64,000 bases of DNA from contig OZ024747.1 of the NCBI GenBank assembly GCA_964016885.1, forward strand, positions 84,196,001 to 84,260,000, read 5' to 3'. The translations under genes were made by a program, and so were the position numbers. Shown here piece by piece: positions 1 to 64,000 of this stretch. Numbering within the stretch: position 1 is the first letter of the stretch; the number at the start of each line of letters is the position of its first letter. The notes below the pieces were generated by a model. That model saw nothing but the letters and a program-made list of their open reading frames with translations, had not been told where the DNA came from and ran no database searches. The stretch comes from Eledone cirrhosa (taxonomy: Eukaryota).

Positions 1-27
1 AAGGCAAGAAAAAACATCAGTAATTGA

Positions 28-93
28 AGAAGAAGAAGAAGAAGAAGAAGAAGAAGAAGAAGAAGAAGAAGAAGAAGAAGAAGAAGAAGAAGA
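28..93. repeat. (GAA)n microsatellite
   Basis: Pure GAA run. Confidence 0.98.
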
Positions 94-225
94 AATATGG
101 TATGTATTTATAAATAAATATTTAGAAAACCGTTAGCTATGCAAAAACACCAACGGCTATCGCCACCTGACGTTTTTGCATAGCTACGGCTTTCTAAATG
201 TTTATTTATAAACATACCGTATTTC
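92..225. repeat. Imperfect inverted repeat (~55 bp arms), MITE- or fold-back-like
   Basis: gaaatatggtatgtatttataaataaatatttagaaaaccgttagctatgcaaaaac (92-148) is the near reverse complement of 172-225. Confidence 0.8.
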
Positions 226-618
226 TTTAGAAATACTAAATTCGAATACATATCTGTATACAACTATGCTCGAACCTAGATTCTAATTCTATTCTATATA
301 TCTACACTTACATGGTTATATATGATATATATCCAGGTACATATTTGCATGCTTACATATACATATATATTACATACTCATGAAGAAATATGTGTGACAT
401 GAAGAATGTGTCGTCGTTATTAGACATATTTTAAGCAACAGTAATGTCCATCTCTTTACATAATGTTTATGTTGGCTTCTATACAAGCAGTGTAAAACCT
501 CCACACATAAATAGATTACAACTTCAAATACCTCTGACTCGTCACAAATGTTTGACCTTAATATACTTGTGTGATGTGGGGTGGTGTAAGTATGTTTATG
601 TATATATATATGTGTGTG

Positions 619-652
<34 letters not shown>

Positions 653-716
653 CGCGCGCGCGCGCGCGCGTGCGTGTGTGTTCGTAATATATAATAAAAT
701 ACATATATTTATGTAA

Positions 717-766
<50 letters not shown>

Positions 767-768
<2 letters not shown>

Positions 769-1385
769 TGGCTGCCAACTCGTTTTCGAGTACAGCCACT
801 ACTTTATATCCATGTAGGAGAACTCCTACCAATGCGCTGAACGAGTGTGACTTTTTAGTCCAGCCAGCGACTTGAAAACTCTGGTACAAACACTACACTT
901 GTGACAATTACTGACACATAGTGCTGGGCCCATGATACCATGTGATGACAAGTGCAGAGAGATCTCCAGATATAAAAAAATGCCTGTGCCGTGAAGCTTT
1001 TATAGTGAGCAAAGGCACTGCACAAAGCCAGTCCCACTCTCTTAACCAAGATGATATTTACCAAAAAGAAGAACAAGTCAACATCATTGGATACCATCAG
1101 AGTTGCAGGTGTTATATCAGAGTTTTCCTTCTCCTAGAATTCTGCCTTGACAAAGGCTAAGGGGTCATCTCTCCCGGTGATTTTGGATGGCCATTGACTC
1201 TTAAGAGCTCCTTTGCCCTTTGACAGGTTTTGTTTTTAGTCCTGCAGGATGTCCAAAGTCACCCTCCTCACCAAGAAACCTTGGTGGGGTTGCCAGTTTA
1301 GTCGCCAACGACCCGACCATGAGACAGGTTGTACTAGGATACATGTTACCAGTAGCACCAACTGGTGACCTGACATATGGGAATG
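767..1385 (-). mobile_element. Non-autonomous, internally deleted RTE-type element (5' UTR-like part joined to 3' end)
   Basis: Minus 900-826 encodes KCSVCTRVFKSLAGLKSHTRSAHW*, a C2H2 finger like those ending RTE ORFs. It is followed by a 3' hairpin (768-799) and a (TA)n tail. The upstream part has the RTE 5' UTR-type motif ctaggagaaggaaaactctga. No RT or endonuclease lies between. Confidence 0.65.
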
Positions 1386-1389
1386 GTTC

Positions 1390-1649
1390 GTTTTCTAGGC
1401 GGGACGCCGCTCTGCGACCTGCGGATACCGCGCGCCATCCAGCCTGACGGGAACGGGTCGCGACGACGGATCGAAGGGGAAGTGCGTCCGATGCCGGCAC
1501 CCCGCGAATCGTAACGCCGGCGAGGCGGTCGGCGGTCGACTCGTCGAAACGAGAGACCGCCGCCGACGCGATCGCCGACGACGACGGCGCCTTAAAACAG
1601 CAGCGGACTGAGTCCCCTCGCGATCGCGGTGAACGGTCCTACCCGTTTA
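1390..1649 (-). rRNA. 28S rRNA D2 expansion-segment fragment (dispersed pseudogene piece)
   Basis: Very GC/CpG-rich island. The minus strand starts TAAACGGGT...GGGGACTCAG and contains GCACTTCCCC...CGTCGCGACCCGTT, both resembling conserved anchors of metazoan 28S D2. Confidence 0.75.
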
Positions 1650-1666
1650 TATATATATACATATAT

Positions 1667-1716
<50 letters not shown>

Positions 1717-1833
1717 TATATATATATATATAATATATATATATATCATATATTTACATGTATTTACATATATTTAAATGTATATATGTATATACATACA
1801 TATCATATCTATGTAACTAGGCCTAAATAGATA

Positions 1834-1835
<2 letters not shown>

Positions 1836-1864
<29 letters not shown>

Positions 1865-1894
1865 CATACATACATACATACATACATACATACA

Positions 1895-1924
<30 letters not shown>
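1836..1924. repeat. (CATA)n microsatellite
   Basis: Pure tetranucleotide run. Confidence 0.97.
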
Positions 1925-1925
<1 letters not shown>

Positions 1926-2046
1926 CACTCAACTGCGGAGTTAACTTTCAAAGACATTTAACATGGAAAAAAAGTGCATATTTATATAAACAATATTTAT
2001 AAACAATTTTCATCGACGATATACAAAGTGATGCAGTTGCATATAG

Positions 2047-2146
2047 GTTGTTGTTGTTGTTGGTGGTGGTGGTGGTGGTGGTGGTGGTGGTGGTGGTGGT
2101 GGTGGTGGTGGTGGTAGTAATGGTGGTGGTGGTGGTGGTGGTGGTT
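2047..2146. repeat. (GTT)n(GGT)n microsatellite
   Basis: Compound trinucleotide run. Confidence 0.95.
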
Positions 2147-2870
2147 GAGAATTTTCACATACAGTTTGTGAGACATAAAACAGTTGTTTGATAGGGTTAT
2201 CGCTAGGTTTGGACGGTGGCGGTACGGGTTTTTAAGTCTTCCATATAATCTTTAGGTCACTGAGATCTTGGCAGATGTCTTCTGCAACTGACGCCAGAAC
2301 AGAAGAAAACCCACATCTGTGAGACGGGGAGCGGTAACGCTGCTAAAGAAAGATACCAACAATTGGGATATCACGATGCTACGGTTATCTTCACGTTGTA
2401 TGTGGTGCTGAGCGAGAGTCTTGGTGTCAATAAAAATCGACTAAACAGTCTATTTCCAAAGAACATTAACTCGTGTAAAATTCTAGAAATCCTTCGTCTA
2501 GCAGTGCTACAAGCCGTACATCGGTTCAGGATAAACTCTACATACATGGAAGTATTGTCAGCCGCGCCTATCCGAGATGCAAGTAGTCCGACAAAACGGC
2601 TCTGCACGCATTCGTTCAGTATCAAAGCATTGTTGATTTGTGGCGTTATAGAGAACAACCATTGTTGCGAGAAGGTCGTTCCGGTTATCAGTAGAATTTA
2701 TCGTGACAACCACACCGACCGCCTTTATTTGGCCGGAAAGGTTAAGCTGTTTTGTTTTTTTTTTTGTTTTTATTTTCTGTCTAGTGTCTATTGGAGTGAG
2801 GGTGAACGGCTGAAGACAGACCCAGTTTCTCGTTGACCAAGCCTTCTCCAAGTTCTATTTTGAGAGAAAA

Positions 2871-2983
2871 GCCATATCACGCTGAAAATAACCGGTTCTC
2901 GCCCGATAACCGAAGTTAAGCAACGTCGACCCTAGTTGGTACTTAGATGGGTGACCGCTTGGGAACCCTAGGGGATGGAAGCA
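2871..2983 (+). rRNA. 5S rRNA pseudogene (lacks first ~7 nt, several substitutions)
   Basis: gccatatcacgctgaa...ccggttctcgcccgataaccgaagttaagcaacgtcga...gtacttagatgggtgaccgcttgggaaccctagg follows the metazoan 5S consensus, including box A and box C. Confidence 0.92.
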
Positions 2984-2991
2984 TTTACTTA

Positions 2992-3177
2992 ACGGTGGAT
3001 TGGCAGTCTCGTTAGAGGGTCGGACGCCATGCTTTGCAGCAAAGAGTTACAGCCCTTTATGGTCTGAGTTCAAATCCCGTCGGGGTTTACTTTGCCTTTC
3101 ATCCTTACAGGGTCGATAAAATAAAGTACCAGTAATACACTGGGATAATTGCTAGCCTTGTGCCAAAAAGTAGAAAT
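2992..3177 (+). mobile_element. tRNA-derived SINE (family A), full length
   Basis: A-box-like tggcagtctcgttag, B box gagttcaaatccc, central tttgcctttcatcc...ggtcgataaaataaagtaccagt, tail ccttgtgccaaaaagtagaaa; about 35 related copies in the window. Confidence 0.92.
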
Positions 3178-3391
3178 ATGTTGAGAGAAAGGTGAGAAAG
3201 GTGTTTGAAAAGTGAATTAGAGTGGCGAAAATAGTATTGAGAAGTGGCCCCACACTCTGCATATGTCTGCAGACAATAGAGCACGGGATCGATCAGGAAG
3301 AAGGCACTTGCCATTGACAGTAAAGTCAATCTAGGATCTGTTAGGATCCTTTATTAGGACAGTTCATGGCTGAGTCCAGGTTCTCTGTGCT

Positions 3392-3468
3392 TTGAGTTCA
3401 AATCCCGCTGAGATCAACTTTGCCTTTCATCCGTTCGAGTTCGATAACAAATATAACTAGTCCAGTAC
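3392..3468 (+). mobile_element. SINE A fragment
   Basis: B box plus central domain. Confidence 0.8.
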
Positions 3469-3473
3469 GAGGG

Positions 3474-3556
<83 letters not shown>

Positions 3557-3609
3557 GTGAAATAAAATAACAAGGACGATTGGTTACTCCTTCATTACGT
3601 TTATTGGTT

Positions 3610-3694
3610 GGTGACGCGCGTTTCGCCACTGATCAGCTCAAGGTTCGATCTGTATCGATCTATCCCAACTCTGTAATCCGGGGCTCGTCAGACC
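3610..3694 (-). ncRNA. Type I hammerhead ribozyme motif (PLE-like island)
   Basis: Minus strand: GGT CTGACGA GCC..(long loop)..GGC GAAA CGCGCG TC ACC, followed by aataaa. All three stems and the core are present. Confidence 0.8.
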
Positions 3695-3730
3695 CCGGGT
3701 GAACCTACAGTAACTCCAAGTTACACTCCT

Positions 3731-3778
<48 letters not shown>

Positions 3779-3788
3779 AGGAGTGTAA

Positions 3789-3830
3789 CTGATGATTTCT
3801 AAAGAATGAAACAGTTCTAGTCCTGTAGAA
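3789..3830 (+). ncRNA. Hammerhead core, 5'-truncated (same family as 29994-30038)
   Basis: CTGATGA tttctaaagaat GAAA CAG ttctagtc CTG TA GAA; the stem I 5' strand is missing. Confidence 0.55.
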
Positions 3831-3845
3831 TCTCATCTATATTAA

Positions 3846-3986
<141 letters not shown>

Positions 3987-5114
3987 CTTCTCTGGAAATA
4001 TTCGGACATGTTCAGACCTGGAAAAACATGGGCTCCACCAGATTTTAAAATATCCAAGGTCACGCTGTATGTTACTACGGTTCCCCAACGACACTATCGA
4101 GGGTTAACGATCCTTACATACATACATTCATACACACATACATACACACATGCACATAGACGTACAAACACACAGATGTATACATACATTACATATATTA
4201 CATACATGTATTTCCTGCTTCCCATATTCCATCCAAACCCTCTCAGTTTTGTAACTTATCTAAACTATAATAAAGCAAGGTCTGCGGGACTGCGTACGGT
4301 TTACTTTTTTTTATCCCGTTAGTAAAATAAGTTGGATTACTTTGAATAAATAATGAATGAATATTACATAATTTATCTACTAAATTTCGTAAACAAAAAT
4401 AATTTAGTAAAAATAAATAATTTATAATTGACTTCTTTATAAAGTTGCACTTCCGGTATATCGTTGCCACCACCACCACCACCTCCACTTCAACTATCAT
4501 ATATATATAGAAAGAGAGAGTGTGTGATGTCAACACTTCCGGTGGCGATCACTTAAATAAACATACTAATTTTCTGTCACTAATTTTCTCCTAATGTAGT
4601 TTATATATAATATCGTCTTTTTTTTAATGTATCATGGATTACGTTACTGATTACATAAGACAGTGTAACAACGTCTTCGTTCAATTTCTGTTTATATTGT
4701 CAATTACGATTTTATTTGATGTATCATATCATATCTACATGTATATATACTTGCGTATAATATCAATATACACACTATACATGCTAGCAGAAAACCTCCC
4801 GAAGGGTTATTTTTCTGCTAGTCTTCATAATGTCCCACATCCATCATGATTGCGGCAATAATAAAGAGATTATTATTATCAATAGTTTATCCTCTTTGTT
4901 CCTCTAATTCATTCTTGTCTTTGTTGTTGTTGTTGTTATAAATATGATGCGTGACAGTTTTGTTTATGTTTTTGCTTGTTTTGTTTTTCCCTCTCAACTA
5001 CTTTGTGTTCTTTCGTTTCCTTTGTTTTTGTTTTTTTTTAGTTCATAGTTTTACATAGTTTTAAGTGAGCTTATAGATAGATATTTTATACCTTCTCTCT
5101 CTCTCGCTCGCTCC

Positions 5115-5191
<77 letters not shown>

Positions 5192-5585
5192 ACCTATATC
5201 TATCTATATTTTCCTCCTTAACTAGATTAGCGAAACAATTTTGAGTGGCTTTACAAATGTTTACTTGTTGAGACGTCATGTCAAGGGTACACAGATTTTC
5301 ATAATTAACTAACTCTTACAAGCAAGATACCAAAGCAAATCTTTTAATGAATAGAGCGAAATCCTTTTGGCAGGTAACGTTACACGGTGAGCTTGTTTCG
5401 TTGAGATGTAACATCTTACAATGATAATGTCTGCCATCTTGAAAGCTCTCAATTCATTGTTTTACTCTGACAGCTTGTTGATTTTACAGCCATTGTTAAC
5501 GTTCCTTCCTTTTCATGTCCTTTAGCAAATGAAGACAAAAACTATTTTGTTTGCCCTTCTAACAATATTGTTTTTATTATTATTA

Positions 5586-6213
5586 CAGAATCGGTATAGC
5601 GTCAGACCAAATGCTTCACGGCATAAAATTATGGCCCTTTAAGTTCTGATTTCAAATCCTGTCGAGGTTAGCTTTGCTTTTCATCGTTAAGTGGTTGATA
5701 AAATAAAGTACCAGTAATGCATTAGAGTCGATTTAATCGACTTTCTCCTTCCATTCAAATTATTGACCTTGTGCCAAAAGTAGAAGCAACTATTATTAAC
5801 ATTATAGGGTGGTAGGTTGGCAGTGTCAGTAGAACCTCGGACAAAATGTTTTACGGCATCTAAATGAGGTCGATAAAATAAAGTTCCAGTTAAGTACTAG
5901 AATCGATTTAATCGACTATTCCCCCACCACCACCACTTCAAATTGGTGACCTTGTGTCAGATGTCGAAACAACTATTATATAAGGTGGTGGATTGGTAGA
6001 ATCGTTAGAACATCAGACAAATGCTTAGCATTATTTGTTCCGGTTCTCTACTTTCTGAGTTCAAATCCCACCAACGTCAATTTTGCCTTTCCCCCCTCCG
6101 TGGTCGATAAAATAAAGTACCAGTAAAATACTGGGTTTGATATTGTTGAGCTTTCCTTCCCCTCAAAATTACTGATAATGCCTCTAAATAAGAAACTATT
6201 GTTATTATTATCA
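5586..6213 (+). mobile_element. Three head-to-tail SINE A copies
   Basis: Head, central domain and tail repeat at ~5586, ~5808 and ~5983, separated by attatt tails. Confidence 0.88.
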
Positions 6214-6590
6214 TTAAAGCAGCGAATCGCATCATTTTATGTAAAAACCTTTATATTCCAAACACCAGCTTAATAAGGATTTCTAATTTAGACATAATTA
6301 TATTACTATATACCTTCAAACGTATTTGAAAATCAGTGTCTTTTAACAGATATATAACAAAGAAATGGTTAATCATCCAGATCATTCGACTGATAAGAGG
6401 GATAACTTACACACAATAATAATAAACGTGTAAAGGAAAACTAGACTCACGTCAAAGAAAATAGCAAACCACGTGTGAGCGCGGTCATGGTCAGAAGTAA
6501 AAGAAAAGACAGGAAGTGTAGGCAACAGTAGCAGTCAAGACAAGAAGTGAAAGCAATAGCGACAAGTCGGTAACACACATTCGTCTAAAC

Positions 6591-6743
6591 TAGGGTTTCC
6601 CAAACTTTTTCAAACGCAGAACCCTTTTTGTTTCAGAATTGTTTAGGGGAATACTGTTATATGGTCGTAATATAAATATACTCCTCTACTTTTTTCACGA
6701 AACCCCAGACACTCCTTTGCGGAACCCACTTTAGGAACCACTG
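6591..6743. mobile_element. hAT-type MITE
   Basis: Imperfect TIRs tagggtttcccaaa / tttaggaaccactg with 8-bp TSD gtctaaac (6583-6590) / gtctaaaa (6744-6751). Confidence 0.85.
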
Positions 6744-8497
6744 GTCTAAAAAAAGAAGAATACATTGGAAAATGGAGTTCTGCTAGACCAAGACTGGTCT
6801 GAAGATAAACAACGACATTCTATGTATTCAACAGTGGTCGTACAATCTGGTCAATTATGAAACCTCATCCCCCACAAGACACTCTTTACAAACTCACTTG
6901 ACTTGAATATATTTAATGTACCAAATTTTCTAGATTGAAGTAGAGATGAGATAGCTCATAACCATATCATTAAATTCTGGCAAGCTTTTTTTTGTTGTTG
7001 TTTGTTTTTAAGACAATATAACCCACCTGCAATAAATGTGTCTATCCAAGAGGTGAGAAGACATGTCTTTCAGAAAACTGGGATAATTTTAACTATGAGA
7101 GCTCAAATATTAATTGTATGTTAATAAATGTCATTATTGACGTTTAAAGGGAACAGGTGTCTGTTGGGTACATTTTATTTTTTTTTGTACAATACACTTT
7201 AGTGATAATCTTATTAATTTTATTTTTTACATATGAAACGTTTTTTTTTTTTTATTATTTTACATTTTATTTTATCTATATTATTTTTTTATTATTCTTT
7301 TTAAAATTAGATTTGATTGAATCGGCCCTGAAAGAATGAAATTCAAATTTGACTGTAGCAAGAATTGAATTTAGATGTGAAGAGCACTAAATTGTTTACC
7401 ATAAATCATCACAATGGGCACTCTACCATCTACACCAACACATCTCCTTCAGCCCGTTTTTCTATTGCCGATCTACTTATCAAATGATCTAACTTGCAGC
7501 TGTTCAACAGAGGTTCTATTAGTGAAGCAGCTAATGAATGTCAAATGGGAAAGTATGTGCAGCTAAAAAACGCTTTAAGTAAAAAAAGGTGCCATTTTAC
7601 AAGACTCAACCTCTTCAAATCATTCTTCTTTGTGATGTTGCAATTTACAATGAGAGAGAATACGATGAGCGAGAGTGGTTACATGAGAACGTCTGAGAGA
7701 TAAACTATAGAATTACATGTTGAGAATCTCTCCCTCATTGCTGTTACAACGAACACTTCACCAACACAAGCACGATGTAAGAAAAAATATGTTAAACGAA
7801 TAATAATAACTAAAGGGCAGACTTGATAGAAATAAGAGGGGAGGAGAAATACTAATGTAATGAAACAGACTCCACTAATCACTGCTAAAATTGTAGACGG
7901 GGTATTTTGTCAAGTGTCTTCGATAAAATGACTGCTAAAGCTTTTATACTTTGATTTACGACAACGGAGGAAAAATAGAAAACTAACACTCTAAATTATA
8001 AAAGTTTTTATACTTGTTTTATCAAAATGTTTGCTAATTATTTATCATCATCATCATTGTTATTGTTGTTACTGTTGTTGTTCAATAATATCAATAGTCA
8101 CGTTTTCACAGAAGTCATGAAAAAGAGGTTTAGGGGGCTTCTTTCACTACCAAATTAGGATCAACATGCGTTACTGTAAGTGTTCCCAGCCTGGTCATTT
8201 TGACACTGATGATGGGGTGATTTCATTTGCTTCCACCCTGGCCATTTCTTGGTGCTATAGAAACAGTGATATCAGCAGCCATGATATTCATCTATGGGGG
8301 TTGTTGTTGCTACTGGTTCTCTTGCAGCCGTTGCTCTCTTCTACCATTTTTTTCTCTTTAGCTTCCCTTTTCATGTGGAATGTAGGCTATAAAATAAACT
8401 TTATATCACATATCTGAAAACCAAGCCTTCTACCCTCTATCACTGCTCTCTCAGTAAGATAAAAGTCTGAGATGGCCTTGTCGTCTTCGTTGAGTTA

Positions 8498-8562
8498 CAC
8501 GTGGCCTAGTGGTAATGGTGTTGGACAACCGTAATGTCGTGTATTCGATTCTTGGACCGAGT
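8498..8562 (+). mobile_element. tRNA-like SINE head fragment
   Basis: A box tggcctagtggt and degenerate B box ttcgattct. Confidence 0.5.
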
Positions 8563-8759
8563 GAGCTATCGAAATATATATAGTGTTTTCGCGGAATTAA
8601 AATTCTAGAGAAAGTCCGGCCTTCTGTTGTTTTTAATATTTAACTCCGTTTATGCATCTAAGATGGATGATGTGCATAACGTCGAGTGCTTTAATTTATT
8701 GTATCATAATTTACTAACCGGAACCACCAGTTTTTTCCATTGGTAAACAACCTAACATA

Positions 8760-8808
<49 letters not shown>

Positions 8809-9043
8809 GAGAGAGACAGAAATTTACAAATATCATTTAAAACACCACATTCCAGAAGAGTGAGATCATCATTTATTGCATAACACTGACACGTGTTTCT
8901 TTGTATGTATTATACAATCGGTTTGAAATCGAATCCAATTACTCAAAAAATTATATGTTGACACAACAAATGTACTAAATGTAAGCGGCTCCAATTTCTT
9001 GTTACATAATCACTCTAAAATAATTGATTGCACTAACGGAAAC

Positions 9044-9121
<78 letters not shown>

Positions 9122-9142
9122 ATAACAAGGTATATCACAGTA

Positions 9143-9244
9143 TTCTGATGATTTGATCAAGCATAGACTGTAATTAAGGTCGAGTGACGTAACTTCTATC
9201 GATCAGCGGCTTTTAGACTCACCTGATTAAAGAAACAATTGTTA
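9143..9244 (+). ncRNA. Hammerhead-like motif in a ~170 bp island between (TA)n tracts
   Basis: CTGATGA tttgatca...tgattaaa GAAA CAATTG TT; palindromic stem III, stem I only 2 bp. Confidence 0.6.
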
Positions 9245-9283
9245 ACCCTTTTGTACAGCCGACGATGTTATTCTTCATTCTTT

Positions 9284-9327
<44 letters not shown>

Positions 9328-9336
9328 GTTAAAATT

Positions 9337-9405
9337 TAAATGACACCAAGGATTTATACCAATTTTAAACTAGTTTAAAGTGATTTAAATCTTGGGTGTC
9401 ATTTA
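9337..9405. repeat. Short inverted repeat next to (TA)n
   Basis: taaatgacaccaaggattta / taaatcttgggtgtcattta. Confidence 0.65.
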
Positions 9406-9613
9406 TATTCTAATCTATAACAGCTCTGAATAACCCCTATTGCATCGAACTAGATCAACCTGTAAGTCAGTATACCATTAATATTATAATTATAATATTA
9501 ATACTAATATTATATATATATGTTAAGTATTTCCGTGGAAAAGCTAAAGAAAAGAAGAGTGTTCTATGTATAGTACAGAGCTATTTAATTATGTAATATG
9601 TGTTGTTTATTAC

Positions 9614-9650
<37 letters not shown>

Positions 9651-9655
<5 letters not shown>

Positions 9656-10140
9656 GATATTAATAAATGGAAACTATATTTATAAAACCATATTTATTTC
9701 ATTATACATATTTCAGGGATACCAAATTAAATTATGGTATGCCTTCATCAGACAAAATACAATATATAACAGTTTTACAAATAAGCTTTGACGTACCCTT
9801 TTAAAATGCGACCATTATTTTTGGAGGCCATCTGGATAGTGAATTGTTTATATTATTTTAATAAGTCTTAGTGTTAAGGACAATTAGAAAAAGACGGAGA
9901 GAAAGATTGTCCTTAACACTAAGACTTATTAAAATAATATAAACAATTCACTATCCAGATGGCTTCCAAAAATAATGGTCGCATTTTAAAAGGGTACGTC
10001 AAAGCTTATTTGTAAAACTGTTATATATTGTATTTTGTCTGATGAAGGCATACCATAATTTAATTTGGTATCCCTGAAATATGTATAATGAAATAAATAT
10101 GGTTTTATAAATATAGTTTCCATTTATTAATATCGTATAT
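9651..10140. mobile_element. Long inverted repeat (~234 bp arms, 21 bp spacer), PLE-terminus-like, with a degenerate hammerhead in each arm
   Basis: 9651-9884 is the reverse complement of 9906-10140 with about one mismatch. CTGATGA aggcatacca..tggtatccct GAAA at 10039-10079 is followed by aataaa. Flanked by (TA)n. Confidence 0.8.
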
Positions 10141-10239
10141 CTACTCCAAATACTTGTCGAGTGCTTTATATCAGTTATAAAAATATTTACTTGTTGTATC
10201 CAAACAATTTAAATAGATCTTTTGCATATATATATATAC

Positions 10240-10281
<42 letters not shown>

Positions 10282-10317
10282 GTATATATATATATATACG
10301 TATATATATATATATAC

Positions 10318-10419
<102 letters not shown>

Positions 10420-10982
10420 ATACACACACGCGTATATATGTATATATACATATAACATACATATGCGTTTGTACTTGTGGCCAATAAAGAAAAGTACATT
10501 ATTATTGTTGTTGCTGTTAATTATTTTTTTTATTATCATTGTATTTCTTCTTTACATGTCTGTCATTATATATTTCATGGTTGGTAGTAGTGGTAACTCT
10601 GATAGTATATTAGTGCCATAATACAATATAATATTTATCTATCTCAAGTGGTAAAAGTTACCGAATAGATAATTAGTGAATCTAGAAGCTGGCGGCGATT
10701 ACGAGATAAATCTGCATTTGTCAAACAATTTCTAAGATTATTATATATATTATGCATTACTAACAGCGTTACTACAAAGAGCTTGGTTAGATTGTTTGCT
10801 TGGTGAGAATGTAGGCTTAGAACACATGAGAAAGTCAGTAGCTAGCTTTCGCTTTTCTGTTTCTATTTTGTAACAAAAATGCAATCTGCTATTCTGTTTG
10901 ATAACAATGTTTGTGATATAATTGATATTGCGTGTGTAGCAAACGCAGTTGAACAAGAAATATAGCCCCTTCAAGTCGTAAT

Positions 10983-11190
10983 AGTTTCTGATATAAGCAC
11001 AAGGCCTGCAATTTAGAGGAGGGTTAAGTCGATTAAATTGACCCCAGTACTTGACTGGTACTTTATTTTATTGATCCCGAATGGATGAAAAGCAAAGTTC
11101 ACCTCGACGGGGTTTGAATTCGGAACTTAAAGAGCCGTAACTAATTGCATTTTGTCCAGTGCTCTATGGGTTCAGGCAATCCGCCATCCC
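10983..11190 (-). mobile_element. SINE A
   Basis: Reverse-complement match to head, centre and tail. Confidence 0.88.
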
Positions 11191-11354
11191 CCAAGAAACT
11201 ATATTAGTGATCCGCTTTCTATTTCAGATTAAAGCCGTTTATAATATTTAATATTTACACAACGAGTTCTGTTGAGAAAATTATGAAAAGTCAGGATTTC
11301 CGATGCAATCGCGAAAGAATACAGACACCCTTTATTCAACGCAACATCCTGATG

Positions 11355-11700
11355 TAACAGCTGGGAGGATAAAAGGACTGCATTAGTACTAGAGTGGTAC
11401 ATTTATTACCGACCCTGAAGGAATAAAAGTAAAGTGAATTTAGGCGAGATTTGAACTAAAGTTCAGAGAATCGAGATAAATGTGTAGCGTTCTAACGACT
11501 CAGCCAAATCAACCGAATACAAATAGAAGTAACTCTAAAATTGTTTCTGATTTAAACATAAGGCCAGAAATTAGAGGAAGGATACGTCGATTAAGTCGAC
11601 CCCAGTATTTGAATGGTATTTCATCAACATTAGAAAAATGGAGGACAAAGTTGGTCTTTGTGAGATTTGAACTCAGAATGTTAAATATTGTAATTAAATA
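11355..11700 (-). mobile_element. Two degenerate SINE A copies
   Basis: Central domain and B box remnants. Confidence 0.7.
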
Positions 11701-12540
11701 TAATACCGACTATAATAAACTATAGCTATGAAACACTATATTTTTGTGAAACTTTACAATATTATAATTATTATTAAATATGTTTCTTTTACTTTAGGGT
11801 GTCGCCTTTGTTTTAAAGGTCAGCATAGATTGATATTGAAACCTCAACAGCGTTTCATGCGTAGGCCTACATTCGTGCGCTTTTCTTGCGAACCTGTTCT
11901 GGCGGCTTCAAATATTCTCTAACTTCGGGCCCCTATTTGTTTTAATCCAGCCCTGACTATAATCTTGCTATTATTTACAATGAATATTTCTACATCAAAA
12001 TAGAATCCATTTCATTTTTTATGAGGATCTAGAATTTTAAAACAATATTTTGGTTATTAATTTTTAGCTTTAAAAAAGAAACATTATTCCTGATTAGTCT
12101 CTAAGTAACCAAAAACTGAAAGCGCCCACCAGCTTGTTGAATGGCAGTTTTGTCTTAACAAATAAATATCCAACGGTTAACAACCAGCAGGCCATGCTTA
12201 GTTTTAATGAAAATGGCTCCACGCTCTGAAATATATTAACTACAACTTACAAGTTTTTTTGTTTTTTGTTGTTTTTTTTTGCATTACAAATTTCGATAAC
12301 AGCGCTTTTCGTCACCTATGAAACCACCTAATCACATAACACGCCAGACATTAAAAAAAAAACTATTATTTAAGGAAGTATTTATATAGCTATGGGTAGA
12401 TACTGGCCAAACAAAGATGTTTTTATTGTCTAGTTCAAACAAGTCAATTCCGCTATTGTCTCACAAAATACCGACCGACCGACATTGAGCAATGTTATGA
12501 GAGTTTCTTTGGTTCACATAGGTCGGAGTATTATCTCTCT

Positions 12541-12591
<51 letters not shown>

Positions 12592-12670
12592 GAGAGATAG
12601 AGAGATAATAAAATACTACGACCTATGTATCACTTCTCTACATTCCATATATATATGCACTCACACACAC

Positions 12671-12712
<42 letters not shown>

Positions 12713-13249
12713 TCACACACACATATATATATATATACACACACACACACAAACACACATATTCGGTGTGAACAATAGCTACAGGCGGCGCATCTATATT
12801 TTAAACACTAATATTTATATTTTAAAGCAAGTAAAATACAGGTACATTCTTTCCACGTGCTTATGGACATGGAAAATATATTTAATATATATATTTATAA
12901 TACATATATAAACTCTTTCCGCTTCTGTTAAGGGGGATAATTGTTAGATAGTAGATGAGAGCTATTCCCTGTGAGATGTTGGTAAAAATATAATTTTTTG
13001 TTAAAATATAATGAAAATTCAATATGTAGAATTAATGGAGGAGAAGGTGGGTGTTGGAAGAAAAAATAAGGTAAAGAAAGGAAATAGAGAGGAAAAGTAG
13101 ATGAGAAAAGAGATGATAGAGTGAGGAAGATGAAAACTTAATGTGACACAATTTCAAATTTCCGTGAACTTGTGTGGTTTTAACCTGCTGAAATTGATAT
13201 TTCCCAAACCGTAACAAGCGGCTTTAGAATTATCTGTTTTCCAAAAGAT

Positions 13250-13660
13250 CACAAATCTGGTATCAACTAATATTTCATATAGATTTTTAAGAACGCCGTT
13301 CTTTAATTTGTCTAATGTGCAACTGTCGATATATTTTTTTGTTGCTATAGTTAATCCATCGTCTTTATAAATGTCCAAGTTAGTTGTAGTACATTTCTTA
13401 ATAAATACATATTGAACCCGCTAATGATATCCCAGTTGTTATTCCACTGTCGTAAGCCAGTGGCCTTCATAGTGTCATCCTTGATGTTATCTAGAATCTT
13501 CTTAATAACTAGTCATAATTCCAATTTAGCTGACTTAACCTGTATTTGGGGTTAGATGCAACGTTTCCCTTGCGGTCCTAAATCTTAGCTAAATGCTTCG
13601 CATTTAGCTAAGATTTCCAGTCTATTGTCTAGGTTTGGCTATGGTTTTAGCTTTTCTGGA
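13250..13660 (-). pseudogene. Degenerate Penelope-like reverse transcriptase fragment
   Basis: Frameshifted peptides LDNRLEILAKCEAF, KKILDNIKDDTMKATGLRQWNN and DIYKDDGL (YxDD) resemble PLE RT. Confidence 0.7.
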
Positions 13661-13677
13661 ACTTGTTTCAGTGTAAT

Positions 13678-13694
13678 AGATAGATAAGACAGAC

Positions 13695-13754
<60 letters not shown>
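13678..13754. repeat. (GATA)n microsatellite
   Basis: Tetranucleotide run adjoining the Tx1-like tail. Confidence 0.95.
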
Positions 13755-13755
<1 letters not shown>

Positions 13756-13756
13756 T

Positions 13757-14144
13757 ATTTCTTTATTAGCCACAGGGGCACAAAAGAAGGGGACAAATAC
13801 AAAGGGGGAAGTTTACATACAATAAAAACGTGTAAAATATTATCACAAATACAATTTAAAAGTTAATCGATTTTCCCCAATAGGGGGGAGACATTACATA
13901 TAGGTAACACATACCCCCGAAAAAATGTGCAACCTTCATCTCCAGGAGTACGAAGAGTTTGTACTCCTTTCCTCTCCTCCTCTTTTTCCTCAACCTACAG
14001 GCTGATATAGAGAGAAGGCCCATTCACTCGGGCCATTCTCGCCACTTTCACCCACCTTTCATAAAACTTGCTGGGGTACAGCACCTCTCTCTCCATCCTG
14101 ATTCTTCTTCTAAAGTGGTATTTGAAAAAAGAATCAGTTGTTGG
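13757..14144 (-). mobile_element. Tx1/L1-like LINE 3' end, copy A
   Basis: Encodes FFKYHFRRRIRMEREVLYPSKFYERWVKVARMARVNGPSLYISL*, homologous to copy C; 3' UTR ends aataaagaaa then (TCTA)n. Confidence 0.85.
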
Positions 14145-14157
14145 ATAGATAGATAAC

Positions 14158-14288
14158 TTTCTTTTTATTTGCCACCAGGGCATCAAAAAGTGGGACAAGT
14201 ACAATGGGGGGGGGGGGTTACATAAAAAGGCGTCCTCAATAAGGAGGAGGCAATAACAAGATATAAAAAATAAAATATAAAATATATT
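14158..14288 (-). mobile_element. Tx1/L1-like LINE 3' UTR, copy B
   Basis: Near-duplicate of 14304-14425, with GATA units on both sides. Confidence 0.8.
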
Positions 14289-14303
14289 GGATAGACAGAT
14301 ATG

Positions 14304-15325
14304 TTTCTTTTATTTGCCACCAGGGCATCAAAAGTGGGACAAGTACAATGGGGGGAGTTTACAAAACAAGGCGTCCTCAATAAGGAGGAGGCAATAACAA
14401 TATATAAAAATAAAATAAAATATAACAAAAAATAAAATTTATAACAAAGTCCTCAATAGAGAGGAGGCGCCTTGGGGGGTCGCACACACCCCCGAAAAAA
14501 GTGTGCAACCCTTCTCCTCAGGAGCACAGAGAAGGGGTGCTCCCTTGGTCTTTCATCTTCCTCACCTATAGTCTGATGTAGAGTGAAGGCCCATTCACAC
14601 GGGCCATTCTCGCCACTTTCACCCATCTTTCATAGAAACGGCTGGGGTGCAGCACCTCTCTCTCCATCCTGATCCTTCTTCCGAAATGATATCGGAAGAA
14701 ACGGACCAGTTGTTGGCCAGAGAGAAAGGTGTCTGACCTCAGTCCTTTCAGACGCGTCCACCATACAACCTCTTTCGCCATGGCTATTACGCACAGAAAC
14801 ACCGCTTCTCCTTCGTTTTTGAAGAGGGGAGGCGGCTTGATCGTTACAATAGACACGGTGGTCAACCGGATTGGTCCCACCCTTGACAGCAGTTGTTCGA
14901 CATAACCCCACAGATCGGCAATGCCCGAGCAGTGTACCAATGCGTGTGCAACGGTTTCCTCGTCGCACACGCATCTGGGACAGATCTTTTTCGATGGGTC
15001 CCTACCCGGGCGCCCGTGTCTGTAGAGCCTTTCTCGAACGGGCAGAGCCCTTCTGTAGCATTGCCAGGCCAGGGACCTCTGGAAGTTATCCATGGGTCCC
15101 GGGCTGAATGTTCTACCGAACAGGTTGGCCAGTTCGTCTTCCTCCATGCCTAGGGCTTCTCCGAGGGCGTCGTCGCACCTGCTAACCACCAGCCCTCTAT
15201 AGAATGACGAGGTGGATTCTCCACTGACAGCCGGGTCCGCCTGCCAGAGAGCCGTGAGTGCCTGGGCACACTCGGTGTGCCAGGCGCCCAGTTTTCTCGG
15301 TCTTTGCTTGACCCAGGATTGCAGA
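14304..15325 (-). mobile_element. Tx1/L1-like LINE, 5'-truncated copy C with open ORF2 C-terminus
   Basis: Open frame 15325-14566 with LAWQCYRRALPVRERL and CPRC-x7-H-x4-C (zf-RVT/CCHC-type knuckle), typical of L1/Tx1 ORF2. Confidence 0.88.
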
Positions 15326-15977
15326 GATAGATAACCAGTCAGCTTGATAGACAGGCAGGCAGGCAGATAGACAGGCAGACAGATAGATGGACTGACGGAT
15401 GGACAGAATGACGAGAAAGAAAGGTGCATGAAAAGAATGTGAAGTAGCTCCATTGAGAAATCTGTTACAGAATTAGAGACAAGAAATTGTTTAAAATCGC
15501 TGAGAAGTTATGAAAGAGAAATTTATTTTCAGTGAACACAAAATTATCATTTTTCGTAGCGATAAGATCATTTTTCGTTATGTGACTCCTTATCTATTCT
15601 CGTTTGGCAAAGTTATTTGTTTCCATCTTTTTGCTTTGTTTTTTTGTTTTTTTTTTTCTTTTGTTTGTTTGTTTTTTGTTGTTTTTTTTTTGTTTTTAGT
15701 GAAGTGGAGAAGAAAGTATGTTGGAATTGATGATGAGAGTGAAGTTATCTCACTGGGACAAAACAACCTAGACATCACATATATATATAATATATATAAT
15801 GTATATATATATAATGTATATATATATAATGTGTATGTGTGTATATATATATATATATATATGTTTCGATATATATGTATATTAATATATATTTTTATTA
15901 AATAATATATACATAAATAATATTACAAATTGCCCACAATTCTTTCAGAATAACATTATATATCCAATGCATAGATA

Positions 15978-16019
<42 letters not shown>

Positions 16020-16043
16020 CTGGGATTAGTAAAGGATATTTTA

Positions 16044-16213
16044 ATAATAATTATTATTTCTACTTTTGGCACAAGGCCAGCAATTATACCAGTGTATTAC
16101 TGGTACTTTATTTTATCGACCCCGTAAGGGATTTGAACTCAGACCATAAAGGGTCGTAACTCTTTGCTGCAAAGCATGGCGTCCGACCCTCTACTGATAC
16201 TGCTAATCCACCT
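16044..16213 (-). mobile_element. SINE A (internally deleted)
   Basis: Tail, centre and head present. Confidence 0.85.
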
Positions 16214-16676
16214 ATTTTAATAATAATAAGATATATATATATATATAAAGAAAAAGAGATGAAATCGAAAATGCAACTGGAGTCTTATTTTTTTTTTTAA
16301 ATATATATATTTATTTGGTTCCTTTACCGGTTTCGCAGTTCTTCTGCTTTTCAAAAGGTGAGTTGAGATGGAGGGTCTGTGGTTTTTCTCACATCTCAGA
16401 TGAGCGGTGCAATGATGTGTCACGACAAAATTCTACTATAAACGTGAAAAATACAAATTGAAATTTATAATAATGTTCAAATGTAACTGTCAAATTGGAA
16501 CAAATTAACTAAGAATGAAAACATTGCGAACATTTATTGACTAAAGAAGGAAATATAAACGATCTTTCTGTCTTTGTAATTATCTACATTTCTACTGTAT
16601 GTATACTTTTTTTGAATAACATTTTGAATTTATCTATATGCCAAAATATTTTGACATGTTCTAAAGTAGTAAAAAA

Positions 16677-16972
16677 AGGTAAAGTGCCCATAACTCCTGA
16701 TCGAGACACTGTCTTAATACACGGTGTCTCAGCATTTCAAACGTGGTAGAGCCCATTCCTCTCCAGGTAGGAATACAGCCGATGTCTTCCAGACAAAGAG
16801 AGATAGAGAAAGAATTGATGCCAGTACTGGGTTGGTATTTCATTTATCAACCTCGAAATGATGAAAGACAAAGCTGACCTCGGTGGGATTTGAAGGGGCA
16901 GAGCACAGTAAGCTGGAACAGATAACGAGGCATTTTTAATCCGACGCCCTAAAGATTCTGCCAATTCGCCGC
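16677..16972 (-). mobile_element. SINE variant B (A-type head and centre, different tail)
   Basis: Head and centre as family A, then a (CT)-rich linker and a tail ending gggcactttacct. Confidence 0.75.
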
Positions 16973-17721
16973 TTTGATCTGAAGTGAGCCGTGAGTAAAA
17001 AATTTTACGAAAAATGTGAGAATAAATCGTTAGATTTACTTCGTCCTTCTCTACAGTTTCTTTCCTTCTACAGCCGCAACCAAAACCAGTCAGAGAAAAT
17101 GAATGACTTGCCCATTCTCTCTATCTGACTAGGAATTCTTTTAAACAGAAAGTTATCTGAATATTCCTGACTATGGTGATTGCTACATATTTTCATTTAC
17201 CAAAGTCAGAACAGACTATAAATCAAAATATTCTACAGACAGTTCTGTATTTTGCGAACCCCTATAATGTGAACACAATAAATTGTTTTTTTGTTGTTGT
17301 TGTTTTTTGGTTTTTGGTTGTTTTTTTTACTGAATAATGAAGGAAAAAGCAGTTATTTTATTTAACTTCTCCTGAGACGATAACTCAACAGAAATTATAC
17401 CTACCGCATTCCCCCAAATGAAAACCATTATTATCACAACGTTCGTTCTACCTCGTGGGATTCAGCCCTACCAGCCACGTTTGCACTTTGGTTACTTTGG
17501 AAAATTCTCGGAGCACATAACCAGCTCTTAAGTGAGGACACTCATTACACCATCACAATAATATTCAATATGTACATCTTATCGGGGTGACGCTAAAGCT
17601 ATCCCCATGAGTATCTTTTAGTTATATGTATCTATGTTTCCATCCCAACTGGGAATTGTGCATACCTCGAGCAAGTAGTCGAAACTGCATCCAATTGGAC
17701 ACAATTTTATTTAGACTGTTT

Positions 17722-17857
17722 CAGGTAAAGTGCCCTTAGCTTCCGATGTTGGCGTAAGGGTGCCGTCCTGATACACGGTGTGTCTTGGACATTTTAAACC
17801 TGGCGGAGCCTATCTCTCTAGGTCGAAAACCAGTCAATTTCCTCGAGAAGAAGAGCG

Positions 17858-17890
<33 letters not shown>

Positions 17891-18031
17891 AAGCGGTAGA
17901 ACCGACCCCAGTACTGGACTGTTACTTTATTTATCGACCTCCAGAATATGAAAAACAAAGTTAGCCTTGGCGTGACTTGAACTCAGAGCCGGAACAAATA
18001 TCGCTAAGGACTCTACTAATTCACCGTCCCT
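17722..18031 (-). mobile_element. SINE variant B
   Basis: Same layout as 16677-16972. Confidence 0.75.
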
Positions 18032-18834
18032 TAAACTATTTACATTAAGTTAAATATGAAATAGTTACTTAAAGCAGTTATCAGGTTTTCGTATTATACT
18101 GCATTAATATAAATTAATATAAACTGAATTCTATGTTCATTATATAATAAAGAGCATAATTCTCGGATAAATATGTCTTTCAAAGACCCAGATTATGAGT
18201 TAAATTAATTTTTCTTCTAACTGAAGCATCATCAATTCAGATATAACTCAATTTCTACATTTTAAACACAGAAACCCACGAAAAAAATTAACTTAATAAT
18301 TTCCGTTGTTTATCTTTTGTTTATATCCCATATATTATCTGGTTTTAATATCTATTTACTTATTTACTATTTACTACCTAAGTACGTCGAAATATTAGTA
18401 CAAAATCATGACTATTTTACTAAATAAATTAAAGTTATAATATACTATAGGAAAAATCTAAAATTCTAGCGAACGCTGTATGTGTAAATTTAAATTAATT
18501 ATACACAATGTAATTATACACAATGTACAACCGTCTTATATAGTCTCTGTGAACAGAAAAAGAGATCAGCTGATCCGGTTTTAATTCTATATTATGAGCA
18601 GCTTATCGGCGACAAATGAGCTCCCACCCATAACAGTCTACAGAGACATTGTATATTTATTTTGAATCACACTATAACATCAAAACCCAAAACTTCTTAA
18701 CGCGTCAGTAATTTACTGAATTAAAGAGCATATCTTACTTATAATACTTCTGATAACATGTACAGTTTTAGAAAACAAATTTTATTGCTAGCAAAGTCTC
18801 AGCAATAGTTACTTTGTATTTTATTTGTATTGTA

Positions 18835-19052
18835 TGTATGGTCCCGTAACTCTTGGAGAAGTCATGGGACTCCATAGTGACATACGGCGTTTCTTGAGCT
18901 TTTTTTTTAACCCTGACGGAACTTATCTCCTCTCCAGGTCTGAATACAGCAGATTTCGTCCGGAGAAACAGAGAGAGTGATAGAAAGGAAATGAGAAAAG
19001 ATAGAGAGGAAGAATCGACCCCAGTACTAGACTGGTACTTGTTTTATCGACC
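18835..19052 (-). mobile_element. SINE variant B, truncated
   Basis: Tail and centre homologous to 16677-16972. Confidence 0.65.
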
Positions 19053-19337
19053 GTGTTTTGAAGAGTTGGTTGAAAGACTTTCGTTGTTGTCTTTGTCACG
19101 GTCCCCAGTTTTTTTGTTTTGTTTTTTTATGGGGGGGGGGGGGGGGTCGCACGTTTCTGTACTGTCCTGTTTATGTTTTGTCCTATTTACCACTCCTCTA
19201 ATTACACTTGATTTATAAATATATATATATAGTAAGGGGTTAACCGAACATCGATGTGCAGACCACATAACGGTCTGTCGAGAGTGAAGTAGATAAACGA
19301 AAGCGCTCAACAACCTGTATAAAGGTGCAAGCCGGAC

Positions 19338-19384
<47 letters not shown>

Positions 19385-19553
19385 ATATAAAAAAAGGCTT
19401 CTACAGGATTAGAACTGTTGGTTCGTAACCGATATTGGTTTTAATAACCGATTCAACTGCTTTATGCACTTAATTGATAAGCTTATTCGCTTTCAAACCA
19501 CGTTTACATGTATGTAACTTTTCATAGCAAATAAACAAACCCGAGCAAAACTG

Positions 19554-19615
<62 letters not shown>

Positions 19616-19616
<1 letters not shown>

Positions 19617-19751
19617 GGCTTCCCCACAGTTTCTGTCTAACCTATTTCACTGTCAAAGCATTAGTCAACCTAATACTACATATAATGGAAGATACTTGTC
19701 CAAGGTGCCATAAAATTGAACTGCACTCGAAACTGCTGAACAACACAGCCA
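19616..19751 (-). mobile_element. Degenerate CORE-type SINE
   Basis: Minus-strand ggcaccttggacaagtatcttc resembles the CORE domain; head remnant ggctgtgttg. Confidence 0.6.
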
Positions 19752-19974
19752 AGCAGACCTGTGTGGTTAAGGAGTTATTTAAAGAATTCTTTTCTGGCTC
19801 CCAATTCATATAGATTTGTTAACATTAACAAGACGCAAATTTGGCAACCATGTAGATGTTAGCTGAGGAAAATGTTCTCAACTCTAGTGTCGAATTTTAT
19901 CCTCGGCTCCAAGAAATTAAGAAATGATTCATATTTTATATACTTCTCAGGGATTCTGTTATAGTTGGTGCTTT

Positions 19975-20030
<56 letters not shown>

Positions 20031-20390
20031 GTACATACATGTGTGTGTGTGAGTGTGTCTATGTGTGTACTGATATCTATATATATATATATACATACAT
20101 GAGTGTGTTTATGTGTGTACTGATATATAATCATATATATATGTGTATGTTTATGCTGTATGTTTGTCTATGTGCAAAACGGAAAATAGAGCTGCATTAT
20201 CAGAGATCAGATTTTGGTGAGAAAATATAGGTGTTCACGCACACACGCACACACGCACACACGTATACATGTGTGTTTTTGTGTATATAATATATACTGT
20301 ATCTCAATGTATATATGTATATATATATACATACACATACATATAAATATATACATACATATGCATGCCCATAAATATACACGCACACAC

Positions 20391-20421
<31 letters not shown>

Positions 20422-21080
20422 CGCTCTATATTAATATAAATATATGTGTACATTATACACATAAATATATATAAATATATATGCATACTCCCTCTACACG
20501 TATACATATGTATGTATATATAGATACACTATATATTAATATAAATATATGTGTACATTACACACATAAATATATATAAATACATATATATGCACATACA
20601 TACACACATATATGTATATAATGTATGTAACGTTTAAAGTTTATCTTTATGGTTTTTGACGTTTTGTAATCCCAGCCATATCAAAACTATGCCGAGGTTT
20701 CCTTTAAGTTTAATTGTTATCATACTAAGATAGAATCAACTTGTTTTGTGTCACGGCCGAGTAGAACCTTTTCCACTCCATTGATGGAGCACGTTCTTTT
20801 ATCCAGTAGATAAATAATAAAAATGTTTGCTCTTGTGTTTGTTTTTAGTTTGTTTGTTGTAGTTTTTTTTTTTTTTTAGCTTTTTGTTTTTGTTTTTTCT
20901 TGTTGTTTTATAAACCGCCACAGTGCAGATAAACTATAAATAGATAATCGAGTAAATTGAGTAAAATACCACTTCGAACCGGAAAATGAGGGCATGTGGT
21001 CAGGCGGTTCTGTCCACTTTTTCGCCCCTCACCAAGCCTATTTTATACGACTTATTCCGTCTATTATTAACAGTTTGAAA

Positions 21081-21300
21081 AGGGCGGTGGATTGGCAGTA
21101 TCGGTAGAGGGTCGGACGCCATGCTTTGCAGCATGGAGTTACGGCCATTTACGGTCTGAGTTCAAATCCCGCCGTGGTTAACTTTGCCTTTCATCCTTAC
21201 GGGGTCGATAAAATAAAGCAACAGTAACGTACTGGGGTCGATTTAATCGACTCCCCCCCCCCCCATTACTGGCCTTGTGCCTATACTAGAAATCATTATT
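21081..21300 (+). mobile_element. SINE A, full length
   Basis: Complete head, centre, poly-C and tail; ~20 bp flanking direct repeat. Confidence 0.93.
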
Positions 21301-21484
21301 AACGCTTTAAAAGAAAATGTTTAGATTTCCCCAATGCTTCGAAAATGAACCAATGTAGATAAATACTAAAGAAATAGATTAAATAAAAACACATATTTTC
21401 TCAAATAGCGTGAAGAAAAAGGAAAGAAAAAGTAGCAAAAATAACGAAAGAAACAAAACTTATGAAAAACAATTTCTACACACA

Positions 21485-21686
21485 TCTATAATATTATAAA
21501 GCTGAGCGTCGTATGTATGTATTATGTATGTATGTATGTATCCTACACACCTCCCTATAGTTTCTTACCTTTACTCTTTCCGTCGCTCTTCCCTCTCTCT
21601 ATAATAGATCATTCCCCCTCTCAATAATTTAACTGCTTTACTCTCTCTGTCGCTCTTCACTCTCAAATATTATAAAGCTGGGCGCC

Positions 21687-21747
<61 letters not shown>

Positions 21748-22696
21748 ACCCTCTCTATAATTTAACTGCTTTACTCTCTGTCTCTCTTCATTCTCTATAT
21801 AACAACACTCTTTTACTTTCCGGAGCGTCGTATGTATGTTTATTTCAAAAGGATAACCTCCTTCAAATTCGGTCAACACGCAAGCAGGTAATACATACAT
21901 CAAAAGGCAGCCCTCTTAGAGAGACAGAGAGTGAAAGAGACAGATTAGGAAAACTACACACACACACATCTAAAGAGAGAGAAAGGAGAGGGGAGAGAGA
22001 GAGAGACAGGGAAAGAGAAACAGAGGGACGAGCAAGAAGGTAATACATACATCTAAAATCATTTGGATACAAATATTATAATATAATGGCTGCAGAACGA
22101 AAATACAGACAAATACAGTATGTATTCCACACACTTTTTCTGTCGTCGCTCGCATAAGTAACACACACACACACACACACACAAATACACATACTTTCAC
22201 ACCTGATTTCGCCAATTGCCGGATAACATCAAACCAAAACACACAGACACACACATACACATACACACATACACAAACACAAACACACACACACACACAT
22301 ATCTATACTTTATATGTATGTATGTAAGATAATTCCCCCTCTCTATAATTTAACTGCTTTACTCTCTCTGTCGCTCTTCACTCTCTATATGACAACACTG
22401 TTTTAGTTTCCATATCTCCCTTCAATATATACACATAGAGAGAGAGAAAGAAAGAGAAAGAGAAAGAGAGAGATTTAGAGAAAGATTAGGAAAACTACAC
22501 ACACACATCTACAGAGAGAGAGATAGAAAAACAGAGGGAGGGGAATACAGAGAGAAATACAATTAAAGTGTTAGTTATTCAGAGAGAGAGAGAGAGTCGG
22601 AAGGACAATGTGACACGGGAGGGTGTGTGGTATCTTTGCAGTGGAGTGGTGGGGGCAGGTATACCTAGCCGAGCGCCAGCCGAACGGGCCAGCTAG
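21485..22696 (+). mobile_element. Non-autonomous Helitron (Lep1-like termini)
   Basis: 5' TCTATAATATTATAAAGCTGAG followed by (GTAT)n; 3' GC-rich subterminal segment then CTAG; inserted between A (21484) and T (22697) without TSD. Confidence 0.8.
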
Positions 22697-22872
22697 TATA
22701 ATATATAGGGAGATAACAGTCATGGTTTTTGCAAAAGATATCTTTAACTCGTAGGTAACTCTGTAAATCTCAATCCGCCAGTTTTAACCCACTTGTGTAT
22801 GTATTTTACTGTTTATGTACTACTACTACTTCTACTACTACTACTGCTACTACTATTACTACTGCTACTACT

Positions 22873-23790
22873 AATAATTGTTTCTATTTTAGGCACAAGG
22901 CCAGCAATTACCCAGTACATTACTGTTACTTTATTTTATCGACCCCGTAAGGATGAAAGGCAAAGTTAACCTCGGCGGAATTTGAACTTAGATCATAAAG
23001 GGACGTAACTCTATGCTTCAAAGCATGGTGTCCGACCCTCTACCGATACTGCCAATCCACCGCCCTTTTTAAACCGTTAATAATGGTTTCTTATATAGGA
23101 AACAAGGCCAGCAATTTTTGGAGGGAAGTGGAAAGTCGATTAAATCGATTCCAGTGTGTGACTGGTACTTTATTTCATCGACCCCGTAAGGATGAAAGGC
23201 AAAGTTAGCCTCGGCGGGATTTGAACTCAGATCATAAAGGGTTGTAACTCTATGCCGCTAAACATGTTGTCCGACGCTCTACCAATTCTGCCAATCCGCT
23301 GAATAATAATAATAATAATAATAATATGCCACAAGGGAGCCTAATGAGGGGACATGACAAAGACAAGTTACATAAAGTGTGGGAGTTTACAGATGAGAAG
23401 AAAAAAACTTATAATTGTTTCTACTTTTGGCACAAGGTCAGCAATTATCTCAGTGTATTACTGGTACTTTATTTTATCAACCCCGTAAAGATGAAAGGCA
23501 AAGTTAACCTCGGCGGGATTTGCGTCAAAGCATGGTGTCCGACCCCTTACTGATACTGCCAATCCAACGTCCCAAGTTACATAAAGTGTGGCAGTTTATA
23601 TAGTCAGATGAGGAAAGAAAACTGATAATAATGATTTCTACTTTACACACAAGGTAAGTATTTTAGGGGGAAGGGGAAAGCCCATGAAATTGACTCCAAT
23701 ACTTCACGAGAACTTTATTTATCGATCTGGAAGGATGAAAGTCAAAGTTGACCTCGGCGGGATTTGAACTCAGAATGTAAAGGGCCGCAA
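22873..23790 (-). mobile_element. Cluster of four same-orientation SINE A copies
   Basis: Copies at ~22873-23066, 23080-23300, 23411-23572 and 23626-23790. Confidence 0.9.
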
Positions 23791-24269
23791 AAGGCTGACA
23801 TGAAGAAAACATATTTATTGACCTGAGGTCGTTCAGCGGGTGGCCCGGTTTTCAAGAAGACCCTATGTCTCGTCTGTTTACACGGCCGCCTATTCTGAAT
23901 AAAGCCATGTTTCCTGCAGAGGAGGAAAAGATCCGTTTTTCTGACTAGTTGTGGGTGCCTCGGTGGCTGTCTGTAGAAATTCTTTTAGAACTCTCACAAA
24001 TTTCTGTTTCCATTAAGGTATATCATTTTTAGTTTTGTGTAAGTGTCTTGTGTAATTTCTGTGATGTCAAAGTGAGTTTTGTGGTGACGTAGTTATTTTG
24101 TGCGATGTTTGTGTCTAGCAAACCAAGTTACCGTGTAGAACCACACCACTCGTTGACTCTGTTATCGGACACAGTGTATCGAGAAGTACATTACTACATG
24201 TCTTCCTATTCTTTTTATAGTATGGTTTAAGGGTAGGAGGCGAATTACCAAAGTCATTAGAACGTTCTC

Positions 24270-24361
24270 TGACCTCTCTAGATTCAAATGCCGCCGAGGT
24301 CAGCTTTGCCATTCATCCTTTCGAGGTCGATAAAAATTGTACCAGTCAAGTACTGGGGTTG

Positions 24362-24400
<39 letters not shown>

Positions 24401-24485
24401 CTAGAAAAAATCGGTTGGTTCATTGGTTCAGACTTGGAGAGAGATGGGTTCTGCCAGGTATAAAATGCCAAAGAAACGTCATACA
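24270..24485 (+). mobile_element. SINE variant B with internal (CT)n
   Basis: B box, centre, (CT)n, then tail cttggagagagatgggttctgccagg matching variant B. Confidence 0.65.
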
Positions 24486-24922
24486 TATATGGTTTGAGGA
24501 AAATCTGGCTGCTATTTCAAGCAGCTGGAGCGATCACGTAGCAGCAGTCCCCTTGTTGACTTGTAAAATAGATATAGATATGAGAGAAAAGATAAAAATG
24601 AAGGAAATATTTTTGGAAGAGAAATTCCGACGGGTATCTCCATCTGTATGAGTAATGTGGCGTCATATGAAAAGGCAGGTTACTGTGTAGAGAATGCCAT
24701 AAGTTGATGGATTAAGCACAACAGAAAATAAAATATACTCTTGTTTTGCTGCAGAGCCATACTGTATCGGGACGATGATGGATCTTCGTCGATCGACTAC
24801 AAGCATTCAGTTGTTTGATCATCTGAACGTCCAATTCATAAATGAATGTATAAGTGGTTGAGTATTCCAAACACATGTATCCTTAATTAAATTAATTCCC
24901 AGGTCGAATCAGTGTAAAATTA

Positions 24923-25028
24923 TTGATTTCTAAGGCCAGCACAACGCCAACAAGTTTGGGGGAGGGGAAAACGCCAGTACTTGATTGGAACTTTATTTTA
25001 TCGACCTCGACGGGATGAAAGGCAAAGT
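24923..25028 (-). mobile_element. SINE A fragment
   Basis: Tail and centre. Confidence 0.7.
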
Positions 25029-25229
25029 CTGTCACATGATAATGTAAGGTTTATTATAGACAGCTTTAACCCTTTCGTTACTATATTTCTATTTTTTTTA
25101 AACCCTATCTATAATTTTCAAAATAATCAAAAGTTTGGTAAGATTTGGCAATATTATTTTCCATTATTAATCTGGTGTTTAGAACAACTTAAAGGTTCTT
25201 GCATAAAATTATGATGGAAGGTTTTTTTT

Positions 25230-25342
25230 CTGAGTTCAAATCCCGCCGAGGTTAGCTTTGCCTTTCCTCCTTACATGGTCGATAAAATAAAGTACCAGTC
25301 ACCCAAAATTGTTTACCTTGTGCTTAAAGCAGAAACCATTAT
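25230..25342 (+). mobile_element. 5'-truncated SINE A flanked by a ~68 bp direct repeat
   Basis: 25161-25229 is repeated at 25336-25405. Confidence 0.85.
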
Positions 25343-25827
25343 TAATCTGGTGCTTAGAACACAATTTAAAGGTTCTTGCATAAAATTTTGATGGAAGTTT
25401 TTTTTTTTTTTAGATAGATATAAACAGTTTTAAATAATTAGCTTTGTATTGTAGAACGTGGTGTGGTTTCAGTTGGTTTGTTATCAATAGGGCTAAAACA
25501 GGGGAAAAGTCCCCAGTGCTAGAGAAAGTTGATAAAAAAAAACTGTATAAATGTACCGAGAGCCAGATTCAATGGAACCAAACTAAATCATGTTCGTGCT
25601 TTACAATTGTATCGGGGTGGGCAGACAGCCAAGATAGGTTTTAATGAAAAGCAACAGAAATTAATAAATTGGTTCCTATGTTTGTTTGATTTGCAGAAAA
25701 GCGCGCACTTATACATATATATACATGTGTGTGCGTGTATGTGTGTGAGGCGTCGTTGGCCATTCATTAGATTCATAAGAACATAAATATATGTACTTTT
25801 CCGATTTACGTATATATATATATATAT

Positions 25828-26050
25828 ATAATGAAAAATTTGAACAGGGACAGAACAGAGAGGCAGTACAATAAATGTTTATTAAATTCACGCTCAGGAG
25901 AGTGGGGGTAGGTGGGGGACGACGTTTCGGGCATAAGCCCTTCCTCAGGTGAGAAGTGTGTGGGAACAGAGTTCAAAAGGTGTGTAGGGGAGTGGTGGAG
26001 AGACATATAGCGAAAGGAAACGGTGCGAATGAAAAATTAACAAATAAAGA

Positions 26051-26052
<2 letters not shown>
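25828..26052 (-). mobile_element. Penelope-like terminal-repeat fragment with minimal hammerhead (~25918-25951)
   Basis: Minus strand CTGAGGA A GGGC ttat GCCC GAAA CG TC, then aataaa; (TA)n on both sides; the tail recurs at 46516-46578. Confidence 0.75.
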
Positions 26053-26114
<62 letters not shown>

Positions 26115-26594
26115 AACATATGTTTATATATAAACAGTCATACCAACAGTAATTACCATTTTATTTTTACACATTCAATTTCAGAGGAAATCTATCCGTC
26201 CGTCCCCAAACTCCTCTCAAGATTAAATCTTAACGAAACACAACATACTTTACTGCCAAGAATAATGATTTTCTAATTAAAAACGAGGTTACCCGGGCTG
26301 GAATTGAAACCGGTCTGAAGCATTCCATTCTCCGATAAATTACCACCCACTATTCAAAACATTGGCTTGACAAATTTTCTTTCAAAAATATTACCTTCAT
26401 AATTCGGACTACCCTACCTTCATAATTTGGTCCATAACTTCATAATTCCAACAGAAACAAACGAAATGAGAGTTATCGAAGTTATTTGTAGACTACCCAG
26501 GGCCGATGTTACCATTAAGGCGGACTAGCATCAAGTGACTCAGAATAAAAGACTCCCTCCAGAATGAGACACCAAACCATCGTAACTTCCTTAT

Positions 26595-26776
26595 GTGGAT
26601 TGGCAGAATCGGCAGAGGGTCGGACACCATGCTTTGTAGTATAGAGTTACGTCCCTTTATGATCTGAGTTCAAATCCAACCAAGGTTAACTTTGCCTTTC
26701 ATCTTTACGGGGTCAATAAAATAAAGTACCAGTAATGCACTGGGATAATTGCTGGCCAAAAGTAGAAACAATTATT
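26595..26776 (+). mobile_element. SINE A
   Basis: Head, centre and tail. Confidence 0.9.
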
Positions 26777-27629
26777 TATAAAATTGAAGCCTTAATATTT
26801 CAGTTGAGAGTGTTTGTTTTGTTTCATGTCACAGTTGATAAACATCAGCATCGTTCCTTACATGTTTCCAACCGGCCAATTGTTGGTTCCCTACATTCCT
26901 GGTGGCGATAGTGACAAGGAAGTGTCTGTAACTCGGTGCAGAACAAATTCATCAAAAGACTTCGTACGTAAAGCACCATGTTTTTCTATTTATATCGGCA
27001 AGAATACGGAAACACCTAGGATCTTATTATTCTGAAGTGAACTGTTTAACTATTCGGGTATGTTGCGTACACAATATTTTATATTTCAGTCCGATGAGAC
27101 CTACAGTTATACGTTCCCCAGTGGTAGCCTAGTGAAATCAGTGTTAGAGTTAGGCTTCCTCGTACCGAAGTACCTGCTGCTTACTCAGTGTTACTGTTGA
27201 ACTAATTGTGATTTACTTTGTTGATTAAACATGTCTTTCAATCCTATTCTGGATGACAAAGACCATCACTATAACCTAACATTCTTGATGATTATCCTCC
27301 TCCTTTAAATGACATGCTGTTAATTTTGTTACACCATAGTGGATATTTAAAGCTGGCTGTGTTACGCGGAATATGAGTGCGTGAGTTTGTATAAAGATTA
27401 CTGAGCTAAACAAAACAGATGTGGCTGTGCTTATGTTAGATGGAAGTAGAGAACTCATGTATAAGATTATTCTTGAAACATACACCAGGTCTGAACACAA
27501 AGGAGCCAAACTCCCACTGTCATTGCTTCTCCTACTCTCCCCATCTCTCACTATTATGAACAGATGGGGGCTCACGCGCTGGCTTCACCGCGGCTCCGGT
27601 GGAGGTTGCCATGAATACCGAATTGAGAA

Positions 27630-28105
27630 GTTTGTCTTTTACACCTACCGACTCCCACATTGAATGGTTTCGATTTAGCACCATTTATCCGAACACAAAT
27701 ACTCGGGCATTCGTATAGATACATCAGGGCAGCAAGAAGCTGACTATTGATCCCATACTCCTGTAAAAGCTTCCACGGCAGGTCCAGGGGAACGCGGCCA
27801 TTTGCCTTTTCGATATCTACAAAACAAGAATATACCCCCACGATTTCTCGAACACCTGTCGCAGTGTGAATATTTGGTCGGGCGTATTGTCCTGGGCGAA
27901 AACAGCTCTGTTCATCGACGGTCTCCATGCTTCTCTTTGCCAGACACTTAGCATAGATTTTAACTGGGAGGCTTAACAAGGAGATCCCTCTGTAAATGGA
28001 ACAATCTCTCTTGTCTCCCTTTTTGAAAACAGAGATTATCATTCCCAATTGCCATTGCTTAGGTGCCTTTCCAGAGACCCATGCCACCCGGCACACACGA
28101 GTCAG
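27630..28105 (-). pseudogene. RTE-clade LINE RT fragment
   Basis: PKQWQLGMIISVFKKGDKRDCSIYRGISLLSLP, CFVDIEKA and SKPFNVGVG, with frameshifts. Confidence 0.9.
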
Positions 28106-28121
28106 CCAGAGAATACCTTAT

Positions 28122-28186
<65 letters not shown>

Positions 28187-28194
<8 letters not shown>

Positions 28195-28297
28195 TAACAG
28201 ATTAAAGTTTAAGCAAAGAATCGCTGCTTTCACCCTTAACGGGATCTTCTGAAACAGAAGCGATTCTTTGCTTAAACTTTAATCTGTTATTTTAATA
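28187..28297. repeat. Inverted repeat (~39 bp arms) with hammerhead relic in the loop
   Basis: tattagaataacagattaaagtttaagcaaagaatcgct and its reverse complement; the loop on minus reads CAGAAGA t CCC gttaa GGG t GAAA. Confidence 0.7.
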
Positions 28298-28389
28298 AAT
28301 ATTTGCTCTAGGGTTCTTATATATTTGATATATATTTATCCATATCGAGTCCTGTTTGGATTTTAGTTTACACATTTATTATTATTGTT

Positions 28390-28588
28390 GTGGATTGGCA
28401 GTATCGGTAGAGGGTCGGACTCCTTGCTTTGCAGCACAGTTACGTCCCTTTACGGATTGAGTTCAAATCCCGCTGAGGTTAACTTTGCCTTTCATCCTTA
28501 CGGGGTCGATAAAATAAAGTACCAGTAATACACTGGGATAATTGCTGGCCTTGTGCCAAAAGTAGAAACAATTATTATTATTATTATT
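28390..28588 (+). mobile_element. SINE A
   Basis: Full copy with (ATT)n tail. Confidence 0.92.
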
Positions 28589-28743
28589 ACTATATATATA
28601 TATATATATATATATGTAGGAGGTGAGTTTTATTGTAGTACAATAAAGCAATGCAGATATCGGATAAGAAGCACTCTACAGTTTGTAGGACTGGAGTATA
28701 CATAATATATAAGATCAAAAGATGGTTAAAGGAGTTCCATGTA

Positions 28744-28810
28744 TTTTATTATGCGCATTTCAAAAACAAACATCATCATGCAATAATATTTGTGTTTTCA
28801 TCAGATAAAA
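28744..28810 (-). ncRNA. Type I hammerhead ribozyme motif
   Basis: Reverse complement of 28883-28949. Confidence 0.8.
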
Positions 28811-28882
28811 CAGGAGAACATGATATGAAGGCTAAAAAAACACTTGTGGATAGTGCAGTTTTAAATCAACATAAAACTCCTG

Positions 28883-28949
28883 TTTTATCTGATGAAAACA
28901 CAAATATTATTGCATGATGATGTTTGTTTTTGAAATGCGCATAATAAAA
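28883..28949 (+). ncRNA. Type I hammerhead ribozyme motif
   Basis: TTTTAT CTGATGA [long stem II] GAAA TGCGCA TA ATAAAA: 6 bp stem I, palindromic stem III, AUA site. Confidence 0.8.
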
Positions 28950-28981
28950 TACATGGAACTCCTTTAACCATCTTTTGATCT

Positions 28982-29044
<63 letters not shown>

Positions 29045-29516
29045 CGGCCATTTCAAAGCATGGCAATAAAGCTTGAATAAGTAAAAAGAGGAGAAATGGG
29101 ATGTATTTTAGGATGCAATCACGGGGGATTCGGAGGGAGGTTGTTTGTTTTGAGATGTGTTTTTCTTGTTTATATATTTATTGGTTGTTATTGTTGTTTG
29201 TTATTGTAGCTTAAGACGACATACACACGTTCACATACGTATTGAGATAAGTACAGACACGTTATACGCGCGCACACACCCCATTACACATATACACACA
29301 CACACCTATTACGCATACACAAACACACGCATACATCCCTCACTGCATCTGATTATTATCAAACTATATCATCGACTCACGTTCTTCTCACCAGCAGCAG
29401 CCCCCCCCCCCCCCACTACTACCATAATGTTCCTTCATCCTGCGTTCCAACCATGCACTCGAGATAATTCGCTCAGTAAGTCACTCTAACTTTGTGCTAT
29501 ATATATATATATACAT

Positions 29517-29575
<59 letters not shown>

Positions 29576-29577
29576 CA

Positions 29578-29636
<59 letters not shown>

Positions 29637-29993
29637 ACATGTGTTTTCATAAATAAAAGATATATACACATACACAGACACACATGTATATATACATACA
29701 CATATATATAGAGACAGACAAATGTATACATGTATATGCATATATATATTTACATATATATAATTGTATATATATATATATATATATATTATAAGCAAAA
29801 ATATATATATATATATACACACACATATATTTACGTTTATATACTGATATATGCATATAAATTTCTACATAAATATATATATATACATAAACATATATAT
29901 ATATATATATTTAAATATATTTATATATATATATATATATATATGTATACATGTATATATATATATACACACATATATGTATGTATACATATA

Positions 29994-30038
29994 TTCCTGA
30001 TGATTTCATACCAATGAAACAGTTCTAGTCCTGTAGAA
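29994..30038 (+). ncRNA. Hammerhead-like motif in a (TA)-embedded island
   Basis: TTC CTGATGA tttcataccaat GAAA CAG..CTG TA GAA then aataaa; stem II weak. Confidence 0.6.
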
Positions 30039-30236
30039 GTGATTTCTTTATATAATAAAGATGCCTATACAACGTATTCAGTACCGATTTTAGATGTGGT
30101 CACCTCCAGATGCAACACGGGCATCTACACACACGCACACATATATATGCATTTATATTAACATATATATGCATATATATATATAAACATATATATATGC
30201 AAATATATAAACACACATATATATATATAAACATAT

Positions 30237-30275
<39 letters not shown>

Positions 30276-30279
<4 letters not shown>

Positions 30280-32311
30280 ACGAAGGGTATAAGTAAGAAA
30301 TATTGTTAGATGATGTAACACGGTTATTAGATGAAATAACAAGAATGACTGATTTTAGTTTATATATAATGGTTTTCTTCACTTCAATCAAAAAGTACAA
30401 TAATACAGTTACCAAGAGTTGAGAAGATTGACAATGTTATTTTGTTGTTGATGTGATAACAGCGAGCGAGCAGATAAAATTTGTTGGTGGTTAAAGTTTG
30501 TTGCAGTCGTCATAATAGTTCTCGTCGTGAGTCTGAGACCATAGTGAGTGAGAGAGAATAATGGTCTGTAATTGATTGTAGACCACTGTGGCTTGTACAT
30601 AGCGGTGAATCTTTCATATAGCGGGTCTGTAGTAGTAGGGCTCCGATCACTCTTGTATTTCTGTAGACGCCCTGGTGCCTGAAGCTAGTGGTGAATCTTT
30701 ACATAGCTTGTTGTGTATCGTAGTGCTGCGATGTCTCTGTCTAAAGTGGGATGATACAGGCTTTATATACCTGTCGCTTCCTGTCTCTCACCTTGATAGC
30801 CCACGCATGAACCTGTTCACACCAAAACGGTGGTGACCTAGAATTTGATCTTTAGGTGTCACCCAAGGTTCAAGGCGTGTACAGATCTCGCTACATTAGT
30901 TTCCTACCCAGATCGATGCAGGAGCAGTGATCGATTATAAAAGGGGTAGCGAAATCTGATTCCTAGAAGCGTGTCCCAAAACACAAAAGGTGGGTACTGC
31001 GCCCGCATTTTGAGTGTAGAGAAATTTGGAGAGAGAAAAAAAAAATAGTATAACTGTGTATGCATGTGTGTGTGTAACATTTAGAAGAAACTGTAAATAT
31101 ACAAAGTTGTGATCATGTATTTTGAACTGTTGTGTATGGATGGATGGACGTTGAGGGTACGGTATCGGATTACGATATGATAACACAGAGGACTATTTCT
31201 CTCGATGTATCATCATACGTAAGATTCTCTTCCAGTGAGTCGAGGTTTACGCTATGACATGAGTGTGTGCAATTTTGAGTTGTGTGCTCAGTGAGTCGAG
31301 CGAGTAGTAACCGTGGGTTCATTATCATGTGTTTAATAGCTGTTACCGAACTTCGACCAGTTGAATCTCGATGTATTATCATACGTAAGATTCTCTTCCA
31401 TTGAGTCGGGGTTTATGCTATGACATGACTGTGTGCAATTTTGAGTTACGTGCTCAGTAAGTCGAGCGAGTAGTAACCGTGGGTTCATTATCATGTGTTT
31501 AATAGCTGTTGCCGAACCTCGACCTGTTGAAAAGTGATCTCGCAGAAACCCAACCGAATCCAGAATATACCATAGACAAAATCATGTTGGTGTGTGACAA
31601 AGAAAATGATGTGTGTTTGATGCAAAACGTGTTATTCATACAGGCATATAATACAGTAAAACGAATAAAAAAATATTTAAAAAATGACATACATATATAA
31701 CCTGTAAAAAAAATGTGTTTAATATTTATATAATTGTTCTTTACAAAAAGTTCAGTTTTCTCTTCTTTATGTAATCGGATTCTTGCTAGGAAGCTAGTAG
31801 TATTGTCTGTTGTTGGAGATTACGAAGCAAGTGGTGAAGTGTTTGGTAATTAATCGAAACATAAAAGCGAAGTCACTGTAAATATTCTGTAGAATGGAAG
31901 TTTGGTGAATAATTTGAAAAAGTGAAGTTTTATCATATCGTAGAATATAGATGAGAAGCTTGGTAAGAGAAAGTTGTTCATATTGGCAAAAGAAGCCATG
32001 ATCAGATCAACGGGCTGCGTGGTTTTTTTTTTTTTTAAATACCACTTCGTATTATATTTAATTTTTTAACGTCAGGTCACCAATTTAACGAAGGGTATAA
32101 GTAAGATTCTCTTCCAGCTTCTTGTATGTCGTGGTGCTCCGATGTCTCTGTCTAAAGTGGGATGATACAGGCTTTATATACCTGTCGCTTCCTGTCTCCC
32201 ACCCTGAGGGCATAGCCCCCGCATGAACCTGTTCACACCAAAAGAGTGGTGACCTAGAATTTGACCTTTATGTGTCATCCAAGGTTCAAGGCGTGGACAG
32301 ATCTCGCTACA
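30276..32311 (-). mobile_element. Non-autonomous LTR retroelement
   Basis: Direct repeats 30276-30895 and 32084-32311 (deleted), starting TGTAGCGAG on minus. PBS-like TGGTGACCTGACGT at 32082-32069 resembles the tRNA-Trp 3' complement. Purine tract before the 3' LTR, TATA box in the LTR, no ORF, inserted in (TA)n. Confidence 0.85.
31200..31529. repeat. 166 bp tandem duplication inside the LTR element
   Basis: ctcgatgtat...tacgtaagattctcttcca... repeats at 31201 and 31367. Confidence 0.9.
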
Positions 32312-32321
32312 TATATATATA

Positions 32322-32360
<39 letters not shown>

Positions 32361-32757
32361 TCTCGCTGAATTTATATTTGTATTAATCTCCCGAGTCTTA
32401 CAATTAACCTGTTAATAATTCTATTGACAGATAAATTTCATAAGTTTATTTTAAAAACTACCCGGTCGAGAGCTTATTCGATTTGTGCTATTTATGCAAT
32501 TTCTTGCATGGATTTACACATACTGAATTCATTTGCCAGAATCTAGGGTTTTTCCCCTGTGAGTTACACATGTGCTTTTACAAAACACTGTGTCATCCAC
32601 AACACTGGTGCAGAACAAAATACCTGTTGATAACGTGATATTCCTCGTTCGATCATTATACCAAAAGCTTATTGTTTTAAGCAGACAGTTTTATTGATTT
32701 AGGTGTCGCAGAAACCCTGTACTGGATTTTACCATCAATTCCAACGGTCCAAGTTTG

Positions 32758-32826
<69 letters not shown>

Positions 32827-33075
32827 GAATATGTCATTTATTATGTCTGATCTGTTTAGCTTGACTTGTTTTTTGGCTTAGGTGGTTAATGGCTTCTTGA
32901 CCGTCTTCTCAGTGTGTATGGCCTTTATAACCTATGTTTATTGCTCTGTTCTTTTTAGCCCATGGAGCGCTTGCCAGCATGATTCGGATTTTGCGTTACG
33001 TTTCGCTTTTTCTACCCGCCGAAATGCGATTCTCGCTGAATTTATATTTATATACACATATACATATATGTATAC

Positions 33076-33137
<62 letters not shown>

Positions 33138-33141
33138 ATAC

Positions 33142-33172
<31 letters not shown>

Positions 33173-33371
33173 CATATATAACGTAAGGAACCAGATGGAC
33201 CTTAACGCACCAGAGTACTCAATACTTAGGGTAGTAGAGTGGGTAATAGGAAAAGGTATGACCCCGACGGCAGAGCTCTAGCCGTTTCGACGGTTATTTC
33301 TGGACTCAATATGTTGATTTAAAACTGCACTATCCACAAGTGTTTTTTAGCCTTCATATCATGTTCTCCTG

Positions 33372-33438
33372 TTTTATCTGATGAAAACACAAATATTATT
33401 GCATGATGATGTTTGTTTTTGAAATGCGCATAATAAAA
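33372..33438 (+). ncRNA. Type I hammerhead ribozyme motif (third copy of the 28.8 kb family)
   Basis: Matches 28883-28949. Confidence 0.8.
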
Positions 33439-33739
33439 TACATGGAACTCCTTTAACCATCTTTTGATCTTATATTATCTAAACATATATATATATAAAC
33501 ATATATATATATATATAAACATATATATATAAACATATATATATATATAAACATATATATATATACATAAAAACATATATATAAACATATATATATATAT
33601 ATACATATAAATATATATATATATACACACACACATTCATATATATCTATATATAAAGATAGATACATTTCTTTATTTATTAATTATTATTAATTAATAA
33701 ATAAATAAATATCTCTATCATTATATATAGATAGATAGA

Positions 33740-34014
33740 TTTCTTTATTTACCATAAAGGTATAAAAAGAAGGGGCAAATACAAAGGGGGAGTTTACATA
33801 AAACCGAGTAAAAAGGGTATAAAATGAAAATAATCAAAAACAACCTCAAAAGGGAGGGGACGTGATGGGGGTTGCACACACCCCCGAAAAAGTGTGCAAT
33901 CCTTTGCCTGGGGAGCACATGGAGAAGGTGCTCCCCTCTCCTTCACTTCTTTACCTACAGGATGGTATACAGAGAAGGCCCATTTACACCAGCCATTCTC
34001 GCCACTATCACCCA
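33740..34014 (-). mobile_element. Tx1/L1-like LINE 3' end, copy D
   Basis: Homologous to the ends of copies A and C; GATA repeats on both sides. Confidence 0.82.
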
Positions 34015-34020
34015 CAATAT

Positions 34021-34086
<66 letters not shown>

Positions 34087-34628
34087 GTTTTATATATTAT
34101 CTGAAGATAGATACTTAGGTAAATAGCCATAATTAACTGGCTAGGTGACATCTGACCATCTTGTCAACAATAGTGTGATAGAGGAGGTAGGGAGGCAGAT
34201 AGCAAATGTTCATTTCCTAAATAAACCTAGCTAAAGGCTGTTGTCATATGACTCTTGTATTTTATTATAAACGATGCATTACATCCATTGACACTAACAC
34301 ACAGACACACACGCACACGTGTGCACTCAAAGTTGTGATATTCAAACTTAGTTATTTTGTTGTGAATTTGTTTTTTTTGTTCTTGGCCGACAAACTTGTT
34401 TTTTACTGTTTTTCTCATTTTTCTTTTATTTTGTTCTTTCTTGTGTCTTCTCTATTCGTTTTCTTTGGTTTTAGATGTAAAAATGTTCCCTGTTATACTT
34501 TCATACTTTTCTATAACTCTTCTTCGGCTATTTGTTGTTGTTCTGATGTTTGTTTGCTTGTTCCTTGCTGCTGTTTTCTTTTCTTTGTATTTCTAACATA
34601 TATTGATATATATATATGCTTTTTGTGT

Positions 34629-34724
<96 letters not shown>

Positions 34725-34799
34725 ATGTGTGTGTATGTGTGTGTGTGTGTCATTGGTCATGATGTATGATAACTACAATACATCATGCCATATGGAATT

Positions 34800-35145
34800 G
34801 TAGCCAAGAATGTATACATTCACCGTCTTATATTACTGATACTCGCTTCTTTCTAGCCTGCATTAAAGAATAGAAAAAATGTTCGAATCTTTCAGCAACA
34901 CTGACAGTAACATCGGATTCTGTATAAAACATCCCACCGACTCCGGGTCCCTCGCCCTGCTCGACTCCAGACTGGACATCCCTGAAAGCGGGGAAATCCC
35001 CTCCGATTTCTACTACAAAGCTGCTGTTTGTCCACTACAAATCTGCCCTCCCCAACAGCTCTAAAAGAGGTTACATCTTTAACGAAATGGCTTCGCATAC
35101 CCAACCAATGCAGCGATGTTACGAATAGAACCACTCATGTCAGAC
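34800..35145 (+). pseudogene. Degenerate Penelope-like RT (thumb) fragment
   Basis: NIGFCIKHPTDSGSLALLD, FYYKA and LFVHYKSALPTALK. Confidence 0.7.
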
Positions 35146-35167
35146 GGTTACACAGGATGTTAAAAAT

Positions 35168-35712
35168 CAATTTCCAATTTAGGCATATGCCAGCAATTTT
35201 GGGGGAAAGGGGAATGTTGATTATATAGACTCCAATACTTGACTGGTACTTTATTTTATCGAAGAACGAAAGGCAAAGCTAACCTCGACGGGATTCGAAT
35301 TCAAAACGTGAAGTGCCGTAACTATTTGCCGCAAAGCATGTTCGCCGATGCTCTAACGATTCTGCCAATTTCCTGCCCTTATATTTTTCTATTTTAGGCA
35401 CAAGGCCAGCAATTTTGGAGGAGGAGAAATCGATTAAATCGACCCCAGTGTATTACTGGTGTTTTATTTTATTGACCCCGTAACTATATGCAGAAAAGCA
35501 TATTGCCCGATGCTCTAACGATTCTGTCAAACCCTTATAATAATAAGTTTTTCTAATATTGGCACAAGGTCAGCATTTTGTGGGAAGGGAGTACCGATTA
35601 TATCGAGCCAGTATTTGACTGGAGCTATATTTTATCGATCTCAGTATTTGACGGTATCTTATTTTATCGATCCCGGAAAGGCAAAGTTGACTTCAACAGG
35701 ATTCCAACTCAT
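35168..35712 (-). mobile_element. Three tandem SINE A copies
   Basis: Tail-centre-head repeats. Confidence 0.82.
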
Positions 35713-35796
35713 AACATAACGGTATGATTTGAGGAGATTTTACTACTATTTCTAAAGCGACCTCGTACAGACTCTTAATATTATGATGCCAAAAAA

Positions 35797-36237
35797 TGGT
35801 AGTGGATTGGCAGAATTGGTATAGCATCTGATAATATTTAGTCTGGTTCTTTATATTCTGAGTTCAAACACTGTTGTGGTCAACTTTGCTTTTCATCCTT
35901 CCAGGGTCAATAAAATAAAGTACCAGTTATGTATTGGGGTTGATTTAATCAACTCTGCCCTTTCTCCAAATTTGCTGACCTTGTGCCTAAATTAGAAACC
36001 ATTATTACGTCAAAGGGCGGTCGGTTGGCAGTATCGGTAGAGCATCATACACCATACTTTGCAGCATAGAGTTATGACCCTTTACATTCTGAGTTAAAAT
36101 CCCGCCGGGGTTAACTTTATCTTTCATCCTTACAGGGTCGATATAATAAAGCACCGGTAATACACTGGGGTCGATATAATAGACTCCCCCACCCCACTCC
36201 AAATTGCTGGTCTTGTGCCTAAATCAAACCATTATTA
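35797..36237 (+). mobile_element. Two head-to-tail SINE A copies
   Basis: The second copy is flanked by the direct repeat attattacgtcaaa. Confidence 0.9.
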
Positions 36238-36690
36238 CGTCAAATAAATCAGCAGTTTCGTTATGTAACAATCTACTTACAAACACAGAGTTGGCGACTC
36301 AGTTTCGGTTCCCTGTTGGTACCGCATCGCTTGCATCACTAATAATACTTCTGGGAGAAGTTTTAGAAAACATCGCAAAATTATCTTCCGTGACCCGGAG
36401 TCCTCGTTTCTATTTAAAAATCATTATAATTATATATTAGTATGCAGGTGTGTAAGTGTACGTGTGTCTGTGTGTGCACAGTGGATATAAAGAGAAAAGG
36501 AGAGAATGTGAAAAGATAGTAAGAAGACATTATATACGAATCAGTCGGTTTGAACTAAGCTACATACACAGATAATTATTTCATCGATCCCGGTGGAATA
36601 AATGTAAATAATTTTTGAAATTCTAATCTAATGTATATTTCTTTTCGAATTATATATGTGTAGAAAATAAAGACTTTAGAAGATCACAAC

Positions 36691-36754
<64 letters not shown>

Positions 36755-36786
36755 GAAGGAAGTGTGGTAAGGAACCAGACTCTTTT

Positions 36787-36831
<45 letters not shown>

Positions 36832-36984
36832 GTGTGTGTGTGTGTGTATGTGTGTCTATATGTGTGTGTGTGTATATGTATATATGTGTATGTGTGTGAA
36901 TATATATATATATATGTGCATATATATATATATGTATATGTATATATATATGTATATATGTATATATGTATATATATGTATATA

Positions 36985-37093
<109 letters not shown>

Positions 37094-37132
37094 GTATATA
37101 TATATGTATATATATGTATATGTATATATGTA

Positions 37133-37192
<60 letters not shown>

Positions 37193-37505
37193 GTGTGTCT
37201 GTACCAGTGAGGCGGGGGCCCCTTAAGCATGGAATTTCTGACTCTCGAGTCACTGGTATAACGTCATAGGTATAATCAAATAAATATCGCTCCGCCCATT
37301 TGTTCCGTTTTTATGCACACCCAAACATTTATGCATACGTCTACATACATGGATACACACACACATTATATATATATACTCACACACACATATATATATA
37401 CATATATATATGTATGTATGTGTGTGTATATATATTATGTATATATATATATTATGTATATATATATTATATATATATTATATATATATTATATATATAT
37501 ATGTA

Positions 37506-37557
<52 letters not shown>

Positions 37558-37930
37558 ACCGTATGGCTCTCTCTTTCTCTCTGCACACACATACACGCGC
37601 GGCTCCAGTAGTCTCCGTCGAAGACGGAGTAAGGCGCGCAGGGAACAAAGTATATTTCTTTGTTTTGTTTTGTTTTGTTTTGTTTTGTTTTTGCTTCCCA
37701 CAGAAACTATATAGCAAATAGAAAAAGATAGGAACATTTATAACACTCACACTCGTGTTAAAACAAGCAGCCCTAACAAAATTTTGAAGTGTCATCCATA
37801 TATTTTTCATCCAGTGAATAAAAAACATAACCATGTGTCTACTCTGGGAGTTTACATAACATTATCTATTGAGTACTCTGAGATGCAACCCGTACTAGCA
37901 GTGAAACCCATGCTAGTCCCATCAATTTAT

Positions 37931-38107
<177 letters not shown>

Positions 38108-38128
38108 CCACAACAGTTAGTTCACCAT

Positions 38129-38171
38129 ACCGAAAACAATTGTTTCACCTTATTGGGATCCTCAGCTCGAT
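38129..38171 (-). ncRNA. Minimal type I hammerhead motif
   Basis: ATCGAG CTGAGGA t CC caataa GG t GAAA CAATTG TT TTCGGT; 6 bp stem I with wobbles, palindromic stem III. Confidence 0.65.
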
Positions 38172-38768
38172 CTAAATGAAGTCTTACCATATATATATAC
38201 AAATACATATGATAATACAACCATAGAAAATGTTTAAAGCTCAATGTGATTTTATAGTCGACGGCAAGATAGGTAAAAAACAGTTCAGAGTTTAATCAAA
38301 TGGATAAAATTCCAATCACGGTACCATTCCAATCTCACAGAGCATATAGATATATATCGACCCCAGTGGTATATATATATTTAAATACAACGATTGATAA
38401 GGATTTTGATTAAAGCATTTAATAGATTTATGACCGTTTCGTTGGACTAATAGGAATATTCTATTCCTGTGAAAATAACTTCTCATGCCCGCTCATGCCA
38501 CTTCTCATGCCACATTGGTGCAACTGCAAGTAATTTTAAAACCCAATTTTATTCACATTTACATTCCTTTAAGTCGGAAAAAACTAAATTCTAGCTCTTA
38601 GCTAAATTAATCTGGTGTCTAAAAGTGATACATGATACTCTATTAAGTGAGATATTATTAATTCTGCAAAACCTTGTGGAGGTGGTAAAACTAAATATAA
38701 TCTTTTCCTGACTACTTCTAAAATTATCTTTCTGAACTCTAAAAATGAGATAATCCCTTCTTCACTAT

Positions 38769-38846
<78 letters not shown>

Positions 38847-38847
<1 letters not shown>

Positions 38848-39055
38848 GAGGGGGTGTTGAAAACCTGGCTTTGGCTAAAAGAAAATACAGGAGGATCAGT
38901 TAATTATGATTTTATTCAACATATTCCCCTCTCAAATTCACACACTTATTGCAGCAGTCCAGTTTTTTAAAACCCTGAAAAAAAACCTCGGAAAGTTAGG
39001 CCTCTAACCAAGCCTAGCGATACCCTTAAAGCTAGGAACTATGCAACACCCCTCG
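38847..39055 (-). mobile_element. Mariner-derived MITE
   Basis: TIRs CGAGGGGGTGTTG / CAACACCCCTCG with TA TSD; minus strand retains the transposase C-terminus CNKCVNLRGEYVE*. Confidence 0.88.
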
Positions 39056-39448
39056 TATATATGTGAGTGTGTGTGCACATGCATGTGGGTGTGTGTACAC
39101 ACATATATACATACATTCCTCTCTCACTTTGTCTCTGTCGATCCTTCAAATGAAGTTATAAATGTTTATCTACAGTATCAAGCCTACACTTGTAAATCAT
39201 GCTGTTTGTATGTTTCTTTCGTCTGGAATTCGCTCAACAAATTAACTTATTAAGATACCATATCTTAATTCAATGTATAGACAAGAATTAACTGCAAATA
39301 ATATGGTTGTTATACGAATGCAAAGGAAAACATGTTAAATGCAAGTAATATCAATTGGTGTACATTTGTCAACAAATAAGAAAGAATTCAGTGCCAGGAA
39401 TCATATATTACTTGATTACTTTTAAAATATACACATTATCTTCATTTA

Positions 39449-39520
<72 letters not shown>

Positions 39521-39523
<3 letters not shown>

Positions 39524-39672
39524 CAGCATAGCGTTACGGTCCTTTACGTTCTGCGTGCAAATCCTGCCGAGATGAGTTTTGCCTTTCATCCTTACGGGGT
39601 CGATAAAATAAGCGCCATTAATACACTGGAGTCGACTTAATCGATTTTTCCGCTCCCCAAAATTGCTGGCAT
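39521..39672 (+). mobile_element. SINE A, truncated
   Basis: B box and centre. Confidence 0.82.
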
Positions 39673-40910
39673 GTATTCTATTACGTATTCCAGTCGACAT
39701 CTACATGTACACCATGTAGATCTGTCAGATTTTTTTGCAGCTTATTAAAGAGGTGGAGGTCGTTTAAACCCCAAGCTGTGAGCCAAAACTGTTTATATTA
39801 ACTCTTAACATCTTGTAAGGATTAAGCAGAACATTTCTAAAAACGAGTTTCTTAATTCAAATATTTATAGTATTTTTACCACTGGACAGATTGTTGAAAA
39901 TATTTTCAGTAAACTAAAGACTTTAAATTTTAACGTGGTTCTGTTTTGTACTTTTCCAGAATTTCTTGCTAATGTGGTTTCATGTGATATTGGATATTAA
40001 TATTTCTGTTTAAAAACCTTTATTATGTTATGGTCCAAACGCCAGCTTAATAATGAGAAAGTTAGTTATATTACTAAATACTTCCATATATTTTGACTAT
40101 TTTCAAAATAATTTGAAGATCATAGAAATATAGTAATGAAAGGGTTAATGAAAAATGGTAGGATCTGATGTCCGGGCCGGTTTTAAGACCTATTTCGCTT
40201 CACATTAACCATCGTATCATCTTTGCGTGAAAAGTGATAAACTTATTTGTGCCTCCTGTAACATTTCGTAACATTAAATCTCAGAAGAACCTCGTCTTCT
40301 GCTATTTTCTGTTTCCACCAAACACCTAAATATATAATATATACATACACATACATACACACACACTTACGTACATACATACAGACATACACTTGCATAC
40401 ACATACACACGCACATATACACATACATGCATACACACACATACATACAGATACACACACCCACGTACACACACAAACTCTTTCTTTTACATAAACTTGT
40501 GTTACTACTTTTAGGAAAAGCGAAATTATAGTTTAACGCTGTTTATTCATCTTTACCTGTTGCTGTCATGATACGTTAGTTTCAACAAAGATATTAACAC
40601 TATTCACTGTAAAGATAAGGAACGCTTACAGTGCCATCGTAATATTTCGCTTTATATTTCAATATAATTTGACAGGCACAACTTCGTGATAATAACGGCC
40701 GAGTTAGAATGTCAGCGTTGTCATAAACATTATAATCCGTAATTCATTGCGGCAGACGAGAAAATACGGTGCTATATTTGTTTTAATGAGAAATTAGGTT
40801 CCACCTCTATACTTCGTACGGATATCTTAACCAGTACGTTGAAGTTTATAGAAAATACACTTTTTTTTTAATGAAATTCTATATTTAAATGTCATTAATT
40901 TAATTGCTAA

Positions 40911-41072
40911 GATTGGCAGTATCTGTAGAGGGTCCAGCATAGTTACGTCCCTTTACGATCTGAGTTCAAACCTCGCCGAGGTTGACTTTGCCTTTCATCC
41001 TTACGGGGTCGATAAAATAAAGTACCAGTAATGCACTGGTTAATTGCTGGCCTTGTGTCTAAAGTAGAAACA
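40911..41072 (+). mobile_element. SINE A with 17 bp TSD
   Basis: attaatttaattgctaa at 40894-40910 and 41073-41089. Confidence 0.9.
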
Positions 41073-41748
41073 ATTAATTTAATTGCTAAAATAAATAAGC
41101 TTCAGCAAGGTCTTAATTCTTTCTTTTGACTTGGCACAAATTAAGTTTTCTTTCATATACAGTATATATGAAAGAAAACTTACTATATTTATATATAAAA
41201 TTATAAGTGTGAAGAACAAACAGACAAAATTTACCTAATTTTTGTTCGTAGCCCCGAAAGAATTAAATAAATAATCAATTAATCAGAGATATATAATTAT
41301 AAGTGTGAAGAAAAATAGACAAAAATTTACCCAATTATTCTTTGTAGTCCCGACTGCAGTTTCGCCTACCGTTGTGCAGTAAATTGCACTTAAGCTGTGA
41401 GGTAGTAGATTCCCTCGGAGTAAGAGTAATTTTCTCCGAAGTGACCGCTACCAGTTTACAGTCAATGGGGGGAGGGGGTGAAAGATAGACTGTTGGCAAG
41501 TAATAGCGTTGCTAAAAGAAGCAGTATATAACAACCTAATTTGTGCTCAACCATACGAGGGAGTGACTTCGTAGTGCGGTCGAAATGGATCAGTTCAAGA
41601 AGTATATTACACTATCTGTGTAGTGTGGGGGGATTATAGTTTGTTGCTGGATTTTTAAAATATGTTAGAGCAAAACTGATACTAAACTCCAAGCCACTTT
41701 CCATCTAGATCCAGGGTAAATTTGTAGTTTAAATATTTACCTTATTGC

Positions 41749-41945
41749 CGTGGATTGGCAGTATCGTAGAGGGTCGGGCGCCATGCTTTGCAGCAAAGAG
41801 TTACGGCGGTTTTTGGTCTGAGTTCAAATCCCGCCGAGGTTAACTTTGCCTTTCATCCTTATGGGGTCGATAAAATAAAGTACCAGTAATACACTGGGAC
41901 AATTGCTGGCCTTGTGCCAAAAGTAGAAACAATTATTATTATTAT
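41749..41945 (+). mobile_element. SINE A
   Basis: Full copy. Confidence 0.92.
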
Positions 41946-42270
41946 TGTTGTTACTGTAAATAATATCATGTTAATACAGTTAAGACATAACATAATTTTA
42001 TTTAGTATATGTAACATATTTGATATAATAAGAAAGTGTAATGGGTTAGACAATAAACGTCGGGTGTCGTGACATCTGAAAAAAAATAACTACGTTCAGT
42101 TCTGGTAGATTAAATAACAATTATAATAACATTGTGGTCTCATATGTATATTTTTATACAGACTTTCGTAGAACATTCTAATATATAAATCTAAGTCAGC
42201 AAAAAATAATTGTTTAATTATCTATCTTTCTATATTCATTTATTGATATCTCGTTGTATTCTATTATATT

Positions 42271-42570
42271 AAGGTTAACTTTGCCTTTCATCCTTACGGG
42301 GTCGATAAAATAAAGTACCAGTAATACACTGGGTAATTGCTGGCCTTGTGCCAAAAGTAGAAACAATTATATTATAAATAAGGCATGGATTGGCAGTATC
42401 GGTAGAGGGTTGGATGCCATGCTTTGACGCATAGAGTTACAGCCCTTGCTGAGTTCAAATCCCGCCGAGGTTAACTTTGCCTTTCATCCTTATGGGGTCG
42501 ATAAAATAAAGTACCAGTAATGCACTGGGATAATTACTGGCCTTGTGCCAAATGTAGAAACAATTATATT
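42271..42570 (+). mobile_element. Two tandem SINE A copies
   Basis: The second copy is flanked by the direct repeat aattatattataaataag. Confidence 0.9.
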
Positions 42571-42699
42571 ATAAATAAGATTAATGCCAGTGTTTGGGGT
42601 TAGAGATTTCTTGTGTACCATTGGAAACCTTCTTATCAAGAATTAATTTTAAACTTGAATTCTTACGAAATTGTCAATCCGCTTTTCCATTTGTTTTTA

Positions 42700-43310
42700 A
42701 TTTTTATACGCCGAATGCATAACTGACTAACTACTGTCCTTTTCTTGTTAATATGGACACCAAACATCTCATGTCATTTTAATCATATGTCTGTTAATGT
42801 ACGGATGTACAGAAGTACTAAATTTTGATATACCGTCTTTAACACCGATTCTGCTTTGTTGTGGCTTTTAATTGTGCTTGTAATTTGCAATATATTAATG
42901 GATATGGTATGAACCTCGTCTACGATATGTGGGATTAATTCGATTTCTGGTCGAAGCCTGTTCAAGATAATTGTCTGGTTTCCTAAAATCAGCTTTCTTG
43001 GGAATAGGTATTATCGTGGAAATACCCAAATTTTTCCATTAAAGATCTCCTTAAAAAGTGCAGCACAGGTTTTTGAAGTTTCCAGAATCCTAATGGACGT
43101 CCATCTAGGCCTGACACCTTATTGTTTTTCGTCTGATTGATGGCACTTTCAAGTTCATCTAGAGAGAAATCTTTAACAGATTTACTGGGATTGACATCAT
43201 AAATGTTCGATCATGAATCCGTCATTTATAGTGCTGCTGTTAGTCAGCAGTACTTCGAAATGATTTTTTTTCCATATCATTTAACGTCATCTTCCCTGTT
43301 AGAAACCTTG
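42700..43310 (-). pseudogene. Degenerate LINE RT fragment (RTE-like)
   Basis: FSLDELESAINQTKNNKVSGLDG, IIPIPKKADFRKPDNY and LNRLRPEIE. Confidence 0.8.
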
Positions 43311-43352
43311 GACTAATATATATGGATGTCTGTATATATATATGCATGTGTT

Positions 43353-43385
<33 letters not shown>

Positions 43386-43469
43386 GTTTGTGTGTGTGTA
43401 TATGTATATATATATGTGTGTGTTTGTGTGTGTATATATATATATATATAATGTGTGTGTGTATGTACG

Positions 43470-43628
43470 TACATACATACATACATACATACATACATAC
43501 ATACATACATACATACATACATACATACATACATACATACATACATACATACATACATACATACATACATACATACATACATACATACATACATACATAC
43601 ATACATACATACATACATACATACATAC
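43470..43628. repeat. (CATA)n microsatellite
   Basis: About 40 units. Confidence 0.98.
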
Positions 43629-44016
43629 GGATGGGTGGGAAGGGGAGAGAAATCTGATGAAAACTGTTTCTAAGAAAAACGACCCGGTCTTCAACGCTGA
43701 ATTAAGAAATGAAATAAATTAGTTTTCATTTTCCTTTCAGACAAGCAAAATTAAATAAAACTTAAAACCCTCATCATTGGGTGCCAACTTCAATATGAAA
43801 ACCAAGAAAACATTACATAAAAGCCAGGAAGGATTGGGGGGGGGGGGGGGGGGGGTTGAGTGGAGGTCGTCATGCAGGATATCTCCTCACTACTCTAGTT
43901 AATGTTCATTGATATAACTCTCCTCGCCTTGTGTCAGCCTGTCGGCTACTTTGTCTTACTAACAGATATATCAATGTGAAGTAGTAACACTATATTTTTC
44001 CACTAATTTATCTCAC

Positions 44017-44066
<50 letters not shown>

Positions 44067-44362
44067 TTATATATATTTACATATATATATATATATATAT
44101 AAAATGTATATAAATAATATATAATGTATATATATATACATATATAAAATATAAATATATATATATATATATATAGATAATTTAATATATCAACTAACAT
44201 AAGCGCACAGATGCACGCCCATGCCAGCAAATACACAGGTTATGTCATAGTACCTAGGTGGTTCAATGCAGGAGAATGCAGAACAATAATATAAAGGACG
44301 TAAAATAAAAAAATATTTTTTTAAAAAAAATTCAAAAAAAATTTTTTCTTACTTAAATTTTC

Positions 44363-44444
44363 ACTCCAACTAATTAGTTTCTGCAATGGGATAAAGACAG
44401 TTACGTAATTCAACTGTCGAGAATTCATTGCGTCATCAGGAAGT
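44363..44444 (-). ncRNA. Type I hammerhead ribozyme motif (unit 1)
   Basis: ACTTC CTGATGA c GCAATG..CATTGC a GAAA CTAATTAG TT GGAGT. Confidence 0.8.
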
Positions 44445-44919
44445 CTATTCTCAGTTAAGTCTCCAGGCAATGCGCGGACACTGGCGGCTCATATAAAAAT
44501 AATAATAATTCGGTAGATCGAACAGCTTGCGAGGACTGAATTCTATGTACCGAAATTCTCACTGCTTCAAGTCAAATGGCCGATTCTAAAGAATCAATCA
44601 CGTGACACAGAGGCTAGTTAGAAGGAATGGGATGGTAAGATGACTGACGCCTACTAACACCCCAAAAAAAATTTTTTTAGAAGTGGTTTTGACAAGTTTG
44701 CTCGACAAATCAGTGATTTGGAGATAAATATAGATAATTTAATATATCAACTAACATAAGCGCACAGATGCACGCCCATGCCAGCAAATACACAGGTTAT
44801 GTCATAGTACCTAGGTGGTTCAATGCAGGAGAATGCAGAACAATAATATAAAGGACGTAAAATAAAAAAATATTTTTTTAAAAAAAATTCAAAAAAAATT
44901 TTTTCTTACTTAAATTTTC

Positions 44920-45001
44920 ACTCCAACTAATTAGTTTCTGCAATGGGATAAAGACAGTTACGTAATTCAACTGTCGAGAATTCATTGCGTCATCAGGAAG
45001 T
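44920..45001 (-). ncRNA. Type I hammerhead ribozyme motif (unit 2)
   Basis: Matches the unit 1 motif. Confidence 0.8.
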
Positions 45002-45581
45002 CTATTCGCAGTTAAGTCTCCAGGCAATGCGCGGACACTGGCGGCTCATATAAAAATAATAATAATTCGGTAGATCGAACAGCTTGCGAGGACTGAATTC
45101 TATGTACCGAAATTCTCACTGCTTCAAGTCAAATGGCCGATTCTAAAGAATCAATCACGTGACACAGAGGCTAGTTAGAAGGAATGGGATGGTAAGATGA
45201 CTGACACCTACTAACACCCCAAAAAAATTTTTTTAGAAGTGGTTTTGACAAGTTTGCTCGACAAATCAGTGATTTGGAGATAAATATAGATAATTTAATA
45301 TATCAACTAACATAAGCGCACAGATGCACGCCCATGCCAGCAAATACACAGGTTATGTCATTGGGGTGTTAGTAGGCGTCAGTCATCTTACCATCCCATT
45401 CCTTCTAACTAGCCTCTGTGTCACGTGATTGATTCTTTAGAATCGGCCATTTGACTTGAAGCAGTGAGAATTTCGGTACATAGAATTCAGTCCTCGCAAG
45501 CTGTTCGATCTACCGAATTATTATTATTTTTATATGAGCCGCCAGTGTCCGCGCATTGCCTGGAGACTTAACTGAGAATAG

Positions 45582-45663
45582 ACTTCCTGATGACGCAATG
45601 AATTCTCGACAGTTGAATTACGTAACTGTCTTTATCCCATTGCAGAAACTAATTAGTTGGAGT
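45582..45663 (+). ncRNA. Type I hammerhead ribozyme motif (inverted copy)
   Basis: Same motif on the plus strand. Confidence 0.8.
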
Positions 45664-45729
45664 GAAAATTTAAGTAAGAAAAAATTTTTTTTGAATTTTT
45701 TTTAAAAAAATATTTTTTTATTTTACGTC

Positions 45730-45765
<36 letters not shown>

Positions 45766-45839
45766 TTATATATATTTATATATATATATATAAAATATAT
45801 ATAAATAATATATAATGTATATATATATACATATATAAA

Positions 45840-45893
<54 letters not shown>

Positions 45894-45968
45894 TTATATA
45901 TATTTATATATATATATATATATAATATATATAAATAATATATAATGTATATATATATATACATATAT

Positions 45969-46026
<58 letters not shown>

Positions 46027-46251
46027 CATATATACATCATTTGACAGCCATTTTCCGTGCTAGTGTATATGTGTGTGTGTAATGTGAGTGTGTAGCGAAA
46101 AAGTCAAGAAAAAAGAGTGCTCTCTCTATATAATCAGAGCTAATATTTATGTATATAATTCGTACACACAATATTCCATCTGCTATCAATGCTTTCATGA
46201 GTTAACAATGTCTGCAGGACTGCATGAGATACCTATTAGTCATATTTGCAG

Positions 46252-46363
46252 GATTTTTAATGCACATATAAACAAAGAATTGATATGGGGTGGCTTGGCT
46301 AGTGATGCCACATTCATTACATCGGATGATGTCGCCGATTGTCTTGCGGCATGGTCTGATGGC
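46252..46363 (+). CDS. Candidate internal coding exon, product unknown
   Basis: Acceptor tcatatttgcag, donor GGC|gtaagt, open frame [37 protein letters not shown] in non-repetitive sequence; no partner exons identified. Confidence 0.3.
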
Positions 46364-46463
46364 GTAAGTCGACCATAGAAATACGCATTATGTAATTGTG
46401 AAACATTAAAGGAAGATATTGGAATCAGGCCTTCTTGTATTTTCATTGAAGTGTATAATATAC

Positions 46464-46516
<53 letters not shown>

Positions 46517-46617
46517 ATGGAAAAATTTGAACAGGAACAAAACAGAGAGGCAGTACAACGAATGTTTATTAATTTCACCATGATTTTCGTGGTCTTCCTC
46601 TCTCTCTCTCTCTCTCT

Positions 46618-46683
<66 letters not shown>

Positions 46684-46927
46684 ACCTCCATTTCCTCCAA
46701 GGGTGAACCTAATATAACTGTGTATTTTTGCATCCTTATGTTTGTTTTGTTTCATTTATCAACTGCCATCATCATTTTACGTCCGCTTTTCCCTGCTTGC
46801 AAGGGTAGAACAGGTCCTATTCAGCACAGCATCTCTCCATTTGTCACGGTCTTTCATCATCTCCTCCATGAGCTTCAGCATCTGAGGTCCGCTTCCACCA
46901 CCTCCACCCATGATTTTCGTGGTCTTC

Positions 46928-47009
<82 letters not shown>

Positions 47010-47158
47010 TATCAGTTCAGCAAACTGGGGCAAGCAGAGTTATGTGGAATGCAAAGAAGTACAGCAAAATGAATGTTAAATAACATTTGAACTACCATAG
47101 TCTTTAACAGAGTCACAGGACCAATATACAATATCTCTCTCACATACACTTATTTTAA

Positions 47159-47367
47159 CCCTTTTGATACCAAACAACCTGATACCACCCCTGGACTGAT
47201 TATTTTAAAGTGTATATATTTATATATATATCTAAAAACTTTCTGTCATAATTTTATGTAAAAACCTATGCTGAGTTAATTTCCAAATAAATTTAATAAT
47301 AAATATTTTCAAAATTAATTAAAAATCATAAGCAATGTCTTTCATTAGAAATATGATAACACAAGGA
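47159..47367. mobile_element. piggyBac-like MITE (degenerate)
   Basis: TTAA-ccctttt ... aagga-TTAA; related fragments near 6.3, 25.1, 40.1 and 59.3 kb. Confidence 0.5.
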
Positions 47368-47872
47368 TTAAAGTTATATTAAAAATAGTTAAAGGAATTT
47401 AACTATCTAATTTCCATAATCAGCAACATTCCTGAAGAGGCTTCAAGTTTATAGACACATATTTCTTAGCATTGCATTAAAATCGACAATGATGTTCCTT
47501 TTCATGGCAGCTGGCAACAGGCATGTATATGGGTGAAAAATTCACGGTTACCTAACCCAACTTGCCTCAAATGGGACAACCCGTCTAACCCATGCTAGTA
47601 TGGAAAATGGACGTTAAACAATGACGATTCTTTTTAAAAGAAGATCAGAACCCAACATAGTTACAAAGAACTAAAATATGTTGAGCTGTTCTTCTCTGCA
47701 GGTCTTCGTTTTATTTTATTTCTTTCGTCTATGCTGCCTTACCTCATAGCCATGCCAACTCTATAACACTTAACATCCTGTACCGCATGAAACCACATTA
47801 GCAAGACATTCTTGAAAAGTACAAAACAACACTACAACTGCAACACATTAAAAAAATTAAAGTCTTTACTTT

Positions 47873-48102
47873 AATAATGATTTCTAGTATAGGCACAAAG
47901 CCAGTAATTTGGTGGGAGGGGAAAGTCAATTAAATCGACCCCAGTATGTTACTGGTTTACTGGTGCTTTATTTTATTGACCTCGTAAGGATGAAAGGCAA
48001 AGTTAACCTCAGTGGGATTTGAACTCAGACCGTAAAGGGCCGTAACTCTATGCTGCAAAGCATGGTGTCCAACTCTCTACCGATACTGCCAATCCACTGC
48101 CC
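47873..48102 (-). mobile_element. SINE A with TSD tctttactt
   Basis: Full copy; direct repeat at ~47863 and ~48104. Confidence 0.92.
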
Positions 48103-48265
48103 TTCTTTACTTAAATAATGCAAATGTTCACAATGATCTGTCCACATACTATAAACATTTGAATTAACAAACCCGTTTTCAAACATATTTTGTTAACATA
48201 TTACAGGATGTTAAGAGTCAAGTTTCACAGTCATATTTGTCAGTTCCTTTGCTTCATACAAATCA

Positions 48266-48403
48266 CTATCGATCATCAAAATTCTTCTCACTGTAAGATT
48301 TCAAATAAATAGGCTGCGATTCTTCAGCTGCTTTTTTCTGTGATTTCTTGAAAGATTTAAAACCATGTTTGTTTGGTGGAAGACTTGACTGCTGCAAGTG
48401 GGT
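48266..48403 (-). CDS. Candidate terminal exon, product unknown
   Basis: Pyrimidine-rich acceptor ccatccatctcatttcag then open frame THLQQSSLPPNKHGFKSFKKSQKK...DDR*. Confidence 0.22.
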   Translation of the reverse strand, partial: THLQQSSLPPNKHGFKSFKKSQKKAAEESQPIYLKSYSEKNFDDR

Positions 48404-48454
48404 CTGAAATGAGATGGATGGAAAATGGTGGAAATTAGTTGTAATAATCATGCT

Positions 48455-49210
48455 ATAGTGATATGGTGGTGATGGTGATATTCATGATGGTGGTGATGGT
48501 GGTTGTAGTGTTGTTGGTGATGGTGGTGGTGGTGATATTCATGATGGTGGTGATGGTGGTGATAGTGGTGGTATTCATGCTGATGGTGATGGTGGTGGTA
48601 TTCATGCTGACGGTGATGATGGTGATATTCATGATGGTGGTGATGGTGGTGATAGTGGTGGTATTCATGCTGATGGTGATGGTGGTGGTATTCATGCTGA
48701 CGGTGATGATGGTGATATTCATGATGGTGGTGATGGTGGTGGTGATATTCATGATGGTGGTGATGGTGGTAGTAGTGTTGTTCCTGGTGGTGGTGGTTGC
48801 AGTGTTCTTTGTGATGGTGGTGGTGGTTGTAGTGTTGTTCATGATGGTGGTGATGGTGGTTGTAGTGTTGTTCATGATGATGGTGGTGGTGGCTGTAGTG
48901 TTGTTCATGATGGTGGTGATGGTGGTTGTAGTGTTGTTCATGGTGGTGGTTGTAGTGTTGTTCATGATGGTGATGGTAGGGGTGGTGGTGGTGGCATTCA
49001 TGATGGTGGTGTTGATTGCAGTGTTGTTCATGATGGTGGTGGAGATCATGGTGATCATTGTCGTTGTCGTCGTGGTGGTGTGGCTATGATGCTGGTAGTA
49101 TAAATAGTAGTGATGATGATTGTGGTGGGAGTCATAGTAGTGGTGGTGGTTATCGTTATCAAGCTAGCAGGGGTCGGTATTGGCATGATGGTGATGGTGG
49201 TGGTGGTGGT
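48455..49210. repeat. Degenerate (GGT/GAT)n minisatellite with higher-order units
   Basis: Recurring ttcatgatggtggtgatggtgg units and a ~90 bp internal duplication. Confidence 0.92.
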
Positions 49211-49451
49211 GTTGGCAGTAGAGTTTACCTAGAGAGAATCAGACTGTGTGGTCTAGTCTGGTACTTTGCAGTTGTGAGTTCCTATCTAGATGGAACCGGA
49301 TCTCAGCATTCTTTTCACAGAAAACCACTGATAAAATATGTATCAGTGTGATTAAGAATTTCATACAGACATAAATATATAAATATACATGCTTATATAT
49401 GTATACCCTTGCAAGCAGGGAAGAGTGGACATAAAATGATGATGATGATGG

Positions 49452-49510
<59 letters not shown>

Positions 49511-49532
49511 TTATATATATATATATACACAA

Positions 49533-49573
<41 letters not shown>

Positions 49574-50285
49574 CATATGCATATATATATATATACATAC
49601 ATATGCATATATATATATACACATACATATGCATATATATATACACACACACATACCCATAAACATATATACATACACACACACATGCCCACATATAATA
49701 TATCTGTTCTTGGCAGTACAGTGTAAGTTATAAAACTTACCATAGTTTTTTATTTAAATTCCCATCAGAATTCCTTAAATTTTGGTTTCATAATTGCAGA
49801 GAAGAAATAACTCATGGCTATAAAGCATGTCTTATCTTGCAGGATTCTTAGCTGATTTGCATATTGGTTCTTTGAATTATAGGTACCATCCATCTAAGGG
49901 CTTCCATGCAGTTTCCATCTACTCAATTATATAATGAAACAGAAACATCAGAACCACTCCCTTTACGGGATGGACTGAGTGTTTTTTGTTGTGGCACCAG
50001 CATTATCCCTTTACAGGGCGTATGGTGCTTTTTGTTGTGGCACCAACACTACCACTTTACAGGGTGGAGTGGGTGCTTTTTGCTGTGACACCAGTATTAT
50101 CCATTTATAGGGTGGGGTGGGTGCATTTTATTGTGACACCAACACTAGATGTGTGTGTGTAGTTATATCCATATGTATATTGTCTTGCTGTGAAGTTAGA
50201 CCCTCAATGACATTTTTGACAGCTTGGAGTGAGTATCAAACAAACCAGGTTCATTGTTATTTTCAACTTATCAAGATTCAATCAC

Positions 50286-50820
<535 letters not shown>

Positions 50821-51384
50821 AATACCAAGATGAAGTAGTGAAATATTAATTTATTCTATACACCACCCACTAAGATATGTCACATGTTTCTTGCACAAAA
50901 GACATCTCTAACTTCAGCTCCATTTAAATATCTTCTCTTTGTCTTTTACCAAAGATGTTATCATTGACATTTTCATTAATTTATTTATTTTATTTATTTA
51001 TTTATTTATTTATGTCCACCACATTTTCTTTTAACAAGAAACATTAAACAACTATTTTTGTCATTATATACAATTAAATCTTCAAAACAAATTGCTTTAA
51101 TTACTTAAAATAATGTTTGACTGAAGTAGTATTCCATACAATTTTAACTGAAACCTTTCAATTCTCTTTCTGTTTTGTTGACTAAAGATACAATGTGTGT
51201 GTGTACGCACGTGTGTGTGTGTGTATGAGTATGAGGGTATGATAGGAGTATGAGTCTATATGTATGTGAGTACATATGCGTTTTCTATGTGTTTGCGCAT
51301 GTGCATGTATATTTGTGTGTGTATGCATGTGAATGTGTGAATATATATGTATGTGTGTGTGTGCATGTATGTAAATGGTTGTCA

Positions 51385-51727
51385 ACATCATCACCGTTTT
51401 ACGTCCGTTCTTCCACGCTAGCATGGGTTAGACGGGTTGTCCTGTTGTGGGCAGTAGCCGGTCGGCTGACCATGTCTTGCTCATACGGGAACTGATTCTG
51501 GCTTGATTTCTACAGCTGGATGCCCTTCCTAACACTAACCTCATTTACAGTGAGTGTTGGGTGTTTTTTGCCGTGGCACCTACACGTCCACTTTACAGTG
51601 TGGGCTGGGTGCTTTTTCGATGTGGCACCTCCACGACCACTTTGCAGTGGGAGGGGGTGGGGGTATACTGCCTATATGCTTCAGCTTGTACCCGTGGGAA
51701 ATCGGGTCTTCTGTATTACTGCGTGAC
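51385..51727 (-). mobile_element. RTE LINE 3' end
   Basis: Diverged reverse-complement homolog of 54225-54540. Confidence 0.9.
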
Positions 51728-51756
51728 GTGTATGTGTACATATGTGTTTATGTGTG

Positions 51757-54542
51757 TGCAAGAGTATGTTTGTGTATACGATATGTAACACAAACTTCAA
51801 AAAACCCGACAACCACCTGATCACCTATAGATCAAGGGAGCATTCTAGTCAGATAGATTTTATCCTCATCAGGGGACGTGACAGATGGACAGTCGTAAAC
51901 ACAAAAGCCTTCCCTAGTGAGGAATGTACATCCCAACATAGCTTAGTTGTCAGCGACCTCACAGTCAGAACTAGACGAACCTGGAAACAGAGGCCAACCT
52001 GGAGAAGAAAGATCTGGAAGCTGAAAGACCCCTCAACCAGTAACAGATTTAAAGATATTTTACTCAACGCCTACGATAGTAAAGAAGAACAGATAGAGAC
52101 ATTCAATGTAGAAGAGAACTGGGAGTTCCTAAAAAATAACTTACTAGAGGCGACGGATGAGGTCTGTGGCTGGAGTAAGACCACAAGCAGGAGGAGAGTG
52201 ACTTGGTGGTGGAACAATAAGGTAGATGAGGCAGTTAAGGCCAAGAGACAGGCATGGAAAGAATGGAAGAACGGGGGGAGCAGGGTACATTACATAGAGA
52301 CCAAGAGGGAAGCTAGGCGACAAGTATACTTAGCTAGGAGGGAAGCAGAGGATAGAAAATTCAAGCATGTTTTGCAACGTGAGGACCAGAAACAGGAGGT
52401 GTTCAAGATTGCGAGGCAGTGTGTCAGAGAGAATTGTGATGTCATTGGAGAGAAGTGTATCCGGAATGATAAAGGTGAGCTTGCCCTCACAAGTGCTGAG
52501 AAGAAAGATGCATGGAAGAGTCATTATGATAAATTACTAAATGAGGGGAATGCATGGGAAGAAGAGACCCTACCCCAAGTAGACCCTATAGAGGGGCCAG
52601 CAGTACAAGTCAGCAGCGGCGTAGTAAGTAAGGCAATCAAAGATATGAAGATGGGGAAGGCAACCGGTCCATCGGATATAGCTGCCGAGATGCTGAAGGC
52701 ATCTGGGTCTGTAGGTCACACTATAACCACACATATTGTTAACCAGGTAATACTAGGTGTCATATCAAAAGATTGGTGCAGTAGCATCATTGTCAACTGC
52801 TACAAAGGTAAAGGTGATGCACTAGATAGAGGAAACTATAGAGGTATAAAGCTGATGGACCAGGTCATGAAAGCAACAGAAAGAGTTATAGCACAGTTGA
52901 TTAGGGACCAGGTGAAACTAGACGAGATGCAATTTGGGTTTGTACAAGGAAGAGGCACCACTGATGCCCTCTTCCTTGTCAGGCAGTTACAGGAAAAGTA
53001 CCTAGCTAAAAGTAAGCCACTCTACCTGGCATTCGTCGACCTTGAGAAAGCCTTTGACAGAGTTCCACGTGCTGTAATCTGGTGGGCTCTTAGAAAACTA
53101 GGAGTAGATTAATGGCTTGTGAAAGCGGTACAAGCCATGTATAGGGGAGCAGTCAGCAAAGTTACGATTAGCAATGAGTATAGCGAGGAATTTAGCATAC
53201 AGGTTGGGGTCCACCAGGGCTCTGTTCTTAGCCCCCTCCTGTTCATCATAGTCCTGCAGGCAATAACGGAGGAGTGTAAGACCGGATGCCCATGGGAACT
53301 CCTGTATGCTGATGACCTTGCACTTATAGCTGAATCTATGGTAGAACTAGAGAAGAAATTCCAAACTTGGAAGCAGGGACTAGAAAGAAAGGGTCTCAAA
53401 GTCAACATGACAAAGACTAAGGTCCTTGTAAGTAGACGAGAAAACAGAACCCAGATCCCCTCAGGGAAATGGCCTTGCTCAGTATGTAGGAAATGTGTAG
53501 GTAGGAACTCCATTCTCTGCCCCAAATGCAAACAATGGGTACACAAGAGATGTAGCGGGATCTCAGGAAGCTTAATTAAGAATGTAGGCTTCACATGCAG
53601 CAGCTGTGCTGGGACAGCAAGCAGCAAACAGCCACAGGAAACAAGTACCACCAATCTCTGGGAGGGCTCTGTAGAAACAGTAGACAGCTTCTGCTACCTA
53701 GGTGACGGAATTAGCAGCGGAGGTGGGTGTTCAGAAAGTACAATAACTAGGGTAAGAACGGGATGGAAGAAGTTTAGGGAACTACTACCACTGCTAGCTG
53801 CAAAAGGCTTCTCCCTCAAAATGAAAGGCAAACTGTATGATGCGTGTATCCGAACAGCGATGTTGCATGGTAGTGAGACCTGGGCGTTGAAGGTGGAAGA
53901 CTTACGTAGATTAGAGAGAAACGAAGCCTGCATGCTCCGATGGATGTGTAATAGTAATATGCGCGAATAACAAAGCATAAATGAATTGAGAGAGAGACTG
54001 AGCATAAGAGGAATCAAATGCTGTGTGCAGGAGAGGCGGTTGCGTTGGAATGGACATGTGCTGCGTATGAAGGATGACAGCTGCATAAAAAGGTGCAGAG
54101 CACTAGAAGTCGATGGAAACCACGGAGTGGGGAGACCCAAGATGACCTGGGATGAGGTGATAAAAGCCGACCTTACCCAATTACACCTCTCAAAGGCGAT
54201 GACACACGACCGTGACCTCTGGCATCACGCAGTAATACAGAGTACCCGACCTCCCATGGGTACAAGCTGAAGCATATAGACAATATGCCCCCACACCCTC
54301 CACTGCAAAAAAGCACCCAGCCCACACTGTAAAGTGGATGTGTAGGCGCCACGAAAAAGCACCCTGCACTCACTGTAAATGAGGTTGGTGTTAGGAAGGG
54401 CATCCAGCTGTAGAAATCAAGCCAAATCAGTTCCTGTATGAGCAAGACATGGTCAGTCGACCAGACACTGCCCACAACAGGACAACCCGTCTAACTCATG
54501 CTAGCGTAGAAGAACGGACATAAAACGATGATGATGATGATG
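51757..54542 (+). mobile_element. 5'-truncated RTE-clade LINE: end of APE endonuclease, RT, PHD-type finger; two in-frame stops
   Basis: One reading frame to 54270 interrupted by TAA at 53110 and 53968. Motifs SQIDFIL, NYRGIKL, AFVDLEKAFDRVP, GVHQGSVLSPLLF and LLYADD (YADD at 53305), (GAT)n tail. Confidence 0.96.
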
Positions 54543-54615
54543 TATTTGCATGTGTGCAAGTACATAGATAGAAGTTAATATTACAAGAAAACAGACAACT
54601 TCAGAAATGCTTTAA

Positions 54616-54832
54616 CCCTTTAATGTTCAAACTGGCCAAAACCGGCCAGCATTCTCCACCTCTTCTGTTGAAACTGGCTGTAACCGGTCGCTCAAACTAA
54701 TGCTAAGGTATTGTTCTCAAAATAAATACTTTCAAAATCTCATAGATTTGATATTATGTGATAATTATGTGAGGTAAAGCCTTTACCATGAAAATATAAT
54801 AGTATATATAGAGTAATGTAAATGCTAAAGGG
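54616..54832. mobile_element. piggyBac-like MITE
   Basis: TTAA TSD on both sides; TIRs ccctttaatgttca / taaatgctaaaggg. Confidence 0.75.
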
Positions 54833-55076
54833 TTAAATTAGACATGACATACTGATAGTTCTGTTACTTGTATTGTTTGACTTTCAGATGTAACTACGTT
54901 ATTGACATTATTGAAAATATGTAGAAAAAAATAACAAGTATTAAAATACAAAATATATGTATATGCGTATGTATGTATGGTTTGTAGTGTGGACATCATC
55001 ACCATCCAGTGGCCTCAGCCAAAATCGACTCAACAATTGATCTCCACATGGGTCTGTCATTCATTGCTGCTGCCAA

Positions 55077-55665
55077 ATCATCATCATCATCCTGGTTTAA
55101 CGTCTATCTTCCACGCTAGCATGGGTTTAGACAAGAATTGTCCCACTTGAAGCAAGATTGGTCGTCTCGCTCATATAGGACTGTCTGGCAGGTTTTCTAC
55201 GGCTGGATGCTCTTCCTAACACCAACCACGTTTACAGTGTGGGGCTGGGAGGTTTTTACCGTGTTACCTACATGGCCACATTACAGTGTGGACTGTGTGT
55301 TTTTTTGCCGTGACACCTACATGACCTCATTTATTTAGGACTGCATGTTGTGGTACCAACATAACTTTACAGGGAAAGGGGTGGTGTAGATAGGGGTGGG
55401 GGTAGGGGTAGTGGGATGGGGGTGTATTTTTGGTTAAGAGGTGCCTACAGACTGTAGGTTTCGCTTCATACTTAGGCAAGGCGGGTCTTCTGTATTACTG
55501 CATAGCGCCAAAGATCTCGGTCCAGTGACATTGTCTTGGAGAGGTGTAAGTGTGTAAGGTCAGAATTTATCAAATCGTCCCAGGTTCTTCTGGGTCTACC
55601 TACTCCGTAGCTTCCATCAATTTTGATCGCCCTGCACTTTTTTATACAGCTGTCATCTTTCATGG
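55077..55665 (-). mobile_element. RTE LINE 3' end (related family)
   Basis: MKDDSCIKKCRAIKIDGSYGVGRPRRTWDD...DRDLWR, then 3' UTR and (GAT)n tail. Confidence 0.9.
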
Positions 55666-55778
55666 ATTTCAATACCAGAATCTCTGGACATAGCATAGCC
55701 AGATGATTAAAAGGTTTGTTTTAGAACCATTAAGTCCCAGGTCCGATCATCATCACCACCATCATCATCATCACCACC

Positions 55779-55915
55779 AAAAGGACCGCTTTTATGAACA
55801 ACTTTTACAGACAACTTCAGTAACTGATGGCGGAGACCTTATCATCATACCAGGTGACTTCAATTTATATGTTGGACATCACAAGGATGGCTACACAGTG
55901 GTAATGGGGCTGTCT
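55779..55915 (+). pseudogene. RTE APE endonuclease fragment
   Basis: KDRFYEQLLQ...IIIPGDFNLYVG. Confidence 0.75.
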
Positions 55916-56734
55916 CCTGCAGACAAGACCGCAAAAGCATTCCCGTGGACAATGGCCAGCAACACCCACTGCAACAGCCAACCCACCTCGCAAGGCTTAA
56001 AGAAAATAAAATGAAATATAGAAGGTTTATGATTTTGAACACCTTCTGCTAAATTTAAGGGATAAACACTCTGCAAGAGCTGATTCATCTCATTTTTCTA
56101 ACCTATAGATCAACAGACTAATTTAATTCCTTTACTGCCAGACAGATGGAGCCAAAACACTGTTGTCTGGTGGAAATAGGGAGGGGAAGTTATGGAAAAT
56201 ACCTGGCAAAGGGAAGTAGGAGGTATGAAATAAAAAGAGGAAGATGGTGGAGTAGAGGAAGAGGAAATACAAATTATTCAGCCATTAATTTTAATTTAGT
56301 GCAAATATAAATAAAATAAATTAAATATTTGAAAGAAGAAATATATTAAAACAAGGAAAAAAAACAAGAAAACTTATGAAAATACAAAATACATCTTCAT
56401 TTTAAAAAAAAAATGAAATAAAGAAACAAATTCTTCACATCTTAAAAATATAGAAACAGCAACAACAATAATAATGATGATGATAATAATGATTTCATAA
56501 TAATAATTTGGGGAAGTATTTTTTGCTTTGTTTATTTTATATATATATATATCTATATATATCTATATCTATATCTATATATTGTTATGCTTTGGGAGGG
56601 TCATGTTGCCAATAAGAAACACACGCACCAGTTGCTTTCACTCCAATTTATTATAAATTAAATTTATAAATTTAAGAATTTATAAATTTCCGGTTGGTTG
56701 GTTGGTTCCACAACCAGACGATTGTTCATATATT

Positions 56735-56777
56735 GTCAAAGTTCTTTCGTCACACATTATGTGACCTCTTCAGTGAC
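56735..56777 (-). ncRNA. Type I hammerhead in PLE terminal repeat
   Basis: GTCA CTGAAGA g GTCACA taatg TGTGAC GAAA GAAC TT TGAC. Confidence 0.82.
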
Positions 56778-58498
56778 TGGGATTCTTTTCTTTGTTTTTG
56801 TGCCTCTCCTTTGTTCTGTCCTACGCCATCTTGTTTTTGTGTGTGCTGTGTGCTTAGTTTGCGCATGTGTTACATCCGGGTGTCTGTGTGTGTTTATATT
56901 TGTTTATTTATTTGTTTATTTACATGTTACTGGTTGGTTGTTTGTTCTATGTGTGTGTGTGTTTTCATTTTGTCCTTAATTGTTGTGATGTTGCTATTCC
57001 GTTCATGTTTTCTATTTAATTTTGGTTGGAGTTCATTTATGTTTATTGCCTCTGTGATTTGTCTAAACATTGCGTCTTTTCTGTGTGTAGATTCTATTTT
57101 TATTTCTATGTTCTCTAATTTACCCTTATGTTCTATTTTAGCATGTTGGTGGAGTACAGATGATTCTTTACAATCTTGAAGCTCTCGCCAGTGTTTTCAT
57201 TTATCCGTTCTCCTATACTACGAGCTGTCTCACCTATGTACACTATATTCTTATCTCTACATTGTCCTTCAGTACACATCTTATGCTATATACTACATTT
57301 CTAGTTTTACAGTTAATATGGGGGCTTAGTTTACAGATTATACATTTCTTATCTATACAGGGAGGTCTTTGAAAAGGGTATGTATTGCTAATAAGTGTTT
57401 TTATGGAGGTACCTGGTCTTTCTACTATCTTAATATTGAGTTTATGTTTATCTAGGGCCCTTCTAAATTTGTAAGCTAATTCACCTCTAGGGGTTGTATT
57501 GATGAACATTACACTCTGGTATTTATTGCTATCATACCATGAGTTTATTCTATTAACCTTATTCTTAGTTCTTTCTATTCTATTCCAAAATTTGGTCCTA
57601 TACAAGGGGTAGGTCCCATTTGTATCATTATTTACCATTTGGTTCTGGCTCCTCTATATATACTCTGATTTTATCTCTCTGATTGTAACCAGAGAACTGC
57701 ATACGGTGGATGAAGTGTTGTATGTGTCTCTCTAGTTCTTTGGGGTTGCACATGCGGGACACGTTTCTCATCACCTGTACCAAATCCGCAATCAGTATGT
57801 TGATTTTGGTGTGGTCCGAAACAGCTGAATTTCGGTGGATCAGATATTTGGAAGTCATGGGTTTGGCATAATGGGAATGGAGGATTTGTTTTTTGTTATT
57901 AATGGTATCTAACCAGAGTTCTGTGTCTAGTACAGGTAATCGATGGTTGGGGTGTTTGCTTGGGTAGTCTATAGTAACTCTAATACTCTGGTGGATGGAG
58001 TTTGCTATTTGCTGGATGCTTTCCATGGTGTTTTTCTCTAATTCCTGACTGTTCTCTAGTGGGGGTATTTTTACTACGATGTAAATGAACACTGGCGAGA
58101 GCTTCAAGATAGTAAAGAATCATCTGTACTCCACCAACATGCTAAAATAGAACATAAGGGTAAATTAGAGAACATAGAAATAAAAATAGAATCTACACAC
58201 AGAAAAGACGCAATGTTTAGACAAATCACAGAGGCAATAAACATAAATGAACTCCAACCAAAATTAAATAGAAAACATGAACGGAATAGCAACATCACAA
58301 CTTACAATTAAGGACAAAATGAAAACACACACACACATAGAACAAACAACCAACCAGTAACATGTAAATAAACAAATATAAACACACACAGACACCCGGA
58401 TGTAACACATGCGCAAACTAAGCACACAACACACACAAAAACAAGATGGCGTAGGACAGAACAAAGGAGAGGCACAAAAACAAAGAAAAGAATCCCCA

Positions 58499-58541
58499 GT
58501 CACTGAAGAGGTCACATAATGTGTGACGAAAGAACTTTGAC
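58499..58541 (+). ncRNA. Type I hammerhead in inverted PLE arm
   Basis: Same motif on the plus strand. Confidence 0.82.
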
Positions 58542-59458
58542 AATATATGAACAATCGTCTGGTTGTGGAACCAACCAACCAACCGGAAATTTATAAATTC
58601 TTAAATTTATAATAAATTGGAGTGAAAGCAACTGGTGCGTGTGTTTCTTATTGGCAACATTACCCTCCCAAAGCATAACAATATCGGTTTCAATACACGT
58701 TTTCAGATAAAGAATATTGCTAAACAAATTCAGAAACAAAATATATATTTATATTTATATAAATATTATATATACATATTTTGCCCAATTTGTTGAATTC
58801 CTGAATTCTAACTGAAGACCATATGCCCTGATTATTCCTCCCAATTCTGTGTTGATTTTCCTCTTCTCTTTTAAACCCACACCCGACCCTCACCTTTGCT
58901 ATTTAGTGTCTTGGAATTCTTATCTGATGTGTCCTTTCTATGAACATTACAGAAACAAAACCAGGAATATATTCAAAACAAGTCTCACCAATCAGTAAGA
59001 TGTGACCAGAAGTTTCTCAGGTTCAATTTACATAAAGCAAACTACCTGAGAAAGACTTTAGTCGTGTTTTTGTTTGTTTTGCACCCAAACTAATTTATAT
59101 TATAACTGTATAACCTTTTTGGGTGTCTGTCAAAAGAAAACTCAATCAAAAACAACAAAAAGACCTTGTCACTCAGATGTGACCAGAAGATTCTCACCAA
59201 TCACTTTACATATCATGAAAGAAGCTTTAAGTTATGTTTCTAAAACTAGATAAATAATGAGTAAGTTAGTTACTTCACTATATGTCTTCAAATTTTGATT
59301 ATTTTCATAAATATTTGAGAATTATAGACAGTGTCTCTCATTAGAAATATGGTAATGAAAGGTTTTAGTTATAATAGTCTTTTTGCAAGAAAGCAATTCG
59401 ACAGATTTATCCCATTTAATTGTAGTGGACATAATAAGAAAGTAGTAGTGAAATATGA

Positions 59459-59901
59459 AATAACAATTTCTAATTTTAGGCACATGACCAGCAATTTTGG
59501 AGGAAGGGGAAAGTCAGTTGAATGACTTGACTGGTACTCTATTTTATTAACCTTTGGAAGGAAGAAAAACAAAGTTGACCTCGACAGGGTTTGAACTCAG
59601 AACATAAAGTGTTGGAACAAATACCATAAAGTATTTCATCTAATGCTTAAACAATTCCGACAATCTATTGCCCTTAATAATGAGATAATAATGGCTTCTG
59701 ATTGAGGCACAAGGGCAACAGTTTTAGAGGAGGAGAAAGTTGATTAAATCGACCCCAGTGCATTACTGGTGCTTTATTTTACCGACCCGTAAGGATGAAA
59801 AGCAAATCTAACCTTGGCAGGATTTGAACTCAAAGGACCATAACTCTATGCCACAAAGGATATTATTCGATGCTCTACCGTTACTGCTAATCTACCACCC
59901 T
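59459..59901 (-). mobile_element. Two tandem SINE A copies
   Basis: Tail-centre-head twice. Confidence 0.85.
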
Positions 59902-60711
59902 GGTGGTGATATAATAATAATAATTTAATATGATGTAAAACAGCAAATGTTACATAAATTGTAAAAGTACAGATTCAATTTAACACTTCATACAGGAGAA
60001 ATTGGTTTCAAATTGTCAACCTTGATTATAGAAAGGTACAAATATACCTGTAATAACGTTCATTGATTAATTCATATGATGATTCCCCTGTCAGTGCTAA
60101 ATGTTTTGGGAAAAAAAGAGGAAATAAACTTTTTTTGCTGTTTTTATGGGGAAATGGCATAAAATGAAATATATTGCTTTGGTGATTCTTTCAGCATAGA
60201 ACATATTTTTTTTGTTCTATTACTTTTTTAGATTAACTGGGAAGAAAATTTTGTACTGGTAATGTGAAATGGCTTAGTTCTTTTGGTACAGATAATTATT
60301 ATTTGACAGAGGAATGTGTAGCATTTGTCAATGAGAGAGAAAGAACACAGTGTTTAACATTTTCAATCTAAAGCCAAGTAGTTTAACAAGAAACATATTT
60401 TCAAAAACAAAATAGCAGGCAATAGTTAAGTGATAAACCTTATTTCAAAGGATTGCGCTAACAACATATGATCCGTCAGTCAACTCAATTAGTTCAAACC
60501 ACAAATCAAACTTGTGGGTGTGAGTCCTTGGCACTGGAACACCACTGGAAATTCTCCCTTTATGAACAATTCACTACAAGCTTTCATGATTTCAATACTC
60601 AAGTCCTTTCAATATCTTTTCAATACCAACCCACCTAAGACTGTCCATAATTCTATAATATAAAATCTTGCAAGAATCTACATTACTAAAGAGTTAGTTC
60701 TGAAACAGACT

Positions 60712-62384
60712 AGAATGTTTGGAAATGTTTGGTATTGCAGCTAACGTTAGACAGTTTCTGGTGAGCTGTATGGATGATTGGAAGACTGAGCTGACATCAT
60801 GTAGACAAACATTGGGAGTTGTGAAGATCAAGAGAGGAATATTTCACGGAGACAGTCTTTCACCTTTGCTGTTTGTACAGTGTATGATTCCACTTTCATT
60901 GGTGTTGAGGTCGAAGGCTGGTTACGAGTGGGGAGGACACGAGTTTAAAATAAACACCCATTGTTCATGGATGACCTAAAACTTTATGGGAAATCCTATG
61001 AACATATTGATTCCCATGTACAGATAGTTCATACATTCAGTACAGGCATAGGAATGGAATTTGGCAAAAAAAGTGTGTGGTGCTACTATTAAAGCGAGGT
61101 AGTATTAATAAGATGGAAGGAATTGAATTACCAGATGGACAAGTTATGAAGGAAATTGATGACAATGGGTATAAGTAATTAGACATCCTGGAAATAAACT
61201 AAATGAAAGAGAAGGAAGTGAAAGAATTATTAACAAAGGAATATAAACAGAGACTTGGTGTTAAAGACCAAGTTAAATGGTAGGAATAAGATACTGGCTA
61301 TCAACACATGGGCTATTGCAGTGCTAAGGTATAGCACTGGTGTGATAGAGTGGATATGTAATGGACTTAGGGAGCTTGATAGGAAAACCAGGAAAATGAT
61401 GACACTACAAGGGGCTCTACACCCCAAAAGTGACGTGGCAGGAGTAAGAAAGATAAAGGTCCTAAACAGTGATGAAACAAAGGAAAAGGGAGAATTTAAA
61501 CAAGACAGACAGAATGACACAGTGAATAGATGGAAGAAAAGAAAATGTATAGTCAATTCTTATGTGAAATACCTGAGACAGTTGACAAAGAGGAACTGGG
61601 AATGGACGAGGAAAAGTGACTTAAAAGTTGAAACTGAGGCCCTTATTTTCACAGCCCAGGAACAGGCGCTGAGAACAAACTATATCAAGTTCAATATTGA
61701 CAAATCAGTGAGTTCCCCACTTTGTAGGGTGTGTGGTGAGAAAGGTAAGACATTAAACCACATTATTAGTGAATATAAGATATTTTCTCAGAAAGAGTAC
61801 AAGAGAAAGCACGACATTGCCAGATTGGTTCATTAGAAGCTCTGTCATAAGTATGACATGAGCAGAAGTGAGAAATGGTATAAACACCAACCAGAAAGGG
61901 TGGCTGAAAATGAACAGTATAACTTCTTGTGGGACATGACCATCCAGTGCGACCTTTTATCGTGGTTAGAAAGCCTGACATTGTTGTTGTAGAAAAGAAA
62001 AATAACAAGGCATGTATTGTGGATATTGCTTCACCATGGGACTGCAGGGTGAATGAGAAGGAAAGTGAGAAAGATGAAAAATACCAGATGAAGAGAGAAA
62101 TTAGGAAACTATGGAGAATCAGTCACATAGAAGTGACACCAATTGTGGTTGATGTACTGGGATCACTTAGTAGAAGGTTGGATGCAAGGCTTGAGAAGCT
62201 AGGAATTACCATCAGGACAGGATTATAGCAGAAAACAGCCTTAATGGGAAGAGCAAGAATTCTAAGAAGGGTGTTGGAAAGTTGAAGGAGAAGGAATGAC
62301 CCAAAGGACCTTTGGCCATTGGCTATGGTTCGCTCTTTTGGTAAAGAGTTGTTATAACATTAGCCAGAACAAAAACATTAAAAG
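60712..62384 (+). mobile_element. Degenerate R4/Dong-like LINE (RT, CCHC, restriction-like endonuclease)
   Basis: RGIFHGDSLSPLLF, FMDDLKL, LDRKTRK, AQEQALRT, CRVC..H and RKPDIVV..D..EK..KY, with frameshifts; ends in (TAA)n. Confidence 0.92.
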
Positions 62385-62385
62385 T

Positions 62386-62578
62386 AATAATAATAATAAT
62401 TGTTTCTACTTTTGGCACAAGGCCAGCAATTACCCAGTACATTACTGGTACTTATTTTATCGACCCCATGAGGATGAAAGGCAAAGTTAACCTCGGCGGG
62501 ATTTTAACTCAGACCTTAAAGGGACGTAACTATGCTAGAAAGCATGGCGTCCAACCCTCTACCGATACTGCCAATTCA
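62386..62578 (-). mobile_element. SINE A
   Basis: Full copy; its (ATT)n tail abuts the LINE end. Confidence 0.92.
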
Positions 62579-63121
62579 CTGATCTCATTTACTGGCCGTA
62601 AGGGCCGACATGTAGGGGACAAAATGGTAGATAATAAAAATGACATAACAAACAACTTAGGTTTCTTAAAATGTTCTTCTTCAACGAAACAAATATAAAA
62701 AGAAATTAAAATAATTTAAAAAAAAGACACACTAAAATAAAATACAAATATAATATAACTATATACTATACAAAGAAAATCTCCAGTTTCAAAGAGCTCA
62801 CTTTGATAGTTTAAGTTGCTGGCTCTTAACGGTTGAACAGATATGCAGATGGCATCTCAGCAATATCAACATCAAACAAAACATTATCCATCACCCTATA
62901 ATAAATACCCCAGCAATCATTTTATTTACTTGTTTTACTATTTATTTTGTTTGTGTGTTTATGTATGTCTGTATATATGTGTGTATGTATGTTTGTATAT
63001 GTGTGTATGTATGTTTGTATGTATGTGTGTATGTATGTCTGTATATATGTGTGTATGTATGTCTGTATATATGTGTGTATGTATGTATGTATGTATGTAT
63101 GTTTATATATATGTATGTATG

Positions 63122-64000
63122 TTCTTCTGGTTTTATAATTTCACAAAGTTTTACCAATAGAGAGAGAGTCGGTTTCTAACATAGACACAAGATTCTCTCA
63201 TTGGAATTTACACAACATCAACTAGGTAGATATGTATGTATGCATGCATGTGTAGAGATGGATGTTATTGTATGTGTGGATGTGGATGTTTTGAGTTGTA
63301 TGTGTGCATGTGTATATGCTTTGTATCTGTACATGTGTATATGCAGTTATTAGATGCAACATTTTTGGAATGTTTTACATATTTTTACTGTTCCATTAAT
63401 GGATTGTACTTGTAGTTTCCTAACTAGTTGTGTTCTTTCTGTTCCCGTGAAGCCTAGCTTCTCAAGATTTGTATTGAGGCAGTTACTAACATATCCCAGT
63501 GCCCCAATAATCACAGGCATAAATCTGAAGTGTAATCAGGGTGGAGTATCTGCAGATTTCTCATCAGTTCTGCATAAATATTCTCCTTTTCACTAATCTT
63601 TGATATTATATTGGCATCTGCTGGGCAGCTAATTTCCACTACTGTGCATGTTTTCTTCTCCCTGTCCCATATCATATTTGGTCTGTTATGCCTGCATTTT
63701 ATTGGGGTTTATACTGGAACATTCCCCCAGTACTCTTTCATATTATGTACATGGATGTATTCCACATTGTTGTAGCTTTTAATGTGTTTATTATCGGGGC
63801 TATCTTTTTTACAAACTGCATTGTACAGTGTTTTGCCCACTACATCATGCCTCATAGGTAGATAGTACCGCGATGACATCTTTGGGCAGCTGCTGATGAC
63901 ATGGGTGATATCCTTGATGTTAGTTCTGCAGAGTCTGCACTTGTTATCACATCTAGGTGTTTTGCCTGCATCCCTATCTCTTTTGTGAATCAGGTATTTC
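63122..64000 (-). mobile_element. Restriction-endonuclease-type LINE 3' part (runs off window)
   Basis: CRLC..DITHVISSC..RHD, HNRPNM..VVEISCP..EKENIY and MPVIIGALG, stop at ~63350, then 3' UTR ending in (CATA)n. Confidence 0.9.

What the first reader, a model, noticed from the sequence alone, without database searches (positions are those of the whole stretch)
767..1649. 28S rRNA-headed, internally deleted RTE element: candidate new SINE type
Seen: the minus strand reads (TA)n, then ~260 bp of GC-rich 28S D2-like sequence, an RTE 5' UTR-like block, the RTE terminal C2H2 finger with stop, a 3' hairpin and (TA)n, with no intervening host-like DNA. Known: RTE-mobilised SINEs often have bipartite bodies (LINE 5' UTR plus 3' end), and 28S-derived heads are rare. 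Inference: this is either a propagating 28S-headed SINE or a single template-switch chimera between rRNA and a non-autonomous RTE.
Basis: partly seen in the sequence, partly recalled or inferred. Interest (0 to 1): 0.8.

Follow-up and report, generated by a model that had tools for sequence, protein, structure and literature searches.

The report
Ribosomal RNA fragment repeatedly captured
At 26 or more places in this genome the same short piece of 28S ribosomal RNA is fused at the same point to the front of a common jumping element; these fusions likely arose separately rather than from one new SINE, and they likely record an undescribed, precisely cut rRNA fragment.

Summary
The anatomy is real. 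A 271-nt 28S D2 piece (one difference from an rDNA unit in 259 nt compared) is joined by one extra base to a 611-nt RTE-like bipartite element that is itself a headless family (8,426 exact 5' ends). At least 26 loci on 12 contigs share the junction, so this is no one-off. It does not behave like a propagating SINE either. The bodies of 7 young chimeras fall in separate subfamilies shared with headless copies (monophyly rejected, p=0.0045). The junction base varies. Heads follow rDNA through an old and a current sequence state. The same piece also heads an older, different element. All 18 long heads start within 29 nt, none runs further upstream, and all 26 end at one hairpin-loop edge. Best reading: repeated template jumps (or RNA ligation) onto a discrete ~270-nt rRNA fragment, akin to human 28S/L1 and U6/L1 chimeras. 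Natural rRNA ends tested as controls (5.8S, hidden break, H88) gave no fusion to this body, so the selectivity is unexplained. The fragment has not been seen as RNA.

The parts
1650..1925 (.). 5' flank: TA/TATG microsatellite target
   Evidence: TRF array 1648-1925; head begins directly after it
1379..1649 (-). 28S rRNA D2 (ES7L) 5' piece, 28S nt ~442-712, sense orientation, current rDNA state; ends at the 3' edge of a hairpin loop
   Evidence: 99% to L097:480-750 within the Rfam LSU match; 1 substitution in 259 nt compared; loop position from folding
1378..1378 (-). single untemplated A at the junction
   Evidence: rDNA continues with G; the base is A in 6, T in 1, absent in 1 of 8 young chimeras
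767..1377 (-). 611-nt bipartite non-autonomous RTE-like element, a high-copy headless family; this copy is in subfamily alpha
   Evidence: 2,731 candidates, best 98-99%; 8,426 exact 5' 20-mers, control 0; subfamily
979..1377 (-). 5'-UTR-like half; 979-1183 aligns to a LINE 5' UTR, 1184-1377 has no autonomous match here but is shared with an older bipartite family
   Evidence: 68-70% to the UTR of L236-L243; older family 75-85%
826..903 (-). terminal C2H2-like finger coding remnant with stop
   Evidence: Pfam zf-C2H2 E=6e-5, below cut-off; 75-83% DNA match to the last finger of the full-length LINE
768..799 (-). 3' terminal hairpin (tail)
   Evidence: fold -19.5 kcal/mol; 83% to the tail of RT-encoding copies
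687..766 (.). 3' flank / tail: (AT)n
   Evidence: TRF

Best explanation
This locus is one of at least 26 fusions of the same 28S D2 piece to RTE-like non-autonomous elements, likely made independently when the reverse transcriptase finished copying the element and jumped onto the free 3' end of a predicted discrete ~270-nt rRNA fragment. Shown: shared junction, fixed 5' limit, polyphyletic bodies, heads matching rDNA of two ages. Inferred steps: (1) an RTE protein binds the element's 3' hairpin and primes at a TA/TATG microsatellite; (2) it copies the 611-nt RNA to its 5' end; (3) in roughly 0.3% of full-length insertions it jumps end-to-end to an rRNA fragment cut at the loop at 28S nt ~712; (4) it copies to that fragment's 5' end at nt ~442 and joins the target, or jumps again; (5) the products have no promoter and are dead ends. 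Recurrent origin as such I put near 0.83; the jump rather than ligation route is the less certain part.
For: 19 of the 40 scored places span the junction; add 7 more (26 loci, 12 contigs). Three multi-site body subfamilies each hold young chimeras and headless copies. The AU test rejects one clade for 7 young chimeras among 109 rows (p=0.0045, dlnL 94.8). The window body differs by 6 nt from its nearest headless copies but by 11-20 from other young chimeras. No body variant is shared by more than 6 of 20 chimeras. Old-type head letters recur in a chimera with a different junction (L268), in two with an older body family (L132, L269) and, for one of three sites, in two rDNA-like copies (L010, L134), so they read as an earlier rDNA state. 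18 of 26 heads start at L097 477-505 and none upstream. L065 carries a second rRNA piece joined exactly at 480. Among 52 body 5' ends with GC-rich upstream DNA, 14 are joined to inverted body, 3 to same-strand body, 1 to telomeric repeat and 11 to rRNA, which fits a jump-prone RT. 8,426 headless 5' ends meet Kojima's criterion for a sum of chimeras (PMC4494074, section 19).
Against: The fragment was not seen as RNA: only assembled contigs were on offer and they were uninformative. Positive controls failed. 0 of 20 fetched dispersed copies around the H88 break, 0 of 20 (of 290 candidates) before the hidden break and 0 of 17 dispersed 5.8S copies are fused to this body, so a jump to any abundant end does not explain the selectivity. 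Variants private to two or more chimeras number 8 against 4.0 expected (P=0.083), so a little secondary copying is not excluded. The body tree is star-like and its bootstrap had not settled. Recombination among body RNAs could also scramble it. The exact autonomous partner was not found. TSDs cannot be read in the microsatellite flanks.
Confidence: 0.55

Rival explanations
1. Independent chimeras made at RNA level: an endonuclease cuts the D2 loop leaving a 2',3'-cyclic phosphate, an RtcB-type ligase joins it to a 5'-OH on the element RNA, and the joined RNA is then retrotransposed, as shown for U6/L1.
For: Explains why one cut site is favoured while 5.8S and the two known breaks are not. The cut lies at a loop edge after a pyrimidine. 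Sense orientation throughout. Double pieces (L065) could be serial ligation. Precedent in PMC6789731 (passages).
Against: Needs a 5'-OH on the full-length element RNA. Rfam found no ribozyme in the body and I saw no canonical HDV-like fold by eye in an alignment with 8 older relatives. The variable extra base fits a polymerase jump or a tailed 3'-OH end better.
Confidence: 0.28
2. A low-copy 28S-headed SINE propagating from one or two chimeric masters, with heads refreshed by rDNA and bodies exchanged with headless copies.
For: One junction at 26 loci. 13 older copies share head letters. Slight, non-significant excess of chimera-private variants.
Against: Monophyly rejected. Junction base varies. 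The shared letters also occur outside the junction class. The same head sits on another family (L132, L269). No exact Pol III A or B box; the one-mismatch A-like site lies 3' of the B-like sites.
Confidence: 0.09
3. Copies of the element inserted into rDNA units at this loop are co-transcribed by Pol I, processed at nt ~442 and retrotransposed as head plus body.
For: Would give a fixed junction and heads that track rDNA. rDNA is collapsed in assemblies, so such units could be hidden.
Against: Requires many separate insertions at a non-microsatellite site by an element whose 40 unselected copies sit almost all in TA/TATG repeats. No hit spanning the junction continues upstream into the 28S core. 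It still needs a cut at nt ~442.
Confidence: 0.07
4. A single one-off chimera.
For: None beyond the single window.
Against: 26 loci with unrelated flanks.
Confidence: 0.01

Closest known systems
[quoted passage not shown]
   Same: Sense-oriented 28S fragment fused 5' of a retroelement; similar number (18) and median size (269 nt); recurring start position; ascribed to ligation or template switch.
   Different: Here the partner is a full-length non-autonomous RTE-like element, the piece is D2 rather than nt ~3,636-4,115, and the 3' junction is fixed to within about a base at 26 loci across two rDNA sequence states.
U6/L1, U6/L2 and U6/RTE chimeric retrocopies (PMC6789731, PMC4476161, passages read)
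   Same: Recurrent independent fusions with a fixed RNA 3' end that mimic a family.
   Different: U6 is a mature RNA with a known end; here the end is internal to 28S and no such RNA is on record in my searches.
Bipartite RTE-derived elements and SINEs such as Bov-A/Bov-tA, RTESINE, WALLSI (PMC5786205, parts 1-2 of 5 read)
   Same: Body of LINE 5' UTR plus 3' end; heads get added to such bodies.
   Different: Those headed forms propagate and carry tRNA or 5S promoters; here about 0.3% of copies have the head and form no lineage.
SINE28 (PMC4994717, passages read)
   Same: 28S-derived dispersed copies, said to be frequently re-derived from rRNA.
   Different: SINE28 comes from the 3' end of 28S with A-rich tails and reported Pol III transcription; no LINE-derived body.
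Known 28S breaks: protostome hidden break, octopus H88 break, yeast ES7L stress cleavage (PMC6925239, PMC13321053, PMC6912279, passages read)
   Same: Site-specific rRNA cleavage; yeast ES7L is the same segment by my knowledge of the naming.
   Different: The passages I read report no D2 break in octopus; the two known breaks gave no fusion to this body in my samples.

Membership tests
SINE (propagating, RNA-headed) | Multiple dispersed copies with the same composite structure | tested here: met
   26 loci, 12 contigs
SINE (propagating, RNA-headed) | Copies descend from master copies that carry the head | tested here: not met
   AU p=0.0045 for 7 young chimeras; subfamilies shared with headless copies; old class not AU-tested
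SINE (propagating, RNA-headed) | Headed form is the unit, not a small minority beside a headless partner (criterion in PMC4494074 section 19) | tested here: not met
   24 headed with this body against 8,426 exact 5' ends
SINE (propagating, RNA-headed) | Internal Pol III promoter in the head | tested here: not met
   no exact A or B box, near matches in wrong order; consensus recalled
SINE (propagating, RNA-headed) | Transcription of the composite unit | tested here: inconclusive
   no contig spanned the junction in 4 runs laid; no raw reads offered
SINE28 | [quoted passage not shown] | tested here: not met
   head is nt ~442-712 of a 6.3-kb 28S
RNA/retroelement chimeric retrocopy | Cellular RNA piece in sense at the 5' end of a retroelement, independent origins | tested here: met
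RNA/retroelement chimeric retrocopy | One TSD around the whole unit | tested here: inconclusive
   flanks are microsatellite on both sides; only low-complexity matches
Bipartite non-autonomous RTE derivative (body) | 5' part from a LINE 5' UTR, 3' part from a LINE 3' end | tested here: met
   68-70% UTR, 75-83% finger, 83% tail to a single-ORF APE-RT-finger LINE of 1,135-1,243 aa frames
Bipartite non-autonomous RTE derivative (body) | Partner LINE placed in the RTE clade by RT phylogeny | not tested
   label rests on architecture, which resembles octopus RTE-2_OV (PMC9115989 passages), and on recalled motifs; exact partner not found
HDV-like ribozyme-bearing RTE 5' end | Nested double pseudoknot at the 5' end | tested here: inconclusive
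   no Rfam hit; no canonical fold seen by eye; no descriptor search run

The most novel reading that the evidence does not exclude
Octopus 28S rRNA carries a further, undescribed pair of precise cuts that release a ~270-nt ES7L fragment in the germline, conserved in position while the loop sequence changed, and RTE chimeras are a fossil map of those cuts and the raw material from which rRNA-headed SINEs can be born.
Probability: 0.3. Interest if true: 0.75.

Novelty: new variant of a known kind. Interest (0 to 1): 0.52.

Why it matters
It shows that a shared junction at many loci is not enough to call a SINE family, and gives a clean case where that test misleads. It also turns genome sequence into a nucleotide-level prediction about rRNA processing: ends at 28S nt ~442 and ~712, with minor ends further along D2. 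That is testable in one Northern or RACE experiment, in an animal group whose rRNA breaks are of current interest. The old and new heads also date a turnover of the rDNA sequence.

Tried and rejected
Rfam on the window did not detect the head; identity came from the genome's own rDNA. A protein search with the 57-aa terminal frame found nothing. 40 unselected 5'-intact places on C1 held no autonomous partner; the LINE found via L021 is only a relative. PDB hits for that LINE were L1 ORF2 and R2 only, not diagnostic. Sequencing runs were contigs only; four laid runs gave no junction-spanning record and no usable ancestral rDNA letters, which is no evidence of absence. TSD search was defeated by microsatellites. 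A 5' ribozyme was considered and not supported. Controls at H88, the hidden break, 5.8S and an 18S site found no further fusion to this body. Four of the 55 pattern matches were chance matches in other repeats. Rows left out of the tree: L041, L049, L054 (rearranged or truncated body), L050 and L112 (gaps), L132 and L269 (other family), L270 (fetched later). Two look-ups of earlier scan findings returned nothing. Paper searches for a prior report found none for cephalopods; Repbase and Dfam could not be searched, so the body family may already be catalogued, and no supplements were read.

Full report
Observation. On the minus strand the element runs from 1649 to 767 between TA-type microsatellites. 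The window lies on contig C7 of a 3.0-Gb genome. I fetched an rDNA unit from C25; Rfam places 18S, 5.8S and a 6.3-kb 28S in it. The head (1379-1649) equals L097:480-750, 28S nt ~442-712, with 1 substitution in 259 nt compared. The 28S carries the TATG/CGTC motif that PMC13321053 gives as specific to incirrate octopuses (part 1 of 6 and passages read), so the host is likely such an octopus.

The body is its own family. Window 767-1377 has 2,731 candidates, the best 40 at 98-100% and, apart from the window itself, starting at the same point. Its first 20 nt occur exactly 8,426 times, control 0. 40 unselected places on C1 were all headless, most about 611 nt, almost all in TA/TATG repeats. Body nt 195-399 are 68-70% identical to the 5' UTR of a full-length single-ORF LINE in 6 of 10 loci fetched; the finger remnant and tail also match. 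That ORF has endonuclease and RT domains. This is a relative, not the exact partner. The RTE label rests on architecture, as in RTE-2_OV (PMC9115989, passages), not on a tree.

The junction recurs. Of 40 scored places for a junction query, 19 span it, with unrelated flanks. A pattern for GC-preceded body starts (95 matches) added L067, L084, L099, L114; L132 came; L269 and L270. That gives 26 loci on 12 contigs, a lower bound: 24 with this body and 2 with an older bipartite family. Of the 55 matches of a head 19-mer (control 1), 18 are rDNA-unit-like, 4 chance, 25 this junction, 5 the body at other D2 junctions, 1 another LINE and 2 bodiless.

Both ends are fixed. The 3' end lies at the 3' edge of a 4-5-nt hairpin loop, in young and old copies alike although the loop sequence differs. 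18 of 26 heads start at L097 477-505 and none further upstream; the stop rate seen between 750 and 506 would end about 4% of heads in such a window. Chimeras with other 3' ends also start there (L065 at 480, L112/L113 at 483). L065 has a second 28S piece (5808-5925) joined exactly at 480. Minor ends occur at ~829-833 (L065; L267/L268, one duplicated locus), 1048-1049 (L112/L113, duplicated; L228) and 1085 (L229); L228 and L229 both start at 880-881.

One lineage or many. Young heads match present rDNA; 13 older ones share other letters. Those letters also occur in L268 (different junction), L132 and L269 (different body family) and, at one of three sites, in L010 and L134; the bodiless L264 shares the neighbouring old letters. 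They therefore read as an earlier rDNA state. In the body, the window copy shares a seven-site haplotype with headless copies; L037 and L084 share a nine-site one with headless L103 and L143; L038 belongs to a third group. In a tree of 109 bodies the 7 young chimeras are scattered, and holding them together is rejected (p-AU 0.0045). The group was defined by junction and head, though I had seen haplotype tables before the test. 20 of the headless rows were chosen for likeness to the window copy, which favours its own nearest-neighbour result but not the other two groups. The junction base is A, T or absent. Kojima's criterion (PMC4494074, section 19 read) says that many headless partners point to a sum of chimeras; that is the case here.

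Against my reading. Chimera-private shared variants are 8 against 4.0 expected (P=0.083). The tree is star-like, and recombination between body RNAs could mimic polyphyly. The predicted fragment was not observed as RNA. Controls for natural ends failed: no fetched copy around H88 (20 of 44 candidates) ends at the break or carries the body; 0 of 20 fetched of 290 candidates before the hidden break carry it, though 13 end at 2250-2291; 0 of 17 dispersed 5.8S copies carry it, one carries a 78% relative. So the D2 loop end is strongly preferred, and abundance alone does not explain that.

Mechanism. I commit to an end-to-end template jump during target-primed reverse transcription (0.55), because the body's 5' end is often joined to other templates, the junction base varies, double captures exist, and RTE-type elements are reported to form U6 chimeras this way (PMC4476161, passages). 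RtcB-type ligation (0.28; PMC6789731, passages) explains the selectivity better but needs a 5'-OH for which I found no source. Either way a discrete rRNA fragment is implied. Site-specific ES7L cleavage is known in stressed yeast (PMC6912279, passages).

Verdict. Not a new SINE type. It works like the human 28S/L1 chimeras (PMC13174262, passages: 18 loci, median 269 nt), but with a non-autonomous RTE-like partner, a junction fixed to about one base, and a record across two rDNA states. My paper searches found no report of this in cephalopods; repeat databases and supplements were not seen. New variant of a known kind, interest 0.52.

Noticed in passing
window 2872-3165 (+): 5S rRNA-like sequence (Rfam 64.7 bits) followed directly by what looks by eye like a tRNA-SINE body; possibly another RNA-headed chimera or a SINE3-type element.
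   Followed up: no
L275-L282: Dispersed 5.8S copies end repeatedly at nt ~143-148; in L276, L277, L278 and L279 a tRNA-SINE-like head follows within about 10-25 nt. May be a second recurrent rRNA chimera class.
   Followed up: partly
L097:2090-2290 query; L295-L314: 290 candidates genome-wide just 5' of the hidden-break region, against 33-60 for most other rRNA queries; 13 of 20 fetched end at 2250-2291, short and without tails.
   Followed up: partly
L115, L118 (18S, L096 ..6071); L104 (28S ..6102): Short rRNA heads of 13-18 nt on the same body; two share one 18S end. Three longer 18S copies fetched there had no body.
   Followed up: partly
L266: 28S 687-807 fused to a 5'-truncated RT fragment of another LINE in an (AAT)n flank.
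   Followed up: partly
L121; L086 (C3:127.74 Mb); 14 loci: Body 5' ends joined to a telomeric repeat, a tandem array of the first 75 nt, or inverted body sequence ending repeatedly near body nt 213-219.
   Followed up: partly
L230-L235 (C28:124.7-125.5 Mb); L131: A tandem array of roughly 35-kb units each holding 28S 734-942 followed by a short repeat; L131 has the same 3' junction with a longer 28S piece.
   Followed up: no
L097:39-6385; L096:5373-8232: Unusually long rRNAs, 28S about 6.3 kb and 18S about 2.9 kb.
   Followed up: no
window 106-213 and 3716-3792: Inverted-repeat structures, the second around a (TA)n core.
   Followed up: no
window 51727-53967 (+): LINE RT frames, the second followed by a PHD finger.
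   Followed up: no
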